Shown here: one piece after another, positions 1 to 24,973 of the stretch | Layout of the letters: each line of letters opens with the position of its first letter | Numbering within the stretch: position 1 is the first letter of the stretch | From: a virus | Taxonomy: Duplodnaviria > Caudoviricetes | Strand: one strand, 5' to 3' | IMG/VR virus record: IMGVR_UViG_3300011409_000016 | Span: 1-24,973 of that record | DNA length: 24,973 bases | Made by a program: the position numbers and the translations under genes | Notes under the pieces: model-generated | Databases searched by the model: none | What the model saw: the letters and a program-made list of their open reading frames with translations, nothing else | Told to the model about the DNA's origin: nothing

Positions 1-2188
1 CATCGAGCGCCGATCCGTTTACGTACCAATTGTTGATGGTCGTACCTCCACCGCTCGGACGCATTCCGCTTGGAAACACCGTGGAGCCGAGAGGGATGCG
101 AACGGCTTCTGGTCCGTTCTCTCCTACCTTGATATCAACCATGCCTCCTTCGGCGTATCCTGTGACTCGTGGACCGGGACCTTGCGGTTGCCCCTTCGGT
201 GGACGACCATATTTTTTCGCAAAGGCGATGGCATCCTGCAAACTGTAGTTCAGTCGGAACCACGGTTCGAGCATGTCAACCGTAACACCCCACGGCTTTA
301 ACATCTGGTCAGAAATGTTGGCAGCCGTGACATCCGATGACCCTCCCATCGCTCGATTCGCTGCGGCCGCTTTATCAGCAGCTTCCTTTACCGCGATCAG
401 TTCCTTTTTGTTTTTCTCGGCTGCTGCGGCTGCCGCTTCCTGTGCGGCCACGAACTCTTTCCCCATGCCACGAGCAGCATCTTGAAGCTCGATCACTTTG
501 AGTCGCTGTCTCTCCAGAGCGTCGTAATGAAACCCACCGCTCCGAATCATCAGACGATACGTTTCTTCTGCGCGTTCCGCTGTTTGATTCAGTGCTCGGA
601 TAGACGTATCCTTCACGCTATCCCAGTCACTCGCGATCCCTTTCAATGCCTGATCGGCCGTAGCTCGCAAGGCTTTGTAATGTTCCGCGTAGTTCCGGTC
701 AGCAGCATCCAACTTCGTCACGGCGATATTGAATGACGCTTCAATGTCTGCAACCAATGCGTCGTAGGTCGTGCCGGACTGTTTCACGATGTTAACGAAA
801 TACTTATCCCACAACTCCGTGGTTTCCTCGAGACTCTTTTTCTCAATGGCCCAGAGGCTCGCTTCAATCTTCGCGCGATCGCCATGAGCCTTAGCCACCT
901 CACCTTGGACTTCGGCAATCTTTTTCGCATTGGCGATCGCGATCTCGTCTACCTCCACTCCTTCGGTCTGCGTTTGTTGAGCCTTCACCATCGCATCCCG
1001 AACGGTGAACAGCGTCCCACCCAGATGATCGAGTGTCTTATCCAATTCGGATTGGCCGATGAGGCCGAGTGCTGCCGCATCCGTTTGGGCACCGAGATCA
1101 ACCGTGAGCCCGCGAATGTTATCTCGGAGACTCACCACTTCGGCTACGGCGCTATCGGGTACGACATGAAGCGCATTTCCAGCGATGGCTACGGCAGCCA
1201 TGGTTTCAACGATACCGTCAGCCACCATCGCCACAACCGTGAGGACGCTCAGCACGGCTACCTTGATACCGGACCATGCCACGTTCACCACACGGGCCAT
1301 CTCGATCGCACCAAGACCGACATCCACCGCTACGATCGCCACGTTCTCTATCTGGTGTACGATGTCCGCGATCATCGTGGAGTTCTCACCGCTGAACGCA
1401 TCTGAGAATGCGTCACCAACCGCTTTCATGCCTGCAGCCAAGGCCGGAGAAACCGCCACGGCTTGGGCCAGTTCATCAATCCAATTTGTTAACGCGACCT
1501 GACCAGCCTCCAACTGTTCTCCGAAATCTCGTTCCTGATCTCCAGCCTCCTTCACCGCTTTCTGGAGCATGCCCATGATGGCAATGCGTTTGGCTTCGAC
1601 TCTCTCCAGATCCGTCATCTCATCTTTTTTGATGCCGAGCGTTTTGGCGTAGGCCGCTTCGGCGTCATCGACTTCCACGACACCGAGAGCCATGGACAAC
1701 GCACGGGTGCGTCCCGTGACCATGGCATCGGACACAAGTTCCAGCATCTTTTTCGTATCGCCCAGTCCTCGATTCTGGAGTACGAACGCAGCCGAACCAA
1801 GCGTACCGAAATCATCAGCAGTGAGCCTCACTCCAGCCGAGAGGAGATGCGCCGCATCTTTGGCCAGCGTAAAGTTCTCGACTGTGTTTTTGGTCCCGGA
1901 CCGAAGAGCCTCCATCGCGGCTTCGGCTTCTCGGGCTCCACCGGCGAAATCTACGAGAGTGGCATTGACATCGTTGATATCGGATCCGCGATTGCCTAGT
2001 GCAACTGTAGCAACGGCTACCGCCGTAAAGGCAGCCGTAACTATGCCTGCCGCACCTGCTACGGCCTTGAGACTTTCCTGATTCTCTTTCGAGAAGTTTT
2101 TCAGGGCAAAGGCCGCAAGGTCGAGCTGACTGGTGAACTCATCTTTGAGGATGATGAGACCAGCAATTGCGCCAATATCAACAGCCAC
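1..2188 (-). CDS. Tail tape measure protein (3' end runs off the window)
   Basis: Not in the ORF track. Read by hand from a GTG at 2188 overlapping the upstream TAG: MAVDIGAIAGLIILKDEFTSQLD... open to the window edge (~729 codons). Ala/Glu/Lys-rich and helical, with the typical C-terminal GYAEGG...VGENGPE motif; directly follows the tail chaperones. Confidence 0.92.
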   Translation of the reverse strand, partial: MAVDIGAIAGLIILKDEFTSQLDLAAFALKNFSKENQESLKAVAGAAGIVTAAFTAVAVATVALGNRGSDINDVNATLVDFAGGAREAEAAMEALRSGTKNTVENFTLAKDAAHLLSAGVRLTADDFGTLGSAAFVLQNRGLGDTKKMLELVSDAMVTGRTRALSMALGVVEVDDAEAAYAKTLGIKKDEMTDLERVEAKRIAIMGMLQKAVKEAGDQERDFGEQLEAGQVALTNWIDELAQAVAVSPALAAGMKAVGDAFSDAFSGENSTMIADIVHQIENVAIVAVDVGLGAIEMARVVNVAWSGIKVAVLSVLTVVAMVADGIVETMAAVAIAGNALHVVPDSAVAEVVSLRDNIRGLTVDLGAQTDAAALGLIGQSELDKTLDHLGGTLFTVRDAMVKAQQTQTEGVEVDEIAIANAKKIAEVQGEVAKAHGDRAKIEASLWAIEKKSLEETTELWDKYFVNIVKQSGTTYDALVADIEASFNIAVTKLDAADRNYAEHYKALRATADQALKGIASDWDSVKDTSIRALNQTAERAEETYRLMIRSGGFHYDALERQRLKVIELQDAARGMGKEFVAAQEAAAAAAEKNKKELIAVKEAADKAAAANRAMGGSSDVTAANISDQMLKPWGVTVDMLEPWFRLNYSLQDAIAFAKKYGRPPKGQPQGPGPRVTGYAEGGMVDIKVGENGPEAVRIPLGSTVFPSGMRPSGGGTTINNWYVNGSALD

Positions 2189-2574
2189 TAGTGGACTCCC
2201 TTTGCTGCAGCAGCCAACGCTTCATTGTTCAGGAAACACCACGCGTCAATAAGCATTTCCTGATACTCAACCGTTTGCTTCACGGTAAGATCCGCACGTG
2301 CGATTTTCAGGTCACCGAAGTTCAGAAGAAAGTCTGCGATCGGCCGTTCTTCCGTATTGCCCACTTGGGCTCTGGCAATACTCCAGAGCGCATGCACCAC
2401 ATGAGCGATCCGGTAATCCTGCCGCTCCGTTTCAAACGGTTCGAGGGATTCAAACGTTTGCCATTCGAGGAACGTTTCCCACGTGATGCTCCGCAACATG
2501 CGGTTTACATCAACGTACCCTAGTTCTTTGGCGAGTCGGTACGCGAACCGGCGATGGCCTCCTCGCCTGAGTCG
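2188..2574 (-). CDS. Tail assembly chaperone, -1 frameshift extension (lambda gpT-like part of gpGT)
   Basis: The -1 frame after A AAA AAC reads RLRRGGHRRFAYRLAKELGYVDVNRMLRSITWETFLEWQTFE..., a typical gpT-like motif. The track's 2188..2499 ORF is its distal part. Predicted fusion is 248 aa. Confidence 0.88.
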   Translation of the reverse strand, partial: RLRRGGHRRFAYRLAKELGYVDVNRMLRSITWETFLEWQTFESLEPFETERQDYRIAHVVHALWSIARAQVGNTEERPIADFLLNFGDLKIARADLTVKQTVEYQEMLIDAWCFLNNEALAAAAKGVH

Positions 2575-2933
2575 TTTTTTATTTCTTCCTTTTTCTTCGG
2601 GATCATGGAGTTCAACCGGAGTGCGGCCATCTGCAGCCGGTTGAGTACGCGCATGTTTTTCTTTTTGAGTCGTGCGATGTCCTCATGCGTGAACAACGGT
2701 TTGTTCTCCGCATCCACCGCACTCCACACGAGAATGATGAACATGCCTTCCTGTTTGTTCTCTGGCTTCTCCATCTCCTCGGTGAAGGCCGTCGAGTCTT
2801 CGGCATTCATCTGACGGAGCCGGACGATGCCCGGCTCTCCGTCTTTGCCTTTCCACTCGGGAACCAACTCCTCGATCACCTCGAGATCGAGATCGTTGTC
2901 GAAAATATCGTTCGCCGAAAGTATCTGACTCAT
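2520..2933 (-). CDS. Tail assembly chaperone (lambda gpG-like)
   Basis: 137 aa, acidic, with a VPEW...VRLRQMNAED motif; lies between tail tube and tape measure; slippery site near the 3' end. Confidence 0.88.
   Translation of the reverse strand: MSQILSANDIFDNDLDLEVIEELVPEWKGKDGEPGIVRLRQMNAEDSTAFTEEMEKPENKQEGMFIILVWSAVDAENKPLFTHEDIARLKKKNMRVLNRLQMAALRLNSMIPKKKEEIKNDSGEEAIAGSRTDSPKN
2574..2580 (-). other. -1 programmed ribosomal frameshift site A AAA AAC
   Basis: In-frame X XXY YYZ heptamer (ATA AAA AAC); a GGCGAG...CTCGCC stem starts 6 nt downstream. Confidence 0.88.
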
Positions 2934-2946
2934 GAACCTTCTCCTT

Positions 2947-3360
2947 CTATGCTTCGACCACGGCTCCGGCCCACGTCAGGGCCAACGATGCACCCTGTTT
3001 CGCATCCACCGGTGCCGGATCGAACTTGAACATCTGCACGTACGCGAATCCGGTTCGTGTCTTTCCGGATGGGAAGAGAAACTGCCATGCGTTCTTCACG
3101 TTGTTGGCAATGTCTGCCAGGATGGAGATGTGCGTGGCATCCGCGGCCACGTAGTTGATCTTCATCGTTGGATCCGCTTGCCGAAGGATCCCAAGCACGT
3201 GGCTCTCGGATCCGTCGTTGTGAGTAGAGGTTTCGATCTTGTTCCGGCTCATCCCACCGGGATCCAGTTCGGTCAGTTCCCCGATGGTAACGAACGTCGT
3301 TGGTGTCGCGAAGAGTGCCCGCTTGACGAGAATTCCAGTGGTGGTAACAGCATTCGACAT
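2947..3360 (-). CDS. Major tail (tail tube) protein
   Basis: 137 aa with the pattern IGELTELDPGGMSRNKIETSTH...GILRQADPTMKINY...WQFLFPSG typical of siphophage tubes; AGGAG RBS; immediately upstream of the chaperones. Confidence 0.88.
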   Translation of the reverse strand: MSNAVTTTGILVKRALFATPTTFVTIGELTELDPGGMSRNKIETSTHNDGSESHVLGILRQADPTMKINYVAADATHISILADIANNVKNAWQFLFPSGKTRTGFAYVQMFKFDPAPVDAKQGASLALTWAGAVVEA

Positions 3361-3407
3361 TTCATGATCTCCTTAAAGGCCGAAGTAACGTTGGGTCACC
3401 CCTGGAA

Positions 3408-3908
3408 CTAGACGCTGGATCCGAGCAGAGCGAAGTCGAACACTTGCGTACCGGCCGATGGCGTGAACTGGAGGATGTCACCGGTGACGGCGGTGATCGG
3501 CCATCCGGCTGCGTTGGGAGCGTACACCAGGAACACACCACCCGGAGGCACGGCCCACGTATGTGTGATGGCTCCGAATCCGAGAATCGGAGAAGCGGCA
3601 TCGTTGCCGATGATCACGTTCCCGGTGTTGGCAACGGCAGCCACAACCAGGATCGCTTTGAGCCGTGCGAGAACGAATGCGGCACCAAGCGCATCTACCA
3701 GTGATCCAGACAAGTCCACATCATACGCGGCAGCGATGGACTTGGCGGATTCCGTATACACGCGGTCGCATTGATCCGCTCCGGTACCCGATGCAATTGC
3801 CCGATTGACTCCGGTTTCCACACTGGCCTGAGCATTGGCCAGCCCAATCGAGTTTGACAGGATGGACCGGAGCGTAACGATGAGACTGGAAACAACAGTT
3901 GCGGCCAT
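3408..3908 (-). CDS. Putative virion structural protein (beta-rich), function unknown
   Basis: 166 aa, Ala/Gly/Val/Thr-rich, AAGGAG RBS, between tail terminator and tail tube. Confidence 0.7.
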   Translation of the reverse strand: MAATVVSSLIVTLRSILSNSIGLANAQASVETGVNRAIASGTGADQCDRVYTESAKSIAAAYDVDLSGSLVDALGAAFVLARLKAILVVAAVANTGNVIIGNDAASPILGFGAITHTWAVPPGGVFLVYAPNAAGWPITAVTGDILQFTPSAGTQVFDFALLGSSV

Positions 3909-3920
3909 GTAACTCTCCTT

Positions 3921-4343
3921 TTAACTACTGGTGACTGGTGACGAACGTTTCACGATGTTCACGTTGAAGGCAAACCGTGGTCTGCCCTTGTCGTCCTCCT
4001 CGAGATCGAGTGGCTCCGACTGCACCATGCTAATCGAACGCCACCATGTCCCATTCACGAAACGGTTTCGTACTGGAAAGAGAATATCGAATGCCCGTTG
4101 TGCCAGAGCTTTTGCTACCGCGTAATCTTCGGCTCTGGCCACGATATGAGCAGATGGCCGTGGATAGGCCGGAACATTCGGTAGGTTGTGCGTACCTTCT
4201 GGTGCTGGTCCTCCAGTCATCCGGATCGTAATGAACGACCGACTGAGTTCTTCTGGTAACGTGGCCTTGGAGCCGACGAAAATATCGGCATCCGGAATTC
4301 CTCCTTCCACGAGCAGCGTAACCAGATCATCATCGGTAGCCAT
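3921..4343 (-). CDS. Tail terminator / tail completion protein
   Basis: 140 aa; TGGPAP...YPRPSAHIVARA..Y..A and DDKGRPRFAFN motifs; position after the neck gene. Confidence 0.8.
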   Translation of the reverse strand: MATDDDLVTLLVEGGIPDADIFVGSKATLPEELSRSFITIRMTGGPAPEGTHNLPNVPAYPRPSAHIVARAEDYAVAKALAQRAFDILFPVRNRFVNGTWWRSISMVQSEPLDLEEDDKGRPRFAFNVNIVKRSSPVTSS

Positions 4344-4727
4344 TTACTTATCCTTCAAATCGATTCGACTGGCAATCCGTGCAGCCATGTGAGGAGCGGA
4401 TTCCATGAGTGGTCCCTCGATGAATTTCCAGTTGCCCACCCTATGGAACAGGTCCGGATCTTCATGCTGCCGTAATGCGTACTCTTCTGACTTGGGTCCG
4501 GTGGTGATCATGATCGTAATCGTCCGGCCTTCTCGGAACGGTCCGGCGACATGAATTTCGTCTTTCATGTCCCCGGATTCCTCCGGGCATTGTCGTTGAC
4601 ATTCCTTAACTTCGACTTTGCCTTCTTGCACCATGGCATTCCCGAACACGTCAGGAGAAACCCCCTTCAGTCGATTGATCTTCGCCAGCATGGCGTTTGC
4701 GCCGGTGAACGTAGGAACACTAGCCAT
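4344..4727 (-). CDS. HK97 gp10-like neck / tail completion protein
   Basis: 127 aa; CPEESGDMK...YALRQHED...WKFIEGPL pattern; synteny. Confidence 0.78.
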   Translation of the reverse strand: MASVPTFTGANAMLAKINRLKGVSPDVFGNAMVQEGKVEVKECQRQCPEESGDMKDEIHVAGPFREGRTITIMITTGPKSEEYALRQHEDPDLFHRVGNWKFIEGPLMESAPHMAARIASRIDLKDK

Positions 4728-5083
4728 CAGCCTAGATACACCTCTGAGAGTGCTTGCGCGTTTGTTTCACCATCAACGAATCCGTCGATGGCCAGAATCG
4801 GGCCGGAGGAACCGTCCGGCAGTGTGATGCGATCGGTGAACTTGACCACGATTGCTGGATCAAGAAACAACACCGACGCCTTGCTGAGAGCCATGTCGCC
4901 GGATGCTGTGCGGACTTGCTGTTGCTTCATGTCCACCACTGCTTTCCGGAGCACCTTCGTGGGATAGATGTGTCTGCCGTTTCGGTCCACTCCGGCTGAC
5001 ACTTCCTGATAGACATCGGACTGCATCTTCAGAGAGTTGGTCACCGAGTTTGCGATAGCGACAGCACCGCTGATGAGGCTCAT
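4727..5083 (-). CDS. Head closure (stopper) protein
   Basis: 118 aa; DRNG...KQQQVRTASG...DRITLPDG pattern; synteny. Confidence 0.72.
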   Translation of the reverse strand: MSLISGAVAIANSVTNSLKMQSDVYQEVSAGVDRNGRHIYPTKVLRKAVVDMKQQQVRTASGDMALSKASVLFLDPAIVVKFTDRITLPDGSSGPILAIDGFVDGETNAQALSEVYLG

Positions 5084-5517
5084 TCTTCGATCTCGATAGT
5101 GGCATCCAGCGTCGGGCCACCGGTGATGTTATGGAGAACGAGCGTTCCTCCGGCTGGAATCCAAATGCCTCCTCTGCCAATAACCGTAAACACCAAATCG
5201 GCCATGGCTCCAATGGTTGCCGGCATCGAGACACGTCGATAGTACGGAGAAGGAGCCGTGGGACTGGTCCCCCATGCGAGCGCGATCTTTGAGAGTGAAG
5301 GATCTCCGACTCCGTCTACCGTAGGAAACGTGATTGGAGTGGTCGGTGTGATGCCTTTCGCAGCCGGACGTCCCACACCGAAAGCTCCGGTCACCGCCGT
5401 GGCCAGGGTAATGTTGATGCCTCTCAATCGACATCCCATGGCACCAGCGATGATTTCAAACAGAGACTGAGCAGACGTGACGTTCGATGTTCGAACACCG
5501 AGTTGGAATCGTGCCAT
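5080..5517 (-). CDS. Putative virion structural protein, function unknown
   Basis: 145 aa, Thr/Gly/Ala/Pro-rich and beta-type; ATGA overlap with the next gene. Confidence 0.68.
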   Translation of the reverse strand: MARFQLGVRTSNVTSAQSLFEIIAGAMGCRLRGINITLATAVTGAFGVGRPAAKGITPTTPITFPTVDGVGDPSLSKIALAWGTSPTAPSPYYRRVSMPATIGAMADLVFTVIGRGGIWIPAGGTLVLHNITGGPTLDATIEIEE

Positions 5518-5520
5518 ACG

Positions 5521-6048
5521 TTATGCCCTTATCAGGTCCCGCACACCGGTCACCCGGCCTTTCGGATAGCCCCATGCGTTTGGAATAAGATTGAACACCG
5601 CATCAGGAACGGTTTTGGCGAAGACCGAATCCTTGAACGTGAGTGCCACTGACCCGGCTCTGACGGACGTGATTCCGAGTGTCTCGATATCAGAATCCCC
5701 CGCGCGATCTGATACCATCAGTTGACGAGCGTATTCGGCCGTCGCCTGTTTAAGCTCATTCGGAATCACGTCATCTGGAACGTACTCCCATCCGTTTAAC
5801 TTCAGCATGCCTTGACGCGGCCAGAGCAATGCTTGAAGAGAGTCCGTGGGAAGTCCGGCCCACACCCACAGTCGATCCATCAGAATGGTCGCCCACAAGA
5901 TGGCGGCATTCTTCTGGTCGTCAGTCGCACTAGCCCACGTTGTTCCAACCGGCGGTCGATCGAGGTGATATTGATTTGCCTCTGCCAATGTTGGATACGC
6001 ATTAGCAGAGGCAGATCCCGGCGTGGTAACAAGTGTCGTGACGGGCAT
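5521..6048 (-). CDS. Head-tail adaptor (DnaT-like phage family)
   Basis: Start moved to ATG 6048, just after the upstream stop. ANAYPTLAEA and QALLWPR...IPNELKQATAEYA motifs are typical of this adaptor family. Confidence 0.82.
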   Translation of the reverse strand: MPVTTLVTTPGSASANAYPTLAEANQYHLDRPPVGTTWASATDDQKNAAILWATILMDRLWVWAGLPTDSLQALLWPRQGMLKLNGWEYVPDDVIPNELKQATAEYARQLMVSDRAGDSDIETLGITSVRAGSVALTFKDSVFAKTVPDAVFNLIPNAWGYPKGRVTGVRDLIRA

Positions 6049-6052
6049 GGCC

Positions 6053-6517
6053 TTATGCCGGATCCGCCACGTAGGAGAGCAGAAAATCAATATGGGTGGC
6101 CACGGTCATGGACGCTCCCACATTGGTTGCTCGAATCGCCGTGTTGGCATCCACCTGAGTGAATGACGCACCATCCGCGAGAATCACCGCGTTGGTGGCT
6201 CCTGCACGGACACGGGCACTCTGCGTCAAGGCCGCGATAGCCACGACCAGGAGTTGCACCGCTGATCCGGCCCGGATCGCGCTGATGTTCACGGAGGTGT
6301 TCGTGGTGGCCGCTCCTCCGATTGCGATCAGCGACGCATCGAACAGTCGCCACCGCACACCGAGGAGAGCCGGAAGAAGATCCGCACCCGCGATGACTTG
6401 CGCCGTAGTCAATCGAGTACGTAGGGATTTGACCATCCCAAAAACGACTTCGATACCGGAGATGTAGCGGGATTTTACTCCGCCACTCCCTTCTGGATAC
6501 ATACGAGAATCAGCCAT
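6053..6517 (-). CDS. Putative head decoration / structural protein
   Basis: 154 aa, Ala-rich, AAGGAG RBS, directly downstream of the major capsid gene. Confidence 0.65.
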   Translation of the reverse strand: MADSRMYPEGSGGVKSRYISGIEVVFGMVKSLRTRLTTAQVIAGADLLPALLGVRWRLFDASLIAIGGAATTNTSVNISAIRAGSAVQLLVVAIAALTQSARVRAGATNAVILADGASFTQVDANTAIRATNVGASMTVATHIDFLLSYVADPA

Positions 6518-6546
6518 GAACGTTCTCCTTCAAGAAAATGGATTGA

Positions 6547-6573
6547 GCAGACGGCTCACCATGAACCGCCTGC
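6547..6573 (-). terminator. Hairpin after the capsid gene (partial terminator or mRNA stabiliser)
   Basis: GCAGGCGGUUCA-UGG-UGAGCCGUCUGC, 12 bp with G-U pairs on the mRNA strand; only a weak, offset U tract follows. Confidence 0.55.
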
Positions 6574-6593
6574 CACGGTCCCGTTCATGAACC

Positions 6594-7739
6594 TTATCCC
6601 GCGAGACGCACCCACGCGTTGGCTCGCACGACAGATCCGCCGTACAGACCGTCGTACGCCCACTGCACTTGCCGATGCTGTCTTGAAACTTCCAGCCGAA
6701 GAGACAGGCCGGACACTTCGTCGATTGCCACGGACTGCAGCGTGGCTCCGGGCACCTCCACGGTGTCCATCAGTGGCGCCATCGCGAATGCCAGCGCATC
6801 GCGATGGATCAGCGAGTTCAGACGGTGCGATGCTCTCTTGGTGAGTGCCTCATCATCGACCACGGCCGCAACGAGACCGGGCTCGAATGTGATAGAGGTC
6901 ACCGTGCCCGCACCAACCGAGGAGACCACAGTGTAGGTCTGGGCATGGCCAGCGAACGAAATGATATCACCGAGGATCAGCGTGCCGAGTGCGCCACCAT
7001 CCACGGTCACGGTCTTGATGCCGATGGCATAGCCAGCACCGTTGTTGATCAGGTATCCGGCCGTGGCCGTTCCTGCGGTGTGGAGCGGGACTCGTTGCGA
7101 CATCAGCCACAACGCACCGAGTTTGTTTCCGATCTGGCCGCGAATGATCACGCCGTCGCCGCCACCGAAGGATGCATCCTGGAACGCACGCACACCGAGT
7201 GCCTTCTCTTCTGCATCCGGATCGATGACCATGAAACGGGGTTCCATGTCCATCAACTGCACGTTGCCGACTTTTCTGGCTGCGAGATATTCCGATAGGT
7301 CCGTGGCGAACGGTGTCGTGCCGGCAACGCCCGCGTAGCCGTACGATGACGTGTACTTGGACCAGAGGAAATCCTCGATCGTGTTGGCCAATCCCTTGAT
7401 GGCTTCCGAGGCTTGCATGGGGAGGATGTTGCGATCGACCTGAGCCATGCCCTTGTCGTCCATCGCGAACGGAGCCTCTTTCCATTCCGACAGTGTGACC
7501 GGAACGTTGGTGGGCGTAACAGCGGTCACAGCCGGAGGCACGACATCCGGTGCCACCGTGCGAGTGGCCACGGCTGCAGGCACCGCGACGTTCACGGTAG
7601 CGAACCGTTTCGCCGCCGTGATTTCATTCTCGTAATCACGATTCGCGATGAAGACGAGAGCCAGCCGTTGCCGGAGAGCGGAGAGTCCCATCGCAACCGT
7701 GGTTGCGAGGATGTTGGTTGTAACGAGTGCACCTGCCAT
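6594..7739 (-). CDS. Major capsid protein, P22 coat (gp5)-like
   Basis: Start at ATG 7739 (AAGGAG RBS), 381 aa. ANRDYENE..., GDIISFAG insertion domain, HRDALAFAMAPL and GLSLRL...YDGLYG motifs match P22-coat-like capsids. Confidence 0.92.
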   Translation of the reverse strand: MAGALVTTNILATTVAMGLSALRQRLALVFIANRDYENEITAAKRFATVNVAVPAAVATRTVAPDVVPPAVTAVTPTNVPVTLSEWKEAPFAMDDKGMAQVDRNILPMQASEAIKGLANTIEDFLWSKYTSSYGYAGVAGTTPFATDLSEYLAARKVGNVQLMDMEPRFMVIDPDAEEKALGVRAFQDASFGGGDGVIIRGQIGNKLGALWLMSQRVPLHTAGTATAGYLINNGAGYAIGIKTVTVDGGALGTLILGDIISFAGHAQTYTVVSSVGAGTVTSITFEPGLVAAVVDDEALTKRASHRLNSLIHRDALAFAMAPLMDTVEVPGATLQSVAIDEVSGLSLRLEVSRQHRQVQWAYDGLYGGSVVRANAWVRLAG

Positions 7740-7751
7740 AGTGAAAGTCTC

Positions 7752-7922
7752 CTTGACACAAACGTTTTGAGTATCAAGCGACCCCACCGGAGCCGGGCAT
7801 CGTTCTCACCGAGAGGATGCCGGGATCCGAACTCACCGAGTCCAGATCCCCTAACACGGACACAAGAAAATGTAATGTCCCCACCGGGGACTCGGCACCA
7901 CATTCACCGAATGTGATACCGA
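7752..7922 (-). promoter_or_regulatory. Structured 5' leader of the capsid gene: five CGGUG-capped hairpins plus an RBS-overlapping hairpin
   Basis: CACCG on + at 7785, 7807, 7834, 7882 and 7905, each at a stem apex; non-Watson-Crick positions resolve as G-U on the minus strand. Confidence 0.8.
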
Positions 7923-7935
7923 ACGAACGGGCGTA

Positions 7936-8145
7936 CTACTTCGTGACGACGTGAAGGGAAATGTTTCCCAACTTCGTCACTGGATCGATATGGCCGCTGG
8001 TCGTCACGGTCACTTTTGATCCCGGCTCCAATGCCGACAGCACGTGATCCACCGAGGTGCGCACACCGGGTGGAACGCCGTGATCCAAACCGATTCTCTG
8101 TTTCACCTCGTCGTGCGACCCTGATGCCTCTGCACTCCAACTCAT
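7936..8145 (-). CDS. Small hypothetical protein
   Basis: 69 aa, AAAGGAG RBS, fills the gap between scaffold and capsid leader. Confidence 0.7.
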   Translation of the reverse strand: MSWSAEASGSHDEVKQRIGLDHGVPPGVRTSVDHVLSALEPGSKVTVTTSGHIDPVTKLGNISLHVVTK

Positions 8146-8158
8146 CGGATGCTCCTTT

Positions 8159-8977
8159 CTACGCGCGTTGATCGGCTGAGTACTCGATCTTCATCGTGCC
8201 TTTCCGAATCGCGTCCGCATGTTCTCCCAGTTGTTGCGGAGTGGGATCCTTCAGCAGGATCTGACCGGGTTTCAGACCACCGCCACCACTACCACCTTGA
8301 CGCAGCGGATCCGCTCCTCCTCCGTTCGAGAGCTTGAATGCAAAATCCGATTCCTTCACCTGAGATTTCAACCACTCCTCGACGGTCAGGGGATCCCCAG
8401 GTTTTTCGGAACTGAATCGATTGGCCTGTGCTTTCACCGTACCGCTCTCCACTTGGAAGACCGATGACGCCTTGGTTACGATGAAATCGAGAGCCGACGG
8501 AATCCCTCCGGCCTTGGTGAAGTGTTCGCTGATCGTTTGCCGGAGCGTCGCGTCATCCGCTCGCTTGCGGTCTGCAGCCGATGAGGCTTTCATCGAGGCC
8601 ACTTCATCCAGCAACGGTTGCTGAGCGGCCTTGACGGCAGCCGTGATCTGCGTCGAAATGTCATCCGGCTTCGTGATGCCCTTGGCCTTGAGTGCCGCCA
8701 ATTCGGTAATGGCTGCCTTGGCCGCTTCAGGGTCCTCGATGCCGGCGTACTTCGTCTTGAGTGGCCGCAACTCCTCGACTTCCTTCACGAGCTTGATGTT
8801 GTTGTCTCGAAACTCCACGACCTTGCCATTGGCCGTGGCCAACTCTGCAGCCGGAACGAATCCGGCCGGAGCCGCATCGAGAATGACGTGAAACTTTCCG
8901 TCCTTCGGTTCGTAAAACGTGCGTGCCGATTCGGGCACCTTGTCAAGCGAGTCCACAACGGGTGTCAGTGCTGGCAT
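8159..8977 (-). CDS. Capsid scaffolding protein
   Basis: Start at ATG 8977 (GAAAGG RBS). VDSLDKVPE..RTFYEPKDGKF N-terminus, EFRDNN coiled coil and Gly-rich SNGGGA tail; upstream of the capsid gene. Confidence 0.85.
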   Translation of the reverse strand: MPALTPVVDSLDKVPESARTFYEPKDGKFHVILDAAPAGFVPAAELATANGKVVEFRDNNIKLVKEVEELRPLKTKYAGIEDPEAAKAAITELAALKAKGITKPDDISTQITAAVKAAQQPLLDEVASMKASSAADRKRADDATLRQTISEHFTKAGGIPSALDFIVTKASSVFQVESGTVKAQANRFSSEKPGDPLTVEEWLKSQVKESDFAFKLSNGGGADPLRQGGSGGGGLKPGQILLKDPTPQQLGEHADAIRKGTMKIEYSADQRA

Positions 8978-8999
8978 GGTTCTAACCTTTCTTCGTTTG

Positions 9000-9209
9000 C
9001 TAATTTTTTCCGGGCCCACCAAAATGTTGGATCGCCGACGCGGGAATCGGCTGCACCAACCGTTCTTTGTTTTTGTGATGCGACACGCACGTTTCTTTCG
9101 CGACTTCTAACAGACCGTAGAACAGGATCTTGTTGTCCAACGGTCCTTCGACCTGCACCTGACCAGCCTCGTCCATCGTGATCTTCATCTCTGCAACAAT
9201 CTTCGGCAT
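9000..9209 (-). CDS. Small hypothetical protein
   Basis: 69 aa, AGGAGGAG RBS. Confidence 0.78.
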   Translation of the reverse strand: MPKIVAEMKITMDEAGQVQVEGPLDNKILFYGLLEVAKETCVSHHKNKERLVQPIPASAIQHFGGPGKN

Positions 9210-9218
9210 CTCCTCCTC

Positions 9219-9431
9219 CTACGATTTCAACAATCCAAAACTCAAGAGATTGCGACGGGTCACTGGCTTTGGCGTTCCTAGTAATACGGATCCGACTCCG
9301 GCTGCCAGTGTCGCCACTTCAGGCATCGTCCGATCATGTTTCTGGAGGAGCTCATCCACTTTTCGGAGAGCTTCATCCAGTTCGGACGTATTCACGTGAA
9401 CATGCACGGTCATATTGTTGATAGCCATCAT
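9219..9431 (-). CDS. Small hypothetical protein
   Basis: 70 aa, AAGGA RBS, ATGA overlap with the upstream ORF. Confidence 0.7.
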   Translation of the reverse strand: MMAINNMTVHVHVNTSELDEALRKVDELLQKHDRTMPEVATLAAGVGSVLLGTPKPVTRRNLLSFGLLKS

Positions 9432-9556
9432 GCGTCCTTCGGCTTGGCAGATTTCAGTTGCCGGAGAGCCCGTTTCCGTGACATGGGCTTGGATAGTTTT
9501 TTCTTCCCGTCCGTATCCATGATCACGTACTTATTTGGTCCGACGCGTTTGATCAT
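9428..9556 (-). CDS. Small basic protein (42 aa), missed by the ORF track
   Basis: MIKRVGPNKYVIMDTDGKKKLSKPMSRKRALRQLKSAKPKDA; ATGA overlaps at both ends (portal stop and next start). Confidence 0.72.
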   Translation of the reverse strand: MIKRVGPNKYVIMDTDGKKKLSKPMSRKRALRQLKSAKPKDA

Positions 9557-11025
9557 ACTTCCGGTTCCGACGGTGGTGGTTCTTGGTATCCGGGTTTCCG
9601 TGGTGGAAACGATTGCGGTGGTGGCTTCGGCTTATTTTTCTCCCGTTCTTTTCTCCGTTTCTCGATAGCTTCGACTTCAGCATCCGCATCGATGCCTTCG
9701 CGACCCCATCCACCGGTAACCAGAATGTTCCACCATGTCTCGTAGCTGATCTCTTCGGCTTGGAGAGCGGCCAATGCGGCCTGGATGTCTTGCGGTGAGG
9801 CTTTGACATTCAAATAATCTTTGTTGAGTTCCACGCCCACTTCGGTGTCCTGTGGGAGAGCTTCGTTACCCATCCACCACGCAACAATCCGAAGCACCAA
9901 CGTAAATCCCAATTCAACAGACTGCGCCACGGTTCGGAGCGACGCATGTTCACCCGCATGGCGCATGGTGACCGCTGACGCCGTTTCTGGTACGATCGCC
10001 GAGTCCTCCAGGAGCCGTGCACCAAGCGTGGCCATTTGTTTCTTCTTTTCGTTCATGGCCGTGACGAGTGCACCGAGTCCTTCACCGCTGAACTCCAGCA
10101 TGCCGGCGGATCCCTGGATATCCAGTTCCCAAACTTTGCTCGGACCGATCGGCAAAGGAGAAGAATCCGCACCGGAGGCACGAGCACCGGCGACCCATGG
10201 CGTTGGTAGCGCCACGAGATGGAGTCCGTATTCGTAATCGACGCTGTTGCGCCAGTGACCGAGGTTGACATCCGCGAGATCGATAAGTGGCGGCTCCTCT
10301 AGTACCGATGTCGCATTCGATGCGCAGATGAATACGAAAGGAATGAACGGAAGTGCTTCACCTCTCCGGTTAAGCGTGACCGGTGTTCCGTGATGAACGA
10401 ATACATTCTTTTCCTTCTCCGATTTTGGACGCCACAACTGCACGATGCATTTGCCGTCCACCAACCGAAGTTCACGGTACTGTTCGATGACCTCGCTGAT
10501 AAACGGATCCGTCGGAACCGTCTGCTCGATCGATTCCCTCAGCACCAACATCGTCAACACTTCGGCTCCCTGGAGTCTCGAGGTTTTCCAGTTGACGATA
10601 TCTTCCGCAAGGTAGCCGATACAGTACGGCCGATTATCAATCGAAGGAACCGAGGACATGTCCACGAGTACACCGAACCGGCCGATGAGCATCACTTCGT
10701 TGCCGGTAGTCTGGGCAAACATCTCGAATGGCACATTGCCCAGTGTGATATCATCGAGATACGGTTTCATGTCTTCCGGGAATTCTACCTCCGGTGCTTC
10801 CTGGAAGATGGATCCCATCATTCCTTCGACGGTGCGCTTGGTGGCGTTATAGAAGCTCCCACGGCGACGGTAATCTTCGTTCTCTACGAGATCCTTGGCC
10901 GGAAGGAGCGGCACGTACTTCACGCCAGCCTTCAGGATGGCATCCCGTCCACCGATGCAGTCACGAAGTCGTGCCCACTTCACCTTCATGTCTGCAAAAT
11001 CTTTACGTTCAGTGTTCACGGGCAT
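9553..11025 (-). CDS. Portal protein (DUF4055-type)
   Basis: 490 aa; Y..RGSFYNATKRT, EDIVNW, IPFVFI, PPLIDLADVNLGHWRNSVDYE and LGARLL motifs; position before scaffold and capsid. Confidence 0.92.
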   Translation of the reverse strand: MPVNTERKDFADMKVKWARLRDCIGGRDAILKAGVKYVPLLPAKDLVENEDYRRRGSFYNATKRTVEGMMGSIFQEAPEVEFPEDMKPYLDDITLGNVPFEMFAQTTGNEVMLIGRFGVLVDMSSVPSIDNRPYCIGYLAEDIVNWKTSRLQGAEVLTMLVLRESIEQTVPTDPFISEVIEQYRELRLVDGKCIVQLWRPKSEKEKNVFVHHGTPVTLNRRGEALPFIPFVFICASNATSVLEEPPLIDLADVNLGHWRNSVDYEYGLHLVALPTPWVAGARASGADSSPLPIGPSKVWELDIQGSAGMLEFSGEGLGALVTAMNEKKKQMATLGARLLEDSAIVPETASAVTMRHAGEHASLRTVAQSVELGFTLVLRIVAWWMGNEALPQDTEVGVELNKDYLNVKASPQDIQAALAALQAEEISYETWWNILVTGGWGREGIDADAEVEAIEKRRKEREKNKPKPPPQSFPPRKPGYQEPPPSEPEV

Positions 11026-11030
11026 GTGGA

Positions 11031-11324
11031 TTACCGTCCTGTGAAAAGCCAGTTCAATCGGGACCAGAAGCCACGACAGACAAAGTTTGACATCCGGATG
11101 AGATTATCCTTATCGCCACGATCCACGTAGGTGCGTTGTTGCTCTGCAAGTCGTAACCGATGCGTTCGCTCCTCGCCCACGGCCTTGAGACATTCATCCC
11201 GAACCTGCGAAATCCGGGTGACGAGTTCATCCACGAGTTCTCCGGTAGTGTTCGTGACGGCATCAAGATCCTTTCGAATCTCCTGCGTCGCTGTGCGATG
11301 CCGGCGTTGCTCCTCTCCGTTCAT
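11031..11324 (-). CDS. Hypothetical coiled-coil protein
   Basis: Start at ATG 11324 (MNGEEQ..., AAGGA RBS); amphipathic FWSRLNWLF C-terminus. Confidence 0.7.
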   Translation of the reverse strand: MNGEEQRRHRTATQEIRKDLDAVTNTTGELVDELVTRISQVRDECLKAVGEERTHRLRLAEQQRTYVDRGDKDNLIRMSNFVCRGFWSRLNWLFTGR

Positions 11325-11325
11325 G

Positions 11326-11610
11326 TTACGTATCCTTCGGACAGAAATCGCGGAGGCCCACGGTAGGCAGGATCGGTTGAAAGAGATTCCCGAAAGTGAG
11401 TTGCTCCAAGTAGAGATCCTCACCGGCCGCGATTCGGGCTCTCTCCTCCGGTGTAAGCGACCACCGAGAAATCACCCGGTACTCTGGTCCCTGCATGAAC
11501 CGAACCACCGGCAATTCTCGATACTTCGGCTTTTGGTTTTTCGCCAGCACCATGTACTCGTGCTGAGGAAGAAAGTCGCGATCTTCTTGATCGAAATGTT
11601 TTGGTTCCAT
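11326..11610 (-). CDS. Conserved phage hypothetical protein
   Basis: VISRWSLTPEERARIAAGEDLYLEQLTFG...QP motif recognised from small phage proteins; TAATG coupling. Confidence 0.75.
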   Translation of the reverse strand: MEPKHFDQEDRDFLPQHEYMVLAKNQKPKYRELPVVRFMQGPEYRVISRWSLTPEERARIAAGEDLYLEQLTFGNLFQPILPTVGLRDFCPKDT

Positions 11611-11798
11611 TAGGTGCATGTCTCCGGCGTGCAGGGAATCATTTCCGAAATCACATGATCAAGAATCGCGCACCGACCGCACACGAGCCGACCGTCAGAC
11701 AGAAGGAACGGTTGCGGATGCTCACACTCGAACGGACAGTGAGCATGATCGCAACCGTGCTTCTGGTACCACTCTATCGTGGATGCGATTCCTTCCAC
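11610..11798 (-). CDS. Small Cys/His-rich (putative Zn-binding) protein
   Basis: CDHAHCPFECEHPQP...CGRC...C...C; start uncertain. Confidence 0.6.
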   Translation of the reverse strand: MEGIASTIEWYQKHGCDHAHCPFECEHPQPFLLSDGRLVCGRCAILDHVISEMIPCTPETCT

Positions 11799-11959
11799 TT
11801 CGCACCCTCTGCAAGATACTTGTCGGCGTTGCCCTGGAACTCAGTGACCATCTCCTCGTACGTCGGCATCCTGCCGCCGTTCCGGTCCATGAGCCGCTGG
11901 ATGATCGCGGCCACGGTGGGCCCGAAGATGGCAAAGAGTTGGAGAAGAACTTCATTCAT
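11774..11959 (-). CDS. Small protein with hydrophobic N-terminus (possible lysis accessory)
   Basis: 61 aa, GAGGAG RBS, follows the lipoprotein gene. Confidence 0.7.
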   Translation of the reverse strand: MNEVLLQLFAIFGPTVAAIIQRLMDRNGGRMPTYEEMVTEFQGNADKYLAEGAKWKESHPR

Positions 11960-11974
11960 GATTGTGCTCCTCTG

Positions 11975-12373
11975 CTACTTGAGATTTTCGATCACCGCAC
12001 GTGCAGCAGCCAGGTACGACGAGAGTTTCGTTTTCCCGGCCGCATCGAGTCGCGTTTCGATTCGCTGGACGGCTGCAAGTCCCGTGGCTCGCCATCCTTC
12101 GGGTACTTTCTTGAGTGCCGTAATCCCGTCGGTGACCGCGTCCACCACGATGCCGGTGTTGTTGGTGCTCAGAAGCGGACGGCATGGCAACGGCTCGCAC
12201 ACCTGCACTTCGTTGAGCCCGATGGCCACATGTTGTAGCGTACCGAGTCCAACGGTGACTTCGTTGGCTTGCCACACGAGCACGCCCGCTGGTGTGAGGG
12301 ACGCCGGTGCTCTCGATGCACACGACGGAAGTGCGAGTAACAACGCCAGTACGAGAACGATTCGATTCATCAT
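11975..12373 (-). CDS. Lipoprotein (possibly spanin-like)
   Basis: Signal peptide MMNRIVLVLALLLA followed by lipobox LPS-C; helical mature part. Confidence 0.8.
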   Translation of the reverse strand: MMNRIVLVLALLLALPSCASRAPASLTPAGVLVWQANEVTVGLGTLQHVAIGLNEVQVCEPLPCRPLLSTNNTGIVVDAVTDGITALKKVPEGWRATGLAAVQRIETRLDAAGKTKLSSYLAAARAVIENLK

Positions 12374-12385
12374 TGGTTTCCTTCC

Positions 12386-13600
12386 TTACAGCCGAAGTCC
12401 GCGAATGAGATACGCGGCATTCGCGGCCGGGTCGCCTTTCAGGGTCAAGACTTCTCCTGCATTCAGATCCCGTGTCTCCACGGGTGTTTCTGGATGAAGT
12501 GGATCATACACCGTCACACGGCAGGCATTCCGTGCGGTCACTTTCCCTTCTTTCAACACGCCAGATGGAGCCGTGAGAAAAAATCGACCGTCTGGACTAC
12601 TGGCCGCGTAATTTTTATTGAGGCCACGTCCCTCCTTTCCCTCCCAGAACTCATGAGTCCGGAGCGGATGAGGAGGATCGGCCCATGCATCATTCGATTG
12701 CGTCCAATCCTCTACTCCTTCTGGGAAGATCGGATCGATTCCTCGCACGGCTGTCATAATGGCATCGATGCCCGGTGTCTCCCAGAGGTTGGCCGGACGA
12801 AATCCGGTGGACCCTTCTTTCGGCACACCGTAGATGCCGGCTCCGTTGTGCAGGATAAAGGATCCCCCACCGCACAACATGCCTACCGCTCTGGACATAG
12901 CCAATCGCAACGGGTCCATGCAACTCGACACACTGGACAGTGGGCCTTTCCCTTCACCCAACGACGTAGGCCACTTGTAGTCCTTCACGTCCCATCCCTG
13001 GCGCACGAAACGCCAATCGAAATCGGTGGCCGTCCGATGGAGATGAACCGATGTCATATTGCCTGCACCTTTGGCCATCAACTCCTTCATGACACCGCCG
13101 TAGTCGTCGCCGTACCCCGGAGCGACGAGGAGCCCGGTGGCCAGGAGTTTCTTTCCCATCTTCACGATGAGATCAATGTCCTTGATGTTCCGCTCGTTCA
13201 CCGGTTCCAAGTACACGAACTTGTGTTCACGTCCTTTGATGATCTCCACCCACATGTCCGTCGTTCGAAGATGATCCCGATTGCTACCACCCGTCACGGT
13301 GAGTTGCGTTCGGATGCCGTACGTATCGTAGGCCCGGTCCACCATGCTAGAGGCTTTCTCCTGGTAGTCCGGCCATGTCGAATCCGTTTCGAGTCCTGAC
13401 CATCCCACGTCACCGAGGACGCGTTGAAATTCGTATCCATACTTTCGGAGATAGGCCCATTGCTGTTCAACTCGTTCCGGTTCGAACTTCCACCCACGAA
13501 GTGCCCAGAATAGAGTGCCTCCTAACGGAAAAAATCTTCCGGTGTCATCTCTGAATCCGCGGCCGTCTGCGCGGACGATCCCTGTACGACGGCGACCTAA
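12386..13600 (-). CDS. Glycoside hydrolase-like TIM-barrel domain (clan GH-A/GH5-like), probably reached by -1 frameshift
   Basis: Frame is open well upstream of the track's GTG (13408), reading GIVRADGRGFRDDTGRFFPLGGTLFWAL...GYEFQRVLG. YLEPVNE is a candidate acid/base motif; SVHLHR; PTSLGEG is a candidate nucleophile. Confidence 0.7.
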   Translation of the reverse strand, partial: LGRRRTGIVRADGRGFRDDTGRFFPLGGTLFWALRGWKFEPERVEQQWAYLRKYGYEFQRVLGDVGWSGLETDSTWPDYQEKASSMVDRAYDTYGIRTQLTVTGGSNRDHLRTTDMWVEIIKGREHKFVYLEPVNERNIKDIDLIVKMGKKLLATGLLVAPGYGDDYGGVMKELMAKGAGNMTSVHLHRTATDFDWRFVRQGWDVKDYKWPTSLGEGKGPLSSVSSCMDPLRLAMSRAVGMLCGGGSFILHNGAGIYGVPKEGSTGFRPANLWETPGIDAIMTAVRGIDPIFPEGVEDWTQSNDAWADPPHPLRTHEFWEGKEGRGLNKNYAASSPDGRFFLTAPSGVLKEGKVTARNACRVTVYDPLHPETPVETRDLNAGEVLTLKGDPAANAAYLIRGLRL

Positions 13601-15000
13601 AAACCTGTCGGCTTCGTGAAGATGTCCGGTGAGAATCGAGGAGGATTACTCTTCGTATCCAGAAAACCGTGCTGCACCAGTGTAACGCCGTCGTCCCACA
13701 CCAACGTCAGCTCTGCGCCATGCCCAGAAACTAATGAATCAGCAAGTGGGATCAGATGCGCAGGACGATTGTCGAATGTGCCGGGCACACCAACCACCTC
13801 GTCCCCCACGTCCGGTTTCAATCGTACTTCCTTGAACGCGGCATTCGTAGAGATCGCTAACGGTTTCATTGAACCTCCAGGTCCCGGTGTCGGGGGTTTT
13901 GGATTCGGCGGTTTGGGTTGATCCGGTATCGTACTACCCGGTCCGATGCGCGCCATGAGCAAATCAAAGCGGCCGTTCCTTATGCCGAAGTTCGTGGCCC
14001 AACACGCCCACTCTCCGGTAGGATCCACGCACGCTCGCAGTTGTCCGTTGTATTTCTCGTCATCGGATGCGTTCTCTGGGATCGATGCCATCAGGCCCGG
14101 AGCAATCACGCGTGGCGGACGGGCACCGCTGATGGAAAGAGCCAGGAGTTCGCCACTCCAATTCGAACTCAGCAACGCGAGATCCTCGCGGTCCCGACAA
14201 GCCACATGGCCCATCCCTGGTCCCCATCCCGGAGCCTGCCAAATCAATTCACGCTGGCTCCACACCTCGAGATTCCATTTGACCAGTGCACCGGGCTCGT
14301 GCTCGTCATCTTCTCCGATGACGATCTTATCCCCCACGTCGCAATGGCCTAAGGCACCCTCTTTATTGCTCACGATGCGATTACCGTCTCGGGCCAGATC
14401 GATAAAGAGATTTCGGGAATCTTCACCCACGCGTTCTTGCACCACGAGGTGATATCCGCTCTTATCAATCTGACATTCATCGATCACGCCGGTACTCCGG
14501 AAAAACTCCTGCTTCTGTCCGTCATCCACCACGGATCCGATGGCTCTGTAGTTCGAATCCTGAACCGTTGCCGAATGCACGCGATCGGTGCGGCTGCTGT
14601 GGGCCTGTTTGATGTACGAGCCATAATCCGAATGCAATCGGAAGACGGATGCGGATTGTCCGTTCGAAATATCAAAGGTACGGAGTTCATTGCCTTGAAT
14701 GAAGTAGAGGAGGTGGGGTTGGGTGTCGCTGAAATACCATCCTTCCGCTTCTCCCTCCATCGGCAGTTCCCGGTGCAATGAAACCGAGAGCGTGCGCTTG
14801 TCTACTGCCAGGATCATCGGTCGTTGACCCTTGCGTCCCGCGAGCACGAACAGCCGGTCGGCTCCGGCATGGTTGTTGATCACCGACCAGTAGGAGTAGA
14901 GCCGTGGCGGCACGCCGTTCGGCGCATTCGAGGTATTCGTCAAGCGAATGCCTTGCGTGGCCGGAAACGGAAACGGTCCCAAGCGATCCGGTACGTTCAC
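13597..15000 (-). CDS. Beta-propeller-like protein with Pro-rich linker and small C-terminal domain
   Basis: 467 aa; blade-like segments (ECQIDKSGYHLVV, ACVDPTGEWACWATNFG); PKPPNPKPPTPGPGG linker; GAGGA RBS; no signal peptide. Confidence 0.72.
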   Translation of the reverse strand: MNVPDRLGPFPFPATQGIRLTNTSNAPNGVPPRLYSYWSVINNHAGADRLFVLAGRKGQRPMILAVDKRTLSVSLHRELPMEGEAEGWYFSDTQPHLLYFIQGNELRTFDISNGQSASVFRLHSDYGSYIKQAHSSRTDRVHSATVQDSNYRAIGSVVDDGQKQEFFRSTGVIDECQIDKSGYHLVVQERVGEDSRNLFIDLARDGNRIVSNKEGALGHCDVGDKIVIGEDDEHEPGALVKWNLEVWSQRELIWQAPGWGPGMGHVACRDREDLALLSSNWSGELLALSISGARPPRVIAPGLMASIPENASDDEKYNGQLRACVDPTGEWACWATNFGIRNGRFDLLMARIGPGSTIPDQPKPPNPKPPTPGPGGSMKPLAISTNAAFKEVRLKPDVGDEVVGVPGTFDNRPAHLIPLADSLVSGHGAELTLVWDDGVTLVQHGFLDTKSNPPRFSPDIFTKPTGF

Positions 15001-15206
15001 GGTTCCTCTTTCTCCTCGACATCAGTAGATGTCGTGACCACATTCCCCGTGCGCCAGAGCGTGTCCATGAAAATCCGAACGGAGCCACCCGCCGTACGAA
15101 TGTATTCGATCTTACCGGAGGAGAGCCAATTGTAAATCGTTCTCCTCGACACGCCTACGAGTTCGCAGGCTTTCATGATCGAAACAGTCTTACGAATGAG
15201 AGCCAT
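14997..15206 (-). CDS. Excisionase/MerR-like helix-turn-helix DNA-binding protein
   Basis: SIMKACELVGVSRRTIYNWLSSGKIEYIRTAGGSVRI is a classic HTH_17-type pattern. Confidence 0.88.
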   Translation of the reverse strand: MALIRKTVSIMKACELVGVSRRTIYNWLSSGKIEYIRTAGGSVRIFMDTLWRTGNVVTTSTDVEEKEEP

Positions 15207-15376
15207 TATTCATTCCGTTCTTGAAACTGTTTCCATTCATCTACCAGTGCGCGAATCTCTTCGACGAGTGCCCGGTACTCCGGTGTTTCCCGTTTCCGTC
15301 CCGTGGTATGCGGCAGGAGTGACAGTTTCACGTACGCTCGTTGGATCTTTCTGAGGAGCTCATCCCCATGATGCAT
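15206..15376 (-). CDS. Small hypothetical protein
   Basis: Helical ORF (MHHGDELLRKIQRAY...) bridging terL and the HTH gene with TAATG coupling; start uncertain. Confidence 0.6.
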   Translation of the reverse strand: MHHGDELLRKIQRAYVKLSLLPHTTGRKRETPEYRALVEEIRALVDEWKQFQERNE

Positions 15377-16823
15377 CCCGCACCCGTACTTCAGACACGC
15401 CACCGAGATATTCCAGGGATGCGAGCATCAACGCATCAGCATCATCGGGCGATGGCTTGTTCCGTCGCTTGATGTCATCCTTGGATTCCATTTGAATCTG
15501 ACCGCGAGAGTTCCGCTTGTATCGCAGGTCCACGAGTTGCGCGGCCAAGTCGTCATCGTGCTCATCGATGTCGATGTTGCCGGATTGAAACGTTTCGCGG
15601 AGTGCCCAGTACCCTTCGGCTCGGACATTCGCAAAATGTTCCTTATCCTTGGCCGGTCTCGAGACATTGACGCCCACGACCACCTTGACCCGCTGTTCCT
15701 GTGCGCGATTCACGACGCCACGACCGATACCAATCTCATCCACCTTCGCTTTCGTAATCGGTGCCTCGGGTGTGAGCGTTTTTCTGGTATGGATAAACGC
15801 GAGGAGCGTCCCGCACGTTTCCATGGTATCCGGATTCTGATCCCGCTGAATAATCCGGTAGCGTGGGCCTTCGCGTTCGCAGTAGGTGCTATTGTTCGAA
15901 CCGCCGCCGACATCCAATCCGAATTCATGCGGCAGTCCTGGTGGAAGCTCTCGGAGTTGCGCGTTGCGAATCCATTTGATGGGAATCAATCCGCCCACGG
16001 TCGTATCTGGGAACTGACCGAGCACTTTGCTAATCCAGAACGGATTCGCTTCTCCCCATTTCCGTCGCTTCTCCTCCACCCACATCTTTCCGACCAGGAG
16101 CGGCCGGAGTTTTTCCGGAACGGGTTCCTTCGTGAAGTTCGGCGTGTCAAAGGCAGAGATGGGGATGACATTCCATCCGGAGCCCGGATCGCAGATGCGG
16201 CGGAACTCCGTTTCTGGGTCATCAGGATTCCCGATGGCCAGGAAGCGAGAATCATCATTCGCAATAAGGGAGTCAGCCGCTTCCCAGAGTGGCGTGGCGT
16301 TGATGCCTCCGGCCTCATCAAAGATCACCAGCACGTAGCGCGCGTGGATGCCCTGAAAGGCAGCCGGATCCAAATCATCCGGTTTCATCCCGAACGCAAC
16401 GAGTTCTTCCTTACCGTTCGCCATCTGCATGAACCATTCCGTTTGATTCGTGCGGCCCATGAGAGAGGCTTTCCCGTGCGCGCGATTGATCTCTCTCCAG
16501 AGAATGTTACGGACCTGTCTGCCGGTTGGTGCTGAGGTCACGACAAAGGCTTCACCCACCGGATGATTGCAGAGCCAATGGGATCCTATACGAGCGGCCA
16601 GGAAACTCTTACCGGAGCCGTGGCAACTCGGAACGGCCGTTTTCCGATTATCCCGCACGGACTCCATGATCTCGACCTGTTTCGACCAGAGATGCTCTTT
16701 CAGCACGTTGCGGATCCAACCGGGCCCATCCCGCAGATAGGTCCGGCGTGCAAGTTCGGCTTGTATGGCCGCAAGCTCTCGAACCGGATCACGATGCTGC
16801 GAGAGGAGCGCAGATGCGGGCAT
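15360..16823 (-). CDS. terL: Terminase large subunit
   Basis: Walker A SCHGSGKS, Walker B VLVIFDEA, coupling motif IGNP, nuclease GLDVG and SPDDADAL. Confidence 0.96.
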   Translation of the reverse strand: MPASALLSQHRDPVRELAAIQAELARRTYLRDGPGWIRNVLKEHLWSKQVEIMESVRDNRKTAVPSCHGSGKSFLAARIGSHWLCNHPVGEAFVVTSAPTGRQVRNILWREINRAHGKASLMGRTNQTEWFMQMANGKEELVAFGMKPDDLDPAAFQGIHARYVLVIFDEAGGINATPLWEAADSLIANDDSRFLAIGNPDDPETEFRRICDPGSGWNVIPISAFDTPNFTKEPVPEKLRPLLVGKMWVEEKRRKWGEANPFWISKVLGQFPDTTVGGLIPIKWIRNAQLRELPPGLPHEFGLDVGGGSNNSTYCEREGPRYRIIQRDQNPDTMETCGTLLAFIHTRKTLTPEAPITKAKVDEIGIGRGVVNRAQEQRVKVVVGVNVSRPAKDKEHFANVRAEGYWALRETFQSGNIDIDEHDDDLAAQLVDLRYKRNSRGQIQMESKDDIKRRNKPSPDDADALMLASLEYLGGVSEVRVRDASWG

Positions 16824-16826
16824 GGG

Positions 16827-17078
16827 CTATCGACGATCTCGATACAGGCCAGAGGAGCGTCGTCCCGCATTGTTGTTGTGTGCGGTGGCGGCGTGCCGTT
16901 GATTCGCGTGATGGGCTGCCTGTCGAACCCGTGCCTGCGAAACGGCATGTCTGGCGTACATCGCGATCCGGGGATTGGCCGGAGAGGGAGAAGATTTTGC
17001 CAAGCGAGCCGTGGCCGTGGAGAGTCGTCCGGCGGCACCGCCACCGGTATACTGATTGATGCCTGAGGGATTCGGCAT
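16827..17078 (-). CDS. Small basic Ala/Arg/His-rich protein
   Basis: Start at ATG 17078 (AAGGA RBS): MPNPSGINQYTGGG...; 83 aa. Confidence 0.7.
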   Translation of the reverse strand: MPNPSGINQYTGGGAAGRLSTATARLAKSSPSPANPRIAMYARHAVSQARVRQAAHHANQRHAATAHNNNAGRRSSGLYRDRR

Positions 17079-17082
17079 GTGC

Positions 17083-17517
17083 TTATCCTTTGAAAAGGGA
17101 AAAGAGTTTCCGTGCGCCGCAGATGCAGCCGATTTGGCCTTGCGGGAATTCGCCGATGCGGCCGATCCGCCAACGATGAAAGCCACACCAACAGAGCACG
17201 AAGCGAGAGAAAGGAACGCGCGCGATTGGGGATCCCTCTCCTGAGGGGGTTGGCTCTGGCTCGCAGGTGTACGTTTTGATGCCATCCGATCGCGATTCGA
17301 GAATCCGAAATCCTGGCATGGCTTTGATGGTAACCTGCAGATCCGCCTCACCCGAAAAATGCAGGTCGCCGGATGCCAGCACGGAGAGGTTGCAACGGAC
17401 GGCTTCATCAACGGCAAGGTGTAGGGAGAAATCCAGCAGGTCCGGCGTGTCATGGCCGTTGATCAAGAGCGATGCTCCTCGTTTGTTCGTCGGCCCGAGA
17501 ATATCAATGTGCGCCAT
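17083..17517 (-). CDS. Hypothetical protein with C-terminal C/H Zn-binding motif
   Basis: MAHIDILG...; LCWCGFHRW...CICGARK. Confidence 0.68.
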   Translation of the reverse strand: MAHIDILGPTNKRGASLLINGHDTPDLLDFSLHLAVDEAVRCNLSVLASGDLHFSGEADLQVTIKAMPGFRILESRSDGIKTYTCEPEPTPSGEGSPIARVPFSRFVLCWCGFHRWRIGRIGEFPQGQIGCICGARKLFSLFKG

Positions 17518-17649
17518 TTCGAATTCTCTGCAAGAGAAGTTCTCGTTCTGCAATCGCGCGATGCGCCAGCCGGATATGCTCCCGAGATTCGGTTCTCGCT
17601 GCGAGGGATGCGAAATACCGAATTTCCCGTGCGATTCTCTTCGTTCGGG

Positions 17650-17841
17650 CTACCGCATCTGGAGTGAGGGAAGGGAGAGGTTCCCTGAGAGGTTGCCGAT
17701 CAGCCAGAGGATCAGGAGGATCACCATGATCACGATGAGGATTTGCTTGAACGGCTCCGGCATCGGGATGTACGTGAGGATCAGATAGCAGATGAACCCG
17801 ATCAATGCCAGCGTCAGGAAGAGCACGAGCAGTCCGGTCAT
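17650..17841 (-). CDS. Small two-TM membrane protein (Thivi_2564-like; possible holin)
   Basis: Two hydrophobic helices around YIPMPEPFKQIL; GGGAG RBS. Confidence 0.8.
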   Translation of the reverse strand: MTGLLVLFLTLALIGFICYLILTYIPMPEPFKQILIVIMVILLILWLIGNLSGNLSLPSLQMR

Positions 17842-17879
17842 GTTGTGATTCTCCCATAATCAGATCATGAAATGGAATG

Positions 17880-17907
17880 AAGGAAAGAGGAGCACCGTTC
17901 GCTCCTC
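17880..17907 (-). terminator. Putative intrinsic terminator
   Basis: GAGGAGC-GAACGGU-GCUCCUC followed by UUUCCUU. Confidence 0.55.
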
Positions 17908-17922
17908 CTCCGTTCGGTGGTG

Positions 17923-18096
17923 TTACTTCTTCGATGGTTCCTGGCCAGCACCGGAGCCCGTCTTCGGTCCCGGTCCCGGCGTCCCGGACTTCGCACCGCC
18001 GGAGCCCGGCATCTCCGTGGGGTTCTTTTCGTTGGGATAGGTCGTGCCCGTGCCCGGTCGCTCAGGATCGAATGCCGGCTTCTTCTCATCACTCAT
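17923..18096 (-). CDS. Small disordered Gly/Pro-rich protein
   Basis: Start at ATG 18096 with GGGAGG RBS; MSDEKKPAFDPERPG...; 57 aa. Confidence 0.75.
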   Translation of the reverse strand: MSDEKKPAFDPERPGTGTTYPNEKNPTEMPGSGGAKSGTPGPGPKTGSGAGQEPSKK

Positions 18097-18187
18097 GCTA
18101 ACCTCCCGTGTTGAAAATTGAATTGAGTTGAACGAGTGCATCCCACGCTTTTCGCATTCCACATTAGGGGGCACCCCCCTCGCGAAT

Positions 18188-18409
18188 TTATTTTTTCGCG
18201 TGCTTCTTTTTCTTCTTCGTGTCGTCGATGTCATCCTCCTCTTCGAGCATTCGATCCACATCCTGGTCATCCGCGAATCGTTCGTCGCGTTCGTCCTTCT
18301 CGATGTTGAGATGATCGAACCATTCGCCTTTGAGCTTGCGGTCCGCTGCTTCATCCTCTACGTATACGCTCTGCCCTTCTCGGTTGTGCCGATAGCAAGG
18401 ATAGCTCAT
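18188..18409 (-). CDS. Small acidic protein with poly-Lys tail
   Basis: 73 aa, strong purine-rich RBS. Confidence 0.75.
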   Translation of the reverse strand: MSYPCYRHNREGQSVYVEDEAADRKLKGEWFDHLNIEKDERDERFADDQDVDRMLEEEDDIDDTKKKKKHAKK

Positions 18410-18427
18410 GTCCCTCTCTCCTCCTTC

Positions 18428-18868
18428 TTAGTGAACGTGCTTGTCTGTTGTGCTGAGCATAGCGGCGATGTCTAACGCCCTGGCTCGTAGCTCCTCTGTT
18501 GAGAGGGAGGAGAGTTCCTCCTGCAGCGAGAGGGTACCGGAATGTTCGACCAACTCCTTCGGCTTCCCCTTCGCATAATACCAGAGCATACATTCCACAG
18601 CCGGTCGGAGATCTCTATTTCGTAGGTCCTCCAGTAAACGAGCCCGGTATATCGGATCCTCGACCATCGCGAGGCAATCGAGCTTTGCAAGCAAAGGTAC
18701 TTTTTTCTTTTTGTCTGCTCGTTCCTGCATCGCATCAGCTTTTCTGGCAGAAAACCGGTGCGGGCCTTGATGATTCTCCTTCTTGATGCAGCTAACGCCG
18801 AACTTTTTCGTGTCGCAGCGTGTGATTGTTTTTCTTCCTGGTCGAACAAACGTGATTTTCGATCGCAT
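18428..18868 (-). CDS. Putative terminase small subunit
   Basis: First gene of the late operon; C-terminal YYAKGKPKELVEHSG...LSTEEL pattern is typical of TerS-like proteins. Confidence 0.62.
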   Translation of the reverse strand: MRSKITFVRPGRKTITRCDTKKFGVSCIKKENHQGPHRFSARKADAMQERADKKKKVPLLAKLDCLAMVEDPIYRARLLEDLRNRDLRPAVECMLWYYAKGKPKELVEHSGTLSLQEELSSLSTEELRARALDIAAMLSTTDKHVH

Positions 18869-19124
18869 CGTTTACTCCACGCTTTTCTGAAGTGCGAATC
18901 ACCAATAAATCGTGCGTGCAATCGTTGTTTTCCGCTTTTCCACGATTGAATTGCATTTCATGCGGCGTTTATTGGTGTTTTCAGCACTCAATCGCCCATG
19001 AATGGTGCATAAAATCGCAATTTCGGATGCCGTTTATCTGACTGAGGGTGATCCTTCTGCGACTAACTATGACCCTTCCTCCTCAGAGGAAACGGCTTTT
19101 GCACGAACCCCACGTTCATCCTGT

Positions 19125-19360
19125 GTTTATATGGAGAAATCGTTGTTTCGAGCAATTCACTATTTTTTTGGAGAGGGTAGGGTAGGCCCTGGCAGAGCCT
19201 CGTCGCCGCTCGTTCCGTTGCATTTCCCCTATGAAGATGACTCGTTTAAGGTTATGTTTGTGATCTTTTTTTTCTCACAGAATTTTGAACAACAAGGATA
19301 CACACAGGGGGGGTAACGTTGACGTGAATTATCCCCTTTAGCGGATTTCTCCATATAAAC
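19125..19360. repeat. Perfect 17-bp inverted repeat in the divergent intergenic region
   Basis: GTTTATATGGAGAAATC at 19125-19141 and GATTTCTCCATATAAAC at 19344-19360. Confidence 0.9.
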
Positions 19361-19494
19361 CGGCCTTGTTTCCACTGCTCTCTGGAGAAGAACGCCGACC
19401 GGGCTCAGCCGACAACAAAGTTCTTGCTCGTTAACCTAGTTAACCGGATAATCTCTCCGCTCTGCGAGAGAGCCGAGAGGAGCGAACCAAATCT

Positions 19495-19980
19495 ATGCCG
19501 AAGAAAGGCTATCAACAAACCGACGTCCATCGCCAACGTATTGCCATAGGCCATAAAGGATTGAAACGGACGGCCGCACAACGCCGACGCATGTCGCTCG
19601 CGCAAACCGGTGTCAAACGAAAATGGTCCAAGGAAGCACGACAACGAATGAAACAGACGCAACTGAAACGATATGAACGGGAACGTCGAGTGCGTGCCGG
19701 AAAGATCTGGGACCAAGACCGACAACTCATGAGGGAGTGGGCCGAAGAAGAACGGCGACTGGATCGGGAGCACGGACCGTGGCCCGTTCAACAACGGCCG
19801 ATCAGGCCATATCTCCGAAAGATCCGACGACGAGCGAGTATACGACCCTGCACGCACCCTCTCCTGAGGGGAAACGTACGTCCATGTTGGCACCGTCGAT
19901 CTCTTCGGCTCCGCTGCCCTAAATGCCATCGAAAATACTGCCCTGAATGTCAACATCATGCCAAGAAAAAAAGGCTATAA
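19495..19980 (+). CDS. Basic protein with NUMOD3-like repeats and C-terminal Cys cluster
   Basis: KGYQQTDVHRQRIAIGHKG / KRTAAQRRRMSLAQTG / WSKEARQRMK repeats; CPKC...CPEC; GAGGAG RBS. Confidence 0.68.
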   Translation: MPKKGYQQTDVHRQRIAIGHKGLKRTAAQRRRMSLAQTGVKRKWSKEARQRMKQTQLKRYERERRVRAGKIWDQDRQLMREWAEEERRLDREHGPWPVQQRPIRPYLRKIRRRASIRPCTHPLLRGNVRPCWHRRSLRLRCPKCHRKYCPECQHHAKKKRL

Positions 19981-20401
19981 GCATACGCGACAGGAACGAG
20001 CGGCCATTGCCTCAGGTATGCGAACACGACACGAGAAAGTGCGCGTGGCGATGGCTCGCTACTACAAAGAGAAAGGCTCGCCACCTCGAACCAAACCGGA
20101 TCCTCCCTCGACACCGGTGCCTCCGTCTGCCTCTTCGATCTCTCACCCGAAGTTCGAGCAATGGGGACTCTACGGCTTTCGAGAAGACGGAGACTACTAT
20201 TTTCGCCATGAGCGATTCGATTCACTCATCGACTTGCAGGAATGGATGAAGAAAGTTCAACCACCCATCCCTCGACCGCTCTGGACCTATACGACATCAG
20301 GACGCACACTGGAAGAATGCTTTATGCCGATTCGGATTCCTCCCTCCGCACTCCAAACTCTCGGCCACCGCTTTCAGCAACTAAAGGAGAAAAAGAAATG
20401 A
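19958..20401 (+). CDS. Hypothetical protein with NUMOD3-like N-terminus
   Basis: MPRKKGYKHTRQERAAIASG; overlap-coupled with its neighbours. Confidence 0.65.
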   Translation: MPRKKGYKHTRQERAAIASGMRTRHEKVRVAMARYYKEKGSPPRTKPDPPSTPVPPSASSISHPKFEQWGLYGFREDGDYYFRHERFDSLIDLQEWMKKVQPPIPRPLWTYTTSGRTLEECFMPIRIPPSALQTLGHRFQQLKEKKK

Positions 20402-20715
20402 CCATCGGCACCCACTGGGTTCGAGCCGCAGCCGAAGAGATCGAGAATGATATTGACGACAACACGCCCTACACGCGGGCGATTGAGTACATCATCGAAA
20501 CGATTAACAAACACTGTCCCTTCAAACAGGATACGGCCTATCGGGAAATCACGAACGCGGATTATCCATCCGATCAACCCTGGCGTGATGCCGGATGGCT
20601 GCGCATGTACGCAGAAAAGATTCGCAACGGAACGGCTGCCGAATTCAGTACGGAGAACGCGTCGGCAACCCTTGACGACATTGCGAACCGAATGCTGTTG
20701 AGGAGCAACGCATGA
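20398..20715 (+). CDS. Hypothetical protein
   Basis: Start at ATG 20398 (AAGGAG RBS, ATGA overlap): MTIGTHWVRAAAEE... Confidence 0.75.
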   Translation: MTIGTHWVRAAAEEIENDIDDNTPYTRAIEYIIETINKHCPFKQDTAYREITNADYPSDQPWRDAGWLRMYAEKIRNGTAAEFSTENASATLDDIANRMLLRSNA

Positions 20716-20837
20716 TCCGCGACTTCATGATCCTGCTCGATGCCTCCGACTGGGCCTTCGGGCTCATGATCATTCTGATGCTCGTCGTACTCCTCTCCCT
20801 CCTCCTGATCGGAGAAAAGAAAGGATCACCGAAATGA
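20712..20837 (+). CDS. Small single-TM membrane protein (41 aa), missed by the ORF track
   Basis: MIRDFMILLDASDWAFGLMIILMLVVLLSLLLIGEKKGSPK; GAGGAG RBS; ATGA overlaps at both ends. Confidence 0.72.
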   Translation: MIRDFMILLDASDWAFGLMIILMLVVLLSLLLIGEKKGSPK

Positions 20838-21052
20838 ATACGGGCGTCTATCGAAAAATCGAAGGCCGGACCGGCGTCGGGCAACTCTACGAATTCGATT
20901 GCCTCTGCCGACATCATACCACCGGAGAGGAGTTCGTCGTCTACGTGCCGCTCCGAATCGAACCGAACTGGACAGGCACCGTACGTCATTGCGTCCTCGA
21001 ACGGAAAGCCTTTGAGAAAAAGTTCGAGTACGTGAGCGAAGGACTCCCATGA
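20834..21052 (+). CDS. DUF1653-like protein
   Basis: GVYR...Y...RHHTTGEEFVVYVPL...F...F pattern. Confidence 0.7.
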   Translation: MNTGVYRKIEGRTGVGQLYEFDCLCRHHTTGEEFVVYVPLRIEPNWTGTVRHCVLERKAFEKKFEYVSEGLP

Positions 21053-21225
21053 ACATCAACCTCTACACCCAGAGGTTCACTCTCTCGAAGTGGACCGTGC
21101 GACGATACTCCCGGACTACCGAAGAGGAACGGAAATGGACACTCCTCGCACGGCTGGGACGCTACGATATTCATCTCTCCATCACATGGCGCATCGGGTT
21201 CTTCAGAAAGGAGCACGGACTCTAA
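21049..21225 (+). CDS. Small hypothetical protein (58 aa), missed by the ORF track
   Basis: MNINLYTQRFTLSKW...RKEHGL; ATGA and TAATG overlaps; AAGGA RBS. Confidence 0.65.
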   Translation: MNINLYTQRFTLSKWTVRRYSRTTEEERKWTLLARLGRYDIHLSITWRIGFFRKEHGL

Positions 21226-21560
21226 TGTCATTTGATTGTCCTCCATGGAATCCGGAAACGGACCCGGTCCTCCTGGCACTCCTCGGAAAGTTTATCGAGG
21301 AGTTGTCAGAATGTTCGCACATGGCCGCTCGCTGTCTCATTCAAGGCATCGGAGAAGTGGAGCCGGTCACGTTCCTTCCGAATCGCGGAGAGTTGGAAAA
21401 GGAAATCGCGGATGTGCTGGCCACGGCGGAATTGGTCTGCATCAACCTTCGGCTGGACCGTCGCGCTATGCAGGAACGGCAGATCTCCAAGATGTCTCAC
21501 CTCGACGGCTGGCATGCCCGTTTACGAAAGGACCAGGCTAATGGATCCCCGCTTCTCTGA
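21225..21560 (+). CDS. MazG-like nucleotide pyrophosphohydrolase
   Basis: Start at ATG 21225 (AAGGAG RBS); KFIEELSEC...LEKEIADVL matches the EExxE...ExxD metal-binding motif. Confidence 0.78.
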   Translation: MSFDCPPWNPETDPVLLALLGKFIEELSECSHMAARCLIQGIGEVEPVTFLPNRGELEKEIADVLATAELVCINLRLDRRAMQERQISKMSHLDGWHARLRKDQANGSPLL

Positions 21561-21741
21561 TCATCTCCATGTGCTGAAAAAGGATCTCCTGGCTGCGGCA
21601 CGGCCGCTCCTCCGGGACTTCACCTATCGGACGGGTGTCTGTCCCAGAAGCGTTCGCTTTACGATGATCGAAAGCACCACACACGGCGATGCCCTCTCGA
21701 AATATGAACTGGCTGGAGTCAAAGTGGAGTTTGATTTATGA
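21541..21741 (+). CDS. Small hypothetical protein
   Basis: MDPRFSDHL...VEFDL; AAGGA RBS; ATGA overlap downstream. Confidence 0.65.
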   Translation: MDPRFSDHLHVLKKDLLAAARPLLRDFTYRTGVCPRSVRFTMIESTTHGDALSKYELAGVKVEFDL

Positions 21742-22076
21742 ACCGACGCACCTTTCTCCGTGGCACACTGCTCTCCGTCGCCGGCTCGCAAGCTCTGGTC
21801 CGCTTGGCCACGCCGGCCGAATCCGAAGCGTTGATTCCTCAACGAGCACTCGTGCTCGGACATCCGCAACCGGAAACCGACCCGACAATCGCTTTCATGG
21901 ATGCGCCAGAGGTATACATGCGGCGACCGGCCGATGGCGCGTTTCTCTGCATCGGCATCTGTACGAAGATCGAGGTGCACACGCCCACATTCGATTCGTC
22001 ATCGGCCTGGGACGGAGAAGTACGATTGATTCCAGGATTGAATCGTGGCAAACTCTTTTTTGAAGGACAACGATAG
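21738..22076 (+). CDS. Protein with twin-arginine (Tat)-like signal
   Basis: MNRRTFLRGTLLSVAGSQALVRLA; GGAG RBS. Confidence 0.72.
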   Translation: MNRRTFLRGTLLSVAGSQALVRLATPAESEALIPQRALVLGHPQPETDPTIAFMDAPEVYMRRPADGAFLCIGICTKIEVHTPTFDSSSAWDGEVRLIPGLNRGKLFFEGQR

Positions 22077-22078
22077 CC

Positions 22079-22390
22079 ATGCCACTCTTTGACTATCGAT
22101 GTCCTGCATGCGGGTGGGAAGAGGAAGTCCTCGTACAGAGAACGGAGGATCAGGTGATCTGTCGAGGCCGATGCAATCGCCTGAGTGTCCGTTACATTGG
22201 ACCAGAGGAACGGCCACCGATGAAACTCGATCTGCAGATGATGGACCGGCTCTTTCCGAATCGCTCTGGTAAGCCGATCATCAACGGCTTCAATGAGGAG
22301 AACGGCTACTCCACGCCGGACGAGCGGTTCAAACCCTCTGGCATTCCCGGCATCAAAGTGCAAACGAGAAAGGGACGCGGATGGGGATAA
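22079..22390 (+). CDS. FmdB-like zinc-ribbon protein
   Basis: MPLFDYRCPACG...VICRGRC. Confidence 0.8.
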   Translation: MPLFDYRCPACGWEEEVLVQRTEDQVICRGRCNRLSVRYIGPEERPPMKLDLQMMDRLFPNRSGKPIINGFNEENGYSTPDERFKPSGIPGIKVQTRKGRGWG

Positions 22391-22620
22391 ATTTTCGGTC
22401 GGATGCATTTGCCCTGGCATTGTCGCCATTGGAGAGAGGCCCGTGGATTGAAGTCGAGTGGCTCGATGGCCACGGCGATGAAGCACTCCGGCTCCTCGAA
22501 TACCGACTGGTTTCAATCGGGATTCAATCTGTTACGGGGACTCGACGTTGGTGGTACTGGAGCACGGTACTCCGTCGTACGGTAAATGTGCTGAGGGTGA
22601 GCTATGTTCTTCGAACGTGA
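22381..22620 (+). CDS. Hypothetical protein
   Basis: 79 aa, tiles the operon. Confidence 0.55.
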   Translation: MGINFRSDAFALALSPLERGPWIEVEWLDGHGDEALRLLEYRLVSIGIQSVTGTRRWWYWSTVLRRTVNVLRVSYVLRT

Positions 22621-22804
22621 CAATCCCATTCGAATCCCGCCACGAACCTTTGCCATGAAGAAAAGGGAGGACGGTGTCTGGGTGCTCGATCGCGCCGCTA
22701 CCAACGCGTTCACATTTGTCTTTTTCGATGAGCCTGGGTATGCCTCGTTCGAGGAGTGCGAAGCATACTTTACAGAAAGGATGCGCAATCGCGATGAAAA
22801 ATGA
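22604..22804 (+). CDS. Hypothetical protein
   Basis: 66 aa, GAGGGTG RBS-like, tiles the operon. Confidence 0.65.
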   Translation: MFFERDNPIRIPPRTFAMKKREDGVWVLDRAATNAFTFVFFDEPGYASFEECEAYFTERMRNRDEK

Positions 22805-23003
22805 ATCCTACCTTCGGGTACTCGAACGAGATGGCCGACGCTATCGGGAACTGTCGGCTGGTGAAGCACGGGCCATGTTTGAAGGCACGGAGAAACAGCG
22901 TTCACATTTTTGGAACCTGCATCATCGCCAGAACATCGTGGTCATCGACGGAGATTTTTTCTGGGACGAAGGCCCGGTGCCCAAGATAGGAAAGAGAACA
23001 TGA
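22794..23003 (+). CDS. Hypothetical protein
   Basis: MKNESYLRVLERDG...; ATGA overlap with the SLOG gene. Confidence 0.62.
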   Translation: MKNESYLRVLERDGRRYRELSAGEARAMFEGTEKQRSHFWNLHHRQNIVVIDGDFFWDEGPVPKIGKRT

Positions 23004-23371
23004 TCGCCATAGGCGTCGTGGGCTCGAGACGTCGCGATGATCTGGACTCGATGCGAGAGGTTGCACGAGCCGTGGAAGTGTTGATGCTCCGCTATCGGAA
23101 CAAGATTACGGCCATCGTGTCCGGTGGGTGTCCGACAGGTGCGGATCGGCTGGCTCCTCTCCTCGCAAAGAAATACGGGCTTACGCTCGTGGTCCATTAT
23201 CCAGATTGGAAACGCTACGGACAGGCGGCACCCTTCGTGCGCAACGAGAAAGTAGCCGACGACGCTTCGTATCTGGTGGCAGCCGTAGCAGAGGACCGGA
23301 CCGGAGGCACGGAGGATACGATCAAAAAGTTTCTCAAGAGGAGGCCGAAGCGATGCCTGACGCTCGTGTAA
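23000..23371 (+). CDS. SLOG superfamily protein (YspA/DUF2493-like)
   Basis: Start at ATG 23000; IGVVGSR, IVSGGCPTGAD, PDWKRYGQAAPFVRN and GGTEDTI motifs. Confidence 0.88.
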   Translation: MIAIGVVGSRRRDDLDSMREVARAVEVLMLRYRNKITAIVSGGCPTGADRLAPLLAKKYGLTLVVHYPDWKRYGQAAPFVRNEKVADDASYLVAAVAEDRTGGTEDTIKKFLKRRPKRCLTLV

Positions 23372-23373
23372 AA

Positions 23374-23613
23374 ATGTTTCCCATCATGTCGGGCTCTGGA
23401 AGTTATCGCGGCACGATCACGGAGATCCCGTGGTCCACGATTTCGAAGCATGCGCGACAAGCGAGAGAGAATCATTATCAAACGATTGAACGGCTGGCAG
23501 AGCGTGGCGGCCTGTGGGCCAGTGAAGCCGTGGCCGTGTTAGAAGATCGCGAGTGGCATCATATGGACCTATCGGCCGCAGAGAAGCGGTTGAGAGAATT
23601 GATACGGCTGTAA
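23374..23613 (+). CDS. Conserved phage hypothetical protein
   Basis: IPW..I..H..QA..NHYQTIERLAERGGL...EAVAVLEDR.W motif recognised from phage proteins. Confidence 0.78.
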   Translation: MFPIMSGSGSYRGTITEIPWSTISKHARQARENHYQTIERLAERGGLWASEAVAVLEDREWHHMDLSAAEKRLRELIRL

Positions 23614-23810
23614 CTCCACCAGAAGGGACAGAAAGTAGCACCTCAAAAGGGGGGGGTATCGTACCTGGTACGCACCGGGCTCCTCCTAACCCACGGATTT
23701 TGCCCTGGCATGCCATCCGGAATATCTAGCAATTTCGTACTTCGTATTTTCTGGTGTAAATATGGACGTAATAAATCCAAAAGTCGGCCAAATCCGCACG
23801 CTTCGTTCTT

Positions 23811-24121
23811 CCCTTTCTGCCCTGCAGAGAGGGATAATAGAGTCCTCGGGTGGGAGAGCGGTAGGAAGGGTACGCAGCCTAGAGCCCAAGCGGCCAAGTG
23901 CTAATGCGGTAATCCCCTTCAGGTCTTCCCCACAGCGAGCTTTCTTTCTCAACAAAATAGCGACCGGCTTCCAGAAAAGCGTTCTAAGGAAGGCACCTAA
24001 ATCCTTCCTGTCCTGCGGGACACGCAAGCACTGGAGACAAACCCACCAATGGCTGGTCGCCTTCAGTATCCAATGTCGAGGCTGAAATCGAATGCGTAGC
24101 ACGCAATGTGTGGGCAGAAAG
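23811..24121 (+). ncRNA. Candidate large structured non-coding RNA (unassigned)
   Basis: Nested stems with G-U pairs consistent with the + strand; no convincing ORF; details in findings. Confidence 0.5.
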
Positions 24122-24144
24122 AAGTCAAGCAGCGTTGGATATGA

Positions 24145-24215
24145 GATGAGGACAGGAGCCTAGCACGCTCCTGTAAATCCCTCGTGGCATTCAGCCGCGA
24201 TTGGTTCCAAGGCCA
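24145..24215 (+). ncRNA. Three-hairpin RNA motif, copy 1
   Basis: GATGAGGA-[CAGGAGC/GCTCCTG]-TAAATCCC-[TCGTGGC ATTCA GCCGCGA]-T-TGGTTCCAAGGCCA. Confidence 0.75.
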
Positions 24216-24222
24216 AACGAAA

Positions 24223-24291
24223 ATGAAAATCGAAATGTCCGACGCTCGTTTCGCGGAGATGCTCGCAAAGTTCGGTGGAAGGAAATCCTAA
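24223..24291 (+). CDS. Possible 22-aa peptide
   Basis: MKIEMSDARFAEMLAKFGGRKS, starts 7 nt after RNA motif copy 1; TAATG-coupled to the next ORF; no clear SD. Confidence 0.4.
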   Translation: MKIEMSDARFAEMLAKFGGRKS

Positions 24292-24431
24292 TGACATTCG
24301 CATATAGAGGGTATCTGATTCGAAAGAACGATCTCACCGGGCTCTGGTGGGTAGAGAAGGGTGGTTCGTTCATCTGCTATGCGACAGACCGAACGCATGC
24401 GATGAAAATTATCGATACCGAACTGAGCTGA
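24291..24431 (+). CDS. Small hypothetical protein (46 aa)
   Basis: MTFAYRGYLIRKNDLTGLWWVEKGG...AMKIID; GGAAGGA RBS. Confidence 0.72.
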   Translation: MTFAYRGYLIRKNDLTGLWWVEKGGSFICYATDRTHAMKIIDTELS

Positions 24432-24501
24432 TGAGGACAACGCATCCCCGTGCGTTGTAAATCCCCGGCTGCATTCCGCAGTCGTTATGGTTCCAAGGCC
24501 A
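24430..24501 (+). ncRNA. Three-hairpin RNA motif, copy 2
   Basis: GATGAGGA-[CAACGCA/TGCGTTG]-TAAATCCC-[CGGCTGC ATTCC GCAGTCG]-TTA-TGGTTCCAAGGCCA. Confidence 0.75.
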
Positions 24502-24540
24502 TTCAGGATTTCAACAACATCGATGATGAAGATAAGCACA

Positions 24541-24822
24541 ATGAAAACCAACAAGAGCGTCAAGTCGAATCGTGGCACGTTCGCTTCCTTCGCATTCGTG
24601 AAGATGACCGACAAGGTCCAGGCTGGCATTCAGAGCGTGGTGCTTGACGCGGCCAAGAAAGCGAAGAGGGGCACCGTAGCGGAAATCGCGGCCGTGGCCG
24701 TGAAGCTCGGACTCAAGAAGGTCACGGACCAGAATCCGCTGACGCAAACGCATGTCCACCTGAATCGTCTCAAGGCTCTGAAGGCCGTGAAGCGCATCGA
24801 GTCCGCGAAGAAAGCAGCGTAA
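24541..24822 (+). CDS. Lys/Ala-rich basic protein, possibly winged-helix DNA-binding
   Basis: MKTNKSVKS...GTVAEIAAVAVKLG...HLNRLKALKAVKRI; start chosen from the GATGATGAAG-N9-ATG leader shared with the next gene. Confidence 0.72.
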   Translation: MKTNKSVKSNRGTFASFAFVKMTDKVQAGIQSVVLDAAKKAKRGTVAEIAAVAVKLGLKKVTDQNPLTQTHVHLNRLKALKAVKRIESAKKAA

Positions 24823-24904
24823 GAAACAAAACGCTGTGTGGTGCGCAGGAAAACGGTCCTGCGTATCACAGAGCACTTTTGCTCTGATGATGAAGGAGAA
24901 GGCA

Positions 24905-24973
24905 ATGGCCATCCGAAAATTCTATCGCGGCTCCACCACCTTCAAATGCAATGTCTGCGGACGCGGCACGAGA
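24905..24973 (+). CDS. Small Zn-finger-like protein (partial)
   Basis: AAGGAG RBS; MAIRKFYRGSTTFKCNVCGRGTR, runs off the window. Confidence 0.7.
   Translation, partial: MAIRKFYRGSTTFKCNVCGRGTR

Follow-up and report, generated by a model that had tools for sequence, protein, structure and literature searches.

Hairpins with a shared C-GGN-G loop before the major capsid gene of tailed phages: a conserved leader RNA, a predicted translational switch and the scaffold protein as its likely reader

Background

Capsid protein made without enough scaffold is described as ending in aberrant shells (PMC3185693, available part). Here we consider a stretch of 24,973 nt that is part of an uncultured tailed phage (the window), where the start of the major capsid gene is preceded by a 196-nt gap holding an array of hairpins with one loop and unrelated stems. 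The locus raises the question of whether these hairpins represent a conserved element, whether they could act on the capsid start and, if so, which protein might read them.

On the minus strand, the window encodes the terminase (15360-16823), the portal (9553-11025; phrog_145, DUF4055), a 272-aa head scaffolding protein (8159-8977; phrog_206), a 69-aa ORF of no known family that lies between scaffold and leader as a lineage-specific insert (7936-8145) and the major capsid protein (6594-7739; 381 aa, phrog_283, Pfam P22_CoatProtein), i.e., the gene presumed to be controlled. Prophage-like relatives occur in assemblies titled Candidatus Marinacidobacterales and Planctomycetota.

Results

The hairpin array of the window

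Sequence reading combined with a stem search placed five hairpins with C-GGU-G triloops on the minus (mRNA) strand, just as the initial annotation had written them: H1 (7892-7922; 14 bp), H2 (7877-7891; 6 bp, with a weak U-rich run downstream), H3 (7822-7850; 13 bp), H4 (7796-7821) and H5 (7779-7795). Also borne out were a small internal loop in H4 (1x2), six non-Watson-Crick stem pairs that, read by hand, are all G-U on the mRNA strand (two each in H1, H3 and H5), and a sixth hairpin, H6 (7752-7778), which overlaps the start of the Shine-Dalgarno sequence (SD) AAGGAG of the capsid gene (7749-7754), its last three bases being the AAG of this motif. Folding of the leader (7736-7940), one of the checks proposed with that annotation, gave a strong structure on the mRNA strand (-89.3 kcal/mol; z = -4.72; matched by 0 of 200 shuffles) as compared to the opposite strand (-64.3 kcal/mol; z = -2.30), and this strand bias, together with that of the stem counts and G-U pairs among relatives given below, rules out a DNA cruciform or chance palindromes as the origin of the hairpins. 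CGGTG words occur 133 times on the two strands of the window; 13 of them cap a stem of at least 4 contiguous pairs, and five of these 13 fall inside one stretch of 171 nt.

Another proposed check, a search with the covariance models of Rfam 15, returned 0 matches in the window and 0 at E values up to 10 on 7700-7960; among related loci, one tRNA was the sole match in a set of 20 and nothing was matched in 20 more, with no GP20-a or GP20-b. No promoter was found within the leader of the window. Two other hairpins were observed on the minus strand, i.e., a lone 8-pair C-GGU-G hairpin in the region 17033-17047 (apex 17040), inside an ORF upstream of the terminase gene and approx. 217 nt before the terminase start, and an AUGGU-looped hairpin of 12-13 pairs (6544-6575) that lies between the capsid stop and the following gene and has a weak U-run after it.

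Conservation of the loop code among relatives

The 183 loci with a capsid N-terminus were reduced to 77 representatives at <90% capsid identity, and the leaders of the 60 of these with at least 45% identity were compared. At least one C.G.G-capped stem was present in 57 of the 60 leaders and at least two in 55; C.G.G triloop stems with at least 4 pairs numbered 197 in these leaders, whereas the reverse strand had 9 and an equal length of coding sequence 12. Among 170 C-xxx-G apices with three further Watson-Crick pairs (apices were picked by Watson-Crick pairs only), 153 were GGN or AGN (142 and 11, respectively). The apex had initially been called invariant, which is true of the five loops of the window, but across the family the third base varies (GGU 87, GGG 22, GGA 17 and GGC 16 of the 170), and an invariant GGU loop was rejected. 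This base agrees within a genome in 102 of 169 pairs of hairpins versus 67.6 expected by chance, and it is uniform in 13 of the 30 genomes having three or more hairpins. A few lineages show other tips (C-GUU-G in L096; C-CGA-G in L006 and L025).

The stems showed the compensatory changes that had been proposed as a test, as two-sided compensation was found for 18 of 26 core pairs in an alignment of 22 H3-H5 cores, H3 included. At outer stem positions, G-U outnumbered A-C on the mRNA strand (90 versus 45). H1 and H2 are absent from short leaders (e.g., L066, L071, L151). Based on the loop counts, the core alignment and the short leaders, the loop code of the family is C-GGN-G, sometimes C-AGN-G, and the abutting H3-H4-H5 form the core, to which H1-H2 are an optional upstream module. 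Overall, these sequence comparisons identify the leader as a real and widely conserved cis RNA that, having no Rfam match, is uncatalogued.

Intergenic clusters of such hairpins with a stem of at least 7 pairs were located at the capsid leader alone in the window and in 11 of the 13 genomes fetched (G007 and G010 had no such cluster at the capsid leader), which rules out a signal shared with tail-tube or other late leaders. The same distribution, at the capsid leader and not at the operon start, speaks against loops that serve as targets of a phage antisense RNA or as nut-like antitermination sites. Lambdoid nut sites combine a GNRA-like boxB pentaloop with boxA near the operon start and are read by an N-type protein, as opposed to the triloops clustered at the capsid leader here. 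The weak U-run after H2 and scattered complements of H5 (12-15 nt, counted with no chance model) in related genomes would fit such targets; however, the H5 complements were not judged conserved, and with unrelated stems and a third loop base that varies within genomes there is little to pair with, so that we regard this explanation as very improbable.

Some observations concern the surroundings of the arrays. Internal direct duplications multiply the C-GGU-G hairpins in the capsid leader of L119, which is a possible route of array growth. In L078, L153 and L005, unrelated short ORFs separate the scaffold stop from the hairpin array, as does the 69-aa ORF in the window; this spot tolerates inserted ORFs while the leader stays with the capsid gene. 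Five genomes of the same capsid family (G004, G005, G006, G007 and G009) have no match to the terminase of the window, suggesting that packaging genes were exchanged while the leader stayed.

A predicted two-state switch at the capsid start

Although the five hairpins are real, the fold initially drawn from them is incomplete, as H5 is not part of the predicted ground state once approx. 20 nt of coding sequence are added. Instead, the loop and 3' arm of H5 (7788-7780) are predicted to pair with the spacer between SD and AUG (7740-7749), and pairing of 7799-7792 with the first capsid codons (Ala-Gly-Ala; 7728-7737), which is suggested by folding and by wobble covariation, would extend this OFF helix beyond the start codon and invade the 3' base strand of H4. 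H6 is retained in both predicted states, where it places H5 beside the ribosome site and covers the first SD bases. In the window, folding predicts OFF as the ground state: forming H5, the predicted ON hairpin, costs 3.6 kcal/mol, and the predicted cost of opening the region from SD to AUG drops from 9.0 to 5.5 kcal/mol when H5 is held.

This arrangement was compared among 57 of the 60 related leaders, three having been left out as they contain no C-[GAT]-G-N-G hairpin or no SD (L096, L133, L210) and two having been kept despite a mis-picked H5 (L074, L131). Complementarity between H5 and the spacer is evident in the comparison, with pairing of the H5 arm to its own spacer exceeding that to shuffled spacers in 54 of 57 leaders and the mean for spacers of other genomes in 49 of 57, these related genomes not being independent. 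When folded with 20 nt of coding sequence, the predicted OFF helix outweighed H5 in 52 of 57 leaders. Holding H5 reduced the predicted cost of SD-AUG opening by at least 1 kcal/mol in 52 of 57 (median drop, 4.1 kcal/mol), as compared to 11 of 57 (median, 0.05 kcal/mol) when the previous hairpin was held instead. Moreover, a base immediately 5' of H5 varies together with the silent third position of capsid codon 2 (A with GCU in 11 of 12 cases, G with GCU in 0 of 32; GCU background at this codon, 17-18%), a covariation that rests on three independent changes (P = 0.25; sign test). A crude test of the third loop base against the spacer base was not significant (P = 0.25).

The switch was also assessed in more distant loci; 7 loci of the window's clade were excluded, and 6 loci showed no hairpin inside 120 nt. 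For phages of a separate set, whose capsids are unrelated, a mirror form was predicted, in which the 5' arm and loop of the hairpin pair with the SD (18 of 22; P = 0.004, swap test), and in distant phages with related capsids the predicted switch was weak (12 of 21; P = 0.20, swap test). Among 8 cultured phages, it was predicted clearly in Xp15 only (the start used was 2 nt off, and the right start, in L414, gives the same result) and weakly in Cp1R7A-A1; SSP002, MAR10, Effie, RcXuper, DSS3P8 and Lacusarx have the hairpins with a gain of 0.7 kcal/mol or less. Overall, folding and covariation predict an inhibitory structure over the capsid start that is relieved from the adjacent hairpin, and for the window's own clade we hold this translational switch, as a prediction, to be well supported. 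As holding H5 is predicted to ease access to the start, a factor that holds the H5 loop shut would in this clade activate, rather than repress, capsid translation.

A switch or leader of this kind might require no ligand at all, if the structure protected or processed the capsid message or if the OFF helix gave way to temperature, to the kinetics of folding or to ribosomes coming off the gene upstream. Strong 5' hairpins stabilize bacterial mRNAs, the H5 loop also takes part in the OFF helix, a role that could keep its sequence constant with no ligand involved, and several cultured members show no energetic switch. A short 5'-UTR RNA before a head gene is also described for phage YuA (10.1101/2023.10.13.562163, available part). 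However, H1-H4 lie outside the OFF helix and yet keep the loop, as seen in the predominance of GGN and AGN apices. To our knowledge, C-GGN-G is not among the usual extra-stable loops. Since there is also no structural reason for the association with scaffold type presented below, we consider an element without ligand improbable.

Association of the hairpins with scaffold type

In a set of 20 phage records, C-GGN-G stems upstream of the capsid gene accompany scaffolds with the N-terminal domain found in the window. SSP002, MAR10, Effie, Xp15, RcXuper, DSS3P8 and Cp1R7A-A1 carry both this domain and the hairpins, even with an unrelated capsid; conversely, qsb1, Pan1, R5C and 683R6 have a related capsid with a different scaffold, and the hairpins are missing (DMCA, of the same kind, has one doubtful 4-pair stem). 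Two other records, phiCbK and Colossus, were ambiguous. Two exceptions, Siara and ctIqW946, in which the scaffold domain is present and gap hairpins are absent, drew attention to the motif after the domain, where scaffolds carry either EFRDNN or GLKSAL..ER. In the window, EFRDNN represents residues 55-60 of the scaffold (codons at 8798-8815); R57 and N60 are invariant in 51 homologues.

Loci fetched via alignments of each scaffold type comprised 174 scaffold loci, 15 of them without a called capsid start, and the remaining ones were reduced to 106 at 80% scaffold identity (56 EFRDNN and 50 GLKSAL loci). A hairpin before the capsid gene was found in 50 of 56 EFRDNN loci (26 of 29 with related and 24 of 27 with unrelated capsids; six loci scored without hairpin), as compared to 0 of 50 GLKSAL loci (0 of 29 with related and 0 of 21 with unrelated capsids; 0 of 20 with gaps >40 nt). 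Seven changes of scaffold type fall on the capsid tree (3 of 58 rows omitted); among the 5 supported independent pairs, the hairpin changes along with the type in 4.7 and in none the opposite way. The tree-aware test gave P = 0.0625 in the first capsid family, which is the floor for five pairs, and P = 1 in the second, with 2 pairs. Overall, the motif follows scaffold type and not the capsid across these two unrelated capsid families, which makes EFRDNN a marker of the hairpin-carrying scaffolds.

Other loops were observed next to other scaffolds. DMCA (L221 2143-2263), 683R6 (L225 2085-2140) and P106B (L228 1990-2030) show C-GGAU-G tetraloops before the capsid gene, and their scaffolds differ at the N-terminus (a lysine-rich start, then a PVYV motif), which hints that the loop code changes with scaffold type more widely. 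Some GLKSAL loci (L441, L443, L519, L012, L014, L031) contain C-GGGAU-G pentaloops, possibly a second code or a site for a host CsrA-type protein. The annotated capsid starts of phiCbK (L268:3448) and 683R6 (L225:2090) seem too far upstream, and leader hairpins of these two phages sit before the next ATG that has an SD. In SSP002 (L219:2259-2464), L278, L226 and L227, the scaffold stop has a terminator-like hairpin after it; in SSP002 and MAR10 a sigma-70-like promoter, recognized by eye, comes after the terminator and is followed by two C-GGG-G hairpins, suggesting that the motif belongs to the capsid message.

Hairpins at the scaffold's own ribosome site

The ribosome site of the scaffold gene itself carries the same hairpin in 14 of 56 EFRDNN loci, as compared to 1 of 50 GLKSAL loci. 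Where the scaffold gene has a GGAG SD, a hairpin encloses this site in 12 of 32 cases versus 1 of 52 other genes from the same loci. In these distant members the SD often represents the loop, as in Effie, and hairpins flank the scaffold gene on both sides; within the window's own clade, a hairpin occurred at the scaffold leader in 0 of 37 loci. Binding at this site in the distant members would repress scaffold synthesis.

These hairpins over the SD, together with a layout of several same-loop hairpins before a ribosome site as in CsrA targets, would suit a platform on which a loop-bound protein blocks capsid translation, in the manner of CsrA or of P22 autorepression. At the capsid gene, however, a triloop hairpin covers the SD in 0 of 56 EFRDNN loci, and a stabilized H5 is predicted to open the start, so that repression of the capsid gene appears quite unlikely. 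The initial annotation had proposed a protein-binding platform controlling capsid translation; a conserved element with a fixed loop and free stems is indeed most simply read as a repeated candidate binding site, but the effect now predicted is activation.

Candidate readers of the loops

Three ligands had been named initially, i.e., the scaffold, the capsid protein and the 69-aa protein, and of these the scaffold fits best. The capsid protein is not supported, since phages having related capsids with the other scaffold type have no hairpin (0 of 29). The 69-aa ORF (7936-8145) was rejected, as it is present in 9 near-identical loci only and in 0 of the 59 representatives with <90% capsid identity; it had no family or Atlas match.

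A structural model of the scaffold (mean pLDDT, 86.8) shows a small N-terminal beta domain (residues 1-31) and then a long helix (43-76) that holds EFRDNN. A fold search of the model against the PDB gave nothing at E = 0.001, and the N-terminal region matched no known RNA-binding family; an Atlas search with residues 1-60 yielded unnamed clusters, one of them with PF06810 in 32%. Comparison of the third loop base with the scaffold residues around EFRDNN, by eye, revealed no pattern.

The main alternative is that the switch is real and its activator another factor (a small phage protein, the portal, the capsid or a host RNA-binding protein), with leader and scaffold gene inherited as one recombination module. 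The leader adjoins the scaffold gene, and co-inheritance alone could yield the association. Two further ORFs might supply such a factor. One encodes 69 aa of no family on the minus strand just before the scaffold gene (9000-9209) and is found in 9 of 13 close genomes; the other, on the plus strand and thus opposed to the late genes (22079-22390), has a weak Zn_ribbon_8 match (E = 1.7e-6) and is common to 6 to 7 of 13 relatives (a profile search gave 6 of 13). All 14 genomes have six head and neck genes in common, and weak homologues may be missed. On the other hand, of 44 distant EFRDNN loci 1 has the ORF at 9000-9209 close to the scaffold, portals of this family accompany either scaffold type (27 of 44 and 22 of 44), and the same loop precedes unrelated capsid families. 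No phage CsrA was found in any of 5 near-complete genomes, in a search whose control worked (matches in 3 of 14). A search for the Com zinc finger (PF10122) had no match in 5 near-complete relatives, the control likewise being silent throughout. Hairpins on both sides of the scaffold gene in distant members, and a terminator-like hairpin that parts the scaffold gene from the motif in SSP002, Effie and Xp15, also argue against simple linkage. We thus regard another activator as rather unlikely, and the scaffold as the likely reader of the hairpins, as judged from these sequence patterns.

Discussion

Among known systems, the predicted switch resembles that of phage Mu, where Com is described as binding a short C-G-closed hairpin beside an inhibitory structure that holds the start codon, thereby turning mom translation on, and as reading a six-residue loop (PMC6483171, available part). 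In both cases a protein at a C-G-closed hairpin adjoining an inhibitory structure turns translation on, here as a prediction. The systems differ in that Com, as far as this source describes it, is a dedicated zinc finger with a six-base loop and one site, whereas the leader studied here presents up to five triloop hairpins (GGN or AGN), the last of which would form in place of the inhibitory helix; a capsid gene is the target, and the reader would be an assembly scaffold.

In P22, free scaffold represses its own synthesis, a translational autoregulation reportedly described by Wyckoff and Casjens in 1985 (cited in PMC2115188). A hairpin that sits on the ribosome site of the scaffold gene, as observed in distant members, is in keeping with this logic. 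However, P22 scaffold controls its own gene, while the target proposed here is the capsid gene, and the phrog_206 scaffold is likened to P22 gp8 by logic alone and not by homology. The P22 scaffold is described as acting on mRNA through its N-terminal region (10.1101/2022.12.13.520362, available part). Activation of a coat gene by a scaffold was not found in the literature searched. Overall, the element would resemble Mu Com/mom in its working and P22 scaffold autoregulation in its logic, belonging to neither.

Targets of CsrA/RsmA are several hairpins with unrelated stems and one GGA loop word before a ribosome site. The present leaders share this arrangement of multiple same-loop hairpins, but theirs are GGN triloops closed by a C-G pair, GGA occurs in a minority of the apices and GGU in all loops of the window, and the predicted outcome is activation. 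The initial annotation drew an analogy to CsrA and P22 with a different loop code; those systems repress, as opposed to the two-state activation predicted here.

Cis RNAs at head genes have been predicted before. A link of the name GP20 to scaffolds comes from 7 of 120 listed homologues that carry PF06810, which we take to be the family formerly named Phage_GP20. Fremin and Kyrpides (2023) reported candidate viral RNAs, including predicted cis RNAs at head genes (PMC10690425, available part), and GP20-a (RF02991) and GP20-b (RF03003) are predicted cis RNAs upstream of the scaffold gene. These resemble the present element as cis RNAs at head genes, GP20 being a scaffold family, and differ in their position upstream of the scaffold gene and in that the leader of the window has no Rfam match; the main text of PMC5737381, as available, mentions neither GP20 nor a capsid. 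One candidate from the same study, DNAVirus_7287, is listed before a P22-type coat gene, and is gut-derived and terminator-like (PMC10690425). The alignments of that study may hold the present motif. A full-text search found no description of the motif or of a capsid-activating scaffold, among hits judged mostly from titles and the starts of abstracts and with most subscription papers, the original P22 work included, outside its scope.

Conclusions

We lean, with somewhat better than even confidence, towards a mechanism in which the last C-GGN-G hairpin is in competition with a helix in which the capsid start is buried, and the scaffold, binding the loops, switches capsid translation on. The protein bound to the C-GGN-G loops would be unassembled scaffold, making contact through its N-terminal domain and the EFRDNN helix. 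H1-H4 may gather scaffold, adding avidity or cooperativity, and binding at H5 would prevent formation of the OFF helix and leave the capsid start open. Capsid protein would then be made only when free scaffold is at hand to chaperone it, and scaffold bound in this way at its own ribosome site would, in many distant members, stop scaffold synthesis. More tentatively, and with a little less than even confidence, we propose that throughout a large group of tailed phages the scaffold is a sequence-specific reader of C-GGN-G triloops, turning the capsid on and, in many members, its own translation off; such feedback, sensing assembly, would set the ratio of scaffold to capsid through an RNA-binding element (N-terminal domain plus EFRDNN helix) that has not been described.

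The element is testable, with a two-state leader, a named candidate reader bearing a six-residue marker and cultured carriers (Xp15, Effie, SSP002, RcXuper and DSS3P8), and sister scaffolds without a leader hairpin provide a natural negative control. How phages keep scaffold and capsid in balance when the two genes are adjacent is understood in few cases. Should the scaffold prove to be the reader, these phages would possess an assembly chaperone that activates translation of its own client, along with a small RNA-binding module of a new kind and a compact translation switch activated by a protein.

Follow-up and report, generated by a model that had tools for sequence, protein, structure and literature searches.

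The window (the whole stretch of viral DNA analysed, 24,973 nt) carries on its minus strand a gene split between two reading frames. ORF1 starts at GTG 15000, encodes 467 aa and ends in ACA GGT TTT TAG, the stop lying at 13599-13597. The -1 frame (ORF2) is free of stop codons across 13645-12386 and its earliest ATG, GTG or TTG is GTG 13408, 64 codons past the slip codon; joined together, ORF1 and the -1 frame give a protein of 871 aa. The frame break described in the initial annotation was confirmed from the sequence in all these respects. The features of the locus are the following.

13597..15000, minus strand: ORF1, short product of 467 aa (beta-propeller, Pro-rich linker and small beta-domain); GAGG 4 nt 5′ of the GTG
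13933..14988, minus strand: predicted beta-propeller, residues 5-356; model pLDDT 91.4, closest solved fold oligogalacturonate lyase (PL22)
13870..13932, minus strand: Pro-rich disordered linker, about residues 357-377; pLDDT <50 for 356-376
13867..13878, minus strand: GGAGG 4 nt 5′ of an in-frame ATG (Met378), retained in L004, L005, L007 and L008
13600..13869, minus strand: small beta-domain of 90 aa spanning residues 378-467 and predicted to form a homodimer; P0008 and P0016 have a homologous N-terminal domain
13597..13606, minus strand: slippery site A GGU UUU, then stop UAG; ACAGGTTTTTAR in 5/5 loci
13556..13593, minus strand: predicted pseudoknot or two competing hairpins; 12/12 pairs identical across 5 loci, without covariation
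12386..13600, minus strand: -1 extension of 404 aa, predicted (beta/alpha)8 barrel plus C-terminal beta-sandwich, GH140-like; model pLDDT 95.5, Foldseek
13421..13423, minus strand: invariant Arg of strand 2, R527 of the joined protein; 48/48 aligned sequences, 5′ of the first canonical start
13193..13198, minus strand: Asn-Glu after strand 4, N602-E603, predicted acid/base; 48/48, strand ending at model residue 133
12953..12955, minus strand: Glu after strand 7, E683, predicted nucleophile; 48/48, strand at model residues 211-213

Neither ORF belongs to a Pfam or PHROG family (Pfam E 0.01), and no capsid or tail match was found. The beta-propeller initially proposed for ORF1 is supported by the predicted model and by its best fold match, PL22 oligogalacturonate lyase (3c5m, 3pe7; VIA Z 26.2, rmsd 3.8, 324 aligned), which scored 3.4 above the WD40 rows, the next unrelated row being at 22.8. 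Identity to these lyases is nevertheless 11-12%, the PL22 profile PF14583 did not match the propeller and the Atlas score of 0.81 is a lead only. The short form had also been taken to be non-catalytic; this part of the initial annotation is unsupported, given the lyase fold match and the presence of invariant polar residues in the propeller (invariant residues H219, D221, H265, Y317 and R344). At the module boundary sits a G-G-x-(x)-M/V pattern, and the GGAGG followed by Met378 possibly represents an internal start or the fossil of a gene fusion.

A profile of the beta-domain matched P0008 and P0016 (E 5.5e-8 and 6.1e-7, among 62 proteins), both of which fuse this domain to the barrel in frame, P0008 with its own start (L031/L033; these two share one protein, and L033 added no separate count). 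The linker between beta-domain and barrel is 13 and 15 residues long in these in-frame fusions versus 12 in the shifted product. Six of 8 aligned beta-domains terminate in G-F or G-F-R, the latter in P0071, which has one extra codon ahead of the stop; the other two end in PPF (P0068) and VRP (P0074). Modelled as a homodimer, the beta-domain scored 0.55 (best of 3 controls, 0.06), with runs agreeing in at least 90% of contacts at pLDDT of at least 84; the score mark is reached by 20/30 solved pairs and 1/23 single chains, counts that hold only roughly when, as here, the alignment was built within the analysis.

The barrel and beta-sandwich of the extension match the GH140 apiosidases over nearly their whole length (8t9w, VIA Z 31.9, rmsd 2.9, 362 aligned; BT1012/5msy, Z 31.4), GH164 coming next (25.1). 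A further likeness to GH140, whose catalytic pair is Asp/Glu, is that acidic residues follow strands 4 and 7, and Atlas neighbours bear PF13204 (score 0.95). In contrast, identity is 8-12%, no Pfam or PDB sequence match was obtained and the family is phage-borne with exchangeable N-terminal modules: the GH140 profile PF13204 did not match (Pfam E 0.01), profile A3 retrieved 0 PDB sequences at E 1 and PDB sequence searches with profiles A3 and A6 gave nothing meaningful. According to the available text of PMC7105311, the catalytic acids of clan GH-A lie on strands 4 and 7. The modelled barrel has this layout, as judged by the fold and by two invariant sites, N-E directly behind strand 4 and E directly behind strand 7, placements read from the secondary structure of the model. 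Predicted model and structure search agree on the GH-A-like barrel first suggested for the -1 frame, and the two Glu predicted to be catalytic fall after the expected strands. The barrel family starts directly after the break, 54 of 62 relatives aligning from P0002 residue 28 or earlier. Because the invariant Arg lies upstream of GTG 13408, the barrel needs -1-frame residues 5′ of any normal start; in its four closest relatives the gene call is N-truncated throughout.

ACA GGT TTT TAR is present in 5/5 loci, the stop being UAG in four and UAA in one, while TTTTTAR occurs a single time in the window, both strands included. The first -1 codon is UUA, which is rare (TTA accounts for 5/212 Leu codons in six large genes). 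The A GGU UUU site does not fit the canonical X XXY YYZ, since the Gly tRNA retains one pair at AGG, and an A GG start is absent from the tolerated heptamer variants given in the available text of PMC5009743. Downstream, GCCGTC (13593-13588, 6 nt past the Phe codon) pairs with GACGGC (13567-13562), and TCCGCG (13575-13570) with CGCGGA (13561-13556); both pairings were located where the initial annotation had placed them. The spacer between slip site and stem is 6 nt in 5/5 loci, inside the 5-9 nt range for 3′ stimulators in the accessible part of PMC5009743. The topology is non-classical, one stem strand directly abutting the other with no loop in between. The arrangement exceeds chance expectation: two crossing 6-bp stems arose in 620 of 100,000 synonymous-codon redraws with the protein fixed (at least one 6-bp stem in 24,492). 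A crossing double 6-bp stem alone is not rare, however, starting at 9 positions of the window's minus strand. Compared with shuffles, nested folds had no extra stability (z -0.82 to +0.25, a scoring that does not cover the pseudoknot itself). No compensatory change occurred among the 12 stem pairs of the five loci, and Rfam over 13400-13800 gave a single chance-level match (E 3.6). The stem bases also double as codons of conserved residues.

Five break-bearing loci were counted: the window, L004, L005, L007 and L008. L001, L003, L004, L009, L030 and L038 all represent a single contig and entered the count as one; L006, being the window's own phage, received no separate count; L002, which begins inside ORF2, was excluded. 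With respect to the question raised initially, whether homologues keep the break or are in-frame fusions, the four related loci, 59-87% identical to the window in the second frame, keep an identical break and the slippery site, and P0008 and P0016 are the proteins joining beta-domain and barrel in frame. These five loci are mosaic relatives and so are not fully independent; the beta-domain of L005, for instance, is only 48% identical to that of the window, with the same junction. Between the window and L008 (66% DNA identity over the aligned part), differences affect 0/24 stem bases, 5/12 long-loop bases and 2/3 free spacer bases, and in L005 the loop carries a 3-nt deletion. Among break-bearing loci, changes are thus confined to spacer and loop, both interleaved 6-bp stems being invariant; the double 6-bp stem is found in 0/6 in-frame loci. 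ORF2 codons 9-15 form a row of 7 invariant codons, the longest run elsewhere being 3. Degenerate codons of invariant amino acids are identical in 8/13 cases within the first 17 codons versus 28/184 elsewhere (Fisher p 4e-4, only approximate because the loci are related), and ACA GGT TTT is invariant versus 36/180 in ORF1. Differences by codon position are 4/1/22 before the break (ORF1 frame) and 8/7/22 after it (-1 frame), which shows, at the level of substitution patterns, that purifying selection acts on both frames.

The conserved break, slippery sequence, spacer and stems support the initial proposal: very probably, programmed -1 ribosomal frameshifting at a conserved frame break yields both a 467- and an 871-aa protein. 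The predicted pseudoknot, 6 nt downstream, would stall the ribosome as it translocates the Gly/Phe tRNA pair. Of the two, tRNA-Phe would re-pair from UUU to UUU at -1, with poor re-pairing of the Gly tRNA, and reading would restart at UUA to give the junction ...PTGF-LGRRRTG.... A share of ribosomes would bypass the stop in this way, adding the predicted glycoside hydrolase domain. The initial annotation had the ribosome slip while paused at the stop. UUU to UUU re-pairing before the stop is indeed possible, and slow termination at UAR may contribute such an additional one-tRNA route, but it need not be the sole one, as the 6-nt spacer equally fits slippage during translocation, for which it is the common geometry, and as protein P0071 ends in G-F-R; the two routes give an identical peptide and therefore cannot be distinguished here.

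Other explanations start from the same junction. The barrel could be a separate gene, its translation beginning at ATT 13636 or ATC 13579, both non-canonical, or with ribosomes that reinitiate past the ORF1 stop. An ATT at -12 in 4/5 loci, an ATC or ATT at about +7 in 5/5 and the stand-alone family members with short leaders (P0017, P0027, P0030) fit such a start. However, the -12 ATT is absent from L005 and differences before the break obey the ORF1 frame (4/1/22), while a +7 start loses the Arg (44/48) and Gly (47/48) of the family; no Shine-Dalgarno stands at the usual spacing, GTG 13408 is GTC in L004 and lies 3′ of the invariant Arg, and the invariant GGT TTT is left unexplained. We therefore consider a separate gene improbable. 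Slightly more improbable still is another type of recoding, either a +2 hop, which arrives in the same frame, or an extra U inserted by RNA polymerase slipping on the T5 run. The homopolymer and the poor tandem heptamer at the site favour it; against it, polymerase slippage usually takes a run longer than five T, a structure placed 6 nt downstream is typical of -1 shifts and UUU re-pairs perfectly at -1.

Mosaicism of the loci (48% beta-domain identity in L005 with the same junction) and the lack of covariation would also suit a conserved block serving as a recombination linker for module swaps, or plain protein conservation, with slippage as an incidental leak. This reading is quite unlikely: spacer and loop have diverged between invariant stems, unlike in a recently copied block, and the barrel is intact, under selection and without an alternative expression route. 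As for an assembly error or a recent inactivating mutation, put forward initially as the main alternative, the site is a homopolymer run and the evidence is at contig rather than raw-read level (assembled contigs of 4 of 11 listed runs, X1 and X2 possibly being the window's own source). None of these 11 runs is listed as RNA, which says nothing for or against expression. Nevertheless, contigs of three of the four runs (X1, X2, X3) bridge 13595-13606 with no indel listed, none of the listed pieces of X4 bridging it; L006, 99.9% identical to the window, has the identical break; and the break is common to four diverged related loci with ORF2 intact in all. Since the break is shared, error and pseudogene are refuted, with a residual probability that is practically nil.

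Programmed -1 frameshifting, the favoured reading, places the locus beside several known systems. As in lambda G/GT, a -1 shift in a tailed phage would yield two products, but the proteins are unrelated, the split gene lies between terminase and portal, and the site abuts a stop and precedes a predicted pseudoknot. The window has its own tail G/T pair, separate at 2933-2188, and neither ORF has chaperone homology by Pfam or PHROG; the break would be a second, non-tail frameshift as initially claimed. Phage -1 shifts that extend structural proteins, namely T7/T3 gene 10A/10B, the head and tail genes of Lactobacillus phage A2 and those of Listeria A118/A500/PSA (PMC5009743, available text), likewise produce a short and a C-terminally extended product from one gene, with extension domains in or out of frame depending on the phage. 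In contrast to these, as far as that text describes them, no capsid or tail protein matches the base protein here, which would gain an entire predicted enzyme of 404 aa instead of an Ig-like domain, and the site is A GGU UUU ahead of a stop where T7 has G GUU UUC. IS3-family orfA/orfAB shares the upstream module fused to a -1-frame catalytic domain and a 3′ structure as stimulator, but encodes a transposase at A-rich sites (PMC5009743, same part), whereas here a predicted glycoside hydrolase follows GGU UUU. The alpha-L-fucosidase gene fucA1 of Saccharolobus solfataricus is also a glycoside hydrolase gene requiring a -1 frameshift; in the portion of PMC9855744 available, it is an archaeal chromosomal gene with one enzyme split 81 + 426 aa at A AAA AAT, while the break in the window separates folded domains and leaves the short product complete, with two domains.

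No in-frame propeller, beta-domain and barrel protein was found: 0/62 barrel relatives match the propeller, and the ORF1 protein search was limited to 256-818 aa, a range too low for an in-frame form of 871 aa. A longer-protein search gave 3 barrel fusions, none with the propeller of the window (long proteins may be crowded out). A barrel lies within the fetched flanks of 1/19 viral propeller loci, on a contig already known, which was also the only match to the junction pattern among viral contigs. INPHARED phages gave no tblastn match with either ORF, and a promoter scan nothing above chance. In open literature covered by titles and abstract openings, we found no report on the barrel family or on a frameshift-made phage glycosidase.

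Both products carry the 90-aa domain, predicted to dimerise; we propose that mixed dimers could thus form, combining propellers with a limited number of hydrolase heads. With about even chances, their role is to attack a polysaccharide of the host surface or matrix, either as part of the virion or during lysis, and we infer that the host belongs to the Acidobacteriota (Vicinamibacteria). In a bolder scheme, which we hold unlikely, translation would begin either at GTG 15000 or at ATG 13869, behind its GGAGG, and would finish either at the stop or beyond the -1 shift, so that a single gene gives four proteins. Sharing the dimerising module, these would form mix-and-match complexes of PL22-like lyase and new-family glycosidase against a host glycan, in a ratio set by release factor at UAR versus the rare UUA tRNA, behind the non-classical pseudoknot.

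Tail chaperones make up 2397 of 2476 joined genes in SEA-PHAGES (PMC10885494, available text), and annotated phage frameshifts, in the sources as accessible, are nearly all tail chaperones or capsid/tail extensions. A non-canonical site such as this one escapes heptamer-based searches, and in the four closest database entries the enzyme has been cut short by gene callers, which leaves genes of this kind misannotated. The locus offers a compact bacterial recoding cassette of about 55 nt that is open to testing, together with an unclassified GH140-like glycosidase family and a PL22-like propeller family, both predicted from models and carried by phages whose host group has received little study. 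If the proposal is true, frameshifting would turn on an entire enzyme domain encoded by an accessory gene.

The window (a virus record of 24,973 bases, completeness 43%) carries the late region of a siphophage on its minus strand. Its features relevant here are as follows.

Features of the window (coordinates, strand, feature)
16823-15360, minus, terminase large subunit
15206-14997, minus, small excisionase-like HTH gene that lies between terminase and ORF1 and overlaps the start of the latter
15000-13597, minus, ORF1 (open reading frame)
13645-12386, minus, open -1 frame (open reading frame)
12373-11975, minus, lipoprotein-like 132-aa ORF (signal-like N-terminus ending in Cys, by eye)
2933-2188, minus, tail chaperone G/T pair (phrog_344, PF06223)

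The initial annotation described the junction correctly in every sequence detail, as judged by re-reading the window: ORF1 ends with ACA GGT TTT TAG, a -1 slip reads TTA GGT CGC to give an 871-aa product, and the first normal start in the -1 frame lies 64 codons downstream. An assembly error was ruled out. Contigs of three of the four runs compared (out of 11 listed) bridge positions 13595-13606 without indel, two of the compared runs possibly being the window's own source data; the listed pieces of the fourth do not bridge it. The same break is present in L006, a locus of the same phage (99.9% identical), and, with its slippery site, is exactly kept in four diverged loci with an intact second frame, whose identity to that of the window is 87% (L004, L005), 74% (L007) and 66% (L008), and 59% between L007 and L008. 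The related proteins P0073 (ending EGF) and P0004 (a truncated barrel), both on 14,936-base contigs, probably represent a sixth broken locus. In L005, the propeller is close to that of the window and the beta-domain (L005:5760-6049) to that of P0071, only 48% identical to the window's; its sequence suggests a module exchange reaching right up to the slippery site.

The 64 startless codons were proposed to encode the beginning of a barrel. Consistently, 54 of 62 barrel relatives align across them, from residue 28 or earlier of the reference P0002. Alignments begin at an R-x-G-[IV]-V-R motif just 3' of the break (Arg in 44 and Gly in 47 of 48 aligned sequences), and the strand-2 Arg, encoded at 13423 upstream of GTG 13408, is kept in 48/48. 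This GTG is GTC in L004. Gene calls of the four closest barrel relatives begin at internal codons. Differences between the window and L008 by codon position track the frame in use on each side: 4/1/22 before the break (ORF1 frame) and 8/7/22 after it (-1 frame). The barrel could instead be started at a non-canonical codon (an ATT upstream or the Ile codon at +7) or by reinitiation after the ORF1 stop. Taken together these routes are very improbable: the ATT, 12 codons upstream, is absent in L005, and a start at +7 would drop the conserved R-x-G. Programmed -1 frameshifting is very likely the explanation of this real and conserved break.

The predicted 3' pairings GCCGUC/GACGGC (6 nt past the Phe codon) and UCCGCG/CGCGGA proved common to all five loci, with the layout 6-nt spacer, GCCGTC, 9-12-nt loop, TCCGCG, CA, GACGGC, CGCGGA. 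All 12 stem pairs are unchanged, and no compensatory change was found among them. Between the window and L008, 0/24 stem bases differ, compared to 5/12 in the loop and 2/3 free spacer bases, a pattern that speaks against recent copying of the block. A run of seven invariant codons lies near the break; among degenerate codons whose amino acid is invariant, 8/13 are identical in the first 17 codons versus 28/184 elsewhere (approximate p 4e-4). Synonymous redraws yield such a double stem in 620/100,000 cases. At 6 bp it occurs in 0/6 in-frame loci, two of which carry 5-bp versions. Against such a structure, nested folds were no more stable than shuffled sequences, single hairpins reach only -9.9 and -10.6 kcal/mol, and a knot without loop between the two 3' strands is of non-classical form. 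The element is predicted to form a pseudoknot or two hairpins that compete with each other. Further compact double 6-bp stems on the minus strand (starts 2388-2389, 7598, 7659, 10759-10760, 18955, 20597) are probably chance.

According to the available sections of PMC6771820, slippage may occur during translocation against a structure, or with one tRNA at an empty A site. Spacers of 5-9 nt are used, and A GG is not among the first-codon deviations described as tolerated (PMC5009743, available sections). The proposed shifty stop is one of two candidate routes: a stop abuts UUU in all five loci (UAG in four, UAA in one), and this, with poor Gly re-pairing, suits the one-tRNA route, whereas the 6-nt spacer suits translocation. 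Both predict the same junction, G-F-L-G. The tRNA-Phe would slip -1, promoted by the 3' structure and probably helped by the adjacent stop; the rare first -1 codon UUA (5/212 Leu codons) could limit or tune the yield of long product.

In the predicted model of ORF1, a disordered Pro linker joins a propeller (residues 5-356) to a beta-domain of 90 aa. A profile of this beta-domain, built from eight ORF1 relatives, matched the N-termini of 2/62 barrel proteins, P0016 (E 5.5e-8) and P0008 (E 6.1e-7), with 30% pairwise identity. P0008 is encoded in frame by one gene that has its own start and lies in a phage tail/lysis region (L031, L033). The linker between the last strand motif and R-x-G has 13 residues in P0008, 15 in P0016 and 12 in the product of the shift. 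Of the eight beta-domains, six end in G-F or G-F-R (exceptions: P0068, PPF; P0074, VRP). By sequence, both proteins appear to be in-frame precedents for the junction. Across the barrel family (P0007-P0064) N-terminal modules are swapped, with DUF7910 (P0019) or DUF4214 (P0029) besides this beta-domain (P0008, P0016), and multi-domain forms reach 1044 aa. Dimer modelling of the 90-aa domain (contacts at residues 6-10 and 78-87) scored 0.55, the best control 0.06; runs agreed on at least 90% of contacts with pLDDT of at least 84, and the score mark was reached by 20/30 solved pairs and 1/23 single chains. This supports binding without proving it. All loci retain a GGAGG 4 nt 5' of the Met378 ATG (13878-13867, minus), with the spacing seen at the start of ORF1. 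Use of Met378 would yield forms of 90 and 494 aa, of which the longer is similar in size to P0008/P0016; just as well, the GGAGG may be a relic of the fusion of two genes. In P0069, P0070 and P0072, G-G-x-(x)-M/V also stands before another C-terminal module, a helical one.

Neither ORF1 nor the -1 frame matched a Pfam or PHROGs family at E 0.01. The closest solved folds to the barrel model (pLDDT 95.5) are the GH140 apiosidase 8t9w (Z 31.9, rmsd 2.9, 362 aligned) and BT1012, at 8-12% identity; GH164 and GH5 score about 5 Z lower. We do not file the barrel in GH140. Among viral models, those nearest to it belong to uncharacterised phage proteins. Residues invariant after strands 2, 4, 6 and 7 are Arg, Asn-Glu, His and Glu. 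The Arg and His are part of the clan GH-A pattern, as in GH5. The model places Asn-Glu and Glu after strands 4 and 7, upholding the suggested GH-A-like fold with the catalytic layout of that clan (PMC7105311, available sections), and the barrel is predicted to act like a retaining glycosidase. The 467-aa form does contain the proposed beta-propeller; "non-catalytic" is less secure, since the top match is an oligogalacturonate lyase (Z 26.2, rmsd 3.8, 324 aligned; WD40 rows 22.8) and 18 positions are invariant across 65 relatives, so that the propeller itself may be able to bind sugars or to cleave them.

Terminase precedes the pair in L004, L005, L007 and the window; L008 has the pair amid small membrane-like and phrog_3108 genes, upstream of a lipoprotein-like gene. 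Among 36 selected ORFs scanned, other phages have the propeller or the barrel as a gene of its own near terminase/portal, holin or endolysin. Two unrelated phages carry phrog_3108 (L008:3789-4280, L022:5930-6475) beside the propeller gene, at a place taken by an endolysin in others; phrog_3108 is possibly an unannotated lysin. In L015, a gene similar to the excisionase-like one follows the terminase. The 132-aa ORF, directly 3' of the barrel, had no family match; ORFs resembling it come after the barrel in L004, L005, L007, L008 and L031. Further in the late region are portal, scaffold, capsid, connectors, tail tube and the G/T pair, with two ordinary candidate -1 sites (2595-2589 and 2580-2574, G AAA AAG and A AAA AAC), both opening into the T frame.

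Frameshift-extended phage proteins and binder-plus-catalyst fusions in IS3 elements (PMC5009743) and an archaeal fucosidase made by frameshifting (PMC9855744) are described in the available text of these sources; in that of PMC10885494, 2397/2476 SEA-PHAGES joined genes are tail chaperones. A literature search covering few subscription papers found nothing on the barrel family or a frameshift-made phage glycosidase. Frameshift extension itself is known, and the addition of a predicted glycosidase domain by a phage frameshift would, by that search, be new. Inspection by eye gave no clear signal peptide in ORF1, so its product would work from the virion or once the cell has lysed. Vicinamibacterales make up most of the named bacterial relatives, and top Atlas clusters are commonly Acidobacteriota, which points to an Acidobacteriota host. 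Our best guess, with roughly even chances of being right, is that the protein acts against a surface or matrix glycan of the host.

Follow-up and report, generated by a model that had tools for sequence, protein, structure and literature searches.

Permuted twister-type ribozymes predicted on both sides of a small-gene cassette in a phage contig

RNase III processes the early RNA of phage T7 and the lambda pL leader behind nutL. A second described arrangement is that of clustered hammerhead ribozymes, which flank single prophage genes, cleave, and are proposed to process long phage transcripts (Perreault et al., 2011, PMC3088659; this and the other papers are cited here from the portions of their text available to us). 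A processing role has also been proposed for bacterial hammerheads and twisters, and their purpose near phage genes is called undetermined in the portions available of PMC6765202. Twister ribozymes are built on the essential stems P1, P2 and P4, with P3 optional and common, and the type-P5 permutation is open at P5 (PMC5408937). The known permutations named in the available text of PMC10085705 are P1, P3 and P5.

The DNA analysed here, called the window, is the whole 24,973-nt record of a virus contig with an estimated completeness of 43%. Terminase, portal, major head and tail tube genes lie on its minus strand. A structured motif occurs twice among small plus-strand genes at the right end, which gene size and position suggest to be an early region. 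As in RNase III processing of T7 and lambda, the predicted cuts would fall between early genes of one transcript, and, as in the lambda pL leader, a boxA-type word stands in a putatively structured leader ahead of the first cut. Unlike the cut made by RNase III, this one would be the RNA's own; it would need no host nuclease and would produce 5'-OH and cyclic-phosphate ends. With the clustered prophage hammerheads (Perreault et al., 2011, PMC3088659) the locus shares neighboring ribozymes that flank a gene or short block whose identity varies, but the ribozyme class is another one, and cleavage, shown there, is predicted here. With Twister type P5 (RF02684, clan CL00120; reviewed in PMC5408937, as far as available) it shares the element order, the hairpin-closed P1, the U-A-A site, the G-A-G-G-R strand, P2, P4, an 8-nt L4 with U and A-A, two pseudoknots and a location between phage genes. 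It differs from the Rfam Twister-P5 consensus in a 7-bp P3, a three-pair P2, a lineage-specific P3 loop, and T2 and T1 that are CC/GG and GGA/UCC instead of GC/GC and GGG/CCC, and from type P5 generally in having no clear P5 stem. Judging from this layout, we hold with high confidence that the repeats are circularly permuted (type-P5) twister-type ribozymes with the optional P3, and no new class. Class, permutation, optional P3 and phage setting were already known; new is the form joining P3 to CC/GG, which Rfam misses.

Layout of the two repeats

The repeat copies lie at 24145-24215 and 24430-24501, both on the plus strand of the 24,973-nt record. An earlier note, made from the sequence, had reported two copies with conserved blocks and two compensatory 7-bp stems, and both observations hold. 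GATGAGGA, TAAATCCC and TGGTTCCAAGGCCA are present in both copies, and a gapped three-block pattern gave 2 matches in the window vs. 0 in 100 dinucleotide shuffles, which confirms the copies as genuine. The stems pair as described and are found in the minimum-energy and centroid folds of both copies. Each copy has three hairpins, with a fold z of -3.36 (copy 1) and -2.83 (copy 2), while the reverse strands fold worse (z = -1.69 and -1.02). A descriptor of the structure, composed after the copies had been seen, matched the window twice and 40 shuffles not at all. Sequence identity between the copies is confined to short blocks; no third copy was found within the 24,973-nt record, and the pair is absent from the 20 largest families of an ungapped repeat finder. 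The elements were assigned as follows.

24145..24215, plus strand: copy 1, putative type-P5 twister-type ribozyme (folds, pattern, descriptor, model E 8.6e-9)
24145-47, plus strand: copy 1 P2', GAT
24148 and 24149, plus strand: copy 1 predicted general-base G, then A
24150-52, plus strand: copy 1 T1', GGA
24153-73, plus strand: copy 1 P1 hairpin
24174-76, plus strand: copy 1 TAA with predicted cut U24174^A24175
24177-79, plus strand: copy 1 P2, ATC
24180-81, plus strand: copy 1 T2, CC
24182-24200, plus strand: copy 1 P3 hairpin
24202-04/24213-15, plus strand: copy 1 P4, TGG/CCA
24205-12, plus strand: copy 1 L4, TTCCAAGG
24430..24501, plus strand: copy 2, putative type-P5 twister-type ribozyme (folds, pattern, descriptor, model)
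24430-32, plus strand: copy 2 P2', then G 24433 and A 24434
24435-37, plus strand: copy 2 T1'
24438-57, plus strand: copy 2 P1
24458-60, plus strand: copy 2 TAA with predicted cut U24458^A24459
24461-63 and 24464-65, plus strand: copy 2 P2 and T2
24466-84, plus strand: copy 2 P3
24488-24501, plus strand: copy 2 P4/L4

The element order is thus P2', G-A, GGA, P1 hairpin, U^AA, P2, CC, P3, and P4 with the loop U-UCC-AA-GG. Where the Rfam Twister-P5 consensus reads cGCA-GAGgG-P1 hairpin-UAA-UGCg-GC-linker-CGG-UCcCAAGC-CCG, the window reads GAU-GAGGA-P1 hairpin-UAA-AUC-CC-P3 hairpin-UGG-UUCCAAGG-CCA, an element-by-element match, and alignment to the consensus gives P2 as GAU/AUC, T1 as GGA/UCC, T2 as CC/GG and P4 as UGG/CCA. 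Both copies have P1, P2 and P4 in type-P5 order (open at P5, P1 loop-closed), and their UAA triplet, with its conserved adenine, aligns to the UAA of the consensus. The active-site G and A stand at the end of P2' (G24148/A24149, G24433/A24434); this G-A is invariant in a 24-row alignment gathered with search patterns that demanded it. T1 comprises three Watson-Crick pairs between L1 and L4, and T2 two between L2 and L4. The T2 dinucleotide is described as a conserved GC in the available text of PMC5408937; CC with GG in the window is a compensatory change. P2 has three pairs in the window in place of the four given there, and the same review cites a suggestion that a change in its length might disturb the active site. 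Under P4, between TGG and CCA, L4 (TTCCAAGG) carries the conserved U and A-A. The alternative permutation, type P1 (RF03160, open at P1 with the cleavage site near the 5' end), does not fit, P1 being a closed hairpin here, and the twister-P1 model found no match at E<=1 on the record. As to P5, copy 2 has a 4-bp CUGA/UCAG helix in its minimum-energy fold that is absent from the centroid, and the fold of copy 1 has no such stem.

Homologues, covariation and detection by Rfam

A scan of viral databases, proposed in the earlier note, did bring further copies: the exact core was found in 6 loci of viral contigs with 8 copies. Pattern scans fixing only short words returned 38 loci from viral contigs, 66 from metagenomes and 23 from genomes; the 23 bacterial and archaeal matches included 2 with a P1-like stem and 0 with a paired P2, none convincing. 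A P1 stem with 5 or more pairs was present in 48 of 103 distinct pattern matches. P2 paired at all three positions in 44/48 matches with this stem vs. 3/55 without it (p 1e-20), and the paired P2 took seven different sequence forms; a fourth pair could form in just 3 of the 48. GGA and the TCC in the last loop vary together (T1): across the 29 viral matches with P1, in which both letters were free, the third T1 pair was A/U in 25, G/C in 4 and a mismatch in 0. The outer P4 pair was T-A in 20, C-G in 17 and A-T in 7 of the 48 homologues. The descriptor found 182 distinct copies in 333 sequences, with T2 as GC/GC (129), CC/GG (45), AC/GU (7) or CG/CG (1), counts that show range only, since the descriptor requires pairing. 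P3 occurs together with CC/GG in 26 distinct copies from 18 clusters, and three metagenome loci are near-identical to the window. Conservation tracks RNA pairing, including pseudoknots and G-U pairs possible on one strand, and not DNA identity.

These homologues also bear on two pairings that the earlier note had drawn. Pairing of GGA with the TCC of TAAATCCC around a bulged TAAA is possible on paper but not conserved, as TCC within TAA-NNN-CC is present in only 18/30 long matches, and the TCC chosen was the wrong one. A GAUG/CAUU pseudoknot is likewise possible on paper, but the two words co-occur in only 6/30 long matches, 5 of which are near-identical relatives of the window's phage. The note's broader reading, that a structured RNA with a function recurs with each gene cassette, appears right, and a self-cleaving or processing element, the activity predicted below, was on its list; its statement that no known family applies gives way to the type-P5 twister layout.

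Several features of the homologous loci (numbered with L) were seen in passing. L020 carries at 598-678 a copy of the window's form in which P2 is paired at 2/3 positions and P1, P3, T1 and T2 are intact. L198, L206, L196 and L017 hold three to five type-P5 twisters per ~1.5 kb, each between small genes. GUGACA is common to the P1 loops of L002, L003, L005, L006 and L077, and L020 has CUGAGA; we presume that these words could be a T-loop-like motif. The P3 loop (24189-24193, 24473-24477), GC-A(A)UYYY-GC, recurs in the lineage under differing stems, and loops like it occur in ~16/26 CC/GG copies with P3 vs. 0/35 GC/GC copies with P3. By eye, it has no constant partner as an anti-Shine-Dalgarno word or T1 decoy, and both ideas were dropped.

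Rfam searches, the other check suggested in the earlier note, found no relevant family in the window at gathering thresholds or at E<10. The Twister-P5 model run on the record itself did not report the copies, which stay below the gathering threshold of RF02684 (37.6 bits); the Rfam consensus is without P3, and the model has no pseudoknot pairs. All 8 copies with P3 and CC/GG in L002-L007 were missed, and in L007 an Rfam Twister-P5 match (44.5 bits) lies 800 bases downstream of the exact-core locus. Across the viral loci, 13 matches in 20 of 38 pass Rfam Twister-P5, and 22 further matches came from 20 loci picked from 205. After removal of two duplicates, 34 distinct matches were left, 32 of them parsed by the descriptor. 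The parsed matches have a 3-bp P2 in 24 cases, T2 CC/GG in 9 and P3 in 11, and their T2 kinds are GC/GC, CC/GG, CG/CG and AC/GU; 7 of the 32 are of the window's exact core type without P3, and none joins P3 to CC/GG. The P3, three-pair P2, T2 and T1 deviations each occur in Rfam-passing copies, but the combination is below threshold, and Rfam misses the window's joint P3, 3-bp P2 and CC/GG. A model made from 10 Rfam-passing twisters lacking P3 aligned with the whole of copy 1, taking P3 as an insertion (E 8.6e-9), and matched copy 2 in two parts (E 5.7e-7 for the 5' part, 0.0032 for P4/L4), with the best match elsewhere at E 0.014; this test is partly circular, because 8 of the 10 training sequences came via our own pattern.

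Predicted cleavage, its products and the cassette

Taking identity and cleavage together, it is very likely that each copy has the type-P5 twister layout and catalytic bases with an added P3 and cuts itself. Computed or observed here are the element order, P1-P4, the covariation of P2 and T1, the complementarity of T2, and the conserved G, U-A-A and L4 A-A, and the copies sit between small co-oriented phage genes; the parts in cleavage given to T1, T2, the G and the A follow twister biochemistry. Each copy would cut its own RNA between the U and A of UAA (24174/24175, 24458/24459). T1 (GGA with UCC) and T2 (CC with GG) would bring L4 onto the cleavage site, where G24148/G24433 would act on the 2'-OH and A24175/A24459 would serve as general acid. 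In the portions available of PMC11662667, ~94% of the natural twisters assayed cleave, and twisters tolerate the presence of P3 and imperfections in P2, with no dependence on P2 length, whereas cleavage is lost with pseudoknot mismatches or catalytic-base changes; the literature pool there consists of type-P1 candidates, and those portions hold no type-P5 results. Neither kind of defect is present in the window copies.

With 100 nt of leader in a pseudoknot-free fold, the P3 of copy 1 has a pairing probability of 0.06-0.09, and a competing GAGG/CCUC pairing appears, while P1, P3 and P4 of copy 2 reach at least 0.94; these folds ignore pseudoknots and co-transcriptional order. Because the competing fold is predicted to disrupt P3, copy 1 may be slower or switchable. 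An account in which the copies derive from twisters without cutting, and act as a fold that stabilises or is bound by protein, possibly by way of the P3 loop GC-A(A)UYYY-GC, could draw on that fold, on the concentration of similar loops in CC/GG copies, and on a 3-bp P2 and a T2 that departs from the published GC (PMC5408937). We consider it improbable: the catalytic G, U-A-A and L4 A-A are all in place, neither pseudoknot is broken, covariation is seen in P2 and T1 although these were not selected for, most natural twisters assayed cleave (PMC11662667), and the likeness of the P3 loops may be shared descent, the copies coming from related phages.

If both copies self-cleave, two cuts would divide the presumed early transcript into the leader, a 284-nt two-gene RNA and the downstream mRNA.

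24175..24458, plus strand: predicted excised RNA of 284 nt with 5'-OH and 2',3'-cyclic phosphate ends and two small ORFs (twister chemistry, PMC5408937)

A polycistronic RNA would in this way be processed without protein and its gene blocks stabilised separately. Upstream pieces would end in the P1 hairpin directly behind a stop codon, downstream pieces would begin with a 5'-OH followed by hairpins P3 and P4, and the stability and translation of each block would be set separately. Given cleavage, we regard such processing of the polycistronic transcript as the probable role. The tandem cuts might instead serve mainly to make circular mRNA, the ends of the 284-nt RNA refolding as a chimeric twister and being joined by the ribozyme or by host RtcB. 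Ends with 5'-OH and cyclic phosphate match RtcB ligase substrates, as would those predicted for the 284-nt RNA, and the P2, T1 and T2 sequences common to both copies would make the ends compatible. Circularity was also raised for the clustered phage hammerheads, but spliced or circular products sought there were not found, according to the available text (PMC3088659). No RtcB was found in any of 5 related phage records, of which two are 98% complete or more, and a pattern search over the whole records gives a single copy of the window's form in 4 of these 5, so the tandem is not general; in record G004 a second twister, of another form, stands beside the single copy. We give this circular reading little credence.

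The genes and structures around the copies are listed next.

23000-23371: SLOG-family gene (YAcAr, PF10686), directly upstream of the leader
23833..24144, plus strand: conserved leader, read as non-coding (alignment of relatives)
23833-38, plus strand: -10-like GATAAT (alignment)
23944-53, plus strand: CTTTCTCAAC, which we take to be a boxA-like word
23960-69/24051-60, plus strand: 10-bp long-range helix (compensatory changes in relatives)
24223..24291, plus strand: 22-aa ORF (similar ORF in L089)
24291..24431, plus strand: 46-aa ORF, its TGA overlapping copy 2
24541..24822, plus strand: basic ORF of 93 aa downstream of copy 2 (weakly similar to phrog_925, HTH DNA-binding, E 0.0076)
24833..24874, plus strand: long near-perfect hairpin of 17 bp between the 93-aa gene and the next gene

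Relatives preserve the ~300 nt that precede copy 1, which contain further helices with compensatory changes. Changes on both sides were seen for 15/42 predicted pairs (6 sequences, three of them nearly identical), and the window's leader folds modestly better than shuffles (z -1.67). No Rfam match was found for the leader, a promoter scan gave no sigma-70 site at its threshold, and a leader motif scan of viral contigs returned two records, both already among those compared. We regard the leader as a candidate structured RNA, not an established one; cleavage of copy 1 would detach it as a separate RNA of ~330 nt. An ORF across it (23762-24085) was treated as a non-gene, as relatives carry large indels there. 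The boxA-like word matters for another idea, a put-like antiterminator in the earlier note or an intrinsic terminator, by which the repeats would act on RNA polymerase. RNA of the put type consists of two stem-loops that make RNA polymerase resist terminators. The early-type region would suit such a role, and the P3 hairpin of copy 2 was flagged as terminator-like, but only one of the two copies was flagged and the count of 2 equals the chance value of 1.9. What is conserved in the repeats is the set of twister core bases, and for antitermination the leader's boxA-like word is a better candidate; we found nothing that supports the put-like proposal and think this role extremely improbable.

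Copy 2 overlaps the TGA of the 46-aa ORF by 2 nt, as the earlier note's placement of it at an upstream stop implied. For that ORF, Pfam gives no family and PHROG a faint match (E 0.043). Searches with the 93-aa protein gave nothing in Pfam and no Atlas match at 0.9 or above, and its ORF is kept behind the ribozyme in L003, L004, L077, L089 and L103. The hairpin region that follows (24823-24905, 83 nt) has a fold z of -6.49 and is possibly a terminator or an RNase III-type site; in L007, by eye, a long hairpin also follows a comparable gene. Another short ORF of L007 (~1805-1902), located between this distant relative's two twisters, ends like window 24223-24291, with S-D-x-R-x-A-E ... K-F-G-G-x-K (by eye).

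Near-identical phages differ in the cassette that the copies enclose. It measures 214 nt with two ORFs in the window, 214 nt in L059, 220 nt in L089 and 425 nt in L003, and in L004, L068, L074 and L103 it is 89 nt with a different, 27-aa ORF. In 3/4 DNA runs, contigs skip from 24217 to 24428 or 24451, and in two of these the skipped stretch is replaced by 85 other letters. The lengths (214, 89 or 425 nt), the differing ORFs and the skips would all be expected if the repeats served first of all as DNA sites where small cassettes are exchanged by recombination, their RNA structure coming second. That is very improbable, given that conservation follows pairing, that the copies have only short blocks in common, and that homologous exchange in conserved flanks between phages explains the swapping equally. 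The earlier note's cassette shuffling survives as a side effect of the predicted RNA-processing element: the conserved ribozyme ends would probably double as homology for exchange of the genes between them. A swappable cassette flanked by ribozymes would resemble an arrangement already described for other phage ribozymes.

Stop codons, L4 and the use of the locus

The copies (loci L002-L332) were clustered by shared flanks into 134 clusters, 116 of them with enough upstream DNA. Of these phage type-P5 twister clusters, 92/116 start no more than 6 nt from an upstream stop codon (ORF of at least 40 codons), against a null of 7.1 at random positions (sd 2.4, maximum 14) and of 17.8 with the ribozyme's first letters behind random DNA (sd 3.9, maximum 31). 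Tight packing of phage genes, with no regulation, could be the cause. On the other side of the ribozyme, an ATG 7-10 nt past L4 with no other Shine-Dalgarno-like word was found in 6/32 GG vs. 2/91 GC clusters (Fisher p 0.004), and the six are all among the 17 GG clusters with P3. Such an ATG follows the AAGG of L4 in the window (24205-24225) and in L003, L004, L007, L054, L055, L056, L068 and L104. The window's is that of the 22-aa ORF; it stands 10 nt past the AAGG of copy 1, the interval holding no further Shine-Dalgarno-like word, and in L004 and L054 the ORF started from L4 exactly fills the inter-ribozyme gap.

These distances allow a further, tentative reading, which we think unlikely on balance: phage type-P5 twisters would be translation-coupled switches around a swappable cassette, in which cleavage frees a Shine-Dalgarno word in L4. 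P2', the catalytic G and T1' would lie under the ribosome terminating on the upstream gene, and because 92/116 clusters start this close to a stop codon, translation would gate folding and cleavage. In the window's lineage, the change from GC to GG in L4 would also make the catalytic loop the next gene's Shine-Dalgarno word, AAGG, 7-10 nt before ATG, and self-cleavage with release of the pseudoknots would turn that gene on, a natural version of the engineered ribozyme ON-switch. Against L4 as a Shine-Dalgarno word, the six GG clusters stem from related phages, AAGG is weak and several other window genes also have no strong word, and the last G of AAGG is paired in the predicted 3' product. A literature search by title and abstract found nothing on stop adjacency or ribosome binding by L4; a study of natural twisters in bacterial 3' UTRs, cited in PMC6765202, may overlap.

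Considered as a molecule, the element would add modestly to what is known, as a sub-family of the type-P5 twisters found in phages. Rfam does not report the sub-family with P3 and CC/GG, so counts of phage ribozymes are currently too low. The locus is of value as a setting in which the purpose of ribozymes near phage genes can be probed. Near-identical phages with different tiny genes between the same two ribozymes, abutment on stop codons far above the chance level, and, in some copies, L4 at ribosome-binding distance from the next start would each permit a test of whether cleavage sets mRNA stability, is coupled to translation or releases a ribosome-binding site.
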